Shown here: positions 1 through 64,000 of the stretch, in pieces | Position numbering within the stretch: the stretch's first letter is position 1 | Layout: every line of letters begins with the position of its first letter | Source of the DNA: Alphaproteobacteria bacterium | GTDB taxonomy: Bacteria; Pseudomonadota; Alphaproteobacteria; Bin95 | Length of the DNA: 64,000 nucleotides | Assembly: GCA_965205265.1 (NCBI GenBank) | Contig: CBDBGH010000003.1 | Coordinates: 3,776,001 to 3,840,000, forward strand | Direction: 5' to 3' | The notes under the pieces: generated by a model | What the model saw: the letters and a program-made list of their open reading frames with translations, nothing else | What the model was told of the DNA's origin: nothing | Databases searched by the model: none | Position numbers and translations under genes: made by a program

Positions 1-125
1 TCGGCCCAGTCGCCGCGGGCCGGCCGTCTCGGACGATCCCCGGCGAATTCCACCTGCTTGAATTCCCAGCTGCTGTCTTCGCCCGCCCGCAGCTGGCTTT
101 CGATGTCCCGGGCGCGGTAGTTCAT
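1..125 (-). CDS. N-terminus of AlbA_2/Schlafen-domain protein (runs off the window)
   Basis: Manual translation from ATG at 125: MNYRARDIESQLRAGEDSSWEFKQVEF, matching the GEdxxxEFK motif of AlbA_2 domains. Confidence 0.7.
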   Translation of the reverse strand, partial: MNYRARDIESQLRAGEDSSWEFKQVEFAGDRPRRPARGDWA

Positions 126-643
126 GCCCCGGCAATCCCGGCGGCCCTTGTAGCTCGCCGTGTGTGTCGTGGATCGCAGCTGTCCGGCGGTACCGTTTCG
201 ACCATATGGCGATCGGGCCATTGTCGGATGTCGCGCCGCTCCGGACCCGTGTCGATGCCCTCGCGCAGGCGGGCGCTGGAATAGACGGGGAATGCCCCGG
301 TTTCTCCAGACGGCTGCTCGCTACCCATCTTTCCGAATAACCGTGCTGGCACCGTCAGCCGACGAAAGCTGCCGTCGTCTTCCCGGTCCGTCATGTCCCC
401 ATGTCCTCGGCCCTGGCACGTGACGCTGCCGGGTGCAGCGTCCCTGCCGGGCGCTGGCCGTTGCGCTGGCAATTTCCCGACCGCCCCGCACGCCGACGGC
501 GACCGCTCGCCCGTCACTCCGGTCGGCCGCGACATGCGCCCCGCCGCCAGGAGGGAAAGGCTGGCCGTGAGCGGGGCGGCGGTCGGGTGCCCGGGAGAGG
601 GCGTTCGTCCGTTTCCCCTCATCGGCACGAAGGAGACGGCACC

Positions 644-973
644 ATGAGCGCAGCGATGGCATTCCCCCGCAACACGGCGGCAACCTTTCTCACCCATTTC
701 TTCGGACCCGGCCTGGCCGAAGACGACCGCTATGTGGTCGAGCGCTACCGCACGCTCGCGAACGGCGACATTCGGCCCTGCCCGGACGCCGCGCCGAAGG
801 GCGGCAGGCGCGGCAAGGCCCGGGCGATCACCGCGACCCTGAAGGCGGTCAGGGAGATGCGGCCCGAGCGCAACGAGATCATCATCTGCACCGGCCTCGG
901 CAGCCGGGGCGGGGTCCAGTACTGGGGTGTCTACGCCATGGGGCTCGGTATCGACCGCCGCCAGAAGGGCTGA
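644..973 (+). CDS. hypothetical protein (109 aa)
   Basis: AAGGAG RBS before ATG 644; first gene of a co-oriented cluster. Confidence 0.6.
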   Translation: MSAAMAFPRNTAATFLTHFFGPGLAEDDRYVVERYRTLANGDIRPCPDAAPKGGRRGKARAITATLKAVREMRPERNEIIICTGLGSRGGVQYWGVYAMGLGIDRRQKG

Positions 974-1057
974 CCGCCCCCTTCCCGGACGTCCGGCCGG
1001 CCCACCGCCGGCGGGGCGTCCGCCTTTCCCCTTGTTCCACGAACCGAGGAGGACGGC

Positions 1058-2308
1058 ATGGCCCATGCCGATCCGGAGATCCGCCGTGCGCGCGTCGCCA
1101 GACGCACCGCCGCGCGCACCGCCCGGGGCCTTTGTCCCCGCTGCGGAGACCGCCCGCCGGCGCCCGAGCGCCGCCTGTGCGCGCCCTGCAACGAGAAACA
1201 GAACGCGGCGGGCCGGGAACGCGACGCCCGCCTGCGGGCCGGCAGGAAACCCCGGCGCGACCCCGAACGGGCAAGGCGCCAGGGGCGCGAGCGCGACCGC
1301 AGGCTCTATGCCGAGAGGAAGGCGACCGGCATCTGCGTCAGGTGCGGCCGGGCCCCGGCACGCCCGGACCGCACGACCTGCGGGCCTTGCGCGGAGAAGC
1401 ATCGCGCGCGCGACCGCGAGCGCGACGCCCGGGCCAGGGCCCGGGGGATACCCTATGGCGGTCGCGACCCGGAAGCCCGGCGCCGGGCCGGACGGGAGCG
1501 CAGCCGCCGGCGCAGCGAGGCCCGCCAGGCCGCCGGGCTCTGTGTGCGCTGCGGCAACGTCCCGCCCGAGGACGGCCGGACCATGTGCGGGCCGTGCCGC
1601 GAGGACAGGCGGCAGGCCAAGAAAGAGCGCCATCACGGTCGCCGCGCCGCCCGCCTCTGCGTCCGGTGCGCGGCGCCCGCGCCGGACGGCAGGGCGTATT
1701 GCCCGTCCTGCGCCGGGATCCGGAGCAGGCGGCGGGACCGGAAGGCGAAGTGGGAAGCCGACCGCCGGCGCTATGCCGAACGGAAGGCCAGGGGCGATTG
1801 CACCAGTTGCGGCAAGCCGGCCCACGGCGCCGCCGAGTGCGCGGCCTGCCGCGACGCCGCCCGCGCCCGCTACGACACCCGCCGGGCCGCCGGGGTCTGC
1901 GTCAAGTGCCGGACCCCCACCTTCGATGGCGCCGTTTACTGCGCGCCCTGCGCCGTCGTCAGGGCCGAGCGCCGCGACCGCGAGGCCGAACACGCCGCCC
2001 GCCGCGACCGCTATGCCGATCGGAGGGCCGGGGGCCGCTGCGTCGCCTGCAACGCGCCCTCGCCGGGCGTGGCGCGTTGCGAGCCCTGTTCGCGCAGGCA
2101 CCGCGAGAGTTCGGGCGCGTTCCGCGGCATCCCGTTCTGGGACCCGCAGTATACGGTGATCGAGATCGCCACCGGGCGCGAGCACGGGCCGTTCGACAGC
2201 GAGGCCGATGTCGCGCTCTGCCTCGTCTTCGAGAAGCTCTTGCGCGACGAGGTCGAGGTGCTGTGCGACGCCAGCCCCATGAGTTCCTACACCGCGCCGG
2301 CCTGGTGA
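1058..2308 (+). CDS. Arg-rich protein with seven tandem CxxC-x(9-11)-CxxC zinc-ribbon repeats
   Basis: GAGGAGG RBS; repeats such as GLCPRCG...LCAPC, GICVRCG...TCGPC, GVCVKC...YCAPC; acidic C-terminal domain. Confidence 0.85.
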   Translation: MAHADPEIRRARVARRTAARTARGLCPRCGDRPPAPERRLCAPCNEKQNAAGRERDARLRAGRKPRRDPERARRQGRERDRRLYAERKATGICVRCGRAPARPDRTTCGPCAEKHRARDRERDARARARGIPYGGRDPEARRRAGRERSRRRSEARQAAGLCVRCGNVPPEDGRTMCGPCREDRRQAKKERHHGRRAARLCVRCAAPAPDGRAYCPSCAGIRSRRRDRKAKWEADRRRYAERKARGDCTSCGKPAHGAAECAACRDAARARYDTRRAAGVCVKCRTPTFDGAVYCAPCAVVRAERRDREAEHAARRDRYADRRAGGRCVACNAPSPGVARCEPCSRRHRESSGAFRGIPFWDPQYTVIEIATGREHGPFDSEADVALCLVFEKLLRDEVEVLCDASPMSSYTAPAW

Positions 2309-2486
2309 GCCGGCGCGCCTCCGGGTCGGGCGCGGCGGGTGTCTTCCCTGCCGCGCCGCCACCCTGTCTCCGCCGGGGCCGGCGTCCCGGAGTTGAAGGA
2401 GGGCTTTCGCGGGGGCGAGCGCCCGGGAGGGCCGGGGGAGTGGTTTCTCCGGCCGGATGTCCGGGCGCCGTCCAGGGGAGATGCCC

Positions 2487-2630
2487 ATGTCCGAGTTCTT
2501 CCACGACACCGACGCCGATGCGGCAACCGACACCGAACGCGCCGCGCCGGCCTGCGACGAACTGCTGGCCGAGGCCGGTCTCGACAGCCGGGCCATCCGC
2601 GAGGTCCTCGCCGGCCGCGACGCAGAGTGA
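2487..2630 (+). CDS. small acidic hypothetical protein (47 aa)
   Basis: GGGGAG RBS; MSEFFHDTDADAATDTERAAPACDELLAEAGLDSRAIREVLAGRDAE. Confidence 0.45.
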   Translation: MSEFFHDTDADAATDTERAAPACDELLAEAGLDSRAIREVLAGRDAE

Positions 2631-2731
2631 AGGAAAGCGGGGAGAAGATGAGCGGCAGGGGGCCGGGGAGAGGGTTCTCCGGTCCCGGCCGCTCGACCAT
2701 CGTCAGCAACCAGACCTGAAGGAGCATCGCA

Positions 2732-3193
2732 ATGAGCTTCGGAATGAACCGCGTCGAACTGATCGGCCGCCTCGGCGCCGACGTCACCGTCAACCATCTC
2801 GCCTCCGGCGGCCGCGTGGCCAATCTCAGCATCGCCACCGACGAATCCTATCTCGACCGCCAGACCGGCGAGCGGGTCGACCGGACCGAGTGGCACCGGG
2901 TCGTGACCTTCCAGAACGGCCTCATCGACATGCTGGAGCGGCATGCGAAGAAGGGCCGGCTGGTCCACGCCGAGGGCAAGCTCCAGACCCGGCGGTGGAA
3001 GAAGGAGGGCGAGGACTCCGACCGCTTCTCCACCGAGATCCTGATCGTGCCCGGCCACAGGATCCAGTTCCTCGACAAGCCCGCCGGCGCGAACGGGAAC
3101 GGCGCCCAGGCCGGGACCGCCCAGCCGGCGGCGAACGGCGAGGCCATGCCGGCCGACGGCACCGGGGAGGCCGGGGACATCATCCCGTTCTGA
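2732..3193 (+). CDS. ssb: single-stranded DNA-binding protein
   Basis: MNRVELIGRLGAD, TEWHRVV, EGKLQTRRW and acidic tail DIIPF; AAGGAG RBS. Confidence 0.97.
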   Translation: MSFGMNRVELIGRLGADVTVNHLASGGRVANLSIATDESYLDRQTGERVDRTEWHRVVTFQNGLIDMLERHAKKGRLVHAEGKLQTRRWKKEGEDSDRFSTEILIVPGHRIQFLDKPAGANGNGAQAGTAQPAANGEAMPADGTGEAGDIIPF

Positions 3194-3437
3194 GCCGGTC
3201 ACGCTTCCTATCTCCCAACTCGGGCGGCCGCTGCGCGGTCGCCCCTTTTTTGCTGCCGGTTTCGAGGCTTCTCCCGGTCGGACCATGCGCCCGTGCTTCG
3301 TGCGGAGCGTCCTCCCTCAGCCGGAGGAAATCCGTGAAGCGGCCCGCTCCCGGCCCCGGATCATGCCCCGGAAAGCCCTGCGGGAGCAAGAGGAAGGCAG
3401 GGGCCGGGCAAGCCGGCCCAGGGAGAGGAGGGAGCCG

Positions 3438-3794
3438 ATGGACGCCGTCATCAATCTCAGACACGAGCCGAAGCTGCGCGAGAAGTTCGACCATGCGCAG
3501 GTCGTGAACGGCACCGTGCTGATCGACCGCCGCACGAAGTGGGGCAACCCGTTCAGGATCTCTCCGGCCTGTTCGAGAGAGCAGGCGGTCGCCCGCTACC
3601 GCGCCGACCTCTGGCGGCGCATCCGCGCCGGCGAGATCGAGCTGGAGGCGCTGGCCGCGCTGCATGGCCGCCGCCTCGCATGCTGGTGCGCGCCGCTGCC
3701 CTGTCACGGCCACGGGCTGGCCCGCGCGGCGGCCTGGGCGGCGCAGGTGCTGGCGGAACGCAGCGCCCGCCAGGCGGAGGGGGGCGCATCATGA
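3438..3794 (+). CDS. DUF4326-like protein
   Basis: IDRRTKWGNPF and LACWCAPLPCHG motifs; GAGGAGG RBS. Confidence 0.85.
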   Translation: MDAVINLRHEPKLREKFDHAQVVNGTVLIDRRTKWGNPFRISPACSREQAVARYRADLWRRIRAGEIELEALAALHGRRLACWCAPLPCHGHGLARAAAWAAQVLAERSARQAEGGAS

Positions 3795-4018
3795 GCAACA
3801 TCGCCTTCCGCCGTATCGCCCCGGACGAATCCCGCATCTACTGCGACGGCGACCATGTCGGCGACATCTACGCGCTCGACGATCCGCTGCGCGAGGGCGC
3901 GCGGTATTTCGTGATCCATCTCGACGAGGATCCGCGCGGCCCCCACCGCGTCCATGACCGCAACCGCATCCGCGAGGCAACCGAGCAGCGGATCCTCTCG
4001 CATCCGTTCCGGAGATGA
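3791..4018 (+). CDS. hypothetical protein (75 aa)
   Basis: ATGA overlap with the upstream gene; MSNIAFRRIAPDESRIYCDGDHVGDIY. Confidence 0.65.
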   Translation: MSNIAFRRIAPDESRIYCDGDHVGDIYALDDPLREGARYFVIHLDEDPRGPHRVHDRNRIREATEQRILSHPFRR

Positions 4019-4455
4019 CCGGCCATGGCTGTCAAATTGCGCGCTCCGCTTGCAAGGCAGGCCGACAGGCCCGGGGATGCTCCCGCAGGCCGTGCCGGGC
4101 AGCAGCGCCCATCGGGTCCGTGCAAGGGGAGAGAATTTGCCTGTCTGCGTGCTGTCCCATTGTGCCACACGGGCTCACTGCACCAACCCCGCCTGCGGCG
4201 GGGTCCTCCACTCCGCTCACGCTCCGTTCCGGCCGGGACTCGGAATGAAACGGCGCTGAAGCGCCTAGGCCCGGCGGAATGCGCGACCGTGGCTCCGCGC
4301 TCGCTTCGCTCGCTTGTGCGCCCGCACCACCCGCGCATCCCGCCGGGCCATTCATTCCGGACCCGGTGCTTCCGCTGCGCGCGCGTGACCCAACAGGACA
4401 TCACTTCGGGGCACACCGCCCCGAGCGCTGCAACCCGATCGTCAAGGAGATCGTC

Positions 4456-5388
4456 ATGACCCTCATCGAAAACATCGACACCGTCGAGAGCGACGGACAG
4501 TCCGTCACCGCGACCGTCTGCGACAACGCCGCCCTCTACAGCGCAACACCCGAGCGCGACGAGTTCGACCCCCGCGTCATCTGGGACAAGGACGATGCGC
4601 TGACCGCCGTCGAGGAAGCCTTCCGCATCCTCGGCGAAGGCGTCTGCCCCGACGGCACACAGCTCGCCGACGAGCGCGAACACCTGCTCTGGGGCTTCGT
4701 CAACATGCTTCACGCCCAGACGCAGCGCATCGACCGCAGCGTCGATCGGCTCACCCCCGAACTCCGCGACCTCCAGCGCGACCAGGACGGAACCGAGATC
4801 AGGTCCCGCGAACTCGAACTCGTCACCCACCGCGCGCAGAACCTCGGAGACCGACGCGACGCCTTCGAGACCCTGCGCGATGCGGTGGCCGAACAGTACC
4901 GCGCCGAGACCGGCGACACCTGGCGGCCCCGGCGCGGCAGCCACGTCAGCCAGACCGGCAGGCTGACCAGCGCCGCCATCGACGCCCGCGACTTCATCCG
5001 CGCCCGCAAGGAGGCTGAGACCACGGCGCACCTGCCGCAAGGCACCCTCGTCGCCATCGCAGGCGGCAAGGACATCGCCAACCCCGACGCGGTGATCCGC
5101 ATGCTCGACAGGACCCGCGCTAAGCATGCGGATATGGTGCTCGTCCACGGCGGCGGACCCGGCGTCGAGAGGATCGCCGCGCGCTGGGCCGAACGCAACG
5201 GCGTCCACCAGATCGTCTGCAAGCCCGACTGGGACCGCCACGGACGCGCCGCGCCCTTCCGCCGCAACGACGAATTGCTCAACCTCCTGCCCAGGGGCGT
5301 CATCGCCTTCCCCGGCTCCGGCATCACAGAGAACCTCGTGGACAAGGCAAGGCAGCTCGGTATCCCCGTGATGACGGCCAGTGCATAG
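4456..5388 (+). CDS. DUF2493 / YspA-like SLOG-domain protein with N-terminal coiled coil
   Basis: AAGGAG RBS; VAIAGG, LVHGG, AAPFRRND, IAFPGSGITENLVDKA motifs typical of plasmid-borne SLOG proteins. Confidence 0.85.
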   Translation: MTLIENIDTVESDGQSVTATVCDNAALYSATPERDEFDPRVIWDKDDALTAVEEAFRILGEGVCPDGTQLADEREHLLWGFVNMLHAQTQRIDRSVDRLTPELRDLQRDQDGTEIRSRELELVTHRAQNLGDRRDAFETLRDAVAEQYRAETGDTWRPRRGSHVSQTGRLTSAAIDARDFIRARKEAETTAHLPQGTLVAIAGGKDIANPDAVIRMLDRTRAKHADMVLVHGGGPGVERIAARWAERNGVHQIVCKPDWDRHGRAAPFRRNDELLNLLPRGVIAFPGSGITENLVDKARQLGIPVMTASA

Positions 5389-6329
5389 GCCGCACCGCAG
5401 CGCGGGCCGCACCGTCGCTCCGGCGGCGGCGCGGTCCGCTTCTTCTTGCGCACACACTTCGCGCGGCAACGCCATCCGCACGGGCGCTTCGCCCTGCCCC
5501 GGACCACGATCGGGGGCCCCGCTCGCGATCGACACCGTGATCGGCATCTCCGGCAGCGCCGTCGGTGCTGGCGACCGCCAGCCCGATCGCCGGCCAAGGC
5601 AGCAGCGCCTTGCGGCTGTCGCCGCCATCGCGCGCTGTCGCCTGCATCGCTCCCCGCACTCCCGCCGATCCTCGTGACGGCGCTCCCGTCGGAACCGCCG
5701 GCACCGCCCCCGGCGCCGCGCTCGACACTTCGTCCCTCCGTGGTGTCGCCACCGCCGCCCGCATCAGGCGCCGCGGAGGCTCCGAGCCGCCGTATTCGCC
5801 GGCGCCGATTCCCCCATCGCTCATACATCGCAAATCGTGCTCAGACGGGCCCGCGCCCGTCTCGGTCCACACACCGGAACGCAGGTCCCCTGCGGGTTGC
5901 GGCATGGGATGACAGGCGCTGCCTGGCACCGCCAGGAGTGGACAGGCGCCGCCAGAATCCTGCCGGCGCAACGCGGATCGAGCGCCACCGATTTGTGTTC
6001 GCCGGATCGTCGTACCGGGGCGCAGTCCAGCGCGCACCTGCCGCCAAAAGCAGTCAGGGTGGTTGCGATTTGCGCCAGGGCGCGTGACCGTGTGTTCGCC
6101 GTGCAGGCTCTCGAAACACGGAAACAACACGCCCCCGGGACCGGCATCCGGGTCGCGGCGGCGCCCTTCAGGGCGTTCGGCAGCGGTGGCCGGCGGGGCG
6201 GATGAAGAAGGGTACGGCGGCCCTGTGGGGCGGACCGGGCCCGGCCGCAAACGGGCCGCCGGCGTGCTGTTTCAGGGCCGGAATTTCATTGCGGCCGGCG
6301 GACAGTTCGATCTGGAAAGGGCAGAAGGG

Positions 6330-6716
6330 ATGGCGGGAAAGGAACGGAAAAATCCCGAGACCGGGAAGAAACCTGCGGAGAACCGGAGCAATGCGCGCCG
6401 GCAGCGCTCGACCCGCTTCTCCGATTCCGAGTGGGACCTGATCCGGCGGGCCGCCGCGCGGCACGGCATGTCCCCCGGCGAACTCGTGCGGTCGAGCGCG
6501 GTCGCCGCTGCCGAAGACCGCCTGGGTGAGCTTCCCCCGGCCACCTTGTCGAAGGGCCACGCCGCGCTCATCGAGGAGATCTACCGCCTCGTCTACGTGA
6601 TGGCGACGCTCGACCGGGAGGAGATGCTCGACGTCGAACGCGAGAAAGAGCTCGACGACCTCGTCGCCGCCGCCCGCAGGAGCATGACGGAGACGATGGG
6701 CGAGGGCCCGGCGTGA
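6330..6716 (+). CDS. ribbon-helix-helix relaxosome accessory / mobilization protein
   Basis: RSTRFSDSEWDLIRRAAARHGMSPGELVRS RHH pattern; convergent with the relaxase remnant. Confidence 0.6.
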   Translation: MAGKERKNPETGKKPAENRSNARRQRSTRFSDSEWDLIRRAAARHGMSPGELVRSSAVAAAEDRLGELPPATLSKGHAALIEEIYRLVYVMATLDREEMLDVEREKELDDLVAAARRSMTETMGEGPA

Positions 6717-6851
6717 AGATCCGGGCGATGGATGTGCGCATTCGATCTGCCGCCCGAGACAAGGACATTGCGAGTCCGCCACGAGATTCCATCGATGTTC
6801 GGGAGCGGACCGCGTCCGGGGAAGTCCGAAAGGAGGTCCCGAAGGCTGCAA

Positions 6852-7332
6852 TCAGAGGCCGAGGTTCATGTCGATGCGTTTCTCTTGGACCGGCGTCTCG
6901 GGCTCCGGCGCCTTGTGCCTTGCCGGAACCGGCTCGATTTCCCGCGCCGGCTGGTGCGGCGCGGACGCCTCCGGGCTCGTCCGTTCCCTGTCGAGCGACG
7001 CCTTCCCGTCCTTTTGCTGCCCGCGTTCGCGCTCCGGGCGGAGGCTCTCGCCGATGCCTTCGAGGGCCGAGATGCGCTCGCCTGTGACCGCTTCCAGCCG
7101 CTCCTTCAGCGCCTGCACGTCGTCCGTGACCAGCTCCGCCCGGGCGCGCGCGGGATATCTCGACATAGAACGCCTTGGCCGTGGTCAGGTTGGGGTGGTT
7201 CGCTTCCATCGCCGCGATCACGTTGTCGACCGTACGGCCCTGAAAGGCATGCACGGTTGCGGCCCGTGCGTGATCCAGATGGCACAACTGCGGATCGCCC
7301 GGCGTCAGGGTGAGCCTGCGCCCCTCCTCCAG
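6852..7332 (-). pseudogene. 3' remnant of a MOBF relaxase-helicase (diverged duplicate of 14416-14898) with a frameshift
   Basis: Encodes HAFQGRTVDNVIAAMEANHPNLTTAKAFYVEISRAR; 2-nt deletion near 7145-7152 relative to the intact copy; no start. Confidence 0.9.
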
Positions 7333-7342
7333 TAACGGGCGA

Positions 7343-7375
7343 TAAAACGAGAGGGGAGAGACAACGTCTCTCCCC
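7343..7375 (-). terminator. intrinsic terminator of tracrRNA
   Basis: GGGGAGAGAC-GTT-GTCTCTCCCC followed by TCTCGTTTT on the minus strand. Confidence 0.75.
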
Positions 7376-7470
7376 ATATTCGTCTGGCAGCCCTCCATGG
7401 AAAGCTGCCTTACTGTAGTTGCTACTGCAAGCAGTTGCACAGCTTTACGCCGCTGCTCTCCAAAACAGCA
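7343..7470 (-). ncRNA. tracrRNA with split anti-repeat
   Basis: Anti-repeat blocks 7458-7470 and 7412-7423, followed by AAGGC nexus, hairpin 7386-7409 and terminator hairpin 7353-7375 plus U-tract; TTGACT -35 at 7504-7499. Confidence 0.85.
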
Positions 7471-7538
7471 GCCAATGCTTGCACCAGTCCCGCGCGCAAG
7501 TCAACATATTCTCGGAATCTTGCTGTCGGGGACTTTTC

Positions 7539-10500
7539 ATGAAGGTCGGATGGGGCATCGATGTCGGCGTCGGCAGTCTCGGCTTCGCAGTCATCGAACT
7601 GGATACGGCGAACCGCCCGGCACGGCTGATCGACGGCGTTGCGCTCTTTTATCCCGCGCCCACAGGCGGGGCGGGGCGGACCCGCCACAAATCCATGCGG
7701 ACGCAATACGGCCGCCGCGCCGACCGGGTAAAGGCGTTGCGCGCGTATCTCGTTCGCCTGCTCAACCTCGGTCCCGGCTTCTCCGACACCCCTGCGGGAC
7801 GCAGTACCGAGCGTGTCCCGCTGCGGGCGAAGGGCCTTGAGAGCCGCTTGAAAGCCGGCGATCTGGCCCGCGCCATCCTGCATATCGCGAAGAACCGGGG
7901 CCAGCGCCTGACACGGGGGCTCAGGGACGACTCCAAGGCCGACGCCAAGCAACAGGAAAAGAGCGCCAGGGAACGCCAGTCCATGGCGCACACGGCCAAC
8001 ACGACAAAAAACGAACTCGCGGCGCTCGGCGAAAGGCTGGGACTCGACGGCCCCGCCCACCCCTCGCAATTGCTAATGCGCAAGGCCGGCAAGAGGAGAA
8101 CGACCCGGCTGAAGAAAGACCGGGAAGGGATGCCGGTCTTCACTCGCCCCATGATGCAGGCGGAACTGGACGCGCTGCTGGAGACTCAACAGCCTTACCA
8201 CGAAGCGCTAACGGACATGGCTTGCGAGCAACTCAGGGAGATGGTGTTCGAGGAAGCGGAGCCGAAAGCGCCGTCCATCGGCAAATGCCGCTACGGCGTC
8301 CGCGGCGCCGATGGTGAAATCGAAACGCGGCTGTCGCGCGGCAGCGACTTGTTTCAACGCAAGCGCATCTACGAGGAAGTGAACAATCTGCGTCTGATAT
8401 CGTCGCGAACGGCGGCGGAACGGCCCTTGGATATGGCGCAGCGCGACCGTCTTGCCTTCCTGTTGCTCGATGGGCAGGACCTGACTGCGGCGGGAGTGCG
8501 CACAGCGCTGGGTTTGAGGCGCGGCGCGCTGGCCGACATGACCAGTCTGGATATCCGGCGCAAAGGCAGGAAAACGGCCGGCGAACTCAAGGGCCATCCG
8601 CTTGCCGCCGCCATGAGCAAGGCGGATGCGCTCGAACAGTGGCGGGGTTTCGATGAGGAGCGGCGTGAAAAGATCGCAAGTCTTGTACGCACGGAAGACG
8701 ACCGGGACATCTTGAACACCAAATTGAAAGAGCTCGACCTGCCGCCGGACGCCATTCAGGTGCTTTCGGATGCACGCCTGCCCGCCGCCCATTCCGCCGC
8801 CGGTGCGACGGCGACCCGGAAGCTGCTGGCTGAACTGGAAGCAGAGGTCATCCCGCACGACAAAGCAGAACAGCGGGCCGGACTCGAATCTCTCGATCAG
8901 GAACCGCCAAGTCTCGATCGGTTGCCCTACTACGGGGAAGTCCTGCAAGGATGGTGCATCGGGGGAAGCGGTGCGCCCGGAGACGCCGACGAAGCCCGTC
9001 TAGGCCGCATTTCGAATCCGGTCGTCCATGTGGCACTCAACCAGCTACGCAAGACCGCCAACGATTATCTGAAGCTCTACGGCAAGCCTGCGCAAATCTG
9101 CATCGAACTGGCCCGCGACCTGAACAGGAGCGCCGAGGAGCGTGACAACGCCGAAAAGGAGAATCTCAAAAACCGTAAGGAGAACGAAGCGCATATCGAG
9201 TCTCTGGGCGCCCATAAGCGCAAGCTCAAACCCGAAGACCTGAAACGAATGAGACTCCATAGAATGCAGGGCGGGGAATGCCTGTACACGGGAGAACCGA
9301 TCTGCATGGAGCACCTTTTCGACGGGTCGGTTGAGATCGACCATATACTGCCTTACGCCACGACCGGAGACGACGGCATCCCCAATCTGGCTTTAGTGTT
9401 CAAGGAAGCCAATCAATTCAAACGCAAGAGGCCTCCTTTCGAGGCATTCAGCGGTGGATACAAGGGCAAGGACTATGAGCATATCCTCAAGCGCGCGAAG
9501 CTCCGCGGCGGGAGCGTGTATTGGCGTTTCAAAGAGGATGCCATGAAGCGTTACGAGGACCGGGAAGAATTCCAACGCAGGTTCCTCAACGATACGCGCT
9601 ACATTGCAAGAATGGCGGCGCGTTATCTGTCTTGCGTATGCAAAGACCCGGATAACGGCGTCGTCAGCCTGAATGGTCGAATCACGTCGGACCTCCGCTA
9701 CTTGTGGGGCCTCCATACCGTAATCCGAGACATAATGGTGGAGGAAGGACGGCTTGATATCGGCGATATTCTGTCCCCCAGAGACGGTGAAACTCTCGAG
9801 GAAAGGCAAGCGCGCCTCAAACGCGCCGACAAGGTACGCTGGGACCATCGGCACCACTTGCTGGACGCGGTCGTTGCCGCCTGCACAACCCGAAGCGATG
9901 TGCAGCGCCTCCAGACGCTGGCGGCGCGTGATACAGGCAACGAGAGCGCCAGAGAAATTCTGGCCCAAATTCGTTACACCGAACCGAACTTTGAGAATAT
10001 TGGCATATGTTGGCAGGATGGGTTTCGGAGGACAGTAAAGGCTTTTCTGGAAGGCTGGAGACCCGCCGAAGCGACGGACAAACCGCCCGCCACCGCCGTG
10101 GTCGTGAAGGCCGATCACGATCCGCGAGGCCAACTGCACGAAGCGACGAACTACGGCCTTATATGCGAAGTCCCGGGCGAGCGGGACAAATATGTCGCCC
10201 GGGACCATGTCTCGATTTCGGAATTGGAGGTGAAACAAATCGAGAAGCTCGGTGTGCCCGAAACCGCAATCCGGGCTGTCGAGCGAGCGAAGGAGCAGGG
10301 CGCGCGCTTCTGGTGGGGCGGACACGACCCCGTGTCTTCCCTGCGCAATAATCTGGCCCCTGATTTGGAGAAGATGCGTGCCAGGCTTCTCGAATTGATG
10401 CAGGAAGCGCCACCCGAGGCTCTGGAAAACGCGCGCACGGCCAGAGGCCAGCAAAAGGCGCGGGCGGAGTGGGCGAAAAAGCGGTACATCGTGGAAACAA

Positions 10501-10991
10501 CCGGACGCCGCCGTTTTACGCGGGTCCAGATTGTCTCCCTGCGCGTTCTCAAAGGCCCGTTGGACCCCGGCAAAAGGCCCAGACAGGCCAACCGAACGAG
10601 AGGGAACGACCGTCTGGTCTATTTCGTGAATGGCGAAGGGGACCGGGATATCGAAGTTGTTTCGACCCTGGACGCCAATACGCCGGGGTTCCAGGAACGA
10701 TGGCGCCGCGAGGGCGGGCGGCGGCTGTTCGTTCTGCGGAGGAACGATCTCGTGGAAATGGCGGTCGACCCGAAGGACCTAGCCTCGCCGCGCCGCCTCT
10801 ACCGCACGGTCTCGTTCTCCGGCTTGGATAATCCCGATCTCGAATTTGTGCCCGTCGAGGAGGCGCGCTCCGGCAGACCGCCGAAGCATGTAAGGATCAG
10901 CAACAAGAAGGGGTTCTCGGAACGCGCGCCGGCAATGGTGCTGTGCGACCCTACGGGCCGCGTGCGCTGGCGAGGCCCCCGCCTCAACTGA
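7539..10991 (+). CDS. cas9: type II-C Cas9 (1150 aa), catalytic motifs intact
   Basis: RuvC-I GIDVG, Arg-rich bridge helix, RuvC-II IELARD, HNH EIDHILP..N..N, RuvC-III HHLLDA; followed by cas1-cas2 with no csn2/cas4. Confidence 0.97.
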   Translation: MKVGWGIDVGVGSLGFAVIELDTANRPARLIDGVALFYPAPTGGAGRTRHKSMRTQYGRRADRVKALRAYLVRLLNLGPGFSDTPAGRSTERVPLRAKGLESRLKAGDLARAILHIAKNRGQRLTRGLRDDSKADAKQQEKSARERQSMAHTANTTKNELAALGERLGLDGPAHPSQLLMRKAGKRRTTRLKKDREGMPVFTRPMMQAELDALLETQQPYHEALTDMACEQLREMVFEEAEPKAPSIGKCRYGVRGADGEIETRLSRGSDLFQRKRIYEEVNNLRLISSRTAAERPLDMAQRDRLAFLLLDGQDLTAAGVRTALGLRRGALADMTSLDIRRKGRKTAGELKGHPLAAAMSKADALEQWRGFDEERREKIASLVRTEDDRDILNTKLKELDLPPDAIQVLSDARLPAAHSAAGATATRKLLAELEAEVIPHDKAEQRAGLESLDQEPPSLDRLPYYGEVLQGWCIGGSGAPGDADEARLGRISNPVVHVALNQLRKTANDYLKLYGKPAQICIELARDLNRSAEERDNAEKENLKNRKENEAHIESLGAHKRKLKPEDLKRMRLHRMQGGECLYTGEPICMEHLFDGSVEIDHILPYATTGDDGIPNLALVFKEANQFKRKRPPFEAFSGGYKGKDYEHILKRAKLRGGSVYWRFKEDAMKRYEDREEFQRRFLNDTRYIARMAARYLSCVCKDPDNGVVSLNGRITSDLRYLWGLHTVIRDIMVEEGRLDIGDILSPRDGETLEERQARLKRADKVRWDHRHHLLDAVVAACTTRSDVQRLQTLAARDTGNESAREILAQIRYTEPNFENIGICWQDGFRRTVKAFLEGWRPAEATDKPPATAVVVKADHDPRGQLHEATNYGLICEVPGERDKYVARDHVSISELEVKQIEKLGVPETAIRAVERAKEQGARFWWGGHDPVSSLRNNLAPDLEKMRARLLELMQEAPPEALENARTARGQQKARAEWAKKRYIVETTGRRRFTRVQIVSLRVLKGPLDPGKRPRQANRTRGNDRLVYFVNGEGDRDIEVVSTLDANTPGFQERWRREGGRRLFVLRRNDLVEMAVDPKDLASPRRLYRTVSFSGLDNPDLEFVPVEEARSGRPPKHVRISNKKGFSERAPAMVLCDPTGRVRWRGPRLN

Positions 10992-10993
10992 CG

Positions 10994-11920
10994 ATGTGGC
11001 GCGTCGTCGATATCGCCGACGAAAACCGCGTTCTCTCGCTGTCGAGGGGTAGCCTGAAGGTTTCCGGCGACGGCGGCGAATTGGGCCGGGTGCCGCTTTC
11101 GGACATCCAGTGCGTTCTCGTGCACGGCCATAGCGCGATGCTGTCCCTGTCGTTGGGCGCGGCGTTGGCCGAAGCGGGGATTCCCCTTGTACTGTGCGGC
11201 CGCAACCATGCGCCTGTGGCCTTGTCTTTGCCTGTGTCTGGCAATTTCGAGCAGGCAGCGCGGCTGACCGCTCAGGCATCCCTGTCCCTGCCCAGGCGCA
11301 AGCAGCTTTGGCGGCGGCTGGTCATGGCGAAAATCGCCTCGCAGGCGCGGGCGCTGGAGATTGTGGGACAGCCCGACCACATGCGCCTTGCAAGGCTTGC
11401 GAGGTCGGTGCGATCCGGCGACCCGGACAATGTGGAAGCCCGCGCCGCGCGTTTCTACTGGCGGCGGTTGATGGGTAGCGATTTCCGGCGCGACCCCAAT
11501 GGCAACGGTCTCAACGCCCATTTGAACTACGGCTATGCGGTCGTTCGCTCCGCCATGGCCCGCGCCGTGGTCGGAGCGGGCCTGGCGCCCGGGCTGGGTT
11601 TGCATCACCGCAGCCGCCTGAACGCCTTCCAACTGGTGGACGACCTGATGGAGCCGTTCCGACCTCTCGTGGACCACGTAGTCTGGCGCAACCGGGAACA
11701 CTGGACCGGGGAAGTGGACACGGCGGCCAAACGGGAATTGGCGCTGGTCGTCAACGGCGCAATGGCGACGTCGGCGGGAGCGCACACCGTCTCGCGCGTC
11801 ATGTCGATGCTGGCCCACTCCCTGGCGGAGCTTTGCACGGGAGAGGCGGCGGATTTGTCATGGCCGCTCGACTGGGGTCTTGTGGCGCAAACCGAACTCG
11901 ACTTTGCCGACCGCCCGTGA
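10994..11920 (+). CDS. cas1: type II Cas1
   Basis: MWRVVDI start, NVEARAARFYW, NAHLNYGYAVVR, GLHH, LVDDLMEPFRP. Confidence 0.97.
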   Translation: MWRVVDIADENRVLSLSRGSLKVSGDGGELGRVPLSDIQCVLVHGHSAMLSLSLGAALAEAGIPLVLCGRNHAPVALSLPVSGNFEQAARLTAQASLSLPRRKQLWRRLVMAKIASQARALEIVGQPDHMRLARLARSVRSGDPDNVEARAARFYWRRLMGSDFRRDPNGNGLNAHLNYGYAVVRSAMARAVVGAGLAPGLGLHHRSRLNAFQLVDDLMEPFRPLVDHVVWRNREHWTGEVDTAAKRELALVVNGAMATSAGAHTVSRVMSMLAHSLAELCTGEAADLSWPLDWGLVAQTELDFADRP

Positions 11921-11966
11921 GCGCAGGCTGGTCCGACAGCGCTTTCGCGGCCGGGCCGGCCTTTGG

Positions 11967-12299
11967 ATGGAGGCCGTTTCCGGTTACAGGGCGATGTGGC
12001 TTGTGGTGTGTTTCGACCTGCCCGTAGGAACGTCGAAAGAGCGGCGCGACGCGACCCGCTTTCGTCACCGCCTGCTGAACGAAGGATTCGCGATGAAGCA
12101 ATGGTCGGTCTATACTCGCTACTTCCTCACACGGGCCCAAGCGGACGCCGCCGCCGTCCGGGTCGGCGGCTTCGTGCCGCCCATGGGGAAGGTCTCGATC
12201 ATTTTCATCACCGACAAGCAATTCGGCATGGTGCGCAATTTCGAGGGCCGGGCTCCCGCCGAAACGGAGAAAAAGCCCGACCAATTGGCCCTGTTCTGA
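11967..12299 (+). CDS. cas2: Cas2
   Basis: MWLVVCFDLPV, QWSVY, ITDKQF, C-terminal QLALF. Confidence 0.96.
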   Translation: MEAVSGYRAMWLVVCFDLPVGTSKERRDATRFRHRLLNEGFAMKQWSVYTRYFLTRAQADAAAVRVGGFVPPMGKVSIIFITDKQFGMVRNFEGRAPAETEKKPDQLALF

Positions 12300-12332
12300 T
12301 AGCCCCGGCTGCGAATCCTGTGCCAAGAATCG

Positions 12333-12363
12333 GCCCAACCCGTTGATTTTCAACGGGTTGGGC
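12333..12363. terminator. 14-bp perfect hairpin between cas2 and the array (likely terminator for convergent transcripts)
   Basis: GCCCAACCCGTTGA-TTT-TCAACGGGTTGGGC. Confidence 0.65.
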
Positions 12364-12370
12364 ACGGAGT

Positions 12371-14310
12371 ACTGTAGCCAATGCTGTTTCGGAGAGCAAC
12401 TACAGCCTCACACAGGCTTCCCAGTGCAGTTAGTCCACTGTAGCCAATGCTGTTTCGGAGAGCAACTACAGCAGGGACATTGCCAAGCTGTTCGGCATAG
12501 CGACTGTAGCCAATGCTGTTTCGGAGAGCAACTACAGCCACGGCAATGCGCGTATCCGTGGACGTGCGACTGTAGCCAATGCTGTTTCGGAGAGCAACTA
12601 CAGCTCGTAGTAGTAGCAGTTCATTGACTTTCCTACTGTAGCCAATGCTGTTTCGGAGAGCAACTACAGCGGGGGTGCATTGGGGTCTACCCTCATCTTT
12701 ACTGTAGCCAATGCTGTTTCGGAGAGCAACTACAGCCCCTGGAGAAGGCGACCGGGTCATCTTCACACTGTAGCCAATGCTGTTTCGGAGAGCAACTACA
12801 GCAAAGCCTACGTAAGCGCCGTTGATGACGGCACTGTAGCCAATGCTGTTTCGGAGAGCAACTACAGCTACGGCAATGCGTTTGTCCACGACGATGCGAC
12901 TGTAGCCAATGCTGTTTCGGAGAGCAACTACAGCTAACGCACGCGTCTACGGATGTGCGCGGGTACTGTAGCCAATGCTGTTTCGGAGAGCAACTACAGC
13001 GCGATGAGCCGGGACCTTGCCGCGACCATCACTGTAGCCAATGCTGTTTCGGAGAGCAACTACAGCGCGTACCATGTGTCAGGATATGCCGGTGCGACTG
13101 TAGCCAATGCTGTTTCGGAGAGCAACTACAGCGCTGTTCCTTCCTTCGAGCAGATTGTCGACACTGTAGCCAATGCTGTTTCGGAGAGCAACTACAGCGA
13201 ACTCACTACCAAGCCCGCGGCGTCGATGACTGTAGCCAATGCTGTTTCGGAGAGCAACTACAGCATATACCGGACCGCCACGCTGGTCGAGATAACTGTA
13301 GCCAATGCTGTTTCGGAGAGCAACTACAGCATAGCGGCGTACGAGGTTGCGGGAGGCCTGACTGTAGCCAATGCTGTTTCGGAGAGCAACTACAGCTACG
13401 GTACGGCGCACGTCTACGGCCAGGCGACTGTAGCCAATGCTGTTTCGGAGAGCAACTACAGCCGTCAAAGGTCCCGCGCCCGGAAGCTTCGGACTGTAGC
13501 CAATGCTGTTTCGGAGAGCAACTACAGCCTACCGCCGACATAGGCATCGCCACCGGGAACTGTAGCCAATGCTGTTTCGGAGAGCAACTACAGCACGCCT
13601 ACAGTCGGCGCACCCTCGGCCGGCACTGTAGCCAATGCTGTTTCGGAGAGCAACTACAGCCCGAATGCCGCCGATGTCCGCCGGTGGTGGACTGTAGCCA
13701 ATGCTGTTTCGGAGAGCAACTCCGCCGATGTCCGCCGGTGGTGTAGCCAATGCTGTTTCGGAGGCAACTACAGCATACGAACCACTCGCCGCTCTCGCCG
13801 CAATCGGAGAGCAACTACAGCCATCCTGGCGGATGCACCGCCAACGAGCAATGCGCAACTACAGCTCAGCCATTGCACTGTAGCCAATGCTGTTTCGGAG
13901 AGCAACTACAGCGCGTTGCGCCTCTCGGCCAAGCTCGCCGAGACTGTAGCCAATGCTGTTTCGGAGAGCAACTACAGCATCGGGACTGTCGCGCTATGCG
14001 CTGGAACTGCACTGTAGCCAATGCTGTTTCGGAGAGCAACTACAGCGAGATCCGCTCAAGGGCGCGCTTGTCATGAACTGTAGCCAATGCTGTTTCGGAG
14101 AGCAACTACAGCCTAACCGTATGTCTCAATGCCGCATTCGGTACTGTAGCCAATGCTGTTTCGGAGAGCAACTACAGCATAAGCGCACCCGACGATGTCG
14201 AACGTCTCACTGTAGCCAATGCTGTTTCGGAGAGCAACTACAGCGCGGGCTCTGGTGCGGCGCGGCTTCGCGCGACTGTAGCCAATGCTGTTTCGGAGAG
14301 CAACTACAGC
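12371..14310 (-). CRISPR. type II-C CRISPR array: 27 perfect 36-bp repeats plus 4 partial ones; spacers mostly 30 bp
   Basis: Repeat GCTGTAGTTGCTCTCCGAAACAGCATTGGCTACAGT (minus strand), 66-bp period; disturbed block 13691-13876; orientation inferred from tracrRNA pairing and type II-C convention. Confidence 0.99.
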
Positions 14311-14415
14311 TATTACGGCTCGGCGAGCGCGTGCTGGTACTGTTCCAGGAAATGACCTTCATCGTGCTTCGCGCCTCGGGACAAGCGACCGCAAAGGAGC
14401 TGCCGTCCGCACACA

Positions 14416-17367
14416 TTACATCCCGAGGTCCATCTCGATCCGCTTGCCCGTGGCGGGCGGTTCGGGCTCCGGCGCCTTGTCCCTTGCCGGAAACGGCTCG
14501 ATATCCCGCACCGGGGGGTGCGGCGACGACGTCTCGGCACTCACCCGCTCTCTGTCGAGCGACGCCTTCCCGTCCTTTTCCCGCCCGCGTTCGCGTTCCG
14601 GGCGGAGGCTCTCGCCGATGCCTTCGAGGGCCGAGAGGCGCTCGCCGGTGACCGCTTCCAGCCGTTCCTTCAGCGCCTGGGCGTCGTCGGTGACCAGTTC
14701 CGCCCGGTCGCGGGCGCGGGATATCTCGACATAGAACGCCTTGGCGGTGGTCAGGTTGGGGTGGTTCGCCTCCATCGCCGCGATCACGTTGTCGACGGTG
14801 CGGCCCTGGAATGCATGCACGGTCGCGGCCCAGGCATGATCCAGATGGCGCAGCTGGGGATCGCCCGGGGTCAGGGTGAGCCTGCGCCCCTCCTCCAGCA
14901 GGAACGTCACCCGCCCGTTGCGCACGCCGATCACCTCGGCTGTGCCGGAGTTGACCAGTCCCAATCCTCTGTCGTTGCGGGTCCAGCGGATGCGGTCGCC
15001 GGCGCGCAGTTCGACGGTTTCGGCGCGGTAGACCTCGGTCCCGCCCTTGCGTCCGCCGATCTCCGACGGCTTCCAGGCGACCCGGCCGCCGTGGCCGTCG
15101 TCCAGCAGCACCGCGCGGGCCTTGCGATCGACGCCCATGACGCAGCGCTCGTCGCCCTTCTCCACGCCGAGCCGCCTGTAGGGACGGTGGAAGGCGACCA
15201 CGTCGCCGGGGGCATAGTTGGAGGCGAGCGCCTTCTCCGCGTGCGTGTAGTCCTTCGAGACCAGCCGCCGGGTTTGCAGGACCGGCCCCGCGATGCGCCC
15301 CTCGCGGGCGAGGCGTTCGCGGATATGGGCGTTGATGCCCTCGCGCAACTCATGGCTCGGCGCCATCACCCCGGTGCGCTCCCGCTCTTCGGGCGAGAGC
15401 GCGAGCCACCGTGCCGCCACCGCGCCGGCGATGTTGTCGGGCTTCACCTCGGCGACATGGGAGCCGAGCCTGTCGAACGCCGTGGCGATCTCGCCCGCGA
15501 GGCTCGCCTCGACGGCGGCCTTCAGGCCGGGGTCGCGCTGGCGCAGGATCTCGTCCATCACCGCGGTCTTCATGCCCGCCTGCTGCAACTGGGCGAACGG
15601 TTTGCCGGCATCGACGGCGTCGAGCTGCTTCGCATCGCCCACCAGCACCAGCTTCGGGATGCGGATGGCGGCGGCGATCCTGAGCAGGTCGCGGGCCTGG
15701 ACGGTGGAAGCGAGGGAGCCCTCGTCGACCACCAGCACGGTCCTCGCGAAGGCCGCGCGCATGTCCTTCGCGCCCTTCTTCGTCAGCCTGCCCTCGGCGA
15801 CGCCGGCGTTCCTCGCGAGGAACCGCTGGAGGGTCTCGCTCTCGATGCCCGATTCCGCCGCCAGCGTGCGGACCGCCGAGGCCGACGGGGCGAGGCCCGC
15901 CATGCGCCAGCCCTTCTTCTCCGCCAGCGCCCGGGCGCGGTTCAGCATCCGCGTCTTCCCCGTCCCGGCGAACCCCTGCACCCCGACCGTGTGGTCCTTC
16001 TCCGAGAGAATGAGCTTCACCGCCTCCCGCTGCCCGGCCGTGAGCGGTCCCTTCCTGAGATGCCGGTCCACCCTCCAGCCGCGCATCGGCGCACGGCCCC
16101 GGCCCGCGCCGCCGCGCATCAGCGCGATCGTCTCGCGCTCGTCGGCCACCGCCCTGTCGGTGGTGAGGCCGCCGCCTTGCTCAAACGCCGGCGCGTCGTG
16201 CAGCCGGCCCTCGCGCCGGAGCCCGGCGACGGCCCGCTCGATCTCGCCGATGGAGGCCACGCCGGGGTTGTACGCAAGCGCGGCCGCGAGCAGGTCGGTC
16301 CTGGCGAACACCGCATCGCGCTCCGAGAGATGGGCCAGCGCCCAGTCCACCGCTTCCCTCGCAGGGTCCGCCCGCGCCGCGTGCTCGAACAGGTCCGCAT
16401 CTCTCGCCGCGCCGGCTTCCTTCTCCGCACCGCCCAGGCTCCGCGCCGCCGCCTCGGCCACCAGCGCCCCGGCGTCGAAGCCGAGTTCGGCGGCCTGCTT
16501 GGCCCAGGTCTCGCGCAGCGCCTCCCGGTCCACATCGCGCTTCGCCGCCCGCGTCATCAGCGCCGCGCGGCGGGCGGCATGCTGGTTCTCCGCCGTCGAC
16601 CCGAAGCCCCGGCCCGCCATCGCCGCCTCGATCTCGGCCCGGCGCGTCGAGAACGCTTCGATGACCTCGCGGGAAACGCCCGCGATCTCGAAGCGCCCGT
16701 CGGCATGGGTCCGCTCGATGCCGTAGCCGAGCGATGTCAGTTCCCTCGCAAGCTCGCTGCGGTAGAGCGCGCCCAGCAGCATCTTCGAGGCGTACAGGCT
16801 CTCGTTCGCCATGGTGCGCCATTTCCCGTCCGGGCCGAGCAGCATGTTGGCGATCACCGAATGGGTGTGCAGCGCCGGATCGAGGTTCCGGGAAGTCTCG
16901 TGCCTGAACCGGGCGACCACCGTCCTCTGATCGCCGGCCCGGACCATGCGGCCGGTCGACCTGTCCTGCACCCGGGTCTCGGCGGCGTTGCTCTCGAACC
17001 GGTCGAGCGCGCGCCCGACCGCCCGGTCGTGGGCATCCACGATGCGCCCGTCGCCGCCGACCAGAGCCGCGAGGGAGACACTCTTCGGCGCGCTGAAGGT
17101 CAGGTCGCGGCCGGGCCGGTGGACGATCCCGTCCTCGCCCATGCGGCGGCCGAGACGCTTCCCCGAGCCGTCCGGCACCTCACCCTCCAGCACCGCCCTG
17201 AACGCATCGGGATCGACCGGACCGGACAGGCCGAGCGCTTCGGCGCCCCGGCCCGCCCAGGCGCTGGCGGCGCGATGTTCGAGGGAGTCCTTCGCGTAGT
17301 AGCCATCGGCCTCGTAGTAGTGCGCCCCCTGGGACGGGCTCGCGACCGCGCCGATCGAGGCAACCAT
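14416..17367 (-). CDS. MOBF (TrwC-like) conjugative relaxase-helicase, 983 aa
   Basis: N-terminal YY..DGYY tyrosines, DLTFSAPKSVS, HETSRNLDPALHTH 3H motif, Walker A GFAGTGKT, VVDEGS. Confidence 0.96.
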   Translation of the reverse strand: MVASIGAVASPSQGAHYYEADGYYAKDSLEHRAASAWAGRGAEALGLSGPVDPDAFRAVLEGEVPDGSGKRLGRRMGEDGIVHRPGRDLTFSAPKSVSLAALVGGDGRIVDAHDRAVGRALDRFESNAAETRVQDRSTGRMVRAGDQRTVVARFRHETSRNLDPALHTHSVIANMLLGPDGKWRTMANESLYASKMLLGALYRSELARELTSLGYGIERTHADGRFEIAGVSREVIEAFSTRRAEIEAAMAGRGFGSTAENQHAARRAALMTRAAKRDVDREALRETWAKQAAELGFDAGALVAEAAARSLGGAEKEAGAARDADLFEHAARADPAREAVDWALAHLSERDAVFARTDLLAAALAYNPGVASIGEIERAVAGLRREGRLHDAPAFEQGGGLTTDRAVADERETIALMRGGAGRGRAPMRGWRVDRHLRKGPLTAGQREAVKLILSEKDHTVGVQGFAGTGKTRMLNRARALAEKKGWRMAGLAPSASAVRTLAAESGIESETLQRFLARNAGVAEGRLTKKGAKDMRAAFARTVLVVDEGSLASTVQARDLLRIAAAIRIPKLVLVGDAKQLDAVDAGKPFAQLQQAGMKTAVMDEILRQRDPGLKAAVEASLAGEIATAFDRLGSHVAEVKPDNIAGAVAARWLALSPEERERTGVMAPSHELREGINAHIRERLAREGRIAGPVLQTRRLVSKDYTHAEKALASNYAPGDVVAFHRPYRRLGVEKGDERCVMGVDRKARAVLLDDGHGGRVAWKPSEIGGRKGGTEVYRAETVELRAGDRIRWTRNDRGLGLVNSGTAEVIGVRNGRVTFLLEEGRRLTLTPGDPQLRHLDHAWAATVHAFQGRTVDNVIAAMEANHPNLTTAKAFYVEISRARDRAELVTDDAQALKERLEAVTGERLSALEGIGESLRPERERGREKDGKASLDRERVSAETSSPHPPVRDIEPFPARDKAPEPEPPATGKRIEMDLGM

Positions 17368-18098
17368 CAGACCCAGCGCCCGTAGTCGCGCTGGCGACTC
17401 CGGCGCGCATGGCGCGCGGGCTCCGCGTCGGGTTCCGCCCTATTGTCCTTGTCGGAGCCGGGCCCGCTTCGCCTCGTGCCCGCAGGTTCGGCACCCTGAG
17501 AGTCAGGAGGTTCGGGTACGGCCGTGCGATCCGGCGCGGCAGTCGCTGAACACGGTGAAAATCCGGGTCTCGCCGCAACCGGCGTGAACACCGAACTCGT
17601 CGGTGCCGATGCTAACCGGTCCGGCGCATCGCTCCGCGGATCGGGCACCGGCTCGTATGCGGGACGCCGGCCCCGGCGCTCGCACATGGACGGCCAGGCC
17701 AGCACGAGGCACAGCAGCGCGCCGCCGAACCCGGAAAGCGCGCCCAGCATCGCCCCCTTCCAGGCCGCCTCCAGAATGTCCTTCCGCGCCCAGCGCGCCT
17801 CGAAACCATGGGTCAGGCCGAAACGGCTCAGGGACTCGACCGCGCCGTCCGCGTTGCGGTACTCGACCGGCGTATCCCCGTCGAAGCCGACGCCGATCAG
17901 GATGTCGGCGACCGTGATCCTGTATGCCGCATACCAGTCATGCCCGCTGGTGTCGCGCGCGAGCGCGGCCGCGCAGGCGAGGAGCGCCATCGAGACCGCG
18001 CCCAGGGTCCCCGCGACGAACCCCTGCCGCCACAGCCCGGGGTCGATGACGGACCTCCATCCGGTGCGTGAGCGACGATGGGTGCGGCTTCCCGGCAA
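17367..18098 (-). CDS. membrane protein resembling the N-terminus of a type IV coupling protein, no ATPase domain
   Basis: Two hydrophobic segments; stop overlaps relaxase start (TGATG), the usual trwB-trwC position; no Walker motif; start uncertain. Confidence 0.5.
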   Translation of the reverse strand: MPGSRTHRRSRTGWRSVIDPGLWRQGFVAGTLGAVSMALLACAAALARDTSGHDWYAAYRITVADILIGVGFDGDTPVEYRNADGAVESLSRFGLTHGFEARWARKDILEAAWKGAMLGALSGFGGALLCLVLAWPSMCERRGRRPAYEPVPDPRSDAPDRLASAPTSSVFTPVAARPGFSPCSATAAPDRTAVPEPPDSQGAEPAGTRRSGPGSDKDNRAEPDAEPARHARRSRQRDYGRWV

Positions 18099-18487
18099 TA
18101 CGCTCTCCTCGATACGGCATTAGCGGAACCCGTCGGCGCCCCGGGAAGACCAAACGATCGCAGTCGCCCCGGTGAGCCATCGGCATTCCGGCGGCTTCCC
18201 GACAAGAACCTAAGGTGAAATCATGCACACCGCAACATCAATAATGTAGTGAATTCAACAGGTTGAAGACAGGCATGCGCTGACGTGCGCTGATGTGCGC
18301 GTGACTGTGACAGCGGCAGCAGCCCGTTCCGCAAGATCAGCCGGACCGCGGACGAAATCCGCAGCATCGGCGTGTCTCCCAAGCCGGAACCGCAAGTCTT
18401 TGAGTCTTTGACCTGCGCTTCCCGATAGCATAATTTGATTGTCGGGTGGCCCGTTTCTCGGTTCCCGACTGAACAGGAGCCGCCGCC

Positions 18488-18745
18488 ATGGGCAGCAGCA
18501 TCACCGTCCGCGACATCGATCCCGGGGACAAGTCCTGGCTCCGGCGCGAGGCCCGGCAGGTCGGCGTGTCGATGGAAGAGCTGGTCCGTCGCCTGATCCA
18601 CGAGAAGCGCGCGAAGACCGAGCGGCGGCCGAAGCCATCCGAGGCCTTCGCGCGTCATTTCGGGGAAGAGCACGGCGTCGAGCTTCCCGCCCCGGTCCGT
18701 TGCGGCTACAAACCGCTGTCGTTCTCCGGCGAGGGCGAAGAATGA
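18488..18745 (+). CDS. FitA-like RHH antitoxin
   Basis: SITVRDID...SMEELVRRLI; AGGAG RBS; overlaps the PIN toxin gene. Confidence 0.85.
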   Translation: MGSSITVRDIDPGDKSWLRREARQVGVSMEELVRRLIHEKRAKTERRPKPSEAFARHFGEEHGVELPAPVRCGYKPLSFSGEGEE

Positions 18746-19191
18746 CCGCCCCGCTCGCGTGGCTGATAGACACGAACGTCGTCTCCGAGATGATGCGCCC
18801 GAGGCCCGAGCCTCGGGTCGCGACCTATCTCGACTCGATTGCAGAGGAAGGTCTCGGGCTCGCGTCAATCACCGTCTGGGAAGTTCTCGATGGCATCGGC
18901 CGACTCGATCCGGGCCGACGCCGGCGCGGTCTCGCCGACCGGTTCCAGGATCTTCTGGACGAGTTGTTCGAGGACCGGATCGTCGAATGGACCCTCGCTG
19001 ATGCGCGGACATGCGCGCGGATCATGGAAGACAAGCGCAGGCGCGGCGAGCCGCTCGACGATCACGTGCCCGACGCCTTACTCGCCGCCGCCGCGGCCAC
19101 GCGCGGGCTTGCCGTGGTCACGCGGAACACCGGCGAGTTCCGCAACACCGGTGTCGAAACCGTCGATCCCTGGGCTGAGGCCCGCACCTGA
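18742..19191 (+). CDS. FitB/VapC-like PIN-domain toxin
   Basis: LIDTNVVSE, DALLAAAA, VVTRNTGEF. Confidence 0.92.
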   Translation: MTAPLAWLIDTNVVSEMMRPRPEPRVATYLDSIAEEGLGLASITVWEVLDGIGRLDPGRRRRGLADRFQDLLDELFEDRIVEWTLADARTCARIMEDKRRRGEPLDDHVPDALLAAAAATRGLAVVTRNTGEFRNTGVETVDPWAEART

Positions 19192-19317
19192 CATGCCACA
19201 CCCTTGCCCGACCCTGTGGCCCATGCCCAACGGCCTTCGTCCGCAATCAGCGGGCGGGCGGTCTCCGAACCGGCATGCACATTCCGCGCTTCACTTTTGT
19301 CGGTTCGGGTTTCCGCG

Positions 19318-22300
19318 ATGAATCCTCTGGATCGCCTTCTCGAGGCCTACCGGGCCGCCGCCATCAGCGAACGCGACAAGGGCACCGCGTTCGAAAAGCT
19401 GGTCGCGGCCTGGCTGGTCACCGACCCGGTGCAGGCGAGGCGCTTCGAACGGGTGGACTCCTGGTCCGAATGGGCGCGCCGTCGGGAAGAGGACCGCAGC
19501 GACACGGGGATCGATCTGGTCGCGACACGGCATGACGGCGGTCTTGCGGCAATCCAGTGCAAGTTCTTCGCTTCGGACCGGCGGATCCGGAAGGACGACA
19601 TCGACAGCTTCATCTCGGCATCCGCGAAATCCCCGTTCGCGGAGCGGACGATCGTCGAGACCACCGACGTGGCTTGGAGTCCGAACGCCGAGACGATGCT
19701 GCGCGGCCAGACGATCCCGACCACCCGGATCGGGCTGCGCGATCTTCGGGACAGCGAGGTGGACTGGTCGGCGTTTGCGGCGACCGGGGAGATTGCGCGG
19801 CCCGAGCCGAAGGCCTTGCGTCCGGACCAGGTCGAGGCGCTGGAGGCGGTGCGGGACGGGCTGGACGGGGCCGACCGGGGCAAGCTGATCATGGCCTGCG
19901 GTACGGGAAAGACCCTGACCGGGCTGCGGATTGCCGAGGACACAGCGGGCTCCGGCGGCCATGTGCTGCTTCTGGTGCCCTCGCTGGCGCTGATGGCGCA
20001 GACGGTGCGCGAATGGTGCGCCGATGCGGTTCTGCCGTTGACGGCTTTCGCCGTCTGTTCCGATGCTCAAGTGGGCAAGCGGCGGCGCAGCGCGAATGAT
20101 GTTGCCGAGCTTGAAGTGAGCGATCTCGCCCTTCCGGCGACGACGGATGCGGGATTGCTGGCGCGGGCGGCCGCCGCATCGGACGACGGCGCGATGCGGG
20201 TCGTCTTCGCGACCTACCAGTCGATATCGGTCATTGCTGCCGCACAGGCGAAGCACGGTCTTCCGGAGTTCGACCTGATCGTCTGCGACGAGGCCCACCG
20301 CACGACGGGGGTGACGTTTGCCGGCGAGGACGAGTCGAATTTCGTGAAGGTGCATGACAACGAGGTGATCCGGGGCCGCAAGCGGCTCTACATGACGGCG
20401 ACGCCGCGCATCTACGGCGAAAACGCGAAATCGAAGGCGCGCGATGCGGAGGCCGTTCTCGCCTCGATGGACGATCCGGACCTCTACGGGGAGGTGCTGT
20501 TTCATCACGGGTTCGCCCGGGCGGTCGAGAGCGGCATCCTGACCGACTACCGCGTGATCGTTCTGGTCATGGACGAGGGGCAGGTCAGCGCCGCGGTGCA
20601 GAAGCGCCTCGCCGACGAGAACACCGAGCTTGTGCTCGACGATGCGACGAAGATCGTCGGTTGCTGGAAGGCGCTGTCCAAAACGGGGCTCGCGGGAACG
20701 GCCGCGGACGATCCCGAACCGATGCGCCGCGCCCTTGCATTCTGCCGGAGCATCAACAGCTCGAAGCTCGTTCGAAACGAGTTCGAGCAGGTGGTCGTCG
20801 AGTTCCAGGCCGAGATTGGCGACGACGAAGGAAACGGCGTCTTCTGCGAAGTCCGTCATGTGGACGGCACCTACAACGCCCGCGAGCGGGGTCAGCGGCT
20901 CGACTGGCTCAAGGAAGACGCGGGCGCCAATGTCTGCCGGATTCTGAGCAACGCGCGATGCCTCACCGAGGGCGTCGACGTGCCGGCCCTCGACGCGATC
21001 CTGTTCCTGCATCCACGCAACAGCCAGATCGACGTCGTGCAGGCGGTGGGCCGGGTAATGCGTCAGGCGCCTGGCAAACGGATGGGGTACGTCATTCTTC
21101 CGGTCGGCGTACCGCCGGGCGTTCCCGCGGATGTGGCGCTCGGCGACAACGAGAAGTACCGGGTGGTCTGGCAGATTCTGAACGCGCTCCGCGCCCATGA
21201 CGAAGGGCTGGGTGCGGTGATCAACCAGGGCGGTCTCGGACAGGATGTCAGCGGCCGCATCGCGATCGTCGACGGCCGGTCTCCGCGTGCCGGTGCCGAA
21301 CTCGCTGCGGTCACGGCGACGGTAGATGACCTGCCGAGGCGCCCCGCGCCGCCCAGGCCGGGTATAGGACGAGGAGGGTCGGGCGACTCCGAAGGCAGGG
21401 GCGGGCCGCAGGAGCCTCTGCCATTGGTGATTGACGAGTTCTCGCGCGCCGTGATGGCGAAGATCGTCGAGAAGTGCGGTACGCGCGACTACTGGGAAGA
21501 CTGGGCGAAAGATGTCGCCGAGATTGCGGAACGCCACGTCACGCGCATATCCAGCCTTGTGCAGCAACCCGAAAGCGACGCCCGGTCGTTCTTCCAGGAT
21601 TTCCTTCTGGAGCTCCGCGACGATCTCAACGAGTCGATCACGGAACACGACGCCATCGAGATGCTGGCGCAGCATCTGATCACGCGGCCCGTGTTCGACG
21701 CGCTGTTCGAGGGGTCTCCCTTTGTCGACAGGAACCCGGTCTCGGCCGCGATGACGGAGGTCCTGTCCGTGATCGACGAGGTGCAGATCAAGCGCGAAGC
21801 GAAGGCGCTTGAAGGCTTCTACGCCTCGGTGCGCCGGCGGGCGGCGGGGATCACCGATCCGCAGGCGCGGCAGAAGCTGATCGTGGAACTCTACGACAAG
21901 TTCTTCCGAAGCGCGTTTCCGCGCACGACGCAGATGCTCGGCATCGTCTACACGCCGGTCGAGATCGTGGACTTCATCATCCGCTCGGTGAACGAGGCCT
22001 TGCAGGAGGAGTTCGGCCAGACGATCGGCTCCGAAGGCGTCCACATCATCGACCCCTTCGTCGGAACCGGCACCTTCATCACCCGGCTGCTGCAATCGGG
22101 GCTGATCGCGCCCGAAGACCTGGAGCGCAAGTACCGCGGGGAAATCCACGCAAACGACATCGTGCTTCTCGCCTACTACATTGCCGCCATCAACATCGAG
22201 TCCGTTTTCTTCCATTCGGTCGCGAACCGCGACGACTACCTGCCCTATGCCGGCATCTGCCTGACCGATACCTTCGCCCTGCACGAAGGCGACGACGAGC

Positions 22301-24216
22301 TGTCCTTCTACATGAAAGACAACACGGATCGGCGCGAGCGGCAGAAAGCGACCGACATCCGGGTCATTATCGGCAACCCGCCCTATTCGGCAGGGCAGAA
22401 AAGCGAAAACGACAACGCGAAGAATGTCGCGTATGCATGGCTGGACCAGCGAATTCGGGACACCTATGCGGAACGCTCTGCCGCGGGCCTGAAGCAGAAT
22501 CTCTACGACAGCTACATCCGCGCGATCCGCTGGGGCAGCGATCGGCTCGGGAAGGCCGGGGTGATGGCGTACATTACCGGCAGCGCCTGGATCGAGCGCG
22601 CATTTGCCGACGGTCTGCGGAAGTGTCTGGCCCGCGAGTTCGCTCGCGTTCACGTCTTTCACCTTCGTGGCGACATTCGCAAGAACATGCTGTCCGGCGG
22701 ACGCGCGGGTGAGGGTGAAAACGTGTTCGGACAGGGAAGCATGACGGGGGTCGCGATCACGGTCTTCGTCAAGAACCCGGACGCCCCGGAACAGGGCCGC
22801 ATCCTGTTCCATGACATCGGTGACGACCTGGACCGGAAGCAGAAGCTCGAGACCGTCAAGCGGCTCGGTAGCATCCGTGGAATCGAGCAAGCCCGCGGAT
22901 GGCGGCGGATCACGCCCGACGAACATGGCGACTGGCTGGACCAGCGTGACCGCAGCTTCGAGGCGTATCCGAAGATCGGGGACAAGCAGGACAGGAACGG
23001 TCGCGTTCTGTTCGACAGCTACTCCCTTGGCGTGGTTACCAATCGGGACGCCTGGTGCATCAATCCGTCCCCGACCGCACTGGCCGAGAACATCGAGTCG
23101 ACGATCTCGTTCTATAGCGGCGAACTGGGGCGGTTGAGAGCGGCCACCGAGACGGGGAAGCTCACGGGAGAGGCGCTTCCCGGGATTGACAGCTTCGTCA
23201 ATTCAGACCCCACCAGGATCAGCTGGACTCGTTCTCTCAAGCAGGATCTCCGGAAAGGGAAAGAACTCCGACAAGGCGATGGCACGTTTGTCCCCTGCCT
23301 CTACCGCCCCTTCACCAAGCAATGGCAATTCTTCAGCCGCCGGCTGAATGAGATGGTCTATCAGATGCCCCGCATCTTCCCGAATGCCGATCTGCCCAAC
23401 CGGGTCATCGCGGTCACGGGCAAGGGCGGGCGGTCCGGATTTTCGGCGCTGATGATGGATGCGTTGCCGAACCTTCACACAATCGACACCGGCCAGTGTT
23501 TTCCGTTCTGGATCTACGAAAGAAGCGAGGACGCGGAAGCGGACCTTCTCGGGGAGCGAATTGCCGGATACAGGCGGCTCGACGCCATCACCGTCTACGC
23601 GCTCGAATACTTCCGTGACGCCCATCCGTCCGAGTCCGTGAGCCGGGAGGACATCTTCCATTACATCTACGGGCTGCTGCATTCCGAGGACTATCGCCAC
23701 CGTTTTGCCGCCAACCTTGTCAAGGAACTGCCGCGCATCCCCTGCGTGAAGCCGGTGAAGGACTATCGGTCCTTCCGCGATGCGGGGAAGCGCTTGGCGC
23801 ACCTGCATGTCGGTTACGAGACCGTGGATCCCTGGCCGGCCACGATCGACACCGCCGGCGAACTGCTGCTGGCCGATGCCGAGGATGCCTTTCGGGTCAC
23901 GAAAATGCGCCATCCGGGATCGGGCAAGAGCAAGGATCGGTCGACGGTGATCTACAATTCCCGCATCACCATCCGCGACATCCCCGAGGCGGCATGGGAA
24001 TACGTCGTCAACGGCAAGCCCGCGCTCGCCTGGGTCATGGAACGCCAGTGTGTCAGGACCGACAAGGCCAGCGGGGTCGTCAGCGACGCCAACCGCTACG
24101 CGACCGAGACCGTCGGTGATCCGCGATATCCGCTTGACCTCTTGCTGCGGGTCATCACCGTCAGCCTGGAGACCATGAAGATCGTGCGCTCCCTTCCCGA
24201 ACTGGCAATCGAATAA
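19318..24216 (+). CDS. Type ISP restriction-modification enzyme (Mrr-like nuclease, SF2 helicase, N6A methylase, TRD; LlaGI/LlaBIII-like)
   Basis: GIDLV..QCK nuclease, MACGTGKT, DEAH, DPFVGTGTF, GNPPY. Confidence 0.93.
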   Translation: MNPLDRLLEAYRAAAISERDKGTAFEKLVAAWLVTDPVQARRFERVDSWSEWARRREEDRSDTGIDLVATRHDGGLAAIQCKFFASDRRIRKDDIDSFISASAKSPFAERTIVETTDVAWSPNAETMLRGQTIPTTRIGLRDLRDSEVDWSAFAATGEIARPEPKALRPDQVEALEAVRDGLDGADRGKLIMACGTGKTLTGLRIAEDTAGSGGHVLLLVPSLALMAQTVREWCADAVLPLTAFAVCSDAQVGKRRRSANDVAELEVSDLALPATTDAGLLARAAAASDDGAMRVVFATYQSISVIAAAQAKHGLPEFDLIVCDEAHRTTGVTFAGEDESNFVKVHDNEVIRGRKRLYMTATPRIYGENAKSKARDAEAVLASMDDPDLYGEVLFHHGFARAVESGILTDYRVIVLVMDEGQVSAAVQKRLADENTELVLDDATKIVGCWKALSKTGLAGTAADDPEPMRRALAFCRSINSSKLVRNEFEQVVVEFQAEIGDDEGNGVFCEVRHVDGTYNARERGQRLDWLKEDAGANVCRILSNARCLTEGVDVPALDAILFLHPRNSQIDVVQAVGRVMRQAPGKRMGYVILPVGVPPGVPADVALGDNEKYRVVWQILNALRAHDEGLGAVINQGGLGQDVSGRIAIVDGRSPRAGAELAAVTATVDDLPRRPAPPRPGIGRGGSGDSEGRGGPQEPLPLVIDEFSRAVMAKIVEKCGTRDYWEDWAKDVAEIAERHVTRISSLVQQPESDARSFFQDFLLELRDDLNESITEHDAIEMLAQHLITRPVFDALFEGSPFVDRNPVSAAMTEVLSVIDEVQIKREAKALEGFYASVRRRAAGITDPQARQKLIVELYDKFFRSAFPRTTQMLGIVYTPVEIVDFIIRSVNEALQEEFGQTIGSEGVHIIDPFVGTGTFITRLLQSGLIAPEDLERKYRGEIHANDIVLLAYYIAAINIESVFFHSVANRDDYLPYAGICLTDTFALHEGDDELSFYMKDNTDRRERQKATDIRVIIGNPPYSAGQKSENDNAKNVAYAWLDQRIRDTYAERSAAGLKQNLYDSYIRAIRWGSDRLGKAGVMAYITGSAWIERAFADGLRKCLAREFARVHVFHLRGDIRKNMLSGGRAGEGENVFGQGSMTGVAITVFVKNPDAPEQGRILFHDIGDDLDRKQKLETVKRLGSIRGIEQARGWRRITPDEHGDWLDQRDRSFEAYPKIGDKQDRNGRVLFDSYSLGVVTNRDAWCINPSPTALAENIESTISFYSGELGRLRAATETGKLTGEALPGIDSFVNSDPTRISWTRSLKQDLRKGKELRQGDGTFVPCLYRPFTKQWQFFSRRLNEMVYQMPRIFPNADLPNRVIAVTGKGGRSGFSALMMDALPNLHTIDTGQCFPFWIYERSEDAEADLLGERIAGYRRLDAITVYALEYFRDAHPSESVSREDIFHYIYGLLHSEDYRHRFAANLVKELPRIPCVKPVKDYRSFRDAGKRLAHLHVGYETVDPWPATIDTAGELLLADAEDAFRVTKMRHPGSGKSKDRSTVIYNSRITIRDIPEAAWEYVVNGKPALAWVMERQCVRTDKASGVVSDANRYATETVGDPRYPLDLLLRVITVSLETMKIVRSLPELAIE

Positions 24217-24286
24217 ACCGGACAGGGCGGTCGCAGTGAGTGGCCCGGACAACTGCCGCCGGTCCAGATGAGGCGATACCGCCGAG

Positions 24287-25459
24287 CTAAAGGATATCGG
24301 CCGCGATGCTGTCGGCGACCCTTACCGCCGCCTCGTGCATGGAGTCGCGCGCCAGATGGGCGTATTTCGCCGTCGTCTCGACATGCGCGTGGCCGAGCAG
24401 CCGGCCGATCACGGGCAGGCTCTCGCCCAGCGCCAGCGCGCGCGAGGCGAAGGAATGCCGGCAGTCGTGAAGCCGGACATCCTCGAGCCTCGCCCGTTCG
24501 CGCACCAGGCACCACTGACGGTCGATGAAGCCCAGCCGCTCGCCCGGCTTCCGGCCCTGGATCACCCAGGGATTGCCCTCGGCGCGCGGGATGCCCGCGA
24601 GCACCCGAACCGCCTCGGGCGACAGCGGCACTGTGCGCGCACCGGTCTTGGTGTCTTCAAGGTTCAGCTCCATGGCTTCGAGGTCCACGTCCCGCCAGCG
24701 CAGCGTCACGATCTCGTTCTTGCGGCACCCGGTCAGCATCAGCAGCCGGATCGCCGCCGCGGCATGCGCCGAGACGGCGCCGTCGGCCTCCGCCTCGTCG
24801 AGTGCACGCCCGAGCCGGCGGAACTCGGCGGCGGTGAGAAACCGCTCGCGCGCCTGCTGGCGGTATTTCACCGTGCCCCGGCAGGGATTGCTCCCCTCGG
24901 GCGTCAATCCCCAGGATTCGGCCATGTTGAACATGCGCGACAGCAGGTCCAGCGTCCGGTTGGCCTGCACCGGCGTCGCCCGCATCGCATGGTGCAGGTC
25001 GCGCACATGCTCGCGCCGCACGCTGCCGAGCGGCAGCTTCCCGAGCGTCGGCACGATGTGCCCGTTCGCCATGCGCCGGTAGGCCTTCACGGTGTTGGGC
25101 TTGCAATGCTGCTCGGCATATTCCTCGAGATACCGCGCGGCGAGCGCCGCGACCGTCGGCCCGTCCGGGTGCTTCGCCGCCAGCGGCTCCGGCACCGGGT
25201 CCTCGCCCGCCTTGATGCGCGCGATGATCAGCGCCGCGCGGCGGCGAGCCTCCTCGGGCGTGATGACGCCGTGCCGCCCGATGGTCAGCCGCTTCGCCGC
25301 GCCGCGCGCGCGGGTCTGCACGATGTAGTGCTTCGAGCCGGAGGGATACACCCGGACGCCGAAGCCCGGCTGTCCAGAGTCCCAGAACACCGTGTCCCTG
25401 TCGACCTCGAGCGCTTCGACCGTGCGCCGCGATATCGACCGTCTCCCGAGCTTCGCCAT
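24287..25459 (-). CDS. tyrosine recombinase/integrase with arm-binding domain
   Basis: TGCRKNE, KTG, HDCRH, LLGH, TAKY catalytic set. Confidence 0.95.
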   Translation of the reverse strand: MAKLGRRSISRRTVEALEVDRDTVFWDSGQPGFGVRVYPSGSKHYIVQTRARGAAKRLTIGRHGVITPEEARRRAALIIARIKAGEDPVPEPLAAKHPDGPTVAALAARYLEEYAEQHCKPNTVKAYRRMANGHIVPTLGKLPLGSVRREHVRDLHHAMRATPVQANRTLDLLSRMFNMAESWGLTPEGSNPCRGTVKYRQQARERFLTAAEFRRLGRALDEAEADGAVSAHAAAAIRLLMLTGCRKNEIVTLRWRDVDLEAMELNLEDTKTGARTVPLSPEAVRVLAGIPRAEGNPWVIQGRKPGERLGFIDRQWCLVRERARLEDVRLHDCRHSFASRALALGESLPVIGRLLGHAHVETTAKYAHLARDSMHEAAVRVADSIAADIL

Positions 25460-25477
25460 CGCGACCTTCCTCTCGCC

Positions 25478-26653
25478 TCAGGCGGCGTCCGGTTCGAGGA
25501 TGTCGGCGCCGATGCTGCCGCCGACCTTGGCCGCCGACGCCTTCTCGGTGTCGCGCGCCAGATGCGCGTAACGCGCGGTCGTCGCGACCTGCCCGTGGCC
25601 CATCAGCTTGCCGATCATCGAAAGGCTCTCGCCGAGCGCCAGCGCCCGGCTCGCCCAGCTGTGCCGAAGATCGTGGATGCGGACGTCCTTCAGCCCGGCC
25701 TTCGCGCGAAGGCGCTTCCAGACTGCATCCATGTTGACCAGATGGGCGTCCCCCTTCCTGCCCGCGATCACCCATGGGCTGTCGCCGTCGCGAGGAATCC
25801 GGTCGAGCACCGCCTCGACCGCGGGCGTCAGCGGAACGATGCGCGGTCCCGTCTTGGCATCGCGCAATCTCAACCCGCGCGCCGCCCGGTCCACATCGTC
25901 CCACCGGAGCCCCATGATCTCACCCTTGCGGCATCCGGTCAGCATCAGCAGGCGAAGCGCCGCTACCGCTGCCGGCCGCGCCGAGCCGGCCGCCTCCGCC
26001 TCCTTCAGCACCCGGCCCAGTTCCCGGTATTCGTCGGGCGTGAGGAAACGCTCCCGCCTGACCTCCCGGTACCGGCGCACCGCCCGGCACGGGTTCCGTC
26101 CCGGCGGGACCAGCTCCAGCGCCTCGGCCATGTTGTACATCCGCGACAGTATCCTCACCGACAGGTTCGCCGCCTGCGGCGTCCTGCGCAGTCCGTAATG
26201 GAACTTCGCAACGCGCGACCGGTCGACCTCGCCTATGGGCAGGCCGCCGAGTTCCGGCAGGATGAGCCTCTCGATCGCGTAGCGGTAGCTCGCCTGCGTC
26301 TTCTCCCGGAGGTTGACCTTCACATGGCCTTCCATGTAGCGCGCCGCCAGACCCGCCACGGTGAGTTCCGGCGCGGCCGGCGCCGGGAACGGCTCCAGCC
26401 CCCGCCGGATGCGGTCGATGACGCCGGCGGCCCGCTTGCGGGCCTCGTCGGGCGTCAGGTCGCCGTGGCGCCCGAGCGTGACGCGCTTCGGCCCGGTCGG
26501 CCCGCGCGTCTGGACGACGAAGACCTTGCGGCCGGTTGGATGGACCCGGACGCCGAACCCCTTGAGGTCCCGGTCCCAGAACACGGCGTCCTTGCCGGCG
26601 ACCGCGAGGGCGTCGACGGCGCGCTTGGTGAGCTTCGGGGCAGAATCGGGCAT
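25478..26653 (-). CDS. tyrosine recombinase/integrase, paralog of the adjacent gene
   Basis: Start MPDSAPKLTKRAV; TGCRKGE, KTG, HDLRH, LMGH, TARY. Confidence 0.95.
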   Translation of the reverse strand: MPDSAPKLTKRAVDALAVAGKDAVFWDRDLKGFGVRVHPTGRKVFVVQTRGPTGPKRVTLGRHGDLTPDEARKRAAGVIDRIRRGLEPFPAPAAPELTVAGLAARYMEGHVKVNLREKTQASYRYAIERLILPELGGLPIGEVDRSRVAKFHYGLRRTPQAANLSVRILSRMYNMAEALELVPPGRNPCRAVRRYREVRRERFLTPDEYRELGRVLKEAEAAGSARPAAVAALRLLMLTGCRKGEIMGLRWDDVDRAARGLRLRDAKTGPRIVPLTPAVEAVLDRIPRDGDSPWVIAGRKGDAHLVNMDAVWKRLRAKAGLKDVRIHDLRHSWASRALALGESLSMIGKLMGHGQVATTARYAHLARDTEKASAAKVGGSIGADILEPDAA

Positions 26654-26964
26654 CGTGGTCTCCGGCGGATCGGGGAAGCGTTCGTTCAAGGGGTGACGAT
26701 GATGAGGACGACGAGGCCAACTCCGTGGTTTGCCGGGCTTCGCCCGACTTCGCTCTGTGCCATCGTCCCCTCCATCACCGCGTGACCGAACGCTTTCCCG
26801 CGGCGGGTTTTCGGTCCTGGAAGTGGATGCGGAATTCGTAATCAATCCGCAAGCGACCGGACCCGTATCCCGGCGCATTGGAGTGCATCCCGGGCAGGGA
26901 TGCAAGACCAAAATGGCGGTACAAATAGCTGTTACACAATGATAAATCGTATCTCAGCGCACTC

Positions 26965-26990
26965 TGGCGCAGGTCTGGCGCAATGGCGCT
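26965..26990. repeat. TGGCGCA direct repeats, candidate integrase binding sites at the element end
   Basis: TGGCGCA at 26965 and 26976, TGGCGCT at 26984, abutting the premature methylase stop. Confidence 0.5.
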
Positions 26991-27783
26991 ACATATCATG
27001 CCGGAAGCCGTCATGGTGAATCGGGAAGTTCCGGTGCGGATACATCCCCACGAAAGTCTTGCCCTCTTCGAGGTAGTAGGGCGGGTCGCAGTAGAGGAAG
27101 TCCGCCGCGTGATGCGGTATCGACTCCTCGAAGCCCGCGCACTCCACGGTCAGCCCCGGCGCGCGAAACGCCTCGACCTTCTCCACCGTCTTCCCGTAAC
27201 GATCCGGTGCCAGATACACATCGGACGGCCAGCCGAGGAAATGCGGCCCGTAGGAGGTGTTCGAGTTGAAGTAGTAGTGAGCGGCGAGGTCGTAGCGGTT
27301 CAACGCCTCCCCGCGCTTCCAGTGCGCTTCCAGCCGGGCTTTGACGGCGGCGAAGGTGGGCCGATCCGGCGTGAAGGCCCGGAGCCGCTTCGCCAGTGCG
27401 GCCGGGCGCTGCAACTGCTCTTGCCAGTAGGCGCAGAGAATGTCGAAGACATCGTAGGCCGCGACCGGCAGTTCGAGTTCGCGGGCAAGAGCGATCTCGA
27501 CGGAGCCGCCGCCCATGAAAGGCGACGCGACGCGCTCCACGACATCGGGCATGAGTTCCACGACCATGCCGACGGCGAGGCTCTTGCCGCCCGCGTAGCG
27601 CAGCGGCGAGGCCAGATACCGCTTGTAGTCCAGCTTGCCGGTGCTGCGCAGCCGGTCGAGGAAACGCGCCTTGCGGAGGTGCAGGGGATGGCGGCCGTCC
27701 TCCATCCATCCCTCATTCAGCAGGCGGCGGGCGAGGGCTTCCGCGCTTAGGTCGGTCGGCGGAATGACCGTTTGCAGCGCCAT
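26989..27783 (-). pseudogene. Dam-like (D12 class) N6-adenine methyltransferase, probably C-terminally truncated
   Basis: SPLRYAGGKS, SPFMGGGSV, YCDPPY; stops about 26 aa after DPPY without the usual downstream LSYN-type motif. Confidence 0.75.
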
Positions 27784-27784
27784 G

Positions 27785-28750
27785 TCAGCTTCGAGCGCCG
27801 GAGGACAGGCCGTTGTCCGCAATCAAGTCGCTGTAAAGGAGGCGCTTGCCGACCATGCCAGCGGCGAGCGCCGCCATCATGTCCGCCGTGTCCATGTCGC
27901 GGAGATTGTGGCGCGTCGAGAATTCATCGACATACCGCTGAAGGTGCTTATGCGAAAACTTGTGAAAGGTTCCGGCGTAGGCCCGCTTCAACATCGACCA
28001 GAAGCTTTCCATCCCGTTCGTGTGCGCCTGCCCGCGCACATACTCGGCAACCGAGTGATTGACCGCCTCGTGATCGAATTCGGGCATTCCCTTGTAGGCG
28101 GCCGCTTCGTCCGTATAGAGGGTGGCGCCGGGCTGCACATTGTCCCGGACGAAGCGTTGCAGGTCGTCCGCCTTCGTCGCTTCCATGACGCGGGCCGCGA
28201 CCTTGTTGCTGTCCCGGTCCTTCACACCGGCCACGGCGGCTTTGCCGACCGTGCCCCGGCCCGTCCCGGCAAGCTCCTTCCGCTTCCGGTTGCTCATGTT
28301 CTTCCGTTTGCCTCCAAAGTAGGTTTCGTCCGCCTCGGCAGGGCCGAAGAACCCGCCCGGCTCGCCCATCATGGCTTCCCGGATGCGGTGCGCCATGAAC
28401 CATGCGCTCTTCTGCGTAATGCCAAGGTCGCGGTGCAGCTTCATCGACGACACGCCTTTGAGGCTTGTCACGCTCAAGTAGATGGCGATGACCCACTTGC
28501 GCAGCGGAATCTTCGACCGCTCCATCGCCGTGCCGGTGCGGACCGTGAACCGACGGCGGCAACCGCCGCACCAAAAGGTCAAGCCCTTCTGCGTCGTCTC
28601 GGTGTTACCGCAACGCGGGCAGAAACGGCCGGTGCGGCCCCAGCGCATATCCGCGAACCAGTCATGGGCGCTTTCCTCGGTCGGGAACATCTCCACAACC
28701 TGCAAGAGCGTGATGCCTTCGCGGTGTGCCTTACCCGGTGCTTTCGCCAT
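27785..28750 (-). CDS. IS1595-family transposase
   Basis: CPRCG/CGGC zinc ribbon, KGVSSMKLHRDLGITQKSAW HTH, EADETY, YTDE, HTNGMESFWS, YVDEF. Confidence 0.95.
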   Translation of the reverse strand: MAKAPGKAHREGITLLQVVEMFPTEESAHDWFADMRWGRTGRFCPRCGNTETTQKGLTFWCGGCRRRFTVRTGTAMERSKIPLRKWVIAIYLSVTSLKGVSSMKLHRDLGITQKSAWFMAHRIREAMMGEPGGFFGPAEADETYFGGKRKNMSNRKRKELAGTGRGTVGKAAVAGVKDRDSNKVAARVMEATKADDLQRFVRDNVQPGATLYTDEAAAYKGMPEFDHEAVNHSVAEYVRGQAHTNGMESFWSMLKRAYAGTFHKFSHKHLQRYVDEFSTRHNLRDMDTADMMAALAAGMVGKRLLYSDLIADNGLSSGARS

Positions 28751-28773
28751 AGTGGATCCTCCCTGTAAGGATG

Positions 28774-28815
28774 AATATAGGCGCTCCGGTTTGCGCCGTC
28801 AAGTATATAATCCCC
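28774..28815 (-). promoter_or_regulatory. IS1595 end with transposase promoter
   Basis: GGGGATTATATAC candidate terminal repeat ending at 28815, then TTGACG-17 bp-TATATT and GGGAGG RBS; partner repeat not seen in the window. Confidence 0.6.
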
Positions 28816-28964
28816 TATCGTTAGACATGGTTGTCGAACAAGTAGCGTAACCGGCCGGAATGTCCAACCTGTCATTCGTCGCCGGCGACAGGACGGGCGG
28901 GGCTTTTCCGACTACTATCTGCAATGGAAATCCGCGGACCCGTTTTTTCAGGCCTGAAAGTCCA

Positions 28965-29735
28965 TTGATCGTCATCGACTCGATCACCCATGTCGAAGCC
29001 GCCCATCGCGGGCGGGTCGTGCTGGCCGGCAGCCATGGCGGGGCCTATTGCGCGGGCGTGGCGGCGAAGGCGGGCCTGCGCGCCGTGATGCTGAACGACG
29101 CCGGCTTCGGCCTCGACCGGGCGGGCGTCGGCGCGCTCGCCCTGCTGGACAGCATCGGCATGGGCGCCGCCGCCATCGACCATATGAGCGCGCGCATCGG
29201 CGACGGCGCGGACATGGCCGGCCGGGGCGTGCTCTCCGCGGTCAACGAGGCCGCCGCCCGCGCCGGCTGCCGCATCGGCATGGGCGCGGCGGAAGCAGGC
29301 GCCCTGCTTGCGGAGGCCCCGGAACCGACGGGCGTCCTGCCGCCTTTGGAAGAAGCGCGAACAACTCTGGCGCCGGGCGTGGTCGGCCTCGACTCGCTCT
29401 CGCTGCTCGAGGCCGCGGACGGCGACAAGGCGGTCGTCTCCGGCAGCCACGGCGCGCTTCTGCGCAGCAACCCCGGCTATGTCATCCACCATGTCGTGCG
29501 CGCCGTGATCTGCCACGACGCCGGCATGGGTTGCGAGGATGCCGGGATCGGCCGGCTGGAGCCCTGCGCGGACATGGGCGTGCCGGCGGCGGCCGTTGCG
29601 GGCGCGACCGCACGCATCGGCGACGCCCGCTCGCTCTGGAACACCGGGCGGCTGTCCGCCGTCAACAGCCTGGCCCGCGCCGCCGGCGCCCGGCCCGGCA
29701 TGACCGTCCCCCAACTCGCGGAGCTTTTCGCATGA
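28965..29735 (+). CDS. conserved hypothetical protein with internal duplication (GSHG...DAG.G...ARIGD twice)
   Basis: Two homologous halves; ATGA overlap with the next gene; start uncertain. Confidence 0.7.
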   Translation: MIVIDSITHVEAAHRGRVVLAGSHGGAYCAGVAAKAGLRAVMLNDAGFGLDRAGVGALALLDSIGMGAAAIDHMSARIGDGADMAGRGVLSAVNEAAARAGCRIGMGAAEAGALLAEAPEPTGVLPPLEEARTTLAPGVVGLDSLSLLEAADGDKAVVSGSHGALLRSNPGYVIHHVVRAVICHDAGMGCEDAGIGRLEPCADMGVPAAAVAGATARIGDARSLWNTGRLSAVNSLARAAGARPGMTVPQLAELFA

Positions 29736-31465
29736 CCGACCGGCGCAACGACCCGACGCGGCGGATGAATGGCGGCCGCGCCGTCGCCGAAATGTTGAAC
29801 GCCTATGGCGGCGCGCCGATCTGGGGCATGGCGGGCTTCCAGCTCCTGCCCTTCTATGACGGCGTGCGCGCGCTCGGCATGACCCACACGCTCATAAACG
29901 ACGAGCGCTGCGGGGCCTTCGCCGCCGACGCCTGGGCGCGCGTCACCGGGCGGCCGGGCGTGGTCGATGCGACGCTCGGCCCCGGCGCCACCAACCTGCT
30001 GACCGCGCTCGTGGAATCGCTGAATGCGGGCGTGCCGATGATCGCCGTGGTGGGCGACGCCAACCGGGCGCATGCCTGGAAGAACATGACCCAGGAGACC
30101 CGCCAGATCGAGATGCTGGCGCCGGCGGTGAAGGAGGTGATCCGCGTCGAGGTGGGCGAGCGCATCCCCGAGCATGTGCGCCGCGCCTTCGCGGTCGCAA
30201 CGAGCGGCCGTCCCGGCCCCGTCATCCTCGATGTGCCGGAGGACATCGCGCATGGCGAGTTCGAGTTCAGCGAGGAAGCGCTTTACGTGGAGGAGGAATG
30301 CAAGCGCATCCCCTCGCTGCGCTGCCGGCCCGACGCGGCGGCGGTGGAGCGCGCGGCCGCCCTCCTCGACCGGGCCGAACGGCCGCTGCTGCTGGCGGGC
30401 GGCGGCATCCACCTGTCCGAAGCCTGGGAGGCGCTCCGCCGCTTCGCCGAGACGCATGGCGTGCCGGTTGCGCACACCATGTCCGGCAAGGGCGCGCTCG
30501 CCTGCACCCACCCGCTGTCAATGGGCCTGTTCGGGCGCTACGACCGCATCGCCAACGGGCTGATCGAGGAGGCGGACGCGCTCGTCGCGGTCGGCTGCAA
30601 GCTCGGCGAGATCGCAACGAAACGCTACACGCTGCCGCCCGCGCATATCCCGCTCATCCACCTGGAGATCGAGGCGGGCGAGATCGGGCGGGCGGTGCGC
30701 GCGGAAGTCGGGCTCTGGGGCGATGCCCGGGCCGGGCTCGACGACCTGGCGGCCGCCTGCGACGCGCGCATCGACCGCAGCGCCTGGACCGACGAGGCCG
30801 CCCGCCGCCATGCCGCCTGGCGCGAGGAGGCCCGCGCCCGCTACGAGAGCGCCGAGAGGCCGGTCAACATGGCCCGGCTGGTCCACGCGATCCGCAGCGC
30901 GCTGCCCGATGACGGCATTCTGGTGGCCGACGGCGGCTTCGCCGGCCACTGGACGGGCCTGCTCTACGACACGCGGCAGGCGGGGCGCACCTATATCGCC
31001 GACCGGGGCTTCGCCTCCATCGGCTACGGCCTGCCGGGCGGCATGGGCGCGGCGCTGGCCGCCGGCGGCCGCCCTGTGGTGGCGCTCTCCGGCGACGGCG
31101 GCTTCAACATGACGCTCGGCGAGATCGAGACCGCGCGGCGCCTCGGCCTCGGCCTCACGGTCGCTGTGGTGAACAACGCCGCCTCCGGCTATGTGAAGGC
31201 GCTCCAGCACGCCATGTACGGGGGCCGCTACCAGTCCTCGGACCTCTCGGAGACCGACTATGCGGCCGCCGCCCGCGCGCTCGGCTGCCACGGCGTGCGC
31301 GTCGAGGACCCGGCCGACCTCGACGCCGCCTTCGCCGAGGCGATAGCCGAGCGGGACCGCCCGAGCGTCGTCGATGTCGTCGTCACCCGCGACCCCGCGC
31401 AAATGCTCCCCGGCATGGACAACCGCACGGCCCCGAAGATCGAGCGGGGGGACAGGATTGCGTGA
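29732..31465 (+). CDS. thiamine-pyrophosphate-binding enzyme (acetolactate synthase-like)
   Basis: GPGATN, SGRPGPV, GDGGF..NN TPP motif. Confidence 0.92.
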   Translation: MTDRRNDPTRRMNGGRAVAEMLNAYGGAPIWGMAGFQLLPFYDGVRALGMTHTLINDERCGAFAADAWARVTGRPGVVDATLGPGATNLLTALVESLNAGVPMIAVVGDANRAHAWKNMTQETRQIEMLAPAVKEVIRVEVGERIPEHVRRAFAVATSGRPGPVILDVPEDIAHGEFEFSEEALYVEEECKRIPSLRCRPDAAAVERAAALLDRAERPLLLAGGGIHLSEAWEALRRFAETHGVPVAHTMSGKGALACTHPLSMGLFGRYDRIANGLIEEADALVAVGCKLGEIATKRYTLPPAHIPLIHLEIEAGEIGRAVRAEVGLWGDARAGLDDLAAACDARIDRSAWTDEAARRHAAWREEARARYESAERPVNMARLVHAIRSALPDDGILVADGGFAGHWTGLLYDTRQAGRTYIADRGFASIGYGLPGGMGAALAAGGRPVVALSGDGGFNMTLGEIETARRLGLGLTVAVVNNAASGYVKALQHAMYGGRYQSSDLSETDYAAAARALGCHGVRVEDPADLDAAFAEAIAERDRPSVVDVVVTRDPAQMLPGMDNRTAPKIERGDRIA

Positions 31466-31738
31466 CGGTGACGCCCAACCAACCGATATCCCGCGATCGT
31501 GCATTGTTGTTCCGCATCACGCATGTTCGGAACCTTCCGTGGCTGCTGCGCAATGGCCTTTATGCAGCCTCCGGCCTCCGAGACCCTGATTTCGTGTCAA
31601 TCGGAAATCCGGATCTCATTGAGAAACGTGAACGACGAGTGGTCCCCACTCCGCCCGGTGGCACCCTCGATGACTACGTGCCGTTTTATTTCACCCCCTA
31701 TTCGCCGATGCAGCTAAACATCCTTTCTGGCCGAGGCG
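31462..31738 (+). pseudogene. darT: darT 5' part (DNA ADP-ribosyltransferase toxin), interrupted
   Basis: FRITHVRNLPWLLRNGL, DYVPFYFTPYSPM motifs; homology ends at LSGRG. Confidence 0.88.
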
Positions 31739-31739
31739 A

Positions 31740-32222
31740 TCGTGCATTCATTCTGCCCATGTCGGGCAGGACTGCGTCATCCATTACCCGTGGCATGCCC
31801 ATTTCGGCCGCCGTGTCCGCCTTGAAGTTATCGAACAGCGTGCCGACGGCCTCATGGCCTCTGTCGAGGTAGAGCCCGGGCTGGTCATCAAGATTCCCGC
31901 CTGGTCGCTCGATCCTGCGTCATGCGCCGGCATGGAGATCGGCGCGCCGCGTGTATCCCTGGCCGCTCTTGCCGCGCTTCACGAGGTTCTCGTCGGCCAG
32001 GGTTTTAGACGAAGCTCCTCCGCTGACGGGACGGTTAGTGAGGAGGAGCTCAATGAAGTCTTTGGCTGTACCGGCGAGGCCGCCGGGCGAGTTCCGACAG
32101 CTCAGCATGCTGTTGGACACACCGGCGCTGCGTGGCCTGAACCGGGAGGAACGCGACGCGGTCGTGGGCGCGCTGGCCGGGCTGCTTCTGGAAGCGGCGG
32201 ATTTCGCGGTGAAGGAGGATGA
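31740..32222 (+). CDS. accessory ORF of the recombinase element, open to the left end and lacking its own 5' start
   Basis: Frame SCIHSAHVGQDCVIHYPWHAHFGRRV...IPAWSLDPASC; RBS and ATG lie at the far right end of the element (34312). Confidence 0.6.
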   Translation, partial: SCIHSAHVGQDCVIHYPWHAHFGRRVRLEVIEQRADGLMASVEVEPGLVIKIPAWSLDPASCAGMEIGAPRVSLAALAALHEVLVGQGFRRSSSADGTVSEEELNEVFGCTGEAAGRVPTAQHAVGHTGAAWPEPGGTRRGRGRAGRAASGSGGFRGEGG

Positions 32223-32238
32223 CGATGAGCACCTCTGA
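32053..32238 (+). CDS. small protein of the recombinase element (61 aa)
   Basis: AGGAGGAG RBS; MKSLAVPARPPGEFRQLSMLLD...LAGLLLEAA; overlaps the recombinase start. Confidence 0.7.
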   Translation: MKSLAVPARPPGEFRQLSMLLDTPALRGLNREERDAVVGALAGLLLEAADFAVKEDDDEHL

Positions 32239-34297
32239 TGCGTTGCCGCGATCGGTGTTGACGCGCAAGGCCGTGGTTTATGTCCGTCAGTCCACGCCCC
32301 AGCAGATGCGGAACAATCTCGAGAGCCAGCGCCGCCAATACGATCTCGTCAACGTGGCGCGCGGGCACGGTTTCGCCCGGGTTGAGGTCATCGACGAAGA
32401 TCTGGGCCTGTCGGCGAGTGGCGCCATCGCACGGCCGGGTTTCGAGCGTCTCGTCGCCTGGCTGTGTGCCGGGGACGTCGGAGCGGTACTTTGCTTCGAG
32501 GCGTCTCGCATCTCCCGCAACGGCCGGGACTGGCACCATCTGCTCGAGCTCTGCGGTCTCGTGGAGGCCCGCGTCATCGACCTGGATGGCATCTATGATC
32601 CTCGCCACCCAAACGACCGCTTGCTGCTCGGACTTAAGGGCCAGATCAGTGAGTTCGAACTCGGCGTTCTCCGCGCACGGATGCTCGACGCCGCCCGATC
32701 CAAGGCAGCGCGCGGCGAGCTTCGCATCAGCGTCCCGATCGGTTACGTGTGGCATCCCCAAGGCGGGCTGGGGCTGGATCCTGACATTCGGGTTCAGGAA
32801 GCGATCCGTCAGATATTCGCCCGATTTCGCGAGCTGGGCAGCGCGCGGCAGGTCCTGTTGACGCTGGTCGAGCAGCAGCATTGCTTCCCGCGCCCGTCAG
32901 ATGGCAGGACAACGGTTAGCTTCGACTGGACGCCGATCCGCTATCGCAATGTGATTTCGGTATTGAAGAACCCCTTCTACGCTGGTGTCTATGCCTACGG
33001 CAAAAGCGAACAACGAACCGAGATCGTCGACGGGCGGGTGCACAAAAGCTATGGCCACCGGAGACCGATGGCGGAATGGGAGGTCATGCTGAAGGACCAT
33101 CACGAGGGCTACATCGATTGGGCGGAGTTCGAGCGCAACCAGGCGCAACTCGCCGCCAACGCCTTCGGCTGGTCCGGCGGCGCGAAGTCCGGGCGCGGCG
33201 GACGGGCGCTGCTGAGCGGACTTCTCAGCTGTGGGCGCTGCGGCCGCTCAATGTCAGTCGCCTATGCTGGGCAATCACCGGGCAATCCTGTTTATTTCTG
33301 CAACCGGCAACACCTCCAGCTCGGGCTCGATCGCTGTCTGAGGTTCGGCGGCGCGCGTGTGGATGCCGCCATTGCCGATGAGATCATCGGGGTCGTCGAG
33401 CCCTTGGCCGTGGAAGCCTCCTTGAAGGCCGAGCGGGTGAAGGTGGAGGGCCTGAGCGAACAACAGCGAGTGGCCGAGCTGGACCTGCAGCAAGCCCGCT
33501 ACGAAGCATCACTCGCCGAGCGGCGCTATGCCGCCTGCGATCCGGACAACCGGTTGATTGCCGCCGAGCTGGAGAAGAGTTGGGAGGCGGCGCTTCGCCG
33601 CGTCCAGGTGTGCGAAGCGCGGCTGGAGGCAATGCGGTCGCCGTCACCGCAGCCCTCGGGACCGGATCTGGCCGGGCTTGCCGATGACCTGAAGGCAGCC
33701 TGGAACGCGCCGGGGGTGAGCATGCGTGCCCGCCAGCGGCTCGTACGCACCCTGATCGCCGGCATCGTCGCCGATGTCGACGAGGAAGCGCGCGAAGTCC
33801 TGCTGACGATCCACTGGGTCGGTGGCCGCCATTCCCGATTGCGGGTTCGAAAGCCCAGAACCGGTGAACATGGCTGCCGAACGCCCGAGGAAGCGCTGGC
33901 GGTGATACGCAGCATGGCCGGGCGGTGGTCGGACGAACATATCGCTGCGTCTCTCAACCGGATGGGCATGCGGACCGGCCAGCACAAGAGCTGGACCGGC
34001 AAGCGGGTCGGATCGATCCGTCGCGTGAACGGGATCGACGGCTATCTCTCAGCGGACAAGCAGGGCGATTGGTACACCATGACCGAGGCGGCGAACGAGT
34101 TGGGCACCACCAGCCATACGCTCAGGCGCCTCATCGAGGATGGAACGCTACCCGCCACGCAGCTCGTTCCCCGAGCGCCTTGGCAGATCAGAGCCGCGGA
34201 CCTCCATTCAGAGAGCGTTGCTCACGCCCTGGCACAAAGGAAAGGCCCGCGTCGCACTTCATGCCGGGATCAGATGTCAATGTTTTCAGATAGTTGA
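32225..34297 (+). CDS. large serine recombinase with zinc ribbon, coiled coil and C-terminal HTH
   Basis: VYVRQST catalytic Ser motif, DEDLGLS, SRISRN, LSCGRCG. Confidence 0.95.
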   Translation: MSTSDALPRSVLTRKAVVYVRQSTPQQMRNNLESQRRQYDLVNVARGHGFARVEVIDEDLGLSASGAIARPGFERLVAWLCAGDVGAVLCFEASRISRNGRDWHHLLELCGLVEARVIDLDGIYDPRHPNDRLLLGLKGQISEFELGVLRARMLDAARSKAARGELRISVPIGYVWHPQGGLGLDPDIRVQEAIRQIFARFRELGSARQVLLTLVEQQHCFPRPSDGRTTVSFDWTPIRYRNVISVLKNPFYAGVYAYGKSEQRTEIVDGRVHKSYGHRRPMAEWEVMLKDHHEGYIDWAEFERNQAQLAANAFGWSGGAKSGRGGRALLSGLLSCGRCGRSMSVAYAGQSPGNPVYFCNRQHLQLGLDRCLRFGGARVDAAIADEIIGVVEPLAVEASLKAERVKVEGLSEQQRVAELDLQQARYEASLAERRYAACDPDNRLIAAELEKSWEAALRRVQVCEARLEAMRSPSPQPSGPDLAGLADDLKAAWNAPGVSMRARQRLVRTLIAGIVADVDEEAREVLLTIHWVGGRHSRLRVRKPRTGEHGCRTPEEALAVIRSMAGRWSDEHIAASLNRMGMRTGQHKSWTGKRVGSIRRVNGIDGYLSADKQGDWYTMTEAANELGTTSHTLRRLIEDGTLPATQLVPRAPWQIRAADLHSESVAHALAQRKGPRRTSCRDQMSMFSDS

Positions 34298-34331
34298 AGA
34301 GGGGGTGCAGAATGACTCCATCGTCGCGGCG

Positions 34332-34705
34332 CACAGCAGAGAAGGCCCGGCGAAATCATATTCGTTGTTACATCGATCACCCGTCTTGAGGAAGCTGGCG
34401 CCCGATGCCTCGTGACCGACTCTCATGCGTATTTTGGGGCAGCGAAATTTTCCACACCTCAGTCGGGTCTCGACTTGATCGACTGGGAACTGCTGCAACA
34501 GAGAAACTTTAAGCGTGATCCGAACGATCCAGATAAGATCGGGCGCTATCAGGCGGAGGCGCTAGTTCACATGCACGTGCCTATGAACGCTCTGCTTGGG
34601 TTGGCGACAAAGACGGCCTCAGATGCACGAAAAATAGAATTGCTCGTCGAAGACGCAGGTGTTAAACTTACAGTAGCGGAGCGGCCGAAATGGTATTTCC
34701 GGTGA
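34332..34705 (+). pseudogene. darT: darT 3' part
   Basis: Frame QQRRPGEIIFVVTS...TDSHAY...IDWELL...RYQAEALV (catalytic Glu motif) ...WYF; GTGA overlap with darG. Confidence 0.88.
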
Positions 34706-35772
34706 TCGAAACCGGGACGGGGAATCTGCTTGACGCCGAAGCGGAGGCGCTGGTCAACACCGTCAACTGCGTCGGTGTGATGGGCAAGGGTGTTGCGCTG
34801 ATGTTCCGCGAGGCGTTCCCGGAGAACTACCGTTCCTACCGGGCCGCTTGCAATGCCGGCGAACTCCGCCCCGGTAGTCTGTTCGTCCATCGTACAAACG
34901 ATCTGGTCGGTCCGCGGTTGATCGTGAACTTCGCAACCAAGGACCACTGGCGCGGCAAGTCGCGCATGGAGTGGATCGAAAGCGGTCTTGCGGAACTGGC
35001 AGCGCTAGTGCGGGCGGAAGGAATCCGTTCCGTTGCATTGCCGCCACTAGGAGCCGGCAATGGCGGGCTCGACTGGAACGAGGTGCGGCCGCGCATCGAC
35101 GAGCACCTGGGCGACCTCGAAAGCGTCCGGGTCATTGTCTTCGAGCCGACGGACGAATACCGCAATGTGAGCAAGCGCGCCGGCGTCGAAACGCTTACTC
35201 CGGCGCGCGCTGTGATGGCGGCCCTGCTGCGCCGCTACGAGGTGCTGGGCTTCGAATGCAGCCTGCTTGAAATGCAGAAGCTCGCCTGGTTTGCAGAGCG
35301 GATCGCGGCGAAGCTGGGATTACCCGACCGACTGGGGTTGCAATTCGAAGCCGAACGCTACGGCCCCTATTCGCACCGGCTGACCCATCTGCTCGACGGG
35401 CTGGACGGCAGCTATCTCCATTCCGACATCCGCATCCCGGACGCCAAGCCCTTCGATGTCGTGCGGTGCCGCTACGACCGTGCCGACCGGGTAGAAGCAT
35501 TTCTCAGGACGGCCGAGGCGAACGGCTACGGTGCGGTGGTGAAGAAGACCGACGAATTGATAGATGGTTTTCAGTCACCCTTCGGCATGGAACTGCTGGC
35601 GACGGTCGATTGGCTCCTGCACCGGGAAGGGTGCGCTCCGGAGGTTCCTGCAATCGCGGACGCCGTTGCGGCATGGCCGGCCGGACCCAAATGGGGACGG
35701 CGCAAGCGCAGAATCTTCGACGACCGCGTATTGGGTATCGCCCTTGAGCGATTGCAGTCCGCCGGTATGTAA
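34702..35772 (+). CDS. darG: DarG macrodomain antitoxin
   Basis: ALVNTVNCVGVMGKGVA, NFATKDHWR, LGAGNGGL; C-terminal YGPYS and ELLATVDW. Confidence 0.92.
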   Translation: MIETGTGNLLDAEAEALVNTVNCVGVMGKGVALMFREAFPENYRSYRAACNAGELRPGSLFVHRTNDLVGPRLIVNFATKDHWRGKSRMEWIESGLAELAALVRAEGIRSVALPPLGAGNGGLDWNEVRPRIDEHLGDLESVRVIVFEPTDEYRNVSKRAGVETLTPARAVMAALLRRYEVLGFECSLLEMQKLAWFAERIAAKLGLPDRLGLQFEAERYGPYSHRLTHLLDGLDGSYLHSDIRIPDAKPFDVVRCRYDRADRVEAFLRTAEANGYGAVVKKTDELIDGFQSPFGMELLATVDWLLHREGCAPEVPAIADAVAAWPAGPKWGRRKRRIFDDRVLGIALERLQSAGM

Positions 35773-35842
35773 CAGTCATTGCCGGTTGCCGGCCCCGCCG
35801 GGCGTGTTAGCTTTGTGCCCGAATTGAGAGGGGGAGGGCCGG

Positions 35843-36631
35843 ATGGCCGGGGGTTGCGACGGATATTGGCGGGAGACGAAAGTTGCGGGGGTGCCGGTGC
35901 GTTATTGCCGCTGCGGCACGGGCAGCCCGGTCGTGATCCTGCACCACGATATCGGCTGTCCGGACCGCGCGGACTTCGCGTCGGCGCTCTCAGGCTCCCA
36001 CGATGTGCTGATGCCGGTCCATCCGGGCTTCGGCCTCGGCAGCGAGCGGGCGGAGTGGATGCGCAGCGTGCGCGACCTGGCGGTGCTCTATCGCGGCCTG
36101 CTGGCGGGGCTCGGCATCGGGCGCGTTACTCTTGTAGGCCTCGGTTTCGGCGGCTGGGTGGCGGCGGAGATGGCGAGCATGGCGCCCGCGGATGTGGACC
36201 GGCTGGTGCTGGTCGGCGCGATGGGCCTCCAGCCGCGCGAGGGCTTCATCCTCGACCAGGCGCTGGTCGGTTATATCGACTACGCCCAGGCCTTCTTCAA
36301 GGACCCCGCCGCCTTCGACGCCGTCTATGGCCGCGAGCCCACGAACGACCAGCTCGAGGCCTGGGACATCTGCCGCGAAATGTGCTTCCGCATCGCGTGG
36401 AAGCCCTACATGTACAGCCAGACCCTGGCGCCGCTGCTGGGCAGCGTCACGGCGCCGGCGCTGGTCGTGCATGGCAACGCGGACGAGGTGGTGCCTATGG
36501 ACTGCGCGGCGCAATATGCCGCCGCCCTGCCGAATTCGCGCCTCGAAACGATGGCCGACTGCGGCCACGCCGTCGCGCTGGAGCGCCCGGAGGCGCTGGC
36601 GCGGCTCGTTCAGGACTTCATCGGGGAGTAA
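35843..36631 (+). CDS. alpha/beta hydrolase fold protein
   Basis: HPGFG, GLGFGG (Gly in place of the nucleophile Ser), CGH. Confidence 0.8.
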   Translation: MAGGCDGYWRETKVAGVPVRYCRCGTGSPVVILHHDIGCPDRADFASALSGSHDVLMPVHPGFGLGSERAEWMRSVRDLAVLYRGLLAGLGIGRVTLVGLGFGGWVAAEMASMAPADVDRLVLVGAMGLQPREGFILDQALVGYIDYAQAFFKDPAAFDAVYGREPTNDQLEAWDICREMCFRIAWKPYMYSQTLAPLLGSVTAPALVVHGNADEVVPMDCAAQYAAALPNSRLETMADCGHAVALERPEALARLVQDFIGE

Positions 36632-36637
36632 CGGCCA

Positions 36638-37879
36638 ATGCACCTCATGTATTTCACCGAGCAGCCCATGTCCACCTACCCGGCGGACAAGGGGCTGGAG
36701 TTCGGCGCGACGGCGCTGATGTTCTCCAACCGTTATTTCGACCCGGTGGACGGCAGCCGCCTCTACAACGAGTTCCTGGAGCAATACCTCTACGCCGAGG
36801 AAGTCGGCATAGACGGCATCATGCTGAACGAGCACCACAATGCGCCGTTCTGCATGCAGGCCAAGGCCAACATCTTCGGGGCGATCCTGGCCGGCATGAC
36901 GGAGAAGGTGAAGATCGTCATGCTCGGCAACCCGCTGCCGCTGGCGGAGAACCCGGTCCGGCTCGCCGAAGAGCTCGCCATGATCGACATGATCTCCAAG
37001 GGCCGCCTCGTCTCCGGCTTCGTGCGCGGCGGCGGCCAGGAGCAGCTCGCCGCGGGCGTCAACCCCGCCTACAACCGCGAGCGCTTCGAGGAGGCGCACG
37101 AGCTTGTCGTGCGCGCCTGGACCGAGACCGGCCCCTTCCGCTTCGAGGGCAGGCACTACCAGAACCGGGTGGTGAACCCCTGGGCGGTGCCGCTGCAGAA
37201 GCCCTATCCGCGCGTCTGGGTGCCGGGCGTCATCAGCCGCGAGACCATCGTGTGGGCGGCCGAGCAGCGCTATCCCTATATCGCGCTCAACACCTCCATC
37301 GCCGACACGAAGAAGATCTGGCAGGTCTATGACGATGTCGCGCTGGAATGCGGCTACGAGGCCGGGCCGGAGAACCGGGGCTACCTGATCCAGGTCCATG
37401 TCTCCGACAATGAGGAGAAGGCCATCGAGAACGCGCGCCAGTTCCGCTGGATGCAGGGCGAGTTCACGGGGCTTGCGCACCCGGTCTGGTCCACGCCGTC
37501 CGGCTATTCCTCGCCACGCAACCGCCGCGCCTTCGTTGAGTTCGCCGCCGGCCGCCGGCCCAATCCGCGCGGGCAGACGAGCTTCGAGCAGCAGATGGAG
37601 GATCTGCGCATCATCGCCGGCACGCCGGACACGGTGGTGCCGAAGCTGCGGCGCATCCTGGAGGAGACGCGGCCCGGAATCCTCGCGCTCTGGGGCAATG
37701 ACGGCATCGTGAGCCAGGAAGACTCGATGACCTGCATCCGCATGATCGGCACGGAGGTCTTCCCGGCGATCCGCGAGATCGCGAAGGAACTCGACCTCAA
37801 GAGCCCCTTCGAGGCCGACGCCCCGGTGTCGATCAAATACTCGACGGACCTGAAGGCCCCGGCTGCGGCGGCGGAGTAG
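36638..37879 (+). CDS. LLM-class flavin-dependent oxidoreductase
   Basis: NEHH, PVRLAEELAMIDMISKGRL, PLQKPYP. Confidence 0.92.
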   Translation: MHLMYFTEQPMSTYPADKGLEFGATALMFSNRYFDPVDGSRLYNEFLEQYLYAEEVGIDGIMLNEHHNAPFCMQAKANIFGAILAGMTEKVKIVMLGNPLPLAENPVRLAEELAMIDMISKGRLVSGFVRGGGQEQLAAGVNPAYNRERFEEAHELVVRAWTETGPFRFEGRHYQNRVVNPWAVPLQKPYPRVWVPGVISRETIVWAAEQRYPYIALNTSIADTKKIWQVYDDVALECGYEAGPENRGYLIQVHVSDNEEKAIENARQFRWMQGEFTGLAHPVWSTPSGYSSPRNRRAFVEFAAGRRPNPRGQTSFEQQMEDLRIIAGTPDTVVPKLRRILEETRPGILALWGNDGIVSQEDSMTCIRMIGTEVFPAIREIAKELDLKSPFEADAPVSIKYSTDLKAPAAAAE

Positions 37880-37894
37880 CCCTTCCCGCCCCGG

Positions 37895-38956
37895 TCAAGG
37901 CCGCCGGATCACCGCCTCGGAGAAGGCGCGCATGTTGGCCAGCGCCTCCTCGCGCTCCATGGCGCCGAAGGCGGTCTGGCAGAGGAGGTGGCCGACGCCG
38001 GCATCGCCGAGGGCCGCCACCTGTTCGCGCACGCGGGCGGGGGAGCCCCAGATCGAGCCCGTCTCCATCGCCTGAGCCACCGCCTCGCCGTCCGGGACCG
38101 AGGGGTCGCTCATCGCATTGAGCATGGCGGGGTCGATCTCGAAATCCGGCGGGTTGAGCGCGGCGCGCAGATGCATGATATGGGCGCGGGCCGCCACCAG
38201 ATGCGCATGGAGCCGGTCTTCCGCCTCGGCGTCGGAGTCCGCCACATAGACATTGCGCCAGACCGCCGCGTCGGCCAGCAGGCGGGCCCGCTTTGCAGGC
38301 GCATGGCCGCCCGCCTCCAGCCCCTGGGCATAGAGCTTCCAGCGCGCCGGGATGGCCTCCAGCGGCAGGCGCGTCGTCAGGAGCGGCAGCCCGGCCTCGC
38401 CGCATTCGCGGAACGACGCCGGGGAAATGGCCGAGCGCCAGAGCGGCGGCCCCGGCCGCTGCACCGGCCGCGGGCGGATTTCCGGCATCTCGAAGTCGTG
38501 GAAGGCGCCCTTGTGGCGGAACGGCGCCTCGGTCCATACCCGCTCCAGGATGGAGACGGTCTCGGCCATGCGCGCGCGGGAATCGCCGCTCCTGAGGCCA
38601 TAGCCCACGAACTCGTATTCGTTATAGACCGTGCCCTTGCCGATGCCGATGTCGATGCGCCCGCCGGAGAGGTTGTCCAGCAGGGAGAGCTGCGTTGCGA
38701 GCCGCACCGGATGGTGGAACGGCGCCTGCACCACGGCGAAGCCGATACGCAGGTGCGTCGTGCGCATGGCGAGCGCGGCGGCGAAGGTGAGCGCGTCGCA
38801 ATAGACGCTCTCGCCGGTGAAGTAGTGCTCCGTCAGCCAGACATCGGAGAAGCCCGCGGCCTCGGCCGTCTCCGCGAGCGCGATCTGGTCGGCGATGCGC
38901 TCCCGGTCCGCTTCCGGCGCCGGCGAGGCCGACAGCGTCAGCCAGCCGAACTTCAC
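37895..38956 (-). CDS. LLM-class flavin-dependent oxidoreductase
   Basis: WLTEHYF, HPVRLA..LDNLSGGRIDIGIG, PRPVQRP; GTG start inferred. Confidence 0.9.
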   Translation of the reverse strand: MKFGWLTLSASPAPEADRERIADQIALAETAEAAGFSDVWLTEHYFTGESVYCDALTFAAALAMRTTHLRIGFAVVQAPFHHPVRLATQLSLLDNLSGGRIDIGIGKGTVYNEYEFVGYGLRSGDSRARMAETVSILERVWTEAPFRHKGAFHDFEMPEIRPRPVQRPGPPLWRSAISPASFRECGEAGLPLLTTRLPLEAIPARWKLYAQGLEAGGHAPAKRARLLADAAVWRNVYVADSDAEAEDRLHAHLVAARAHIMHLRAALNPPDFEIDPAMLNAMSDPSVPDGEAVAQAMETGSIWGSPARVREQVAALGDAGVGHLLCQTAFGAMEREEALANMRAFSEAVIRRP

Positions 38957-39000
38957 GCCGTGTCTTCCCTCATCGCTGTTTCCGGCGAATGCAGCCGCCG

Positions 39001-39357
39001 TCAAGCGGCGGGGCGGCGGCCGGCAATCGCCTCGCGGAGGCCTTCGAGCAGGCCTTCCAGCCGCGCCTGCCCGTGCTCCACCGCCCGCAGCCGCCCTTCG
39101 ATCCCGTCGAGACGCCTGTTTGTGTCGTCGATGCGTGCGCCGAGGCGGTTGTTGACCTCGTCGATGCGGGCGCTGAGACTCTTGTTGACCTCGTCGATGC
39201 GTGCGCCGAGGTTCTTGTTGACCTCGTCGATGCGCCTGTTGGTCTCGTCGATGCGGGCGCCGAGACGCTCCTCAAGCCGCGAGTTGCTGCGCAGCAGCAG
39301 CGCCGCGACGGCGATGAGGATAGCGGGCGTAAGCCAAGCGGACAGTTCCAGCGGCAT
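39001..39357 (-). CDS. small membrane-anchored coiled-coil protein with 11-aa tandem repeats
   Basis: Hydrophobic N-terminus then LGARIDEVNKN / LSARIDEVNNR units (33-bp DNA repeats at about 39120-39265). Confidence 0.75.
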   Translation of the reverse strand: MPLELSAWLTPAILIAVAALLLRSNSRLEERLGARIDETNRRIDEVNKNLGARIDEVNKSLSARIDEVNNRLGARIDDTNRRLDGIEGRLRAVEHGQARLEGLLEGLREAIAGRRPAA

Positions 39358-39549
39358 GGACGACCTTTCCTTCGGCGAGGGAGTGTGCCCCCAACGGAGC
39401 GCGCCGGCAAGAGGCCGCCTGTACCCGCGCGCCTTTTGCATTTCGCGGCCGGCTGGATTATGGCAGGGGTTCCGCCGCGTGCAACGCGGCGAACTGTTAT
39501 GAATGGCGGCGTTATGCGCCGCCGCGGGAACGGGAGGGGGCGCTTCCCC

Positions 39550-40530
39550 ATGAACGCGACCAACATGCGCAAGGTGCTCTGCGTGCAGGGCATGCCGAAG
39601 GCGGGGCTCGACCTGTTCGCGGCCCGCGACGATATCGAGGTCGAGATCGTCCGTGAGGGCCCGGGTTTCGACCTCCGGGCGCATCTGGGCGATATCCACG
39701 GGATCACGCTGTTCGGCACGCCCTACACGCGCGAGCTGATCGCGGCCACGCCCAATCTGGAAGTCTGCTCGCGCTTCGGCGTCGGCTTCGACTCGGTCGA
39801 TGTGCCGGCGCTGACCGAGCGCGGCGTGCCGCTGATGGTCGCCGGCACCGCCAATTCGGTGACCGTGGCCGAGCACGCCATGTTCATGATGCTCGACCTC
39901 GCCAAGATGGCGCGCCAGTACCATGCGGGCGTGGCGGCCGGGAATTTCGGCGTGCGCAACGAGTATTCGGCGCTCGACCTCTACGAGAAGCGGCTCTTGT
40001 CGGTCGGCTTCGGGCGCATCGGCTCGCGCACGGTGAAGCGCGCCGTCGCCTTCGAGATGGACGTGCAGGTGTATGACCCCTATGCGGACCCGGCGGCCGT
40101 GCGCGCGGCGGGCGCGGAGCCGGTGGACGACCTCGACGCGGCGCTGGCGGAGGCGGATTTCGTCACCATCCACTGCCCGCGCAACGAGGAGACCTACGGC
40201 CTGATCGGCGCGGAACGGCTCGCGCGCATGAAGCCCACCGCCATCATCGTCACCACGGCGCGCGGCGGCATCGTCAACGAGGCCGCGCTGATCGAGGCGC
40301 TGCGGAACCGGACCATCCTGGCCGCCGGCATCGACGTGTTCGACCCCGAGCCGCCGCTGCCCGGCAACCCGCTCTTCACCATGGACAATGTGCTGCTCTC
40401 GCCCCATTCGGCGGGCGTGACGCGGGAATCGATGGACCGCATGGCCATGGTCACCTGCCAGAATGTGATCGACGTCTTCGACGGCAGGCCCGTGCCTGCC
40501 CATGTGGTCAACAGGGAAGTCCTCGGCTAA
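39550..40530 (+). CDS. D-2-hydroxyacid dehydrogenase (SerA-like)
   Basis: RFGVGFD, VAEHA, GFGRIG, ARGGIV, DVFDPEP, SPHSAG. Confidence 0.92.
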   Translation: MNATNMRKVLCVQGMPKAGLDLFAARDDIEVEIVREGPGFDLRAHLGDIHGITLFGTPYTRELIAATPNLEVCSRFGVGFDSVDVPALTERGVPLMVAGTANSVTVAEHAMFMMLDLAKMARQYHAGVAAGNFGVRNEYSALDLYEKRLLSVGFGRIGSRTVKRAVAFEMDVQVYDPYADPAAVRAAGAEPVDDLDAALAEADFVTIHCPRNEETYGLIGAERLARMKPTAIIVTTARGGIVNEAALIEALRNRTILAAGIDVFDPEPPLPGNPLFTMDNVLLSPHSAGVTRESMDRMAMVTCQNVIDVFDGRPVPAHVVNREVLG

Positions 40531-40544
40531 GGAACGCAAGGAAC

Positions 40545-41339
40545 ATGCGCAAGAACAACGTCCTCGAAACCTGGAAGGCCGGCGGCGCGGTCGTCAATGG
40601 CTGGCTCGCGATCCCGAGCGGCTTCTCCGCCGAGGTCATGGCCGGCTGCGGCTGGGACAGCGTCACCATCGACCTCCAGCACGGCATGGTCGATTACACC
40701 GCCGCCGTGCCCATGCTGCAGGGCATCTCGCTCTCCGACGCCACGCCCATGGCGCGCGTGCCGTGGCTGGAGCCCGGCATCATCCAGAAGCTGCTCGACG
40801 CCGGCAGCTACGGCATCATCTGCCCGATGATCAACACCCGCGAGGAATGCGAGCTGCTCGTCGCGTGCTGCAATTACGCGCCCAAGGGCTCGCGCAGCTT
40901 CGGCCCGATCCGCGCCGTCATGTATGCAGGGGCCGATTACGGCCGGCACGCCAACGACACGGTGCTCGCGATCGCGATGATCGAGACGCAGCAGGCCATC
41001 GACAATCTGGACGACATCCTGTCCACGCCCGGCCTCGACGGCATCTATGTCGGCCCCTCGGACCTCTCGCTCTCGCTCGGCCACGCGCCGCAGCTCGACA
41101 CCGAGGTGCCGGAGGTGGTGGCGGCCATCGACACCATCCTCGCCGGGGCGAAGAAGCACGGCGTGCCGGCCGGCCTGCATTGCGGCTCGCCGGAATACGC
41201 CGCGCGGATGTTCGAGAAGGGCTTCCAGCTCGCCACCATCGCCAATGACAGCCGCCTGATGGCGGCAGGCGCCACGGCCGCGGTCGCCGCCCTCAAGGGC
41301 AAAATGGCCGACAGCAACATCTCCGGCAGCCCTTACTGA
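40545..41339 (+). CDS. HpcH/HpaI-family aldolase
   Basis: IDLQHG, LDAGSYGIICPM, MIET, YVGPSDL. Confidence 0.92.
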   Translation: MRKNNVLETWKAGGAVVNGWLAIPSGFSAEVMAGCGWDSVTIDLQHGMVDYTAAVPMLQGISLSDATPMARVPWLEPGIIQKLLDAGSYGIICPMINTREECELLVACCNYAPKGSRSFGPIRAVMYAGADYGRHANDTVLAIAMIETQQAIDNLDDILSTPGLDGIYVGPSDLSLSLGHAPQLDTEVPEVVAAIDTILAGAKKHGVPAGLHCGSPEYAARMFEKGFQLATIANDSRLMAAGATAAVAALKGKMADSNISGSPY

Positions 41340-41423
41340 GTGGCCAGGGGCCAGTGGATAGTGGTTAGCGGTTGGCAGACCGCGACGAAACGCTATCCAC
41401 TAGCCACCATCTACTGACCACTA
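41339..41423. repeat. inverted arrays of degenerate heptamer repeats forming a long imperfect hairpin
   Basis: AGTGGCC AGGGGCC AGTGGAT AGTGGTT AGCGGTT ... ATCCACT AGCCACC ATCTACT GACCACT between convergent genes. Confidence 0.6.
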
Positions 41424-41654
41424 CTCCGCGGGCGCAGCGGGCCGTTCGTTGCGGCCGACGATATAGGCTTCGAGGAAGTCCATCTTGCCTTCGAGCCGGC
41501 TCAGCCGGTCGCGGATTTCACGCATCTCCGCCTCGAAACCGTCCATGCGGGCGTCCAGCCGGTCCATACGGCCGCCGAGGCTTTGCTGTCCTTTCAGGAC
41601 GATGCCCGCCAGCGCAATGCCGACGCCAAGGATCGCAATCAGTTCGGGGGTCAA
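41421..41654 (-). CDS. small membrane-anchored coiled-coil protein (77 aa)
   Basis: GGGGAGG RBS and TTG start; TPELIAILGVGIALAGIV then RMDRLDARMDGFEAEMREIRDRLSRLEG. Confidence 0.7.
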   Translation of the reverse strand: MTPELIAILGVGIALAGIVLKGQQSLGGRMDRLDARMDGFEAEMREIRDRLSRLEGKMDFLEAYIVGRNERPAAPAE

Positions 41655-41756
41655 GGATGTCCTCCCCAGCCACATGTTGCCGGCCGTCATGCGACCTTGC
41701 CGCGACCTGCGCCGGCAATCAAGGGAAATCCCTGCCCGCCCGGTCAGGGCTCCGCC

Positions 41757-42305
41757 CTATTCCGCCTTCCTGCGGTCCAGCAGGGCGGCGGCGAGCGCGG
41801 CGAGGCCGGGGGCGGGCTGGCCGGCGGCGAGCGCCTTGTCGCGCGAGCGCTCATGCACCGCCACCCCGAGCACCGCGAGCGCCACGCCCCACATGGCGCT
41901 GAGCGAGGCGGCCGCCGCCAGGATCGCCGGCGCGTCGGTCGGGTGCGCCATCACCGCCCAGGCGATGGCGGCCATCTGCAGCGCCCAGGCGGCCGTCACC
42001 GCATAGCCGAAGGTCGGCCGCCAGCGGCGCACATAGGCATCTTCCGTGCGGGTCTCGGCGCGCATGGTGGCGTTGACCTCGCGCAACGCGGTCTCGGCCT
42101 CGCGCGAGCGCGCCTTCACCTCGATGCGCCGGTTCGCGGCGTCGAGCGCTTCCGGGGCGACGCCGCCGTTCCTGAGCACGCCGTCCACCTCGCGCAGCGC
42201 CTTGGCGGCGGCATCGGCGGCCGGATTGTCGAGCGCCTCCAGACCTGCGCCCGCGAGGCGCGCGATCAGCGGCAGCCCGATCTGGGCGAGAAGTGCGGGA
42301 ATCAT
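41757..42305 (-). CDS. 3TM-type holin
   Basis: WRPTFGY motif followed by transmembrane segments; last gene of the phage-like operon. Confidence 0.75.
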   Translation of the reverse strand: MIPALLAQIGLPLIARLAGAGLEALDNPAADAAAKALREVDGVLRNGGVAPEALDAANRRIEVKARSREAETALREVNATMRAETRTEDAYVRRWRPTFGYAVTAAWALQMAAIAWAVMAHPTDAPAILAAAASLSAMWGVALAVLGVAVHERSRDKALAAGQPAPGLAALAAALLDRRKAE

Positions 42306-42319
42306 GGGTTCGTCCTTCT

Positions 42320-43780
42320 TCAGATGCGGAAATTGCTGCGGGCGCGGCCGGGCCGGGCGCCCCGCCGCCAGTCATTGCGGGGCGCGGGGCTCACCGGCGA
42401 AAGCCGCCATGGCTCCGCCAGCAGCGCGCCCGCCGCCGCGTCCAGCCCGTCGTCCCGCCCCCTGCCCTCGGGCCGCCATTCCCGCAATTCGCGCAGGAAG
42501 GGGGTCTCGAACACGCTCGCATGGGCGGAAAGCCTGCCCGCGGCCAGCGGCGCGTCGAAGGCTTCCAGAATGCGCTCATGCTTCGGGCGGTGGTTCTTTT
42601 TCTCCACCACCGACGCACCGTGCCCTTCCCGGCCGAGCTCTCCCTTCAGAATACCCGGCAGGAAGATCCCGACTCCGTTCGCTTCCACATAGACGACCGG
42701 CAGGAACAGCTCTCGCACATGCGCGGCCATCCGGCGGCAAAGCTGCGTCGCCGCGTCCTCGGAGTCTTCCGGTTCGCGATGGATATAGGCGACCCGGTGC
42801 AGCAGCCGCCGGCCGAGATCGTCGGTGAAGACGGCCGCCAGCACATTGGCGTCGCCCTTCTCCCGCTTGCCGTAGGCCGGGTCCCACCAGCCCGAGGCGG
42901 AAACCAGCCGCCGGCCTTCCAGCCACAATTCCGGCCGGCCGCCGGCCTCCCTGTATTCGAGCTCGCCCTCGTAACGGCGCAGCCAGTCCGCGTTCAGCCG
43001 GCCCTCCACCGCCTGCACGGGCTCCAGCAGCATCTGGCTCTCATAACGCGCGGGGCCTGTATGACGGCGGATTTCCGCAATCGCCGGCGACGGGTAGCGC
43101 GCCGGCCAGGACGCCTCGCGAAGCGGCTCCTCCTTCCGCCGGAAGCCCCAGAGGAAGGGCCGCTTCTCGTCCTCCTCCGGCCGCGGGTCTTTCGCATAGA
43201 TGGAGTAGTAGCTGTGCGGCGTGCCGCTGTAGATCCGGAAGCCGCCAGGGCTCAGCACATAGTCGATCTCGGAGAGCCGGGCGCGCAGGTCGGCCCGCTT
43301 CGCCGGCGTGCCGCAGGTGTTCGGCACCTCGACATCGTCGCAGATCACGACATCGGCATGCGCGCCGGTGATATTGGCGCCGATGCCGCGCGCCAGCAGC
43401 GAAGGGTCGCGCGAAACGGTCTTGCGCGAAACGGTCAGCCGGTCGGCCGCCCATTCCTCGGCCAGTTTCGGGCGCAGCGCCCCGGTGTCGGGATGGCGCT
43501 CCAGAATGCGGCGCACGGTGCGCACCATTCTGGCGGCGAGCGGCGTCTCCGCCGACAGCACCAGGATGCGCCGGTCGGGATCGCGCCTGAGCATCCACGC
43601 GGACAGCAGGCCGAGCAGGGTCGATTTGCCCGCGCCCCGGAAAGCCATCAGCAGCATTCGGCGCGCGCCCTCTGCGATCCGCCCGTCGAGCCATCCGGCA
43701 ATGCGCCGGTGGAGCGCCGGCGTCGCGATCCTCTGGGTCCGGTTCCAGGCGTCGAGGAAAGAGGAGAAGGTCGTGTCCAT
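42320..43780 (-). CDS. phage terminase large subunit
   Basis: AFRGAGKS Walker A, ITGAHADVVICDDVE Walker B, GTPH, WDPA and DDGLDA nuclease motifs; GGGAGG RBS. Confidence 0.92.
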   Translation of the reverse strand: MDTTFSSFLDAWNRTQRIATPALHRRIAGWLDGRIAEGARRMLLMAFRGAGKSTLLGLLSAWMLRRDPDRRILVLSAETPLAARMVRTVRRILERHPDTGALRPKLAEEWAADRLTVSRKTVSRDPSLLARGIGANITGAHADVVICDDVEVPNTCGTPAKRADLRARLSEIDYVLSPGGFRIYSGTPHSYYSIYAKDPRPEEDEKRPFLWGFRRKEEPLREASWPARYPSPAIAEIRRHTGPARYESQMLLEPVQAVEGRLNADWLRRYEGELEYREAGGRPELWLEGRRLVSASGWWDPAYGKREKGDANVLAAVFTDDLGRRLLHRVAYIHREPEDSEDAATQLCRRMAAHVRELFLPVVYVEANGVGIFLPGILKGELGREGHGASVVEKKNHRPKHERILEAFDAPLAAGRLSAHASVFETPFLRELREWRPEGRGRDDGLDAAAGALLAEPWRLSPVSPAPRNDWRRGARPGRARSNFRI

Positions 43781-43836
43781 CGAACCTCCCTTGAATGGTG
43801 GATAGCGGCCGGCGGTCAGCGCTTCCCGGCCGGCGT

Positions 43837-44016
43837 TCAACGCCGGAGCGCGTCGATCTTCTCCGCCAGCACGGCGAGCGCGCGCGTATTGGCGACGATG
43901 ACGTCGAGCACCAGCTGGCGGCCGCGGGCATCGCGGTGCAGCAGCCAGACGGCAAGGCCCCAGCCGAGCGCGAGCGGCCCGTATTCGGCGAAGACCCTGA
44001 GCGCGAGCGTGTCCAC
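43837..44016 (-). CDS. small membrane protein (59 aa)
   Basis: One TM segment (YGPLALGWGLAVWLL) plus short coiled coil; GTG start inferred. Confidence 0.55.
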   Translation of the reverse strand: MDTLALRVFAEYGPLALGWGLAVWLLHRDARGRQLVLDVIVANTRALAVLAEKIDALRR

Positions 44017-44026
44017 GGGCCGCCCG

Positions 44027-44443
44027 TCAGCCGGTTCGCCGCGGCGCGCGAAGCGCGAGCAGCCCGCCCGTCCGGCGCAGGAGGCCCAGCCGTTCGAGCC
44101 GGTCTGCATGGGCGCTGTCGGCCCGGAGCGAGGCGAGGCGCCGCGAGGCGGCCGCCCCCGCATGACGGCCCTCCCGCTCGCTTTCGGCGGCAAGCCCGCC
44201 CAGCAGCGCGGCGGCCGAGCCGGCGTCGGAGCCGGTGCCGGCCGCGCCGAACCGGGCACGGGCGCGGGCCAGCGCCTGCTTCAGCCGGCGCCGCCGCAGG
44301 CGTTCGCGCTCGGCGGCGCCGGCGCGGACATCGGCGGCCTGCGCGCCCGCGGCGGCGCGGCGCCGGGAGGCCGCCTCGGCGGCGGAGGCTTCGGCGAGCA
44401 GGGCATTGCCCGCCGCCAGGGCTACGGGGAGAAGTGCGCTCAT
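44027..44443 (-). CDS. putative internal virion protein
   Basis: Ala/Arg-rich helical protein with ARFGAAG...GS motif, directly after the tail tubular B gene as in podoviruses. Confidence 0.55.
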   Translation of the reverse strand: MSALLPVALAAGNALLAEASAAEAASRRRAAAGAQAADVRAGAAERERLRRRRLKQALARARARFGAAGTGSDAGSAAALLGGLAAESEREGRHAGAAASRRLASLRADSAHADRLERLGLLRRTGGLLALRAPRRTG

Positions 44444-46317
44444 ATGTCTGTCACCTTGAGTTCGGTTGCAGCGGAAAGGAGGTGGAAGGGAAGCGGGCTC
44501 TCATCCTCGATGCGCCAGAGCGGGGCCGCACCGTCGCGCCGCCAGCCGCCCGCGCCGAGCGAGACATCGCCGGTGAAGGCGCCGTCGCCGAGCGCGGCCC
44601 GGCGGAAGCCGAAGCCCGTGTCGCAGCGCAGCGCGCGGGTGCGGTCGAGACGGAGCGCCAGCCGCACCGCCCGGTGGGCCACGCCCTGCATCGCGCCCCG
44701 CGCAAGCTGGACGCCGGGCGGGAGCGGTTCGACCGTGTGGGTGAAGGGAAGCCCCGCCTGGACGGCGCGCGCCGGCGCGTCGAGCTGGATGCGCCCGCCG
44801 GAGACCCGGAGGCCCGAAAGCGCCTTGCCGTCGGCGACGGCGGCGACCTCCCGGCCTTCGAGATGGGCGAGGCCGCCCCAGGAGCGGGTGGGGTTCGCCG
44901 CCGTTCCGGCGACCGCGGCGTCCAGGCCGAGCGCCTCGTCGAAGCGCTCGACCGAATAGCGCCCGTCGCGCTCTACCAGCGCCCAGGCCCGGCCGCCCGC
45001 AACCGCCGCCGACCGGAAAGTCCCGTCGGTCTCCAGCCGCGTCCAGGCATGCACGCCCTCGGCCCGCCAGAGCGTGAGCGCGGCGATGGACCCGTCGCCC
45101 ATGACGACCGACAGCCGCCGGGCCGCCTCGTCCCAGACGATCTCGACCGGCGCGGCGAACAGGTGGCTGGCCAGCAGCGCCAGGTCCTGCGCCCGGTAGG
45201 CGAGCTCGGCATCCGCAAACAGGAACTCGCGCAGCTCGCGCCCGTTGCGGGCCAGGAACATCACGGCGCCCTCGACATCCACCGGCCGGACGGCGCGGTC
45301 GGCGGGCGAGCCGATGCGCGTCTGGCGGCGAAGCTGGATCGAGGCGGGCGTGAGCGGGTCGCCGGAGACGGTCCATTCCGCGCCCGAGGTGAATATCTGC
45401 AATTGCCGCCCGGACATGACCGCACGCACCGCATTCGCCTGGTCCGCCAGCAGCGGGAAGGCGATGGCCTCGTCGTCCAGCCCCTCGCCGGGGTCGAAGT
45501 CGAAATAGGCGCCCGAGCGTGAAAGCCAGAGCCGGTCCGGCAGCGAGCGCGATCCGCCGATCGCCAGCCTGTCCTGGTGGAACACGACCGAGACCGGCCA
45601 GCCGCGCCGGGCCGAAAAGGCAGGCTCCTGCCAGTCCGCGGTCGCCGCCGTGCCGCCCGCAAGCGTGCCCGTGACATCCGCCTCGGCCTCCGTCGCGGAG
45701 ACGACCCGGACGATCCGGACTTCGTCCTTGCCGATCCGGAAGGGCTGGCCCGCATCCCCCGCCGCGAAGACGCCGGCCGAGGCGGTGAGCCGGACGCGGC
45801 CCGAAGCCGCCGAGGCGGCCAGCGTCACCGAAGACGCGGCATAGCGGTGGTAGGGCTGCATCGACCGCCCGCCCCGCTCGGCCCATTCCCAGGGCGCGAT
45901 CCGCCAGTCGTCCTGCCCCCGGCGCGCCACGGTTCGCGGCGAATAGTCGGGATGGACGACCAGCAGCGTGTCGGCGGTCTGCGTCCAGTTGAGCCCGGCC
46001 AGATCGGCTTCCTTCCAGGGCGCGGCGACGAGCGCCGTCCGGACGCCGTTCCTGTAGATCCGGAGCGCCCGGTCGGTGAACAGCAGCAGGTAGCTCTCTT
46101 CCGTGTTGAACTCGAAGGCGGCGAGCCGGCCGGGGCCGGGCGCGGCCTCGACGAAGGCGAGCCCCGGCCGCCGCGAAAGCCCGCCCGTCGGGTGGACGGT
46201 GACATTGCGCAGCCGGCGCGCGCCGTCGCGATAGGCCGCGAGGTCGGGCCGTCCGGCGAGGCGCGGGCCGAGCTCGCCCGCGCTGAAATTGGTCTTGAGC
46301 GTGTTGATCCGGGTCAT
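44440..46317 (-). CDS. podoviral tail tubular protein B / nozzle (T7 gp12-like)
   Basis: NFSAGELGP..GRPDL start, GGLSRRPG, GWP..V.FHQDRL..GG. Confidence 0.85.
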   Translation of the reverse strand: MTRINTLKTNFSAGELGPRLAGRPDLAAYRDGARRLRNVTVHPTGGLSRRPGLAFVEAAPGPGRLAAFEFNTEESYLLLFTDRALRIYRNGVRTALVAAPWKEADLAGLNWTQTADTLLVVHPDYSPRTVARRGQDDWRIAPWEWAERGGRSMQPYHRYAASSVTLAASAASGRVRLTASAGVFAAGDAGQPFRIGKDEVRIVRVVSATEAEADVTGTLAGGTAATADWQEPAFSARRGWPVSVVFHQDRLAIGGSRSLPDRLWLSRSGAYFDFDPGEGLDDEAIAFPLLADQANAVRAVMSGRQLQIFTSGAEWTVSGDPLTPASIQLRRQTRIGSPADRAVRPVDVEGAVMFLARNGRELREFLFADAELAYRAQDLALLASHLFAAPVEIVWDEAARRLSVVMGDGSIAALTLWRAEGVHAWTRLETDGTFRSAAVAGGRAWALVERDGRYSVERFDEALGLDAAVAGTAANPTRSWGGLAHLEGREVAAVADGKALSGLRVSGGRIQLDAPARAVQAGLPFTHTVEPLPPGVQLARGAMQGVAHRAVRLALRLDRTRALRCDTGFGFRRAALGDGAFTGDVSLGAGGWRRDGAAPLWRIEDESPLPFHLLSAATELKVTDI

Positions 46318-46874
46318 GCCCTGGCCTCGATCAGCGGGAAACGGAGCGGCGCGCGCGCCGGGTCCTGGAGCGCGTCCGTGCGCCGGGCGCGGCGAAGCGC
46401 TGTGTCCGCCAGCCGCTGAAGCGCCTCCGCGCGGGACGTATTCTCCGTCACCGGCAGGCAGAGGGCGGCGGCGAGATGGGCGGCGAGCGCATCCGCGAAC
46501 CAGGGCGGGAACTCCGCCTCCCCGGCGCGGAAGACATAGGCGAGCCGGAGCGGGGCCGTATGGGCATGCAGCCTGCCGCCGGCGATGCGCCAGCCGGTTT
46601 CGCGCCCCTCCCCCACGGCCAGCGCATTCAGGAAACCGGCCGGCAGCCGGAAGGCGTGCGCGAAGCCGTCGAGCGGCGCCTCCGCCGCCGGCGAAAGCTC
46701 CGCCTCTGCCGTGGCGAAGCGCCAGGCATGGCCCGCAAGCAGCGTGTCGCGGAGGGTCGGATAGAGCGCGGCGGCGGTGCGCGCCTCGAGGGTCGCCTCC
46801 GCGAAGTCGGAAATCGGGAGCGCACCGAGCCGGACGAGCGCCTGGCTCGCGATCTGGACGGCGGTCAGCGCCAT
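46314..46874 (-). CDS. podoviral tail tubular protein A / adaptor (T7 gp11-like)
   Basis: IASQALVRLGA, HAWRFA, FRLPAGF; AAGGAG RBS. Confidence 0.82.
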   Translation of the reverse strand: MALTAVQIASQALVRLGALPISDFAEATLEARTAAALYPTLRDTLLAGHAWRFATAEAELSPAAEAPLDGFAHAFRLPAGFLNALAVGEGRETGWRIAGGRLHAHTAPLRLAYVFRAGEAEFPPWFADALAAHLAAALCLPVTENTSRAEALQRLADTALRRARRTDALQDPARAPLRFPLIEARA

Positions 46875-46953
46875 GAGGGACGTCTCCTTTCTGGAATATG
46901 CGGGGATGGCGGATGGCGGCCGGTGGACATGCCGTCCACCGGCCGCCGGTCCG

Positions 46954-47313
46954 TCAGGCCGCCAGCACGCCGACCCGTTCGAGCGCGCGGATGACCGCGT
47001 TGACGGCGGTGCGCGCCTCGGCATCGACGGTTGCCCCGCCGGCCGCGTCGGCCACCGCCGCCTGGGTCTCCCAGTCGGTGGTGAAGCCGACCCCGACATT
47101 GCCGTTGCGGTTGGACGACACGCGGACCAGCGCCGCGCTGTCGTCCGCGCCGTTCAGCGCCAGCATGTCGCCGGGGCGGAGCAGGTCGGCGGCGCCGTTG
47201 AAATAGCCGGCCGCGGTCATGTCGCCGTCGGCGTCCTCGGCGGACTTGTAGTGCCAGAAGGTGAAGCCGTTGGCATAGGCCAGCACGGAGAGGTTTGCGG
47301 ATTTGAACGCCAT
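46954..47313 (-). CDS. phage-like structural protein (possible capsid decoration)
   Basis: AAGGAG RBS; LSVLAYANGFTFWHY...GYFN; lies between capsid and adaptor genes. Confidence 0.65.
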   Translation of the reverse strand: MAFKSANLSVLAYANGFTFWHYKSAEDADGDMTAAGYFNGAADLLRPGDMLALNGADDSAALVRVSSNRNGNVGVGFTTDWETQAAVADAAGGATVDAEARTAVNAVIRALERVGVLAA

Positions 47314-47341
47314 TGCTCGGGCGGTCTCCTTTCTGTTCCGG

Positions 47342-48160
47342 TCAGTTCTCGAGGCAGCGCATGGTCACGACGCCCTCGGCGTCGATCAGCACGGCGCCCT
47401 GGCTCATCCAGTTGGCGACGAACCAGGCGGCGCGGTCGCCATGCCAGGTGATGTCGGTGGTGACTTCCGCGCCGGCGGCGTGGCCGACCGCGCTCTTGTG
47501 GTACCAGTGGCAGAGCCGGACCGAGTTGCTGAGCGTCAGCCCCGAATGCGGCAGCCAGAGCGTGCCGAGCCAGCGCTTGGCCTGGGTGCCGCGCCAGGGC
47601 AGGTCCTCCGCGCCGACATAGTCGGCATTGGCGAACTCCTCGATCTTCATGAGGTCCGACCACTGCTTCCAGCCGATGACGGCCGTGCGCTCGCCGTCGT
47701 CCGGCACGTCGGCCTGGCCCAGCATCTCGAAGGCGGTGAGCACCTTGTCCTTCGTCAGCCCGTCCGTGTCGGTGCCGGCATGGTTGGTCGAGCCGTCGAG
47801 CGCGGCGGCGATGAGCTGGTCGGTCTTGCGGCCGAGCGCATAGGCGCCGGCCTTGGCGACCGTGTCGCGCTCGCCGCCGCCGATCTTGAGGTCGTCGAGC
47901 CGGTCCACCCACTCGCCGGCATAGTAGTCGCGGAGATTGCACTCGACCGCGGCGTGATCGACATTCATCACCGGGATCTGGCCGTGCCGGGCCTTGGTGG
48001 CGGCGGCGCCGCGCCCGACCTTGCGGAAGGTCACGCTGGAGCCCATGACGCCGCGGCGGGTGCGCACCGTGTCGCGGAGCTTGGAGCCCTGGCGCTGATA
48101 GGCGTTGTGGACTTCGCCTTCGAACGCCTTGATGAAGGAAGGGGAAAGATCGACGGGCAT
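47342..48160 (-). CDS. major capsid protein (272 aa)
   Basis: FIKAFEGEVHNAYQRQGSKLR, AYALGRKTDQLI, MSQGAVLID; AGGAGG RBS. Confidence 0.88.
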   Translation of the reverse strand: MPVDLSPSFIKAFEGEVHNAYQRQGSKLRDTVRTRRGVMGSSVTFRKVGRGAAATKARHGQIPVMNVDHAAVECNLRDYYAGEWVDRLDDLKIGGGERDTVAKAGAYALGRKTDQLIAAALDGSTNHAGTDTDGLTKDKVLTAFEMLGQADVPDDGERTAVIGWKQWSDLMKIEEFANADYVGAEDLPWRGTQAKRWLGTLWLPHSGLTLSNSVRLCHWYHKSAVGHAAGAEVTTDITWHGDRAAWFVANWMSQGAVLIDAEGVVTMRCLEN

Positions 48161-48212
48161 ATTGCCTGTCCTCCTGTTGTGGTTTCAGGGTTTACTGTGT
48201 GCCGGCCCTTTG

Positions 48213-48899
48213 TCAGGCCGGGCGGTCGTCGGGATTGTCCGTCCCTTCGCCCGGATAGAGGCGCCGGTAGCCCTCCATCACCTGCCGGACGAGGACGGGG
48301 TCGCGGTCGCGCCAGTAGCGGGGGTCGCCCTGGAGGCGGCGCAGGCCGTCGAGCGTCGCCGCTCCGGCCGCCCGGTCGCCGTCGCGGCCGCCGAGGCCGG
48401 GCTCGCCCGCATCCATCAGCCGCTCCAGCGCCACCGCGCCTTCGACCGAGCCGATGAGCGCGTCGCCCACGCCGGCGGGCAGGTTGGCCGCCGCCCAGGC
48501 CTCCATCTGGCCCTTCGCGCGCCGCCAGCCGTCCTCGCCGCCATAGCGGTCCGCGAGGCGGGCGTCGCGCTCGGCCCGCTCCAGCTCGCCCGCGACCTCG
48601 CCTGCCAGCGGCAGCAGCAGCGACGACGCCATGTCATAGACGAGCTGGACCTGACCGTTGGTGAAGCCGGCCTCGTGCATCCGTCGGTTGGCTTCCGCGT
48701 CCGGGCCGCCGATCAGGCCGTCCAGCTCGAGCCGATAGTCCTCCGGGCTCGCGGGCGGGCGCTCCGCCGAGGCCAGGGCTCCGTAGGCCCCGACCAGCTC
48801 GTCGAGACGCACTTGGCCGGCGTCGGCGTCCCAGAACTCGTCCGGCAGGCCGTCCGGGCGAACCGGCGCCTCCATTTCGGTTTCGTTGTCCGTTTCCAC
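48213..48899 (-). CDS. capsid scaffolding protein
   Basis: RPDGLPDEFWD, PEDY, C-terminal DPRYW; position between portal and capsid. Confidence 0.78.
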   Translation of the reverse strand: METDNETEMEAPVRPDGLPDEFWDADAGQVRLDELVGAYGALASAERPPASPEDYRLELDGLIGGPDAEANRRMHEAGFTNGQVQLVYDMASSLLLPLAGEVAGELERAERDARLADRYGGEDGWRRAKGQMEAWAAANLPAGVGDALIGSVEGAVALERLMDAGEPGLGGRDGDRAAGAATLDGLRRLQGDPRYWRDRDPVLVRQVMEGYRRLYPGEGTDNPDDRPA

Positions 48900-49000
48900 G
48901 GTGCGGTGTCTCCTTCATGTCTTCGGAGTGAGGGGTTGAAAGAAAACGGGCGGCCCCCGGAGGAGCCGCCCGCGCGGGAATTGCGGTGCGGTTCGCCTCG

Positions 49001-50446
49001 TCAGGCGGCGCCGGGCAGCAGGTCCGGCGGCTCCAGCAGGGCGGGCGGCACGCCGAGGCGGGTGCCGAGCCAGCGCGCGGCGCGGCCGGTATCGACGGCG
49101 GCCAGCGCCCCGGGCCCGAGCCCCGCCACGGCGCCCAGCCAGGTGAGCGCCGCCCCCGCCTCGCGCCGCCCGGCCGCCTGCGCCAGCGGCGAGCGCAGCC
49201 GGAGCCCCGCTTCGCGCCCGTCAAGCGCGAAGGCCGGGACCTCGCCGCGCCGGGCGAGGATGGAGAGCGCGCGTCCGATCAGCGGCGTCAGCAGCTCGGA
49301 CTCCAGACGCCCGTAGGTCGCGCCGAGCAGCCGCGCCGTCTCCGCCGAGCGCTCCAGCACCTCGGTCGCGGTCATGGCCGGGCTCGCGGGCTCGGCCAGC
49401 CGGTCGGCGAGCAGCGCGTGGCGGATGCGTTTGCGCAGGTCCTCCAGCACGAGCTGCGACACGTCGAAACGCCCCGGTGCGGCAAGCGGCGTCAGCCCCG
49501 CCGAGCCCACCGCCTTCGGCATGACCGCGCCCGGCACCAGCTCCACCGCCGTCGGGTCGAGCACGCCGTCATCGTCGGCCTGCCAGATGCCGGTCGCGGC
49601 GATCGAGGCGTTCTTCAGGATGAGCTCCACCACCTTGTCGGCGGTCTTGATATCGGGCAGCGCCTTCATCACCGGCGAGCGCCCATAGACCTCGCCCGGC
49701 GCCTTCAGCCAGCGGAAGCAGATGAAGGGCGAGACCGCGAAGCGGCCCTCCGCCAGCATTTGCGCCGCCCGGCCGCCGCCGCCTTCCAGCACCGCCAGAT
49801 AGCGGTAGCCGGCGCCCTTGAGTTCGGGCGCAACGCCCTCCACGACGCCGAACGGGCCTTCGCCGGAAAGAACCGGCGCGCGGGGAAAGCGGGCGCGGAG
49901 CGCGGCCGGGCCGAGCTCCCGCCGCCGCCACACCCGGTCGAGCCGCCCTTCCGGCCCCTCCTCCAGCACCGCTTCGCGAAGCGGCACGGCGGTGAAGCGG
50001 AAGGCCGAGGCTGCGCCGAGCGCGCTTTCCTCGAACAGCAGGCAGCCCGTGCCCAGCGCCACGAGGTCCAGCAGCGCCTGGTGCATCTCGACCGCAAAGG
50101 CGGAGCGGTCCAGATGGCCCTGCAGGGCCTCGGCCGCCATGTCCAGCATCTCGGCGCTTTCGGGACCCGCCTCCTGTCCCGGCTCGAAGCCGACCCAGCG
50201 CTCGAAGGGCGGCGTGAGTTCGGCGAGCAGGCTGGCGGCAAGCTGCTCCGCGGCGTCGGCGGCGGTGGCGTCGTAGATGCGCCCGGCGGCGCCGGCGCCG
50301 CCATCGCCATTGACCGCCCCACCCGTCCCGTAGGGAAGGGCATGGGCCGCGCAGTCGCGCCAGAGCGCCTCCCAGGGACGCCGCCGGGCCTCGGCGCGGC
50401 GGTAGCCCGCCAGCAGAACCTCCGGATCCGGTGTTTCGGCAATCAT
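49001..50446 (-). CDS. portal / head-tail connector protein (T7 gp8-like)
   Basis: IYDATA, DLVALGTG, GEVYGRSPVMKALPDIK, MTATEV.ER. Confidence 0.93.
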   Translation of the reverse strand: MIAETPDPEVLLAGYRRAEARRRPWEALWRDCAAHALPYGTGGAVNGDGGAGAAGRIYDATAADAAEQLAASLLAELTPPFERWVGFEPGQEAGPESAEMLDMAAEALQGHLDRSAFAVEMHQALLDLVALGTGCLLFEESALGAASAFRFTAVPLREAVLEEGPEGRLDRVWRRRELGPAALRARFPRAPVLSGEGPFGVVEGVAPELKGAGYRYLAVLEGGGGRAAQMLAEGRFAVSPFICFRWLKAPGEVYGRSPVMKALPDIKTADKVVELILKNASIAATGIWQADDDGVLDPTAVELVPGAVMPKAVGSAGLTPLAAPGRFDVSQLVLEDLRKRIRHALLADRLAEPASPAMTATEVLERSAETARLLGATYGRLESELLTPLIGRALSILARRGEVPAFALDGREAGLRLRSPLAQAAGRREAGAALTWLGAVAGLGPGALAAVDTGRAARWLGTRLGVPPALLEPPDLLPGAA

Positions 50447-50450
50447 GTGT

Positions 50451-50465
50451 GTTCCCTTCATGTTC
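50451..50465 (-). promoter_or_regulatory. alphaproteobacterial LexA (SOS) box directly upstream of the portal gene
   Basis: GTTC-CCTTCAT-GTTC fits GTTC-N7-GTTC exactly; candidate promoter TTAACA-16-TAGGAT just upstream on the minus strand. Confidence 0.75.
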
Positions 50466-50515
50466 TAGACCATCCTACCCCATGTTTCTGATTTGTTAAC
50501 CCAGCGCGAGAAACG

Positions 50516-50938
50516 TTACCCATTATCGAGGAGGAAATCGTGCAACTGGCCGGGCGTAAGCACCCGCCAGGAGGCAATTCCGAGCACCCGCTTGGCCACT
50601 TCGACGCAGGTGGCGGGCAAGAGCGGCGCCGGGCGGAAGCGCCGCCGCCGCCGTGTCTCGACCACGGTGAAACCCCGCTCGCGGTAGAACCCGGCAAGGT
50701 CGAAGGCCGCCGGCACGGGCTGCACCGCGACATCGGTATAGCCGGCCAGCGGATCGACCGTGATCCAGCGCCCCGCCTCCTCCAGCGCGACGAAGCAATG
50801 GCGGAACCCCGGCCGGAGCAGCCGGAGCCAGCCGAGGTCCGCCTTGCCGGAAAACACCGCGAGCGCCCGCCCGCCGCCATTCGTAACGTTCGCCGCGTTG
50901 CGCGCGGCTGCGCCGTTGTGCCCGGAACTGCCCGTCAT
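50516..50938 (-). CDS. hypothetical protein, possible permuted papain-like (NlpC/P60) fold
   Basis: GFRHC ... TCVE ... TPGQL order of His, Cys and TP motifs. Confidence 0.6.
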   Translation of the reverse strand: MTGSSGHNGAAARNAANVTNGGGRALAVFSGKADLGWLRLLRPGFRHCFVALEEAGRWITVDPLAGYTDVAVQPVPAAFDLAGFYRERGFTVVETRRRRRFRPAPLLPATCVEVAKRVLGIASWRVLTPGQLHDFLLDNG

Positions 50939-51303
50939 GCCGCGGCCCCCCGGCGTCCGGAGCCGCCGCCGGCAACGATCCCCTTGGCGCGCAGCAGCTC
51001 CTCCAGCCGCGCCATGCCCTCTTCCCAGAGCCGGGCGAGCGGGCCGTGCGCCGGAGCTTCGAGGCGGCGGCCGAACCCGGTCAGCACCTGCAGGTGCCGC
51101 CGGGTGAGCACACCGGGCTTTACCAGCCGGCGCAGGCAGGCCAGCATGTCGAGCGGCGTGCAGGGCCGGCCACGGCCCTCATGGCCCGGCACGCCGCCAT
51201 CCTCGACCACGAGGCGCCAGGACATGAACCAGAACCAGGCTTCTTCGGCGTTCCTGAACGGCTTTTCGCCGCCGGAGCCTCGCGAAAAATCGGGAACAGG
51301 CAT
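50935..51303 (-). CDS. hypothetical protein, first gene of the phage-like operon (possible regulator)
   Basis: FRNAEEAWFWF, RPCTPLD, LWEEGMARLEELLRAKGIV; ATGA overlap with the next gene. Confidence 0.7.
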   Translation of the reverse strand: MPVPDFSRGSGGEKPFRNAEEAWFWFMSWRLVVEDGGVPGHEGRGRPCTPLDMLACLRRLVKPGVLTRRHLQVLTGFGRRLEAPAHGPLARLWEEGMARLEELLRAKGIVAGGGSGRRGAAA

Positions 51304-51316
51304 GAATCCCCCATCT

Positions 51317-51331
51317 GTTCTTTGAATGTTC
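51317..51331 (-). promoter_or_regulatory. alphaproteobacterial LexA (SOS) box
   Basis: GTTC-TTTGAAT-GTTC just upstream of ATG 51303, overlapping the -10 position for TTGACC at 51352-51347. Confidence 0.78.
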
Positions 51332-51396
51332 CGATTTTGCCTATGTGGTCAAATTCCTAGTGCATGTCAAGCGGATTTGTGCCTATGATGAATTCC

Positions 51397-52026
51397 ATGC
51401 TGACCCATTCCGAAGTCTGGGCCGCGATCGACGCGCTGGCGGACCATCACGGCCTGTCGGTATCCGGGCTCGCCAAGCGGTCGGGGCTGGATGCCACCAC
51501 TTTCAACCGCAGCAAGCGGACCACCAGGGGCGGGCGGCCGCGTTGGCCCAGCACGGAGAGCATCTCCAAGGCGATGGCGGCGACCGGCTGCGGCGTTTCG
51601 GGGCTGTTTGCCGAGCAATTGCGCCGCGAGGGCGCGCCGGCGAGTACCATCCCGGTGATCGGCCACGCCCAGGCGGGCCTCCACGGCTATTTCGACGATG
51701 CCGGCTACCCGGTAGGCGCGGGATGGGACGAGGTCGCTTTCCCGGACCTCGGCGACCCCAACGCCTATGCGCTGGAGATCGCGGGCGACAGCATGGAGCC
51801 CGTCTATCGCGACGGGGATATCGTGGTGGTCTCGCCGGCGGCCAGCCTCCGGCGCGGGGACCGCGTGGTGGCGCGCACCCGCGAGGGCGAGGTGCTGGCC
51901 AAATGGCTCGGCCGGCTGGGCGCGCGGCGTATTGAGCTGCATTCCTTCAATTCCGACCATGAGGACTACGTCCTCGCTCGAAGCGACCTCGACTGGATCG
52001 CCCGTATCGTCTGGGCCAGCCAGTAG
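51397..52026 (+). CDS. HTH plus S24 peptidase (CI/LexA-like) transcriptional regulator
   Basis: SGLAKRSGLDATTFN HTH, AQAG cleavage site, GDSMEP Ser and LAK Lys dyad. Confidence 0.92.
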   Translation: MLTHSEVWAAIDALADHHGLSVSGLAKRSGLDATTFNRSKRTTRGGRPRWPSTESISKAMAATGCGVSGLFAEQLRREGAPASTIPVIGHAQAGLHGYFDDAGYPVGAGWDEVAFPDLGDPNAYALEIAGDSMEPVYRDGDIVVVSPAASLRRGDRVVARTREGEVLAKWLGRLGARRIELHSFNSDHEDYVLARSDLDWIARIVWASQ

Positions 52027-52092
52027 CAGCAGCCCTTTCCGGGCCTCCCTCCCCTCGTTTCTTCCTGCCCTTGCGGGCTACATCGACAGTCG

Positions 52093-52761
52093 TTGACCGG
52101 AACTCATATCGATTGCCACCCGAACACTCTTCCCCCGCCCCGGGCCGGCGCGGTCCGGCGGTGGCGGGCCGGGCTGGCGGCGCTGGCGGAGCGGGATGCC
52201 CGTATCCGGATGGCGCTGGCCGAGGTCGGGGCGCCGCCCATGGCGCTCAGGGGGGCGGGCTTTGCGGCGCTCTTGCGGGCGATTGCGGCGCAGCAGGTTT
52301 CCGCCGCCTCGGCGCGGGCGATCTGGGGCCGGCTGGAGGAGGCTGCGGGCGGCAGGGTGACGGCGCGCGCCGTGCTGGCGCTCGGGCCGGAGGGGCTTCG
52401 CGCCGCCGGGCTCTCGCGGCCCAAGGCGGGTTACGCGCTCGACATCGCGGGGGCGCTTGCCTCGGGGCGGGTTTCGCTCTGGCGCATTGCGCGCATGCCG
52501 GATGAGGAGGCCGTCGCCGCCCTCTCGGCGCTGAAGGGCGTCGGGCGCTGGACGGCGGAAGTCTGGCTCCTGTTCGCGGCCGGCCGCCCCGACATCTGGC
52601 CGGCGGCCGACCTCGCGCTCTGCATCGCGCTCCAGAGAACCCTCGGCCTGGACGCCCGCCCGACGCCCGCCGAGGCGGCGCGCCTCACCGAAGCCTGGTC
52701 GCCCCACCGCAGCGCCGCCGCTATCCTCCACTGGCACATCTACCGCACCGCGCCTTCCTAG
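52093..52761 (+). CDS. DNA-3-methyladenine glycosylase (AlkA family)
   Basis: IAAQQVS, GLSRPK, KGVGRWTAE HhH, PAADL, WSPHRS; start uncertain. Confidence 0.88.
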   Translation: MTGTHIDCHPNTLPPPRAGAVRRWRAGLAALAERDARIRMALAEVGAPPMALRGAGFAALLRAIAAQQVSAASARAIWGRLEEAAGGRVTARAVLALGPEGLRAAGLSRPKAGYALDIAGALASGRVSLWRIARMPDEEAVAALSALKGVGRWTAEVWLLFAAGRPDIWPAADLALCIALQRTLGLDARPTPAEAARLTEAWSPHRSAAAILHWHIYRTAPS

Positions 52762-52767
52762 CCCGGG

Positions 52768-53421
52768 TCATCGCGGCCGCGAGCCTTGCGCGGCGAGGCC
52801 GGCGGCGAGCGCGGCGAGCACCGCCCAGCCCTGCCAGGAGTCCAAGGCGAGCAGGGTAAGCGCCGAGAGGGCGAGCCAGAGCGCCGGCGGGAGGCAGACG
52901 AGCGCCGTCCAGCGGTTGCGCGGCGCGAGCGCGACGAGGCCGAGCGTGGCGATGGCGGTCGGGTCGGGCGCAATCGCAACGATCTCGGCCTCCCGCCAGG
53001 ACCGCCCGTCCAGCAGCGCCAGCAGCGGCCAGACGAACAGCGCCGCCGCCAGGAGGCCGATGCCTGTTGCAGCGCCGGGTCCCCGCCGGGAGAAGGCGAG
53101 CCGGCCCGCGAGGCCGAGCGCCGCCAGCAGCGCGGCTTCCGCGTAGAAGCCCCAGGCGAAGCGCGGCGCGGCCCAGTTTACCGCCCCGTAGCCGAGCGCG
53201 ACGAACTGCCAGCCGGTCCAGAGCCAGACCGCGCCGAGCAAGGGGCCGAGCCGGCGTCCGGACGGCCGCCGGTCCTTGAGCAGCCTGTAGAGGAGCGCCG
53301 CGCCCGCCGCCAGCAGCAACGGCTGGACCGGCCAGAGCGCCTCGTTCTCCAGCGCGAACAGCCGCCAATAGACGCGCGGCTCGAACGGCAGCATATCCGC
53401 CAGCGCCCGGAACCCGTCCAT
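52768..53421 (-). CDS. integral membrane protein
   Basis: Multiple TM segments; MLPFEPRVYWRLF, APDPTAIATLG. Confidence 0.7.
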   Translation of the reverse strand: MDGFRALADMLPFEPRVYWRLFALENEALWPVQPLLLAAGAALLYRLLKDRRPSGRRLGPLLGAVWLWTGWQFVALGYGAVNWAAPRFAWGFYAEAALLAALGLAGRLAFSRRGPGAATGIGLLAAALFVWPLLALLDGRSWREAEIVAIAPDPTAIATLGLVALAPRNRWTALVCLPPALWLALSALTLLALDSWQGWAVLAALAAGLAAQGSRPR

Positions 53422-53449
53422 GGCGGCGCGCTAACCGGCCCCCGATGCG

Positions 53450-54352
53450 CTACAGGTCCCGGACATGCGCCGCCATGCGCCGGCGGAGCGCCGCATCCGG
53501 CATAGGCCCGAAGGCGGCGGACTTGTTCTCGCGCAAATGGTCAACCCGCCGGGTCGCCGGGATGGCCGCGGTGACGGCAGGATGGGAGAGAATGAATTTC
53601 AACAGGAATTGCGGCCAGGTGGAGACGCCGATTTCGGCCGCCCAGCCGGGCATGGCGCGGCCGGCGAGCCGGTCCGGCAGCCGGCCGCGCCGGAAGGGCC
53701 GGTTGCAGATGACGGCGATGCCGCGCTCCCGCGCGAGCGGCAGCAGGCGGCGCTCCGCTTCCCGGTCCACGATGTTGTAGGTGAGCTGGACGAAATCGGG
53801 CCGGCGGCGGCGCATCGCCTGCTCCAGCTCGCCATGCCGGCGGCCGTGCGAGGTGGTGACGCCGGTATGGCGGATGGCGCCGGCCTCCTTCATCGCCTCC
53901 AGACTATCGAGGTTCCGTTCCCAGTCGATCAGGTTGTGGACCTGGAGGAGGTCGAATCGAGCAACGCCCCAGCGCCGGGCGGTTTCCGCGATCTGCGCAC
54001 GCGCGTCGGCCGCGCGGGTCCAGACCTTGTCGGCGGAGAAGAGGCCCGCCGGGCGGCCGAGCTTCGCGAACCCCTCGCCGATCACCGCCTGCGAGGAGCC
54101 GTACATGGGCGAGGAATCGATCATGCCCCCGCCCGCCTCGAAGAAGGCCGCCATGACGGCGCGGCACTCGGCGCGGAGCAGCGGGTCGTTGCCGACATTG
54201 AAGGTGATCCAACTGCCGAGCCCGACCGCCGGCACGGGCTCCCCGGTCGCCGGAACGGGCTTCATCAACGCCCCGCCGGGCGCCACGCCCAGAGCGGGCG
54301 CCGCCAGCGCCGCGCCTGCGCCGGCCAGGACTGTCCGCCGGGTCGCGCGCAT
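53450..54352 (-). CDS. aldo/keto reductase with Tat-like signal
   Basis: TRRTVLAG; GLGSW, IDSSPMYG, DLLQVHN, QLTYN, IPAT. Confidence 0.9.
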   Translation of the reverse strand: MRATRRTVLAGAGAALAAPALGVAPGGALMKPVPATGEPVPAVGLGSWITFNVGNDPLLRAECRAVMAAFFEAGGGMIDSSPMYGSSQAVIGEGFAKLGRPAGLFSADKVWTRAADARAQIAETARRWGVARFDLLQVHNLIDWERNLDSLEAMKEAGAIRHTGVTTSHGRRHGELEQAMRRRRPDFVQLTYNIVDREAERRLLPLARERGIAVICNRPFRRGRLPDRLAGRAMPGWAAEIGVSTWPQFLLKFILSHPAVTAAIPATRRVDHLRENKSAAFGPMPDAALRRRMAAHVRDL

Positions 54353-54487
54353 GGGGGCTCCTCCCCTTCCTGCCGGCCGCGAGGGTAGCGCCGGGGCCGG
54401 GACCGGCCAAGCGGCTGGCCGGGCCGGCGGCTTTCGTGGCAGAGTGCAGGCGGTTCCGAAAACCCGAGGCGAAGGGGGCGACTGCCC

Positions 54488-55282
54488 ATGGCGGTGCTCA
54501 GGATTTTCTCCTACCTGCCCAATCCGCGCGTCTGGAAGGCGACGATCGCCGCGCGGCTGCTCGGCGTCGAGGTCGAGGTTGTGGGCGACCGCCCGAAGGC
54601 GCTGCCGGGCTGGCTCTGGGATTTCGACGCGAGGCCGCTCGAAGAGGCCGAGAAGACGCCCGGCAACCCGCATGCGCGCGCGAGCAAGCGCGGCTTCGAC
54701 GCCACCATGCTCTACAAGACGGACGCCTTCCTCGCGGCCCACCCCTTCGGCACCGTGCCGGCGGCCTTCGACCCGACGGGGGCGACCGGCGTGTTCGAAT
54801 CGAACAGCATCCTGCGCGCCGTCGCCCGCGCGGCTGGCGGGCTTTACGGCGAGGGGCCGTACGAGGCGGCGCGGATCGACAGCTTCCTCGATGCGGGGCT
54901 CGTCTTCGCGCGCGAGGCGCAGGCCTATCTGCTGAAGCTGGTGGCCCGCGAGGCGACGCAGGAGCTTTCCGACCGCATGCGCGAGGCTTACGCCTTCTAC
55001 CTGGACGGCATCGACAATGCCGCGAGGCGCGGCGGCGAAGGTCTGGCCGGCCCGTTCTCGATCGCCGACATCGCCTTCGTGTGCGATTTCGCGCAATTCC
55101 GCCGCGAGGAGCGCATGCACGACCGGCTGGCGGATTGCGGCCTCGAGCCCATCTACCGGCCCGGCGGCCACCCGCATGCGCACGCCCATTTCGACCGCCT
55201 GCGCCGCCTGCCCGCCTTCGCCGCCGACCTCGGCGGCGGCTATGTGCTCGAAACGCAGGCCGAAGAGAGGAAAAGCGCATGA
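54488..55282 (+). CDS. glutathione S-transferase-like protein
   Basis: HPFGTVP, FESNSILR, FSIADI. Confidence 0.8.
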   Translation: MAVLRIFSYLPNPRVWKATIAARLLGVEVEVVGDRPKALPGWLWDFDARPLEEAEKTPGNPHARASKRGFDATMLYKTDAFLAAHPFGTVPAAFDPTGATGVFESNSILRAVARAAGGLYGEGPYEAARIDSFLDAGLVFAREAQAYLLKLVAREATQELSDRMREAYAFYLDGIDNAARRGGEGLAGPFSIADIAFVCDFAQFRREERMHDRLADCGLEPIYRPGGHPHAHAHFDRLRRLPAFAADLGGGYVLETQAEERKSA

Positions 55283-55989
55283 GCCGGCCGGTTGCGCTCG
55301 TCACCGGCGTCGGCCCCGACGGGGGCACCGGCGCCGAAATCGCCCGGCGCTTCGCCGATGGCGGCTACCTGACCGCCATGCTCGCCCGCGACGCGGAGCG
55401 GCTGGCCGCGCTCGAAGCCGACATAGAGAACGCCGCCGCCTTCCCCTGCGATGTGGGCGACATCGACGCGCTCAAGGCCACCATCGAGGCAGTCCGCGAG
55501 CGGCTGGGCCCGCCGACGGTCGTGGTGCATAACGCGCTCAGGAGCACGCGGGGCCCGTTCCTGGAGCAGGACCCGGAGGAGCTCGAACGCAATTTCCGCG
55601 TGAACGCGACGGCGCTGCTGCATCTCGCCCGCGAGACGATTCCGGGCATGCTGGACGCGGGCGGCGGCGCGCTGCTGGTCACCGGCAACACTTCGGCCAC
55701 GCGCGGCAAGGCGCATTGGGGCTTCTTCGCTTCCACCAAGGCCGCTCAGCGCATCCTCGCGGAGTCCATCGCGCGCGAGTTCGGGCCGCAGGGCATCCAT
55801 GTCGCCTATTTCATCATCGACGCCGCCATCGACACGCCGCGCACGCGCCCCTTCATCGCGCCGGATGCGCCGGACGAGTTCTTCGCCAGGCCCGTCGCCA
55901 TCGCCGAGGAGATGTACCGCGTCGCCCACCAGGACCGCTCCGCCTGGTCGTTCCGCGTCGAGCTCCGCCCCTTCGGCGAGACCTGGTAG
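55279..55989 (+). CDS. SDR-family oxidoreductase
   Basis: VTGVGPDGGTG, VVHNA, KAAQRILAESIARE. Confidence 0.88.
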   Translation: MSRPVALVTGVGPDGGTGAEIARRFADGGYLTAMLARDAERLAALEADIENAAAFPCDVGDIDALKATIEAVRERLGPPTVVVHNALRSTRGPFLEQDPEELERNFRVNATALLHLARETIPGMLDAGGGALLVTGNTSATRGKAHWGFFASTKAAQRILAESIAREFGPQGIHVAYFIIDAAIDTPRTRPFIAPDAPDEFFARPVAIAEEMYRVAHQDRSAWSFRVELRPFGETW

Positions 55990-55991
55990 GC

Positions 55992-56378
55992 CTATGCGGC
56001 CCGGATATCGGTCTGCGGGAAGTCGCCGCCCTTGAACAGCAACGGCTCGCCGGTGGTGCTCGCAAGCGCATAGGCGAAGCAATCGCCGAAGTTCAGCGCG
56101 GCCGGATGGTTGCCCCTGCCGAAGCGCCGCCAGGCCTGCCGGGCCGCTTCCATCTGCTCCCCCGTCACCGGCACCGCCTCGATCCCGGCGCGCGCCAGAA
56201 CAACATCGAGCTCATGCCCGGCCGCCGCGCCGCCGCGGCCCTCCACCACCATGCATGCCTCCAGAATGTTGGCGACCGACATGCGGCAATTCGGGGCGGT
56301 GAGCATCGCTTCCTCATAGCGCTCGGCATCGCTCTCTCTGTTCACAACCGCAATCAGGGCCGAACTGTCGACGATCAC
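55992..56378 (-). CDS. vapC: VapC PIN toxin
   Basis: IVDSSA, LNFGDCFAYA, LLFKGGDF. Confidence 0.93.
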   Translation of the reverse strand: MIVDSSALIAVVNRESDAERYEEAMLTAPNCRMSVANILEACMVVEGRGGAAAGHELDVVLARAGIEAVPVTGEQMEAARQAWRRFGRGNHPAALNFGDCFAYALASTTGEPLLFKGGDFPQTDIRAA

Positions 56379-56632
56379 CTCGGCAATCCCCGCTCGTCAT
56401 AGAGGAAATCGCCAAGCTCAACCGCCGAAGGACCGGGTCCCATCAGCTTGGCGCAACGCTCCGCTGCGGCGCGCAGATCCCGGCGCCGCTCTTCAATGTC
56501 GCGCGTCCGCCTTTCCCGCTCCAGCCGTTCCCGCAGCGCTACGGTTATGGCGCCGGTCTTGGTCTCGCCGGTCAACCGGGCCAGTTCGGCAGCGAGCCGG
56601 CAGGTTTCCTCGTTCTTGATATTGAGGCTCAT
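56375..56632 (-). CDS. vapB: VapB antitoxin
   Basis: MSLNIKNEET..LA..TGETKTGAI, LYDERGLP; overlaps vapC. Confidence 0.9.
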   Translation of the reverse strand: MSLNIKNEETCRLAAELARLTGETKTGAITVALRERLERERRTRDIEERRRDLRAAAERCAKLMGPGPSAVELGDFLYDERGLPR

Positions 56633-56672
56633 CGCAACCGCCTAGGGTAGAATTCCGGTTTGCCGTTCTACC

Positions 56673-58178
56673 CTAACCGCCGCCCAGCTCCTCGCGCAAG
56701 AGGCGCTTCAGCACCTTGCCGGAGGGGTTGCGCGGCAGTTCGGCCCTCAGGTGCAGCTCCTTCGGCACCTTGAAGCCGGCCAGCCGGGCGCGGCAATAGC
56801 GCTGCAATTCCTCCAGGGTCAATGAGGCGCCGGGCCGGAGCGCCACGACCGCGGCCGGCCGCTCGCCCCAGCGCTCGTCCGCAAGGCCGATGGCCGCCGC
56901 CTCATGCACGGCGTCGTGCTCGTAGAGCACCCGCTCGATCTCCGAGGACGCGATGTTCTCGCCGCCGGAAAGGATCATGTCCTTGCGCCGGTCGGTGAGG
57001 TAGAGGAAGCCCTCCTCGTCCAGCCAGCCGACATCGCCGGTTCTCAGCCGGTCTCCGAAAAACGCTTCGGCCGTGCGTTCCGGGTCGTGCCAGTAGCCGC
57101 GCGTGATCTTCGGGCCTCTCAGGCAGATCTCGCCCTCCTCGCCCGGCGCGAGCGCGCGGCCCGCCTCGTCGCGCACCGTCACCTCGACATGGGCGATCGC
57201 GCGGCCGACCGAGCCGATCTTCTCCAGCTCGCGTCCCGCCTCCATCAGTGTGTCGCCGCCGACGCTTTCCGTCAGCCCGTAGGCGTCGATATAGCGGGCG
57301 CCCGGAAAGGCGGCGGCGAATTCCCGGATGCGCGATTCGGGCGTGCGCTCGCCGCCGCCGATCACCCATTCGAGCGCGCTTGCGTCGAAGCGGCCGAGCC
57401 CCGGGTCGGCGAGCACGCCATTGGTGATCGTGGGCGCGAGCCAGGCGCCGGTGACGCGCTCGGCCTCCAGCGCCTCCAGGATTGCCCGCGGCCGCGCCTC
57501 CCGGTGCAGAACGATGCAGCCGCCCCGGCGCCAGACATCGATCCCCGGCAGGTCGAAGCCGCCGACATGGTAGAGCGGGCCCACCACCAGCAGCCGGTCG
57601 TCGGGCCCGCCGCCGAGCGCGGCCGTCTGGTCGAGGCACTTCCAGTAGAAGTTCGCGTAGCTGTGCTGCACGCCCTTCGGCCGGTCGGTGGTGCCGGAGG
57701 TGTACATGAGGCGGAAGACATCGTCGGGCGCGGCCCCGGCCATAGGCGGAGCCTCCGCCCCGGCACTCAGCCGCCGGCTGTCGCGCGCCGTCCCGGCGTC
57801 GAGCGGCGTAAAGGGCACGCGCGCCGCTTCCGCCGCTGCGGCGGCGGCATCGAGTTCCTCGTCGGCGAACAGGCGCCGGGCGCCCGCATGGTCGAGAATC
57901 CAGGCGATTTCGTCGGCGGCGAGGCGGAAGTTGAGCGGCAGGAAGACCGCGCCGACATGGCTGGCGGCGAAGGCGAGGTCGTAGAAGGCGGGGCTGTTCT
58001 TCAGGCAGGCCGCGACGACATCGCCGGGGCCGAGGCCGAGCACCGCCAGCCTGCCGGCCATCGCCGTCATGTTGTCCAGGAGCGCGCCGTAACCGAGCCG
58101 GAGGTCTTCATAGACGAGCGCCTCGCGCTCCGGCGTGCGCCGGGCGTGAAAGGCGATGAAGCTCGTGAGCGCAATCAT
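56673..58178 (-). CDS. AMP-binding acyl-CoA synthetase
   Basis: YTSGTTDRPKG, YGLTE, RTGD, SGGENI, GKVLK. Confidence 0.93.
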   Translation of the reverse strand: MIALTSFIAFHARRTPEREALVYEDLRLGYGALLDNMTAMAGRLAVLGLGPGDVVAACLKNSPAFYDLAFAASHVGAVFLPLNFRLAADEIAWILDHAGARRLFADEELDAAAAAAEAARVPFTPLDAGTARDSRRLSAGAEAPPMAGAAPDDVFRLMYTSGTTDRPKGVQHSYANFYWKCLDQTAALGGGPDDRLLVVGPLYHVGGFDLPGIDVWRRGGCIVLHREARPRAILEALEAERVTGAWLAPTITNGVLADPGLGRFDASALEWVIGGGERTPESRIREFAAAFPGARYIDAYGLTESVGGDTLMEAGRELEKIGSVGRAIAHVEVTVRDEAGRALAPGEEGEICLRGPKITRGYWHDPERTAEAFFGDRLRTGDVGWLDEEGFLYLTDRRKDMILSGGENIASSEIERVLYEHDAVHEAAAIGLADERWGERPAAVVALRPGASLTLEELQRYCRARLAGFKVPKELHLRAELPRNPSGKVLKRLLREELGGG

Positions 58179-58407
58179 GGCGCCGCCGAGCTTCGCCGCC
58201 CCTCCGGGCCGATGCAAGCCCGCCGGGCGGCGCACAAAGGAACGGCCGGCATGGACGAGGAAGGTCCATGCCGGCCGCGAGGCACAGGAAGGAGTCCGAG
58301 GGGACATGACGGCGCCGGAGCCGGAAACCCCGCCGCCGGATGCCAATATGGCCGCCGAATGGGGCGCAAATGCGGCGCGTTCCTGTCCCGGGCGTAATGT
58401 TCCCGCC

Positions 58408-58770
58408 TCAGGCGTAATAGTGGATTTCGAGCAGCATGCAGCCGCCGTCGGAGCGGAACGGCCCGTGATACGCGCCCGGCGGGCGGCAGGCATAGGTGTT
58501 GGGCGCGAAGCTCTCGGCCGCCGGCCCGGTCCCGACGACGAGGTCGCCCGAGAGCAGATAGACCTCCTCCCAGTAGTCATGCACGAAGGGCTCGGTGGTG
58601 AACGCGCCGGGTGCAAAGCGCAGCAGGCGCGACCGGCTGCCCTCGCCGGCGGCTTCGTCCAGCCCGCCCGCCAGGATTTTCTGCTCGATGCCGGCCGGAT
58701 AGCCCTCCGGCACCTCCCAGCCCGTGTCTAGATCGACGCTGTGGAACTCCAGATGCCCCTTGTCGAACAT
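58408..58770 (-). CDS. cupin-domain protein (ChrR-like)
   Basis: HDYWEEVYLLSG, RPPGAYHGPF. Confidence 0.85.
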   Translation of the reverse strand: MFDKGHLEFHSVDLDTGWEVPEGYPAGIEQKILAGGLDEAAGEGSRSRLLRFAPGAFTTEPFVHDYWEEVYLLSGDLVVGTGPAAESFAPNTYACRPPGAYHGPFRSDGGCMLLEIHYYA

Positions 58771-58853
58771 CCCCCGGCCCTCCTGCCTGCCCCGGTCGGT
58801 TGCGCGGCGTCCACTCTGCCACAGGGAGCGCGCCTGCGGAATGCAGGCGGGGT

Positions 58854-59675
58854 TCAGGCAGGCCGGGCGTCGCCGCCGGGAACTCCCTCGATGCGGAACT
58901 CCGCGCGGCCGTAGCCGGCTTCGGCGGGAATGCGCATGATCCGCCCGCCCTCCACGAACTCGACCTCCGGCAGCACGGGCACGACCGCCGCCGCGGCCGC
59001 CGCGCCGCGCGCTTCGCCCACGGTCCGCGAGCGGGCGAGCTTCTCCATGTTGAGCCTCGTGGGGAAGAGCACCGTGTAGCGGCCGTCGGCCTGTCCCTGC
59101 CGGAGCGCCTCCCAGGAAATCCAGACCGAATCCACCGACTCGCGCCCGTCATGCGCCGCCGCGCGGACCTGCGCCGGCGGCGCTTCGGCGAGGTAAAAAT
59201 GCGTGTCGAAGCGCTTCGGCATGTGCTCGGGCGTCACCCAGTGGGCGAAGCGGGTGAGCGCGTCGGTCGCGAATTCCAGGTTCTCCGCCTCCGCCATCTC
59301 GGCCATGGCGGCGCGGTCCTGCTCCAGCGCCAGCCGCCAGCGGTCCCGAAGCGCGGCCAGCCGGTCCGGCCCGACGAAATCCCCGCCGCCCCGCTCGCGC
59401 GCCAGCAGCACGCCCGCTTCCTCGAACGCTTCGCGCACGCAGGCCGTGCGGATCGCGAGCGCGGCGTCGGAAAGCGCCTCGGCGCCCCGGCAGCGGGAGC
59501 GGAGCCGGGGGTCGCGGTCCGCGTCCTCGACCTTGCCGCCGGGAAAGACAAGCGCGCCGGTGGCGAAATCGATCCGGTGGTGGCGCACCACCATGAAGAC
59601 CTCGATGCCGTCCGGCCCGTCGCGGCCGAGCATGAGCGTGGCCGCGAGCCGGGGCTCGACCGCCGCACCGCTCAA
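58854..59675 (-). CDS. NUDIX hydrolase
   Basis: VFPGGKV, REAFEEAG, HWVTP..KRFDT. Confidence 0.88.
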   Translation of the reverse strand: MSGAAVEPRLAATLMLGRDGPDGIEVFMVVRHHRIDFATGALVFPGGKVEDADRDPRLRSRCRGAEALSDAALAIRTACVREAFEEAGVLLARERGGGDFVGPDRLAALRDRWRLALEQDRAAMAEMAEAENLEFATDALTRFAHWVTPEHMPKRFDTHFYLAEAPPAQVRAAAHDGRESVDSVWISWEALRQGQADGRYTVLFPTRLNMEKLARSRTVGEARGAAAAAAVVPVLPEVEFVEGGRIMRIPAEAGYGRAEFRIEGVPGGDARPA

Positions 59676-60130
59676 TTCTCGCGGCCCTTCATCATGCGCA
59701 CGGCCTTGTAGCTCACCACCGTCTCGCCGCGCTGGTTCACCACGTCGTTCCGGGTCGTCACGATGCCGCGATTACCCTTGCTGGTGGCGCGCACATGCAG
59801 CACCTCGACCTCGACATGGATGGTGTCGCCGACATTGGTGGGACCCAGCACCTTGAGCTCGGTTTCCAGCATGGCGAGCCCGGTGTGCTGCATGGTGGAC
59901 TGCACCAGCAACCCCTCCGCGAAGGTGTAGCAGAGCGCGCCCGGCACCGGCCGCGCGCCCGCGATCGCGCCCTGGCCGGCATAGGTCGCGTCGGTGAAGA
60001 TCATCTCCACCATGCCGCAGGCATTGATGAAGTTGACGAGGTCCGCTTCGGTCACGGTGCGGTTGATGGTGCGGAACCGCTCCCCGACCTCGAGTTCGTC
60101 CCAGTGCAGGCCGAGGCCGACTGTGCGCAT
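59672..60130 (-). CDS. MaoC-like dehydratase
   Basis: RTVTEAD, VGDTI, VVNQRGE. Confidence 0.88.
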   Translation of the reverse strand: MRTVGLGLHWDELEVGERFRTINRTVTEADLVNFINACGMVEMIFTDATYAGQGAIAGARPVPGALCYTFAEGLLVQSTMQHTGLAMLETELKVLGPTNVGDTIHVEVEVLHVRATSKGNRGIVTTRNDVVNQRGETVVSYKAVRMMKGREN

Positions 60131-60179
60131 GGATTGGTGTTTCTTGTGCTTCGGTAGGATACTGCCTGACGGGCCGGGC

Positions 60180-61538
60180 TTACCCGGCCGGATCGGGGTC
60201 CCGATCCGTTTCCATCAGAAGTTGGACATCGTGTTCTGTCGGGGAATGCTCCCCAATTCCTTCCAGGATGAATTCGCCCATGCTGAACATGGTGCGCACG
60301 GCCTCTGCAATCAGGAAGAGGCGGAAACTCGGAATCGGGCAGACCAGCCTATGGTCCTCGCCCTCCTGCAGTGCGCCCCTGTGAACGAGGTGGTTCAGGA
60401 GTCCCGTGGGAGACATGCCCTCCGGCAACTGCCTGGCGCTGCTGCCTTCGGGCCTGTCGCGGATGCGCGCTCGGATGGTATCCACAACCTGATGCCGGTG
60501 CAGCCCGCCATCCCGGGCCGCCGCCATAATGTTGCCGACAAGTATGACGGCGTCACGCATCTCCTGGCTCCTGCGTCTCTCATAAGAGTCCAGACGCAAT
60601 GCGAGAGCGTGGCCGGTCACCGCCCGCTCATCGACCTTTGCAAGCACACCGCCAAACTCAAGAAGCCCTTCGCCGAGCGCCTGCATCGCATTCTGCAAAT
60701 GTTGCGGCCAACGGTCCGAAATGCGTTCCAGCAGCGCTGCCCAACGCTCGACATCGGCATTTTCGGCCTCAATGCGGAAGCTGGCCATCATCCGCCGTAC
60801 CGCCTCGGCCGCCTGCCCGGCATCCAGACAGCCGATTGTAAACACCGAGCCGGTCGAGAGGCGTGAGATTCCTCCCCGCTCGGTAAGCGCTGCCTGCGAA
60901 CTGGACAGACCGGCCAATACCGGCACAATCGGCAGACGGTCTACGGCGAGATGCAGGGATTCCAGTATCTTTCCCTCTTTCGGGTCCAGATTCTGGATTT
61001 CATCCACCATAAGGCAGATCGGCCGGTTCCAATCGGCGGGCGGGAATATCCGACGGAGCTCGGAAAGACCGGCGAGCGGTGGCGAGGTCGCCGTCGCTTG
61101 CGTCCCGCTGCCGCCAAGGGGGCCGATTCCGACGGTGGCTGCCCGGCTGCGCGTCACCGTCTGGCGGAACTGTTTCGCCTTGTCCGGGTCGAGCAGTTCG
61201 GCAATGGCGAGCACAAGAGCAGCCGGGTCATCCAGGGTCGGGCGATCCACCAATAACGGATGTGGGTTGCCGTCGCCCGATTGCGCCCAACTTTGCTGAA
61301 GATGCATGAGCAGGGCGGTCTTGCCGGCGCCGGGCGCCCCTTGGAAGAGGCGGGTTGCTCCTGCCAGCGCCTTTCCCTCCTTGAAGCGGCGGAAGGCGAG
61401 CGCGCAGGTCTGCTCGATCTCGTCGATTTCCGCCTTGCGGCCGACGAAGAACCATGCCGCGTTCCGGTCGCGCTCGGCGACGAACTCCCGAAGCCTGTCC
61501 AGATCGGGGCTGCGATCCTGTCCGGTGTCTGCCGTCAT
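60180..61538 (-). CDS. AAA-family ATPase with C-terminal winged-helix-like region
   Basis: FVGRKAE, GAPGAGKT, MVDEIQN, WPQHLQ; start uncertain. Confidence 0.8.
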   Translation of the reverse strand: MTADTGQDRSPDLDRLREFVAERDRNAAWFFVGRKAEIDEIEQTCALAFRRFKEGKALAGATRLFQGAPGAGKTALLMHLQQSWAQSGDGNPHPLLVDRPTLDDPAALVLAIAELLDPDKAKQFRQTVTRSRAATVGIGPLGGSGTQATATSPPLAGLSELRRIFPPADWNRPICLMVDEIQNLDPKEGKILESLHLAVDRLPIVPVLAGLSSSQAALTERGGISRLSTGSVFTIGCLDAGQAAEAVRRMMASFRIEAENADVERWAALLERISDRWPQHLQNAMQALGEGLLEFGGVLAKVDERAVTGHALALRLDSYERRRSQEMRDAVILVGNIMAAARDGGLHRHQVVDTIRARIRDRPEGSSARQLPEGMSPTGLLNHLVHRGALQEGEDHRLVCPIPSFRLFLIAEAVRTMFSMGEFILEGIGEHSPTEHDVQLLMETDRDPDPAG

Positions 61539-61618
61539 CTCCGTGGAACCCGCCATTAGGCGTGTCATTTCCTGTCCGGGCAACCTAACGACTGCGGGAC
61601 ATCGCGCAAGCGGGACGC

Positions 61619-62806
61619 CTAAATGGCTGCCCCGGCGGCCTTGAGCGCGTCGATCTCCTCCGCTCCGTAGCCTACCTCGCCCAGCAACTCGGCGGTGTGC
61701 TGGCCGAGGCGCGGCGGGTGATGCGTATAGACATGCCCGCTCTTCTCGAAGCGCACCGGGAAGTCGGGCTGGACGATGGGCCCCTCGCTCGGATGCTCCA
61801 TATGGCGGAAGAAGCCGACCGCCTTCAGATGCGGGTCCTCGGGCAGGTCCTCCATCGCGTTCACGCGCATATAGGGAATTTCCAGCCGTTCCAGCAGTTC
61901 GACCCATTCCTCCGTGGTGCGCGTCGCCAGGATTTCGCCGACGACCGCATAGAGTTTCTCGACATTCTCCGTGCGCGCACCCATGTCGGCGTATAGCGGA
62001 TCGTCCGCCAGCCCCGCCCGGCCCGCCGCCTCCACGAACCGGCGCCACTGGCCGTCATTGTAGGCGAGCACGTTCAGATGCCCGTCCGCCGTCGGATAGG
62101 GCTTGCGCCAGCGCGCCAGCACGCGCGGATAGCCCATCGGCGCCAGCGGCGGATCGAACACATGGCCGTAGAGATGCTCCATGGCGTTGAAATGCGCCAT
62201 GGACTCGAACATCGGCACCTCGACGAACTGGCCCTCGCCCGTTCGCTCCCGGTGCAGCAGCGCCGCCGCCACCGCCCAGGCCGCCATGAGCCCGCAGGTC
62301 TTGTCGGCGGCCACCATCGGCGTGAAGCGCGGCTCGCCCGCAAGCGGCTCCATCAGCGCCGCCAGTCCCGAGCCGCCCTGGATGATGTCGTCATAGGCCG
62401 GCCGCCCGGCATAGGGGCCTTTCTCGGAAAAGCCGTGCAGGCCCGCATAGACGATGCGCGGGTTGCGCGCCCCGACCGCGTCGGGCCCGAAGCCGAGACG
62501 CTGTATCGCCTGCGGGCGGATCGAGTGGATGAACACGTCGGCCGTGTCCACCAGCCGCCAGAGCGCCTCGCGCGCCTCCTCGCGCTTGAGGTCGAGGCAG
62601 ACGCCGCGCTTGTTGCGGTTGCAGAGCAGGAAGAAGGCCGCCATGCCGGGATTGCGCCCCGGCCCGGTCTTGCGGGTCGTGTCGCCTGCGGGCGCCTCGA
62701 TCTTCACGACATCGGCGCCCATGTCTCCCAGCAGCATGGTGCAATAGGGGCCGAACAGCACGGAGGTGAGGTCAAGGACCCGGATGCCTTCCATCGGCGC
62801 GCTCAC
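61619..62806 (-). CDS. CaiB/BaiF class III CoA-transferase
   Basis: GIRVLDLT, LGDMGADVVKIE, NRNKR, PAYD, PRLGQHT. Confidence 0.93.
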   Translation of the reverse strand: MSAPMEGIRVLDLTSVLFGPYCTMLLGDMGADVVKIEAPAGDTTRKTGPGRNPGMAAFFLLCNRNKRGVCLDLKREEAREALWRLVDTADVFIHSIRPQAIQRLGFGPDAVGARNPRIVYAGLHGFSEKGPYAGRPAYDDIIQGGSGLAALMEPLAGEPRFTPMVAADKTCGLMAAWAVAAALLHRERTGEGQFVEVPMFESMAHFNAMEHLYGHVFDPPLAPMGYPRVLARWRKPYPTADGHLNVLAYNDGQWRRFVEAAGRAGLADDPLYADMGARTENVEKLYAVVGEILATRTTEEWVELLERLEIPYMRVNAMEDLPEDPHLKAVGFFRHMEHPSEGPIVQPDFPVRFEKSGHVYTHHPPRLGQHTAELLGEVGYGAEEIDALKAAGAAI

Positions 62807-63690
62807 AACCCGTCCTCCCGCCCGGCGCCCGAATAGTCGAGCTCGAACCAGGACGGCCGCCCGAACGCCCAGGGATCGCCCCAGAGCTGCTGGCCGCCGT
62901 CCACCGTCACCACCTCGCCGGTGACGAACTTGCCCGACGGCGCGGAGAGGTAGGCGATGGCCTCCGCTACATCCCATTCGTCGCCGGCGCGCAGCATCGG
63001 GTTGGACTGGGCGAATGTGGCGGCTCCCGATGCCGGGTAGCGGCCGAAGGCGGTCGTCTCGCAGCAGCCGGGGGCCACGCAATTGATGCGGATGCCGAGC
63101 GGCGCCCACTCGACCGCCACCGTCCTGGAGAGATACACGACGCCCGCGCGCGCCGCGGCGGTATGCGCCACGCCGGGAATGCCGCGCCATATATCGGCCA
63201 CCACATTGACGATGGAGCCGCTTTCCTCCCGCTCCCGCCAGAGGCGCGCGGCGGTCTGCATCATCCACCAGGTGCCGTTCAGATTGGTGTCGATGACGGC
63301 CCGCCAGCCCTTGACCGAGAAGTCGATGGCGTCCTGCGCGAACTGGCCGCCGGCATTGTTGACGAGATGGTCCAGCCGGCCGTGCTCCTCGAACACGCGG
63401 CCGAGCAGCGCGCCCACGGCTTCCGGGTCGCGGATGTTGCAGACGGCCGTGTCGAGGGCGAAGCCGCGCTCCCGGAACAACGCCTCCAGCGCATGGAGCT
63501 TGGCCCGGTCGCGCCCGATGACCACGACCCGGGCCCCCAGCCGCGCGAACAGGATCGCCGTCGCCTTGCCGAGCCCGCTGCCGCCGCCCGAGACCAGCGC
63601 CGTCTCGCCCTGGAACAGGTCCCCGCGATAGACCGTCGGCCAGTCGAACATCCGCTCGTCATGGCCGTATGCCGCCGGGCCGCCGGTCAT
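62803..63690 (-). CDS. SDR oxidoreductase (2,4-dienoyl-CoA reductase-like)
   Basis: SGGGSGLG, NNAGGQF, RINCVAPG, VDGG. Confidence 0.9.
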   Translation of the reverse strand: MTGGPAAYGHDERMFDWPTVYRGDLFQGETALVSGGGSGLGKATAILFARLGARVVVIGRDRAKLHALEALFRERGFALDTAVCNIRDPEAVGALLGRVFEEHGRLDHLVNNAGGQFAQDAIDFSVKGWRAVIDTNLNGTWWMMQTAARLWREREESGSIVNVVADIWRGIPGVAHTAAARAGVVYLSRTVAVEWAPLGIRINCVAPGCCETTAFGRYPASGAATFAQSNPMLRAGDEWDVAEAIAYLSAPSGKFVTGEVVTVDGGQQLWGDPWAFGRPSWFELDYSGAGREDGL

Positions 63691-63852
63691 GCGGACGGGC
63701 GGCCTCCGGCCCGCACGCGCCGGGCATGGCGAACCGGATAACGGCCGGGCGGTCCTGCCCCGTTCTGTCCGGTCCCGTGCAAATGCCTGCCTCCCGCGTC
63801 CTCCCGGCGCGGCCGGAATGTGGCAGTCCCCGCGCCGCCGCGCAACCGGCGG

Positions 63853-64000
63853 TCAGTCGCGTCCGCCCAGCTTGGCCAGCAGGGCGAGGGCCTCGCCCGC
63901 GGTTTCGACGAAGGCCGTGTCGTCGAGGAGTTCCGGCGAAAGGAAGCCGGCGCGTTCCATCTCCGAAAGCAGGTGCGAGAGCGGCGACCAGAAGGCGCGG
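63853..64000 (-). CDS. C-terminus of a probable LOG-family (Rossmann-fold) protein
   Basis: Manual translation AFWSPLSHLLSEMERAGFLSPELLDDTAFVETAGEAL; 5' part outside the window. Confidence 0.5.
   Translation of the reverse strand, partial: RAFWSPLSHLLSEMERAGFLSPELLDDTAFVETAGEALALLAKLGGRD

Follow-up and report, generated by a model that had tools for sequence, protein, structure and literature searches.

The tracrRNA that accompanies a type II-C-like CRISPR-Cas9 cassette in an Alphaproteobacteria bacterium has its anti-repeat split by a 34-nt insertion. The insertion is real. Judging from homologous loci and thermodynamic folding, we hold, with confidence somewhat above even, that it is neutral or nearly so and tolerated as an extruded branch, and that the RNA still works.

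A type II-C-like cassette

In the window, the whole stretch of 64,000 nt that was analysed, cas9, cas1 and cas2 are contiguous on the plus strand (7539-12299). The cas9 gene (7539..10991) is intact and encodes a protein of 1150 amino acids with RuvC_III, HNH_4 and Cas9_a domains; cas1 (10943..11920; Cas_Cas1, E = 4.6e-29) and cas2 (11880..12299; CRISPR_Cas2, E = 5e-14) follow on the same strand, the start codon of neither being fixed. The CRISPR array begins at 12371 (12371..14310, minus strand) and contains 27 exact copies of a 36-nt repeat, GCTGTAGTTGCTCTCCGAAACAGCATTGGCTACAGT in the minus-strand reading, separated by spacers of 30 nt; around 13740-13870 the array is degenerate and rearranged. 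No csn2 or cas4 was found at the cassette. Since type II-C is defined by a minimal cas9-cas1-cas2 operon in which both are absent, a feature shared with N. meningitidis (Nme1/Nme2 Cas9) according to the consulted part of PMC3737331, we assigned a type II-C architecture: the locus is a type II-C-like CRISPR-Cas9 cassette.

The catalytic residues D8, H602, N625, H772 and D776 of Cas9 are invariant in an alignment of five proteins (alignment A3). A search of solved structures returned compact Cas9s as the best matches to the window Cas9, among them 6jdq, which we take to be the Nme Cas9. These alignments cover mainly residues 490-728, so the window Cas9 is a distant relative of any enzyme of known structure, and the PDB match search returned no structure for its clade. 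A further trait of type II-C arrays is a promoter within every repeat; here the end of the repeat, TGGCTACAGT, looks similar to the Neisseria -10 element.

The tracrRNA gene and its parts

The tracrRNA gene (7344..7471, minus strand) lies upstream of cas9 and divergent from it, with a 5′ end predicted at ~7468-7472 and a 3′ end in the T run past the terminator. Along the minus strand, TGCTGTTTTGGAG (7470-7458) is followed by the 34-nt segment AGCAGCGGCGTAAAGCTGTGCAACTGCTTGCAGT (7457-7424), then by AGCAACTACAGT (7423-7412) and by AAGGC (7411-7407). The first of these segments constitutes the 5′ (distal) half of the anti-repeat (7458..7470), complementary to repeat nt 13-25 and extendable to 7452 (repeat nt 7-25), and the third constitutes the 3′ (guide-proximal) half (7412..7423), complementary to repeat nt 1-12. 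With G-U wobbles allowed, complementarity to repeat nt 1-25 amounts to 13 + 12 nt, or up to 19 + 12 nt with overlap. Next come an AA junction and the nexus hairpin, which has GGC at its base (7386..7411; hairpin 7409-7386, 9-10 bp), and the gene ends with an intrinsic terminator and its T run (7344..7375), the terminator being a 10-bp G+C-rich hairpin at 7375-7353. This order follows the general tracrRNA plan given by Faure et al. (PMC6546382, consulted in part), in which the lower stem leads directly into an AA junction and a nexus stem-loop whose base is G-rich, and a terminator closes the RNA. The letters agree with the original prediction, according to which the two flanks pair with repeat nt 13-25 and 1-12 and run into an AAGGC nexus.

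The 128-nt tracrRNA folds far better than shuffled sequences (z = -6.3, 0/200). In the nexus hairpin, 97% of the 36 cells contributed by four sequences of alignment A1 are paired, compared with at most 53% in slid controls. The same four sequences include one compensatory G-C to A-U double change, a signal that with four rows is not significant in the shuffle control (177/500). A search of Rfam over 6800-14800 returned 0 matches at E up to 1, which does not weigh against the identity of the RNA because tracrRNAs are highly diverse between Cas9 groups.

A TTGACT hexamer is located at 7499..7504 on the minus strand, and its TTGAC is common to all five loci. It may be the -35-like element of the tracrRNA or, alternatively, belong to the cas9 -10 of the opposite strand; a promoter consensus scan gave 0 promoter-like sites on either strand.

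The polarity of the anti-repeat implies that the crRNA, too, would come from the minus strand, opposite to the cas operon. Transcription of the array against the direction of the cas genes was demonstrated experimentally in N. meningitidis and C. jejuni (PMC3737331, in the part consulted); the polarity in the window is deduced from the strand of the anti-repeat. A genome scan for sequences within 4 substitutions of repeat nt 1-22 revealed no second anti-repeat outside the arrays, a single candidate with 4 mismatches looking like chance, and the arrays consequently depend on the window-type tracrRNA. On its sequence, the RNA is a genuine tracrRNA of the type II-C-like locus.

The insertion is absent from homologous loci

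Four distinct homologous loci, with Cas9s 59-70% identical to that of the window, were compared. L001 belongs to a MAG (59% identity in the search, 60% in alignment A3); L006, from genome G011 of the same genus, and L007, from genome G049 of another family, each encode a Cas9 that is 70% identical; L027 (= L028) is one metagenomic sequence seen twice (63-64%). A further locus, L029, was left out as a fragment without the upstream region. In all four, a tracrRNA is found at the same place upstream of cas9, GCTGTTTTGGAGAGCAGCTACAGTAAGG is read uninterrupted (with AAGA in L007) and the 34 nt are absent. Alignment A1 displays a single gap of 34 columns, with 31 nt around the site identical and the rest collinear. 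The homologs thus resemble the window in position and strand, TTGAC, anti-repeat letters, AA junction, nexus and terminator, but lack the 34 nt, and their Cas9s keep 14 residues after the bridge helix; those with arrays also differ in forming an unbroken helix with their own repeats. The 5′ half of the anti-repeat is 100% conserved across all five loci.

Comparison of the aligned loci identifies the 34 nt as a lineage-specific insertion, and the claim that this tracrRNA has an anti-repeat broken by a 34-nt insert is borne out by the homologous RNAs that lack it at four loci of four. The original prediction had named homologs that lack the insert and show no covariation as a result that would count against it, and this is the result for the four fetched homologs: none carries the insert, and no covariation is possible.

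Alignment A1 puts the insertion at 7452-7419, and it is equally placeable at 7424..7457, the boundaries being ambiguous by up to 6 nt because the AGCAGC before the insert and the AGCAAC at its end are near-duplicates. It can be described as 30 new bases between two copies of AGCA, a 4-nt exact duplication.

To delimit the distribution of this RNA, genomes were searched with a pattern composed of GGAGAGCA, a gap of 1-40 nt and CTACAGTAAG, or a close variant. The search covered 17 genomes from the genus, 37 from the family (which equals the order), 401 sampled evenly across the class and 7 from the family to which G049 belongs. Matches were confined to G000 (both copies of the locus, see below), G011 and G049, and in these same sets no genome beyond G000 carried the insert. 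No further tracrRNA homolog was found in plasmids or phages by blastn, or in viral contigs by pattern scans. The tracrRNA family is rare.

Origin of the insert

None of the 15-mers of the insert occurs elsewhere in the 5.7-Mb genome, and its 14-mers and 13-mers have 3 and 15 genome matches, of the same order as the ~1.6 and 6.6 expected by chance. The insert has no match in plasmids, phages or viral contigs. As a copy of its own flanks it is not significant, with 746/2000 shuffles scoring as well in the sense orientation and 197/2000 in the antisense orientation. The 30 nt between the AGCA copies equal in length the spacers of this array.

Alignment A2 sets the anti-repeat of the homologs on the 3′ part of the insert, with 16/24 matches by eye; it was not taken as evidence of a tandem duplication because 11 of the 16 matches correspond to the true 3′ half. 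There is a very slim chance that the insert is a spacer mis-integrated by Cas1-Cas2 into the repeat-like DNA of the anti-repeat. The duplication of 4 nt argues against this origin, since integration by Cas1-Cas2 should give one of repeat length.

Predicted folds with and without the repeat

When repeat and tracrRNA of the homologs were co-folded, an unbroken helix of at least 19 bp starting from repeat nt 1 was obtained in the three homologs that have arrays: 28 bp in G011, 21 bp to the first irregularity in G049 and 19 bp to a single mismatch in L027. The insertion therefore breaks a helix that is normally continuous. On this point the earlier view, in which the insert takes the place of the usual small bulge, does not hold, as these three homologs show no bulge there. 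The small central bulge of Nme likewise has no counterpart in the tracrRNA family of the window, whereas the window itself has a 34-nt one-sided branch.

For the window tracrRNA with the repeat, thermodynamic co-folding predicts a four-way junction from which two insert hairpins are extruded, a result that supports, at the level of a model, the multi-way junction proposed before. In this predicted dimer, repeat nt 1-8 pair with the 3′ half (pair probabilities of at least 0.91) and nt 9-25 pair with the 5′ half including the first AGCA, with probabilities of 0.9-1.0 for nt 12-24 and of 0.54 for nt 25. Repeat nt 9-12 are shared between the two halves, and because they fit either AGCA copy the position of the junction can shift anywhere from bp 8 to bp 12. 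The insert hairpins of the dimer are GCGGC/GCTGT and GC-ACTG/CAGT-GC with a CTTG loop, with pair probabilities of 0.6-0.96. Of the two hairpins put forward previously, ACTG-CTTG-CAGT is robustly predicted (p ~0.9), but the first has alternative registers, GCGGC/GCTGT being the one adopted in the dimer. Taken alone, the insert shows no folding advantage over dinucleotide shuffles (z = +0.34 and -0.24; 111/200 and 74/200 shuffles fold as well).

The minimum free energy of the dimer is -91.3 kcal/mol with the insert and -85.6 kcal/mol without it. In ensemble calculations, the net free energy of pairing with the 36-nt repeat goes from -28.4 kcal/mol without the insert to -16.4 kcal/mol with it, and from -32.5 to -20.5 kcal/mol when 25 nt of the repeat are considered. 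The predicted pairing is thus about 12 kcal/mol weaker with the insert, yet strongly favourable. This weakening arises because the free RNA sequesters both halves of the anti-repeat in cis hairpins: in its predicted fold, a 5′ hairpin common to all five tracrRNAs is lengthened by the insert from 7 to 10 bp, and the GCTGT of the insert pairs with an ACAGT beside the nexus, a 3′ segment that is single-stranded in the homologs.

An unsupported reading as a natural single guide resembling tracr-L

The cis pairing of the free RNA recalls the tracr-L of S. pyogenes, in which repeat-mimicking residues form the lower stem in cis and an 11-nt 5′ sequence matches the cas9 promoter next to a PAM (10.1101/2020.05.21.102756, consulted in part). 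Transposed to the window, the insert would mimic the 5′ end of the repeat and pair with the anti-repeat in cis, leaving the 5′ 29 nt (7472-7444) to guide Cas9 to a promoter that it would repress, an alternative already raised from the sequence and which we now regard as highly improbable. Its pairing component is present at the level of prediction: the minimum-energy fold of the free RNA has the 5-bp GCTGT/ACAGT helix, plus GC/GC and ACTG/CAGT by the nexus, and 4 of the 5 GCTGT/ACAGT pairs stay in the predicted centroid fold. Its guide component fails, as nothing near the cas9 promoter would serve as a target of the putative guide. Within 7300-7700, the final 6-11 nt of that sequence are not matched a second time, even over as few as 6 nt; the last 12 nt, with at most 1 mismatch, match themselves and one site at 57801, ~50 kb away (expected 0.24); and the 11-mer has 4 further copies in the 5.7-Mb genome, none near cas9, for about 3 expected by chance according to rough arithmetic.

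The 11-nt match to Pcas9 beside a PAM, which defines the S. pyogenes RNA, therefore has no counterpart here. The true lower stem is moreover mimicked over only 5 bp and the element occurs in none of the four homologs. The two RNAs would have in common an anti-repeat able to pair in cis, which in the window is predicted, and a sizeable additional segment tolerated within the hybrid region; in tracr-L this segment extends the upper stem by 79 nt, as far as the consulted part of that source describes it. They differ in that the segment of the window lies inside the anti-repeat, not as a 5′ extension, with a 5-bp mimic and no promoter target for a guide, and in that the locus is type II-C-like, not II-A.

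A possible second allele and a deletion in Cas9

Two further observations were examined in relation to a possible function of the insert. A 181-nt contig from run X7, obtained in another study under the same species label, matches 7456-7420 at 34 positions over its first 37 nt and then continues, printed on the plus strand, as AACTTTCCATGGAAAGTTACCTTACTGTAG, which is unlike the window sequence. Read on the RNA strand, this continuation comprises an anti-repeat end, then an AA junction, then a nexus hairpin in which several paired positions depart from those of the window in a compensatory-looking manner. The contig hints at a diverged allele likewise bearing the insert; the type of the X7 run, RNA, is a guess. 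In the five-protein alignment A3, the only sizeable indel specific to the window Cas9 is a gap of 14 residues following residue 81, immediately behind the arginine-rich bridge helix and at the beginning of the RNA-recognition lobe; the residues that come next are also diverged. This deletion may be a coincidence on a long branch.

Together with the fold of the free RNA, these observations give some substance to the idea, distinctly unlikely in our estimation, that the insert is a functional module, either an auto-inhibitory self-sequestering element or a handle for another factor, perhaps matched by the deletion in Cas9. The free RNA is predicted to pair the insert with both anti-repeat halves (the 5′ hairpin extended from 7 to 10 bp, and GCTGT/ACAGT by the nexus), the window Cas9 alone of five lacks the 14 residues (alignment columns 83-96, where the RNA-binding lobe starts), and the X7 contig hints at a second, diverged allele bearing the insert. 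However, the insert is present in none of the four homologs, its hairpins are no more stable than those of shuffles, the branch to the nearest homolog is long enough (30% amino-acid divergence) for two unrelated events to be unremarkable, and the X7 contig is a single low-depth record. A more specific version, which we find unlikely, would make the insert a throttle: the free tracrRNA would be closed and would open with abundant crRNA or Cas9, Cas9 would have shed a 14-residue loop to accommodate the four-way junction, and the arrangement would have been kept in at least two diverged alleles, those of the window and of X7.

A duplicated locus and possible signs of activity

A region of at least ~29 kb, the whole cassette included, is present a second time in the genome in inverted orientation, and Cas9 and the tracrRNA with its insert are identical in the two copies. 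Contigs of three other runs, from three studies and under three organism labels, cross the insert with 0 differences, so the insert is not an assembly error. As all these sequences are identical, neither the copies nor the other runs are informative on selection. Gene conversion could have homogenized the two tracrRNA copies.

The arrays of the two copies have 29 and 49 repeats, of which 27 and 49 are letter-perfect. Both contain spacers 1-3 at the cas-distal end as well as a common block of 16, and their cas2-proximal ends hold 4 and 7 spacers unique to each copy. If new spacers enter next to cas2, as the Neisseria/Campylobacter polarity implies, these spacers were gained after the duplication and hence after the insertion. 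By this analogy, the different terminal spacers next to cas2 weakly suggest activity after the insertion, although they could also reflect differential loss rather than gain.

No protospacers were found among plasmids or the 17 genus genomes searched with the arrays, and as a result no PAM could be derived; two 37-nt matches of the arrays, at 89%, in Mycobacteroides plasmids were taken as chance. A spacer matching the own genome at 29/30 positions, a candidate case of self-targeting, was dropped as evidence of activity, since the match sits in a second, unrelated CRISPR array.

These features bear on the possibility, unlikely but to be reckoned with, that the insertion cripples or attenuates the tracrRNA, both copies of the locus being in decay or Cas9 being largely unloaded. 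Such decay would have spared cas9, cas1 and cas2, which are intact with conserved catalytic residues, as well as the 27 and 49 letter-perfect repeats, and it is at odds with the 4 and 7 unique spacers of the cas2-proximal ends and with a net pairing energy that is still strongly favourable. Impairment is nevertheless what one would read from a break in a helix that is continuous in three of three homologs, from a predicted penalty of ~12 kcal/mol accompanied by loss, in the free RNA, of the single-stranded 3′ half that the homologs expose, from the lack of a back-up tracrRNA in the genome and from the degenerate, rearranged zone of the window array.

The insert could also be bypassed if the functional tracrRNA started downstream of it or were processed there, the 12-nt proximal anti-repeat alone being used. 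The transcription start site is a predicted one, and Nme guides work with shortened duplexes according to the consulted part of PMC8560862. We nonetheless judge this short form very unlikely: it would discard a 5′ half that shows 100% conservation across the five loci and retains its complementarity to the repeat, and upstream of which stands the conserved TTGAC; moreover, a scan of the insert found no promoter-like site inside it.

A branch probably tolerated in the dual-RNA helix

The reading that we prefer is a working RNA that bears its insert as an extruded branch. One lineage gained 34 nt, 30 of them new and flanked by the duplicated AGCA, inside the anti-repeat and 8-12 bp from the guide-proximal end of the crRNA:tracrRNA helix. 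Guide-proximal stem, AA junction, nexus hairpin with its GGC base and terminator, which are the modules that Cas9 needs most, are intact, and the distal 13-19 nt of the anti-repeat retain the ability to pair with the repeat. The insertion, its absence from relatives, the integrity of these modules and of the cas genes, and the lack of an alternative tracrRNA are all observed. In the duplex, the insert would be extruded as a small branch of two hairpins, approximately where the Neisseria enzyme stops holding the duplex. Transcription of the insert, its extrusion as predicted and its tolerance by Cas9 are the steps that we infer. The insert is likely young and neutral or slightly costly.

Structural and functional data from other Cas9s are compatible with such tolerance. 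In NmeCas9, roughly one half of the duplex between repeat and anti-repeat is gripped by REC1 and WED, and the remaining half has few contacts and reportedly can be dispensed with (PMC10516666, consulted in part). Truncation of the duplex yields working Nme guides of 121 nt and 100 nt (PMC8560862, in its consulted part). The lower stem is described as buried and most important, and secondary bulges occur in the upper stem at seemingly random positions (PMC6546382, same restriction), and tracr-L tolerates its 79-nt extension of the upper stem (10.1101/2020.05.21.102756, same restriction). By analogy with the Neisseria enzyme, it is plausible that a branch 8-12 bp from the guide lies near the boundary of the part held by the protein; it may also fall inside that part, because the helix of the homologs is unbroken over at least 19 bp.

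The analogy has its limits. That the protein holds the proximal part of the duplex alone, as described for N. meningitidis Cas9 (PMC10516666, in part), would count as a likeness to the window, but the tracrRNA of the window, unlike that of Nme, is upstream of and divergent from cas9, and its Cas9 is only distantly related. A comparable insertion is the 18-nt insert of some Streptococcus tracrRNAs (Faure et al. 2018, PMC6546382, consulted in part), which is similarly lineage-specific, leaves the paired core intact and has no known role. That insert is located in the nexus loop, stated to be an insertion hot spot, whereas the insert of the window is in the repeat:anti-repeat hybrid. An anti-repeat interrupted by a structured insertion was not encountered in full-text literature searches or in the consulted parts of PMC6546382 and PMC3737331.

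If the locus is active, it would be a natural proof that the dual-RNA helix of Cas9 bears a 34-nt structured branch 8-12 bp from the guide. It would then mark a place where aptamers or other handles might be built into compact type II-C guides, and provide a natural case in which to ask what extent of the repeat:anti-repeat helix is actually read by Cas9. Should the locus be inactive, the insertion would illustrate one way to silence a Cas9 system on a conjugative element while leaving the cas genes untouched.

Sequence upstream of the anti-repeat and between the tracrRNA and cas9 genes

The split anti-repeat of the tracrRNA is directly preceded by a 10-nt stretch that runs into it (7479-7470 on the minus strand, AGCATTGGCT) and is identical, in the same sense, to nucleotides 22-31 of the Cas9-array repeat. 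This identity is absent in the homologs. The embedded promoter of Neisseria-type repeats resides in the part corresponding to these nucleotides.

By-eye reading of the adjoining intergenic segment (7479-7507) revealed a back-to-back arrangement on the two strands, conserved in all five loci compared, namely the window and its four homologs. On the minus strand, facing the tracrRNA, TTGAC(T/A/C) is followed after 17 nt by CAAnnn, and on the plus strand, facing cas9, TTG(C/A)(A/C/T)(C/G) is followed, again after 17 nt, by CAA(C/T)AT, such that the putative -35 element of one strand overlaps the putative -10 element of the other. None of these back-to-back sites scored in a promoter consensus scan.

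A deletion in the window's Cas9

The Cas9 encoded in the window (gene 7539-10991) lacks 14 residues that are present in all four homologs (columns 83-96 of A3, the alignment of the five Cas9 proteins). The deletion follows F81, immediately past the bridge helix.

The CRISPR-Cas cassette as probable cargo of a conjugative element

The whole cassette (~7333-14422) is bracketed by direct repeats of 477 bp, 88.7% identical, located at 6859-7332 and 14423-14898. One repeat makes up the 3′ terminus of a full-length TrwC relaxase gene (14416-17367, minus strand), whose 983-aa product carries the TrwC, AAA_30 and UvrD_C_2 domains. The other belongs to a relaxase C-terminal fragment (6568-7341, minus strand) that retains UvrD_C_2 only, at a score slightly under the Pfam cut-off. 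These relaxase-derived repeats suggest that a conjugative element carries the Cas9 locus as cargo, inserted at the 3′ end of its relaxase gene. The chromosome (contig C3) of the source genome, G000, contains related copies of this element at ~3.19 and 3.42-3.50 Mb.

Duplication of the region and divergence of the two arrays

The cassette lies in a region of at least 29 kb that occurs twice in this chromosome, at window positions 1-28820 and, in inverted orientation, at G000:C3:5432428-5462511, and the duplication may reach past the window start. Outside the arrays, the two copies are 99.7-100% identical. Their Cas9 arrays comprise 29 versus 49 repeats, a divergence made up of internal deletions and of unique cas2-proximal spacers (4 and 7). 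Within the window's array, a degenerate zone (13740-13870) contains truncated repeats and fused spacer pieces; these pieces match intact spacers 22-26 of the other copy's array, so the zone is the product of deletions in the window's array.

Other CRISPR systems in the genome

A third cas9 gene lies at G000:C3:5128244-5130448 (open frame of 1058 aa). Its product is only 30% identical to the window's Cas9, over residues 4-731, pointing to a second type II system in G000, distinct from that of the window.

The chromosome also harbors a second CRISPR array unrelated to the Cas9 arrays (locus L039, G000:C3 ~3410390-3412540), with a repeat of ~37 nt (GTATCCGGGGCGCGCGCGCCCCGGCCTCATTGAAGC) and a period of ~73. 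Two L039 spacers overlap Cas9-array spacers, with 29/30 and 22/23 identical positions, so two different CRISPR systems of one genome took spacers from the same regions of an invader.

What the first reader, a model, noticed from the sequence alone, without database searches (positions are those of the whole stretch)
12539..13426. Several independent spacers target the same hexapeptide-repeat gene family
Seen: on the + strand spacer 3 (12539) encodes HGNARIRGRA, spacer 8 (12869) YGNAFVHDDA, spacer 9 (12935) NARVYGCAR and spacer 16 (13397) YGTAHVYGQA; spacer 11 (HVSGYA) is a weaker match. All fit the [YH]G[ND]AxV hexapeptide repeat, lie on the same strand, and three share the same register (YACGG...GCG). 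Established: such repeats form left-handed beta-helices and occur in phage proteins. Inference: 4 of about 28 spacers hitting one repeat type suggests an acquisition hotspot (recurring PAM, priming-like re-acquisition) or an arms race with a variable repeat gene.
Basis: partly seen in the sequence, partly recalled or inferred. Interest (0 to 1): 0.7.

Follow-up and report, generated by a model that had tools for sequence, protein, structure and literature searches.

The report
Spacers phased on phage repeat gene
An otherwise ordinary Cas9-type CRISPR array holds several memories that read, in the same frame and phase, like pieces of one phage gene family built from six-residue repeats, probably because every repeat unit offers the Cas9 recognition motif at the same spot.

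Summary
Window 12371-14310 is a type II-C CRISPR array (36-nt repeat, 30-nt spacers) behind cas9-cas1-cas2. A second, longer copy lies elsewhere on the same contig; the two copies give 54 distinct spacers.

Five of the 54 fit x-[GD]-x-A-x-[VIL]-x-[GD]-x-A completely. All five are on the + strand, in the same frame and phase. Random 30-mers fit at 0.16% (P about 3e-8).

A weight matrix built from 1013 units of the family singles out A9, A8, A16 and A3 (p <= 0.001). B7 scores 0.0017; spacers 11 and 2 are weak.

The family is Pfam PF18836 (YdcK beta-solenoid repeat; phrog_5070/7964, function unknown). It sits in phage replication modules and was not found in this genome.

Four of the five strong spacers share strand and offset within the 18-nt unit (P about 1e-4). 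This fits PAM-fixed acquisition, where each unit offers one site.

No protospacer was found in any collection, so the target gene, the PAM and the hotspot remain inferred. An I-G-type array in the same genome also holds one such spacer. The array is ordinary; the phased spacer bias is a modest curiosity.

The parts
7345..7480 (-). tracrRNA candidate: anti-repeat in two blocks split by about 30 nt, then an AAGG-led hairpin and a terminator
   Evidence: Read directly. The - strand resembles the + strand repeat (15/16 and 11/12), so it is complementary to a - strand transcript of the array. Terminator-like hairpin 7375-7353 on the - strand. No Rfam match.
7539..10991 (+). cas9 (1150 aa), type II-C-like
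   Evidence: phmmer against PDB chains: 36 Cas9 sequences at E <= 1e-10, best 2.6e-45; only the central part aligns. ORF.
10943..11920 (+). cas1
   Evidence: PF01867 match at G000:C3:3787015-3787692, which is window 11015-11692, E 1.5e-28. ORF.
11963..12299 (+). cas2 (start uncertain: 11880 or 11963)
   Evidence: ORF. The identical second copy matches annotated cas2 and cas1 of alphaproteobacterial plasmids.
12371..14310 (-). CRISPR array copy A: 28 repeats of 36 nt, 26 clean spacers; crRNA inferred to be read from the - strand
   Evidence: Orientation follows from the tracrRNA candidate.
12473..12502 (+). spacer A2, RDIAKLFGIA: fits the template 5/5 in the common register but is weak by the weight matrix
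   Evidence: 5/5; p 0.018. Private to copy A.
12539..12568 (+). spacer A3, HGNARIRGRA: YdcK-repeat-like, common register
   Evidence: 5/5; p 0.0007. Its bases 2-14 occur in the repeats of many family loci. Private to copy A.
12605..12634 (+). spacer A4: not repeat-like; overlaps a spacer of the I-G-type array of the same genome
   Evidence: 30-nt overlap with 1 mismatch to the spacer at C3:3410501.
12869..12898 (+). spacer A8, YGNAFVHDDA: YdcK-repeat-like, common register
   Evidence: 5/5; p 2.5e-5. 26/30 to AP1 and to L055. Shared with copy B.
12935..12964 (+). spacer A9, NARVYGCAR in frame 2: YdcK-repeat-like, different register (5 nt off)
   Evidence: p 2.5e-5. The peptide is found verbatim in an IMG/VR family protein.
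13067..13096 (+). spacer A11, AYHVSGYAGA: weak match, another register
   Evidence: p 0.018. HVSGYA occurs in the IMG/VR family protein.
13397..13426 (+). spacer A16, YGTAHVYGQA: YdcK-repeat-like, common register
   Evidence: 5/5; p 0.00015.
13529..13558 (-). spacer A18, reverse strand PGGDAYVGG: borderline match on the opposite strand
   Evidence: 4 of 5; p 0.0032.
13691..13876 (.). scrambled stretch of the array: broken repeats and fragments of spacers that are intact in copy B
   Evidence: by comparison with B24-B29.

Best explanation
**What it is.** The array is a working-type II-C CRISPR memory. Its crRNAs are read from the - strand. About one in ten of its spacers was taken from phage genes of the YdcK beta-solenoid repeat family (PF18836; phrog_5070/7964). 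These are accessory genes of unknown function in phage replication and recombination modules.

**How the bias arises (inferred).**
- In type II systems Cas9 picks protospacers at a fixed distance from its PAM.
- These genes are tandem 18-nt units with strongly conserved codons.
- If the conserved codons spell a motif that this Cas9 accepts, every unit offers one acquisition-competent site, always on the same strand and at the same offset.
- A few hundred bases of such a gene would then hold many more usable sites than ordinary phage DNA.
- It would be sampled again and again, in register.

**Shown.**
- The array, its orientation signals, the family likeness of the spacers, the common register and the excess over chance.
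- Such spacers are spread along the array and occur in both copies, including each copy's private block at the cas2 end.

**Inferred.**
- That the real protospacers lie in such genes.
- That the PAM lies in the conserved A-x-V codons 5' of the + strand spacer.
- That site density rather than selection causes the excess.
For: - **Template.** Met 5/5 by 5 of 54 distinct spacers, all on the + strand in one frame and phase. Random own-genome 30-mers meet it at 0.156% and prophage-like flanks at 0.157%.
- **Weight matrix.** 4 of 54 spacers at p <= 0.001.
- **Family identity.** A phage AP1 ORF with the same repeats scores PF18836 at E 1.9e-37, phrog_7964 at 1.4e-77 and phrog_5070 at 7e-61.
- **DNA-level likeness.** Spacer A8 is 26/30 in register to AP1 and to L055.
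- **Phage context.** The gene sits next to a Sak4-like annealing protein, DNA polymerase, exonuclease and Gp2.5-like SSB in three alphaproteobacterial loci.
- **Absent from the host.** No PF18836 match in the own genome; 1 of 37 genomes of the order has one.
- **Register.** 4 of 5 strong spacers share strand and offset (P about 1e-4).
- **Conserved flank.** At 848 in-register sites of 70 family loci, the flank on the PAM side is strongly conserved: S-A-C-C-Y-R-N-G-C-R-T-Y-G-C-C in crRNA orientation.
- **No general strand bias.** 30 of 54 spacers are called + sense overall, and 28 of 47 without the repeat-like ones. The common strand is therefore particular to these spacers.
- **Comparison with other arrays.** 6 of 54 in this array family reach p <= 0.01, against 1 of 83 distinct spacers in the genome's other six arrays (Fisher 0.015).
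- **Cas9's role.** The abstract start of PMC12477760, seen in the listing, says that Cas9 selects spacers from PAM-flanked DNA in type II systems.
Against: - **No protospacer found.** Searched: phage records, plasmids, IMG/VR, JGI metagenomes, 61 relatives and the 37 genomes of the order, and 70 family loci. The target gene is therefore inferred from 9-10 residue translations.
- **PAM unknown.** The conserved flank bases fall at positions 2-4 and 8-9. This is not where I recall II-C PAMs (N4 followed by about four bases) to lie.
- **Other registers.** A9, A11 and a similar spacer in a congener's array sit in other registers.
- **Another CRISPR type.** An I-G-type array with a different PAM need also holds one such spacer, at its probable leader end.
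- **Weak contrast.** The difference from the other arrays is weak at the stricter cut (4/54 against 1/83, p 0.079).
- **Codon usage.** By host codon usage only 2 of the 7 repeat-like spacers are called + sense. The target's codon usage must therefore differ from the host's.
Confidence: 0.5

Rival explanations
1. Arms race with a variable repeat gene. The phage escapes by mutating, deleting or reshuffling repeat units, which a solenoid tolerates. The host therefore has to take new spacers from the same gene again and again. Selection, not site density, keeps them.
For: - Repeat-like spacers are spread through the array: A2, A3, A8, A9, A11, A16.
- They also occur in the private cas2-proximal blocks of both copies: A2/A3 in copy A, B7 in copy B.
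- One sits at the probable leader end of the I-G-type array.
- The spacers differ from each other at 10 or more of 30 bases, so none can stand in for another.
- The genome keeps variant spacer pairs from single sites elsewhere: A6/B40 with 2 mismatches, and a pair in the I-G-type array.
Against: - No target sequence is known, so neither escape nor unit turnover is shown.
- The repeat-like spacers are far more diverged from each other than the known variant pairs. They look like different units or genes, not successive versions of one site.
- Selection alone does not explain the common register.
Confidence: 0.15
2. Regional hotspot. The gene lies in a part of the phage genome that is over-sampled for reasons of DNA metabolism. 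Possible causes are the first-injected end, the replication origin, or free ends left by an earlier cut by Cas9 or by the type I system. The repeat gene is simply the recognisable part of that region.
For: - In three alphaproteobacterial loci the gene sits inside the replication and recombination module.
- Two other sites are hit by overlapping spacers of the II-C and the I-G-type arrays: A4 and B39. This shows that the two systems sample a small common sequence space.
- Hotspots at free DNA ends and near Cas9 cuts are described for type II-A. This is recalled; I only saw the title phrase cited in the papers listed.
Against: - It does not predict one strand and one offset, although a PAM would still impose these.
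- Neighbouring genes cannot be recognised among the other spacers, so the prediction is untested.
- The four I-C-like arrays (46 distinct spacers) hold no such spacer.
Confidence: 0.15
3. No hotspot. Many different phages and prophages that meet this host carry a YdcK-type gene. Each contributed a spacer by ordinary random sampling.
For: - The family is widespread: 70 loci from many phyla were found with one query.
- The spacers are mutually diverged.
- A congener's array holds one similar spacer among 14 (read by eye).
Against: - The repeat part is only about 0.6% of a phage genome. This is my estimate for AP1: roughly 330 nt of 55655.
- 4-7 of 54 spacers is therefore a 10-20-fold excess however many phages contribute.
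- Random sampling does not give one register.
Confidence: 0.12
4. Chance. GC-rich DNA is rich in Gly, Ala and Val codons and happens to mimic the repeat.
For: In random own-genome 30-mers, a 4-of-5 template match occurs at 4.4%.
Against: - Full matches occur at 0.156% in the genome and 0.157% in prophage-like flanks. Five in 54 gives P about 3e-8.
- The weight matrix, which also uses the non-template positions, gives four spacers at p <= 0.001.
- All share one strand.
Confidence: 0.02

Closest known systems
Type II-C CRISPR-Cas of Neisseria meningitidis (Nme1Cas9/Nme2Cas9 loci)
   Same: - cas9-cas1-cas2 followed directly by the array.
- 36-nt repeats and 30-nt spacers.
- A tracrRNA next to cas9.
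- crRNA read against the direction of the cas genes.
- The nearest solved Cas9 structures include entries I recall as Nme Cas9; the table gives no organism.
   Different: - Cas9 is distant: only residues 490-728 align well.
- The anti-repeat of the tracrRNA candidate is split by about 30 nt.
- The PAM is unknown.
- Repeat-internal promoters, known for Neisseria (recalled), were not tested here.
PAM-guided spacer selection by Cas9 in type II adaptation
   Same: A fixed distance between PAM and spacer would give the single strand and offset seen for four of the five strong spacers. The role of Cas9 is stated in the abstract start of PMC12477760 (listing).
   Different: That work concerns type II-A. 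Here the PAM is not known, and the periodic-gene consequence is my inference.
Pfam PF18836 YdcK beta-solenoid repeat; PHROG families 5070 and 7964 (function unknown)
   Same: Hexad V-[SYF]-G-[DN]-A-[RWQE] in 1013 units of 71 loci. The spacers translate to one and a half such units.
   Different: The spacers are only 30 nt, too short for the Pfam model itself. Several carry unusual residues at the variable positions (His, Cys, Thr, Phe). I found no paper on the phage family: terms 'YdcK' and 'phage', returned 4 papers, none on it judging by title and abstract start.
Known spacer-acquisition hotspots (free DNA ends, Chi-bounded regions, first-injected end, Cas9-cut sites)
   Same: A small part of the invader contributes far more spacers than its length predicts.
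   Different: Those hotspots are regional and cover both strands. This one is tied to a coding repeat and to one phase. The literature is recalled, not read here. One search (terms protospacer, hotspot, spacer acquisition, type II-C) listed 8 papers, none of which by title concerns repeat genes.

Membership tests
Type II-C CRISPR-Cas | cas9, cas1 and cas2 with no fourth adaptation gene (csn2 or cas4) before the array | tested here: met
   ORFs 7539-10991, 10943-11920 and 11963-12299; the array starts at 12371. Cas9 confirmed, Cas1. There is no room for another gene between cas2 and the array. No family scan for csn2 or cas4 was run.
Type II-C CRISPR-Cas | tracrRNA with an anti-repeat complementary to the crRNA repeat | tested here: met
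   Read by eye; terminator found. No Rfam hit.
Type II-C CRISPR-Cas | 36-nt repeats with about 30-nt spacers | tested here: met
Targets are genes of PF18836 (YdcK beta-solenoid repeat) | Spacer translations fit the hexad V-[SYF]-G-[DN]-A-x beyond chance | tested here: met
   Strong for A8, A9, A16 and A3; moderate for B7; weak for A11 and A2.
Targets are genes of PF18836 (YdcK beta-solenoid repeat) | The Pfam model itself scores the sequence | not testable with these tools
   The family scan needs 20 residues; a spacer gives 9-10.
Targets are genes of PF18836 (YdcK beta-solenoid repeat) | A matching protospacer lies inside such a gene | tested here: inconclusive
   No protospacer found anywhere. 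The best full-length matches are 26/30, to family genes of unrelated hosts.
PAM-determined acquisition hotspot | A common motif flanks the protospacers at a fixed distance | not testable with these tools
   No protospacer flank is known. Only the family consensus flank could be computed.
PAM-determined acquisition hotspot | Spacers from the region share strand and offset | tested here: met
   4 of 5 strong spacers share both (5 of 7 if the weak ones are counted); P about 1e-4.

The most novel reading that the evidence does not exclude
The phage solenoid-repeat gene is a CRISPR lightning rod. Its 18-nt units each carry a PAM, so it soaks up a large share of new spacers. Because a solenoid tolerates loss, gain or exchange of units, the phage can shed any targeted unit by recombination between units at little cost. 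The gene would then work as a decoy that blunts CRISPR memory. The phased, mutually diverged spacers in three arrays of this genome would be the scars of that contest.
Probability: 0.1. Interest if true: 0.7.

Novelty: new member of a known kind. Interest (0 to 1): 0.4.

Why it matters
If the inference holds, the content of a CRISPR memory is shaped by the fine structure of invader genes as well as by which invaders are met. A coding tandem repeat that spells the PAM once per unit becomes a predictable, phased hotspot.

This would give a sequence-only way to predict a Cas9's PAM from its own array. It would also flag a widespread phage gene family of unknown function as a preferred target of two CRISPR types.

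It also matters for reading spacer catalogues. Several spacers against one gene family need not mean several encounters or special selection.

Tried and rejected
**Protospacer searches, all negative**
- Whole array A against 50,697 phage records: 12 records at E up to 10, all chance-level. The only informative one was the family match in phage AP1.
- The I-G-type array against phages: no match.
- Array copy B with flanks against plasmids: only cas1/cas2 homologues and chance matches.
- A congener's array against phages and plasmids: nothing usable.
- IMG/VR, all 8 scans:
  - Spacer A8 exact.
  - Peptide-level degenerate patterns for A16, A8, A3 and B7.
  - The I-G-type solenoid spacer.
  - A variant spacer pair of the I-G-type array.
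  - The A9 pattern gave the only hit: a 38% GC contig that shares the peptide but not the DNA.
- JGI metagenomes: A8 pattern, 0 hits.
- These scans find only exact or synonymous matches, so a protospacer with other mismatches would be missed.
- Arrays against 61 relatives and the 37 genomes of the order: only related arrays and chance matches of 21-28 nt, checked.
- All 82 spacers against 70 family loci: no near-exact match.

**Related arrays**
- Repeat-family pattern in genome contigs: 0 hits. One search had a wrong N count; two searches were correct. The pattern could not match G049.
- Same pattern in metagenomes: 0 hits.
- Same pattern in 401 genomes of the class: 2 hits, the own genome and G049.
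- Whether homologous arrays share the bias therefore rests on two arrays. G011 has 1 of 14 by eye; G049 has 0 of 19.

**Other attempts**
- An exact 5-mer count against family ORFs was too noisy, and circular for A9.
- Positional base composition of the spacers showed no end bias that could reveal a PAM.
- Overlaps between spacers of different arrays gave flanks only on the side away from the inferred PAM.
- RNA targeting as the cause of the common strand is rejected: there is no overall sense bias.
- Earlier notes of this scan held nothing on the subject.

**Sequencing runs**
- Two runs hold most of the array as short contigs.
- Two others hold the cas2 flank up to the first repeat, with no differences in the pieces listed, but give no cover over most spacers. 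That proves nothing.
- The runs did not settle whether the two array copies are two loci or two variants in one culture.

Full report
**What is there.** Window 12371-14310 is a CRISPR array of 28 copies of a 36-nt repeat with 30-nt spacers. One spacer is 32 nt, and 13691-13876 is a scrambled stretch. Directly upstream on the + strand lie three genes:
- cas9 (7539-10991; 36 Cas9 chains of the PDB at E <= 1e-10);
- cas1 (PF01867 at window 11015-11692);
- cas2 (ends at 12299).

There is no room for a fourth gene, so the layout is type II-C.

**Orientation.** Between 7480 and 7345 the - strand carries two blocks that resemble the + strand repeat (15/16 and 11/12), split by about 30 nt. An AAGG-led hairpin and a terminator-like hairpin at 7375-7353 follow. 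I read this as the tracrRNA. It implies that crRNAs are - strand transcripts, so the PAM lies 5' of each spacer as written on the + strand. No Rfam family matched.

**A second copy.** The genome holds the same locus again, inverted, at C3:5432428-5463552. This copy runs to the very end of the contig. Its array has 49 repeats.
- The copies share spacers A5-A20 and the last three.
- They differ in private blocks at the cas2 end (4 spacers against 7).
- They differ in an internal block (A: the scrambled stretch plus 3 private spacers; B: 21 private spacers).
- Together they give 54 distinct spacers.
- Whether they are two loci or two variants in one culture is open.

Template test, x[GD]xAx[VIL]x[GD]xA scored over all six frames and six phases:
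- Five of 54 spacers fit completely: A2, A3, A8, A16 and B7 of the second copy.
- All five are on the + strand, in frame 1 and in the same phase.
- Random 30-mers fit at 0.156% in the own genome and at 0.157% in the flanks of 8 GC-rich prophage-like loci.
- The binomial P is about 3e-8.

Weight matrix, from 1013 repeat units of 71 loci, using all six positions:

| Spacer | p |
|---|---|
| A9 | 2.5e-5 |
| A8 | 2.5e-5 |
| A16 | 1.5e-4 |
| A3 | 7e-4 |
| B7 | 0.0017 |
| A18 (opposite strand) | 0.003 |
| A11 | 0.018 |
| A2 | 0.018 |

So four spacers are strong, one moderate and three weak.

**The gene family.** A chance-level hit of spacer A8 in Acidovorax phage AP1 led to an ORF made of VYG[DN]Ax units. 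The record annotates the opposite strand there.
- The ORF scores Pfam PF18836 (YdcK beta-solenoid repeat) at 1.9e-37, phrog_7964 at 1.4e-77 and phrog_5070 at 7e-61. Both PHROG families are of unknown function.
- A8 aligns 26/30 in register with this gene and with a Pseudoxanthomonas member.
- A3's bases 2-14 recur in the repeats of many members.
- An IMG/VR protein of the family contains NARVYGCARV and HVSGYA verbatim.
- In three alphaproteobacterial loci the gene lies among a Sak4-like annealing protein, DNA polymerase, exonuclease and SSB genes.
- PF18836 was not found in the own genome. It was found in 1 of the 37 genomes of the order.
- I found no paper on the phage family (4 papers listed, none on it by title and abstract start).

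**Register and strand.** Four of the five strong spacers start at the first base of the codon after Val (P about 1e-4 for sharing one of 36 strand-offset classes).
- A9 is 5 nt off. A11, and a similar spacer in a congener's array, are 6 nt off.
- Codon-usage calls show no general sense bias among the spacers: 30 of 54 overall, and 28 of 47 without the repeat-like ones. The common strand is therefore particular to these spacers and does not point to RNA targeting.
- At 848 in-register sites of 70 family loci, the flank on the inferred PAM side reads S-A-C-C-Y-R-N-G-C-R-T-Y-G-C-C. Conserved bases do lie there.
- Their positions (2-4 and 8-9) are not where I recall II-C PAMs to sit.

**Other arrays of the genome.** The genome has six further arrays and five cas1 genes.
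- Four I-C-like arrays (46 distinct spacers): no such spacer.
- A second type II-like array (10 spacers): no such spacer.
- An I-G-type array (27 spacers): one such spacer, HAQVYGIARVC on its reverse strand, next to the probable leader.
- The contrast with this array family is 6/54 against 1/83 at p <= 0.01 (Fisher 0.015). At p <= 0.001 it is 4/54 against 1/83 (Fisher 0.079).
- Two other sites are covered by overlapping spacers of the II-C and I-G-type arrays: A4, and B39 of the second copy. Both systems therefore record a small common set of invaders.

**What could not be done.** No protospacer was found in phage records, plasmids, IMG/VR, JGI metagenomes, relatives or family loci.
- The collection scans see only exact or synonymous matches.
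- The PAM, the identity of the targets and the number of phages involved are therefore inferred.
- Related arrays are rare: 2 of 401 genomes of the class, counting the own genome.

**Reading.**
- Most likely (about 0.5): Cas9-guided, PAM-fixed acquisition meets a gene whose 18-nt units each spell an acceptable motif. The gene then offers a dense, phased row of sites and is sampled repeatedly.
- The repeat part of such a gene is about 0.6% of a phage genome. This is my estimate for AP1, against 7-13% of these spacers. A PAM of four or five fixed bases would suffice for that excess. That last step is arithmetic, not a tool result.
- Rivals: an arms race with a variable gene, a regional hotspot in the replication module or near earlier cuts, and plain abundance of the family among the host's phages. 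None is excluded.
- Chance is excluded.

**Verdict.** The array is an ordinary member of type II-C. The phased bias of its spacers toward one phage repeat family is real and unusual, but explicable by known rules.

Noticed in passing
window 1-28820 (G000:C3:3774960-3804820) against C3:5432428-5463552: About 30 kb including the whole cas locus is present twice, inverted, at 99.7% identity outside the array. The second copy runs exactly to the contig end. This could be a real duplication, or a second population variant attached by the assembler.
   Followed up: partly
window 13691-13876: Scrambled stretch of the array: truncated repeats and fragments of spacers that are intact in copy B (B24, B26, B27, B29). 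It looks like a collapsed or noisy consensus rather than biology.
   Followed up: partly
window 12605-12634; G000:C3:3410501-3410535; copy B spacer at C3:5447568-5447597 and C3:3411739-3411776: Two protospacer sites are covered by overlapping spacers of the II-C array and of an I-G-type array with a different repeat and 35-38-nt spacers. One of them spans a ribosome-binding site and a start codon followed by a run of Tyr codons, and the run is one codon longer in the I-G-type spacer than in A4. The overlap could reflect a small shared invader pool or cross-talk in adaptation.
   Followed up: partly
window 7411-7478, - strand: The anti-repeat of the tracrRNA candidate is interrupted by about 30 nt that contain a small palindrome. 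This is unusual for a tracrRNA if real.
   Followed up: no
G000:C3, arrays at 3251047, 3254297, 3410098, 4047013, 4049306, 5123326; cas1 at 3408494, 4045507, 5124728: Besides the two II-C copies, the genome carries four I-C-like arrays, one I-G-type array next to a 643-aa open frame holding Cas1, and a second type II-like array with a different 36-nt repeat. There are five Cas1 matches in all.
   Followed up: partly
L012 2648-3208 (Acidovorax phage AP1, OM049504.1 3222-3782): The deposited CDS (a protein of VDPRIA repeats) is on the strand opposite to a 254-aa ORF that scores PF18836 at 1.9e-37 and phrog_7964 at 1.4e-77. This is probably a wrong-strand annotation.
   Followed up: yes
copy B spacers at C3:5449548-5449577 and 5447502-5447531; C3:3410863 and 3411960; duplicated spacers at C3:5448558-5448653, 3411593-3411702 and 3412108-3412284: The arrays hold variant pairs taken from one site (2 mismatches in the II-C pair) and exact tandem duplicates of spacers (up to three copies in the I-G-type array).
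   Followed up: no
window 26996-28820 and 31723-34327: Two multi-copy elements with 99.9-100% identical copies elsewhere on the chromosome (two further copies of the first and four of the second), probably insertion sequences. The first marks the end of the duplicated block.
   Followed up: no
L015 (G011, same genus), ninth spacer of its array: A congener's related II-C array (repeat differing at 6 of 36 positions) holds one spacer, among 14, that translates to AALVFGNATQ on the corresponding strand. It is a YdcK-type unit in a third register.
   Followed up: partly

Follow-up and report, generated by a model that had tools for sequence, protein, structure and literature searches.

Serine integrases integrate DNA unaided, and excision needs a separate factor. 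Such recombination directionality factors (RDFs) are not known to have a fold or motif in common. A minimal element that performs both steps in turn must somehow set the direction of recombination. The window analyzed here (i.e., the whole stretch of 64,000 nucleotides from an Alphaproteobacteria bacterium) contains a 2590-bp, IS-like element at 31738–34327 that holds three genes (ORF A, ORF B and the gene of a large serine recombinase, LSR) and no cargo. ORF A begins at the left end of this element without a start codon, while a possible translation start is found at the right end. The locus raises the question of whether these are two parts of one gene, and what such a division may mean for the direction of recombination.

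The Element, Its Ends and Its Insertion Sites

Five copies of the element, 100% identical and each with different flanks, are found in the genome. The copy in the window interrupts a darT toxin gene, whose 5′ part (31462–31737, forward strand) matches profile positions 1–78 of Pfam DarT (PF14487, E 3e-23) and whose 3′ part (34328–34705, forward strand) matches profile positions 83–201 (E 1.3e-22). The product of this gene (31462–31737 + 34328–34705) is the ssDNA ADP-ribosyltransferase toxin of the DarT-DarG pair, and the context includes darG for the macrodomain antitoxin (34690–35772, forward strand; Pfam Macro PF01661, E 7e-20). The other four copies lie antisense within IS66-type transposase genes, and none of the five is arranged in tandem. 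Short, multi-copy and with defined ends and mobility genes only, the element is an insertion sequence in the broad sense; among the named IS families open to comparison, it belonged to none.

An intact darT ortholog in genome G011 continues through the insertion point, and its length equals that of the left flank, one GC and the right flank. The left crossover dinucleotide (attL core) was placed at the GC of 31736–31737 by comparison of the flanks of the five copies, and the right one (attR core) at the GC of 34326–34327 by flank comparison and the darT ortholog. In the Logan unitigs of four runs, the element is a single unitig of 31735–34327 that breaks at these two positions, and its loose ends run into IS66-type flanks. 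An uninterrupted IS66-type target was not found in the window's own genome by a pattern search and BLAST of the flanks. The Logan contigs of four runs contained no circle joint; such contigs drop rare forms and are hence uninformative on circles.

A preliminary description of this locus had joined the two ends over a GGCG overlap. The frame that it obtained is right and the overlap is not, given that the flanks of the five copies and the length of the intact darT ortholog place the join at GC, so that part of the GGCG belongs to the darT flank. The corrected join is shorter by 3 nt, and the joined ORF has 166 codons instead of the 167 aa that had been claimed. The crossover dinucleotide matches between the ends in 38 of the 46 testable related elements, including those with TT, AG, AC or CA instead of GC, and in 34 of 39 elements of a non-redundant set. 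Together with the length of the darT ortholog, the 38 of 46 matches point to conservative recombination with a 2-bp crossover and no further target-site duplication, as is typical of LSRs.

The att-like inverted repeat that the preliminary description had noted at the junction was also found, with arms of 9 nt, TCATTCTGC at 31748–31756 and GCAGAATGA at 34307–34315. Both arms sit 11 nt from the GC and are equidistant once the GC is taken as the center, so that the site has the imperfect inverted-repeat arms centered on the crossover that characterize attP; in related elements, the arms match at 6–10 of 10 positions. The left att arm (31738–31769, forward strand) consists of an 11-nt spacer, the repeat arm and a palindrome (CTGCCC-ATGTC-GGGCAG at 31753–31769) that is predicted to form a hairpin. 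The same stretch doubles as coding sequence for the conserved residues H-S-A-H-V-G-Q, and its entropy is near zero at all three codon positions in 42 non-redundant elements. From these sequence features, 31738–34327 is predicted to move by conservative site-specific recombination through an excised circle with an attP-like site.

The Recombinase Gene and the Nested ORF B

The LSR (32219–34297, forward strand) has 692 aa and a C-terminal excisionase-like HTH, as identified with Pfam and NCBIfam. Its domains are in the order of the LSR class, i.e., Resolvase (PF00239, E 8e-22), Recombinase (PF07508, E 4.5e-17) and Zn_ribbon_recom (PF13408, E 2.8e-7), with HTH_17 in Pfam and the NCBIfam "excise" domain at residues 618–663. 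ORF B (32053–32238, forward strand) encodes 61 aa, has its own Shine-Dalgarno (SD) sequence GAGGAGGAG and ATG, and is nested, in the +1 frame, within the 3′ third of ORF A. Past ~32080, the base-composition pattern moves to the frame of ORF B, and in the last 180 nt before the ORF A stop of 59 elements the stops total 0 in the frame of A, 3 in that of B and 199 in the third frame. The ORF B protein is conserved with SD and ATG in 58 of 61 contexts, is modeled as a single long helix and has a homolog that is annotated as a hypothetical protein on a Sinorhizobium plasmid. A +1 frameshift that would fuse A to B was considered and dropped, as B has a strong SD and ATG in these 58 of 61 contexts and A is open to the LSR start.

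The stop of ORF A overlaps the ATG of the recombinase gene as ATGA. Among 61 distinct contexts, this overlap of the A stop and the LSR start is found in 58 (ATGA in 54, GTGA in 4). At the other end of the recombinase gene, 38 of 50 elements have the LSR stop 14 nt ahead of the right-end ATG, and in another 10 of the 50 the two overlap as ATGA. The LSR start has its own SD-like motif in 47 of 61 contexts under a lax definition. As the LSR often has this motif and ORF B its own start, synthesis of the LSR need not depend on A. A consensus scan of the integrated element, right end included, found no sigma-70-like promoter, where 0.5 would be expected; alphaproteobacterial promoters are poorly covered by such a scan.

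A Gene Probably Divided Between the Two Ends of the Element

The body of ORF A (31740–32222, forward strand) comprises 160 codons and a TGA. According to the preliminary description, this ORF extends without a stop from the left end as far as the TGA at 32220–32222 and has no 5′ start, and this is what we found: an in-frame TAA is located upstream at 31716–31718, and the first in-frame ATG, GTG or TTG of the integrated copy in the window is at 31854. At the right end, GAGGGGG (34299–34305, forward strand) and an ATG (34312–34314) are both present as described. The GAGGGGG is SD-like, starts 1 nt past the recombinase stop and ends 6 nt before the ATG; the ATG is 14 nt past that stop (TGA, 34295–34297). 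The ATG and the 11 nt after it (34312–34325, forward strand) would supply ORF A with its first four and two-thirds codons. This ATG is part of the repeat arm at 34307–34315, and the SD-like motif falls outside the 9-nt arm. On joining, 14 + 2 + 14 = 30 nt run from the A of the ATG through the T that ends the His codon (CAT). Thus, the ATG and the body agree in frame because the spacing of the arms is equal.

In the window, ORF A and ORF B had no match in Pfam, NCBIfam, PHROG or PDB profile searches. The N-terminal ~90 residues of ORF A are modeled as a β-rich domain, with a pLDDT of ~94 for residues 11–60, and the tail is disordered. A Foldseek search against the PDB returned just Tudor/SH3/KOW-like barrels, all with E > 0.1. 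The family is large, with 3290 cluster representatives at E ≤ 0.001 (50% identity clusters), and its homologs align from residue 1–3. It is found in 184 plasmid records, which are mostly rhizobial. One annotated plasmid record, whose gene table is incomplete, has no CDS over ORF A, as would be expected given that gene callers need a start codon.

Conservation of the Joined Junction

The arrangement of an ATG, 11 nt, the dinucleotide, 11 nt and the His codon was found in 49 of 50 related elements for which both ends were available. All 40 distinct right ends have the ATG and an SD-like motif 4–10 nt upstream of it. A distant subfamily that targets IstB keeps this geometry, with an ATG or, in one member, a GTG at the same distance; this GTG breaks the repeat and retains the function of the codon as a start. 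The frame, the RBS-like motif and the ATG, whose conservation in homologous elements the preliminary description had named as a check, are accordingly conserved among elements whose recombinases are down to ~47% identical.

Further analyses of the joined ORF separated regions with different patterns of variation. In codons 17–36 (nt 48–108 after the ATG), the entropies at the three codon positions are 0.73, 0.64 and 1.41. Given this excess at the third position, the region of ORF A that lies upstream of any conserved internal start is coding. The 24 nt from the ATG to the His codon have no clear codon periodicity (0.84, 1.18 and 1.22). The first 21 nt past the His codon are conserved at every codon position, and, as judged from this pattern, their conservation is a constraint at the level of DNA or RNA.

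A natural example of the joined ends was found in metagenome contig L133, in which the 3′ end of the LSR gene, its TGA, the SD, the ATG, the crossover GC, the left arm and an open ORF A are continuous. The scan of metagenome contigs for such junctions matched at least 118 stretches; among the matches listed, 117 were due to chance (no homology to ORF A or LSR) and only that of L133 was a real junction. The proposal that a gene spans the att junction and is assembled by joining of the ends draws support from the conserved geometry and the coding, start-less N-terminus.

Alternative Explanations

As the ATG complements the His codon of the other arm, binding by the recombinase could by itself account for its conservation. 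In that case, the start codon, the purine-rich stretch and the frame would be by-products of a recombinase-bound att sequence, and integrated copies would translate A from a start in the flank or left arm or from a non-canonical start. The location of the ATG within the repeat arm and the symmetric spacing fit this explanation. So does the near absence of stops from frame 2 across the junction (stops in 2 of 42 elements, and in 0 of 42 for frame 0), which means that the open frame 0 does not discriminate. Moreover, 33 of 64 distinct integrated left flanks supply some in-frame ATG, GTG or TTG. It is an ATG in 20 of the 64, nine of which owe it to the IS66 target, where it has a fixed place ten codons before the conserved His. 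In seven elements the first complete codon within the left arm is a start codon, and a TTG, GTG or ATG lies within the left arm in a few. Some integrated copies could therefore still make ORF A. The other 31 flanks, however, are startless, and a start of any kind is combined with an SD-like motif in only 4 of the 64 (an ATG in merely 2), whereas the right-end SD-like motif is outside the 9-nt repeat and yet present in 40 of 40. The GTG of the IstB-targeting member, which spoils the repeat and keeps the start, and the position of the LSR stop, which is held 14 nt upstream of the ATG or overlaps it, also argue against a by-product. So does the wide scatter of the starts chosen by gene callers: in 92 database proteins with the motif, the conserved His is found anywhere from residue 3 to 98. 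The commonest of these N-termini (His at residue 11) come from the IS66 target motif read in antisense, and the N-termini of ORF A in protein databases look like flank-derived artefacts. In six database proteins the His is residue 10, the position predicted from the junction, and residues 2–5 of at least four of them resemble peptides encoded by the right end. We consider it unlikely that the start signals are by-products of the att sequence.

An internal start of ORF A, at Met31854 or at the Met of the W-M-L-D motif, would leave the conservation upstream of it to the DNA level only. This would be consistent with ATG 31854 being the first start in the integrated copy of the window and with the constraint on all codon positions in the 21 nt after the His codon. 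Met31854 is, however, not conserved, being I, V or L in homologs; the first in-frame start varies from codon 1 to codon 56 across elements; and codons 17–36 vary at the third position, as coding sequence does. Strands that are modeled with a pLDDT of ~94 would also be lost if translation began at codon 39 or beyond. A start at Met31854 with no conservation upstream, the case that the preliminary description had set against its own proposal, fails for the same reasons, as the upstream part is conserved as protein. An internal start is very improbable. It is also quite unlikely that ORF A is completed where tandem copies on a chromosome or plasmid meet head to tail and hence marks multimers rather than excision. 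The sole DNA-level junction among the matches listed (L133) is in a linear contig, in which it adjoins an IS5-like transposase gene and the upstream recombinase gene is reduced to its last 41 codons; this junction may be that of a tandem copy rather than a circle. The absence of a circle joint from the contigs of four runs, contigs being all that was covered, points the same way. Against this, LSR elements such as Tn4451 are established to move via circles, none of the five copies in the genome is in tandem, and a tandem arrangement would need a circle or replication slippage to arise anyway.

Proposed Mechanism and Its Implications

We propose that this is a circle-mobile LSR element whose attP-like site splits ORF A, which probably becomes whole only once the ends join. 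Established at the level of sequence are how the element is built, that this layout is conserved, that the N-terminus is coding although it lacks a start, and that the ends occur joined in one natural contig. In the integrated state, the body of ORF A would be without initiation signals, and the right-end ATG would read into host DNA. In the circle, or at any head-to-tail junction, ORF A would be complete. Ribosomes that finish the LSR would stop 14 nt short of the start codon of A or, in one subfamily, on the overlapping ATGA, and those that finish A would terminate on the ATGA that starts the LSR. Given the adjacency of termination and start both from LSR to A and from A to LSR, the circle would be a closed series of coupled cistrons. 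Translation of A from the right-end ATG would yield a protein specific to the circle state, which may bias the recombinase to re-integration, either by raising LSR synthesis via coupling or by opposing an excision factor, for which ORF B is a candidate.

A more comprehensive reading is offered only tentatively, and we regard it as possible rather than likely. A would be made on the circle alone, where it would sense excision and switch the recombinase over from excision to integration; the role of excision factor would fall to B, and the circle would carry an endless coupled chain of A, LSR and A again. The family as a whole would then be a hyperparasite of other ISs that homes into conserved coding motifs of transposition genes (the antisense of the "LGRK(N/S)W" region of IS66 TnpC and the Walker A box of IS21 IstB) and knocks them out.

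With its start signals and body on opposite ends, the split gene would report the topology of the element by physical means and need no regulator. As the right-end ATG is outside the recombinase gene, the question of directionality can be tested by one point mutation. For annotators, ORFs that abut the end of an element may be completed across its att site. The family also offers compact LSRs with long natural target motifs.

Comparison with Known Systems

A literature search, which covered main-text content, turned up neither this element family nor a gene whose start and body are divided by an LSR att site. The arrangement appears to be a variant of the known theme of circle-dependent expression.

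The protein family to which ORF A seems closest is DUF5372 (PF17342), which likewise is a small protein encoded just before a recombinase gene with its stop overlapping the next start (locus L239). In a language-model search, ORF A adjoins DUF5372 with a score of 0.93, and 30 of 30 matches are in DUF5372. The PF17342 HMM matched 4 of 46 relatives of ORF A (best E 9e-5), did not match ORF A of the window at E ≤ 1 and had no match in the window's genome; of the 401 genomes sampled from the phylum, 6 have DUF5372 proper. The one DUF5372 locus compared, L239, differs in having an extra gene of 322 aa before the recombinase gene and another gene order. A further DUF5372 locus, L240, is degenerate. 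We found no paper that mentions DUF5372.

The junction of circles of IS911, IS2, IS30 and IS110/IS1111 forms a promoter from which transposition functions gain expression. These are likewise small ISs whose circular intermediate gains expression, but they have DDE or DEDD transposases, and their ends join a −35 and a −10 without assembling coding sequence. Tn4451/Tn4453 of Clostridium, which the LSR TnpX with a GA crossover excises as a circle whose joined ends create a promoter for the recombinase gene, are closer to the element described here: in both cases an LSR drives the movement and the circle state turns expression on. The joint of Tn4451/Tn4453 makes a promoter, whereas here a separate gene has its translation start on one end and its coding body on the other, the element has 2.6 kb and no cargo, and the crossover is GC rather than GA.

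In ICEclc (Pcirc) and ICEKp1 (P3′end), a near-end gene comes under the control of a far-end signal only once the element is circularized (PMC13023037). State-dependent expression across joined ends is thus shared with the present element. These are, in contrast, tyrosine-integrase ICEs of tens of kb in which the control is transcriptional and the driven gene is complete in both states. The SSV-type integrases of archaeal viruses and plasmids have the att site inside an ORF, and their gene is whole on the circle and split when integrated (PMC7253208). There, the tyrosine integrase itself is cut into two large halves. The element described here is not of this partitioned-integrase type, as its recombinase ORF (32219–34297) is intact when integrated and the split gene is ORF A. 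It is instead an accessory gene that is deprived of no more than its SD, its ATG and five and a half codons, in a bacterial system based on a serine recombinase.

Insertion Site and Ends of the Element

The element lies in the darT-darG toxin-antitoxin pair (31462-35772), where it interrupts the toxin gene darT and leaves the macrodomain antitoxin gene darG intact. Positions 1-78 of the Pfam DarT profile match up to 31737 and positions 83-201 from 34328 onward; precise excision of the element would restore darT whole. Five copies, 100% identical, are found in the 5.7-Mb genome. Alignment of their flanks delimits a constant part that runs from the GC at 31736-37 to the GC at 34326-27, and breaks at 31735 and 34327 are seen in Logan unitigs from four public runs. 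Serine recombinases insert conservatively with a 2-bp overlap. Given that an intact, 90%-identical darT of a related genome (G011) is exactly as long as the left flank, one dinucleotide and the right flank together, the element is 2590 bp in length and was inserted conservatively with a 2-bp overlap.

The remaining four copies sit in one repeated sequence, the opposite strand of which codes for the IS66-transposase motif ..AER.LR..ALGRK(S/N)WLF... All four IS66-type targets of this kind are occupied, and a pattern search combined with flank comparison found no uninterrupted IS66-type target left in the genome. The darT site is similar to the usual IS66 target (..TTTCTGGCCGAG-GC.. vs. ..TTTGCGGCCGAGG-GC..). 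Two of the copies (L003 and L005, G000:C3:2326517-2332101) are placed head to head, ~385 bp apart, around a short piece of IS66-type target, which is likely a rearrangement hotspot. In addition, some public runs (X4, X3) contain contigs that leave the element at 32066 for AT-richer sequence of no relation to it, and branching is found near 32918-32948, which suggests copies with a further insertion or a variant.

Genes of the Element

Three overlapping ORFs, A, B and the recombinase, are found on the + strand. ORF A is open from the left end to a TGA at 32220-22, where its stop and the start of the next gene share an ATGA. That gene encodes the large serine recombinase (LSR; 32219-34297, 692 aa), which has Resolvase, Recombinase and Zn-ribbon domains and, at residues 618-663 (34070-34210), a C-terminal excisionase/MerR-type HTH (Pfam HTH_17, NCBIfam "excise") that is unusual among serine integrases. 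ORF B (32053-32238, 61 aa) lies in the +1 frame within the last third of A, and its ATG is preceded at 5 nt by GAGGAGGAG.

Base composition by codon position favors frame A from ~31750 to 32050 and frame B from ~32080 to 32230. Summed over 59 related elements, the 180 nt before the stop of A hold 199 stops in the third frame but 3 in frame B and none in frame A; as these elements were chosen for an intact A, the zero is partly by construction, and it is the difference from the third frame that is informative. Thus, frames A and B are both kept open. As encoded in the window, the proteins gave no family, PDB or PHROG match, and the fold search yielded weak Tudor/SH3-like matches at best. ORF A appears distantly linked to DUF5372, on which a literature search found no papers.

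A Gene Split by the Crossover

The first gene of the element is split by the crossover between attP-like ends, and its initiation signals are conserved at the far end. The preliminary description had regarded A as an att-spanning gene that is completed only on the excised circle. All the features it named are present: GAGGGGG at 34299-305, the ATG at 34312-14, a left ORF that lacks a start, and the inverted repeat, whose 9-nt arms occupy 31748-56 and 34307-15. It joined the ends in the proper frame at GGCG; the join is instead at the GC crossover, a shift of 3 nt that makes the joined ORF one codon shorter (166). With GC as the center, each arm is 11 nt away, in agreement with the proposed likeness to attP arms, and 30 nt separate the A of the ATG from the T of a conserved His codon (CAT) across the junction.

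The att-spanning interpretation gains support from conservation throughout a large family. The loci collected comprised 80 from one-genome-per-species contigs, plus those from the window's order; 50 elements, including that of the window, had a full-length recombinase and both ends. The right boundary (ATG, 11 nt, dinucleotide) and its left mirror (dinucleotide, 11 nt, CAT) were found in 49 of these 50, the sole exception being L103, the right end of which is disrupted. Relatives of ORF A align from its first to third residue, right at the element edge.

The ATG could merely be part of a recombinase binding site, with its presence and frame resulting from arm symmetry alone, and it is indeed complementary to the opposite arm's His codon. 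Stops in frame 0 across the junction (0/42) are not decisive, as frame 2 also has just 2/42, nor are the 24 nt between ATG and CAT, which have no codon periodicity. In favor of a start, an SD-like motif lies outside the repeat arm, 4-10 nt upstream of the ATG, in all 40 distinct right ends. The ATG follows the recombinase stop at 14 nt in 38 elements, and in 10 the two overlap as ATGA. In one member with GTG, moreover, the repeat is broken and the start retained.

The body of ORF A needs a start that the left end does not supply. Among 64 distinct integrated left flanks, 31 carry no ATG, GTG or TTG in frame when read from the last stop to the His codon; an in-frame ATG is found in 20, and an ATG with an SD-like motif in only 2. 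Translation from the internal ATG at 31854, without conservation upstream, is at odds with the replacement of this Met by I, V or L in homologs, and the first internal starts are spread over codons 1 to 56. The start-less part is coding: variation in codons 17-36 is chiefly at the third position (entropy 0.73/0.64/1.41), and these codons form strands of a domain modeled at pLDDT about 94.

Related Elements

The boundary dinucleotide of the 50 elements was the same on both sides in 38, different in 8 and unreadable in 3, with L103 uncounted. Two of the eight discordant cases were reciprocal within one genome, as expected from recombination between copies. Concordant non-GC cases (TT, AG, AC, and CA) identify the dinucleotide as the crossover, at which several short contigs terminate exactly. 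The palindromic GC is found in 27 of 42 non-redundant elements. Serine integrases usually depend on a non-palindromic center for polarity, so orientation must here be set otherwise. The C-terminal HTH of the recombinase may recognize the outer portions of the element ends, which are asymmetric.

Judged from the left and right flanks of L029-L108 and from the copies L002-L005 of G000:C3, most family members are inserted antisense at one place in IS66-family transposase genes, inside the conserved coding region ..NN.AER.(I/L)R..A(L/I)GRK(N/S)(W/Y)LF... The element resembles a parasite specialized on another insertion sequence. A distant subfamily (L027, G005:C65; L028, G016:C1), whose recombinase shows 47% identity, shares the split-gene geometry: its right end carries GAGGTG and, after a 6-nt spacer, GTG or ATG, and its crossover dinucleotides, GG and GA, are concordant. 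Its target is the Walker A coding box (GPxGxGKS/T) of IS21-type istB.

We also noticed a palindrome slightly inward of the left end, CTGCCC-ATGTC-GGGCAG (31753-31769), which is near-invariant at all three codon positions in the 42 non-redundant elements and is lengthened in some members (L053) to a 10-bp stem repeating the arm motif GCAGAATG. Its possible roles are those of an additional protein-binding site or of an mRNA hairpin directly after the start. At another locus (L239, G214:C22), a bona fide DUF5372 gene (78 bits) lacks any Met in the 49 in-frame codons that separate the previous stop from its domain. Its stop overlaps, as ATGA, the start of a 322-aa ORF, which is followed by a large serine recombinase. 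DUF5372 elements in general may share the split-start design.

Database Proteins and a Joined Junction

A 46-sequence profile of ORF A matched 3290 cluster representatives at E ≤ 0.001, 1348 of them at 1e-10. The motif H-[ST]-A-[HRY] was found in 92 of 165 proteins examined, with its His at residue 3 to 98, most commonly 11 (n = 15), 25 (n = 10), 22 (n = 8), 6 (n = 7), and 10 and 4 (n = 6 each). Proteins with His at residue 11 (M-T/I-F/C-G-P-G-R-S..) begin in flank sequence, with an ATG that is antisense to the Ser-Trp codons in the IS66 motif. His at residue 10 is the position predicted from the junction; in at least four of these six proteins, residues 2-5 resemble peptides encoded by right ends of related elements, and the source contigs are short (660-2712 nt). 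On a Sinorhizobium meliloti plasmid, the element has ends of the same geometry, a frameshifted recombinase and, in its right flank, an annotated IS66 family transposase; the PLSDB gene table, which is incomplete, lists ORF B as a hypothetical protein and has no CDS over ORF A.

A junction-shaped pattern searched over metagenome contigs gave one true case (L133) among at least 118 stretches listed. In unbroken order, L133 contains the last 41 recombinase codons, TGA, CGAAGGGG, a spacer, ATG, 11 nt, GC, 11 nt and CAT, and continues through an open ORF A and ORF B into the recombinase start. An IS5-like transposase is located upstream. L133 may represent either a tandem copy or a circle that has taken up an insertion.

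Possible Function and Comparison with Known Systems

The stop of A overlaps the LSR start, and LSR is closely followed by the start of A. A would be produced only once the element ends are joined, and ribosomes on the circle would move on from LSR into A and then into LSR again. Given this architecture, our leading guess, held at somewhat less than even odds, is that A favors re-integration. A might act by raising recombinase synthesis on the circle or by counteracting an excision factor, for which the small ORF B, predicted to be helical and to be made in both states, is a candidate.

Circle-dependent expression is already established at the level of transcription. In Clostridium, the joined ends of the Tn4451 circle reportedly make a promoter for TnpX, and IS junction promoters are another case. 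Pcirc of ICEclc and P3'end of ICEKp1 are likewise presented as circle-dependent promoters in PMC13023037, and PMC7253208 describes archaeal SSV-type tyrosine integrases, the gene of which is split by its own att site. Literature searches at the level of article text found no description of such an element or split. The present element combines both ideas in a new way: it is bacterial, employs a serine recombinase and carries an accessory gene with its translation start at one end and its body at the other.
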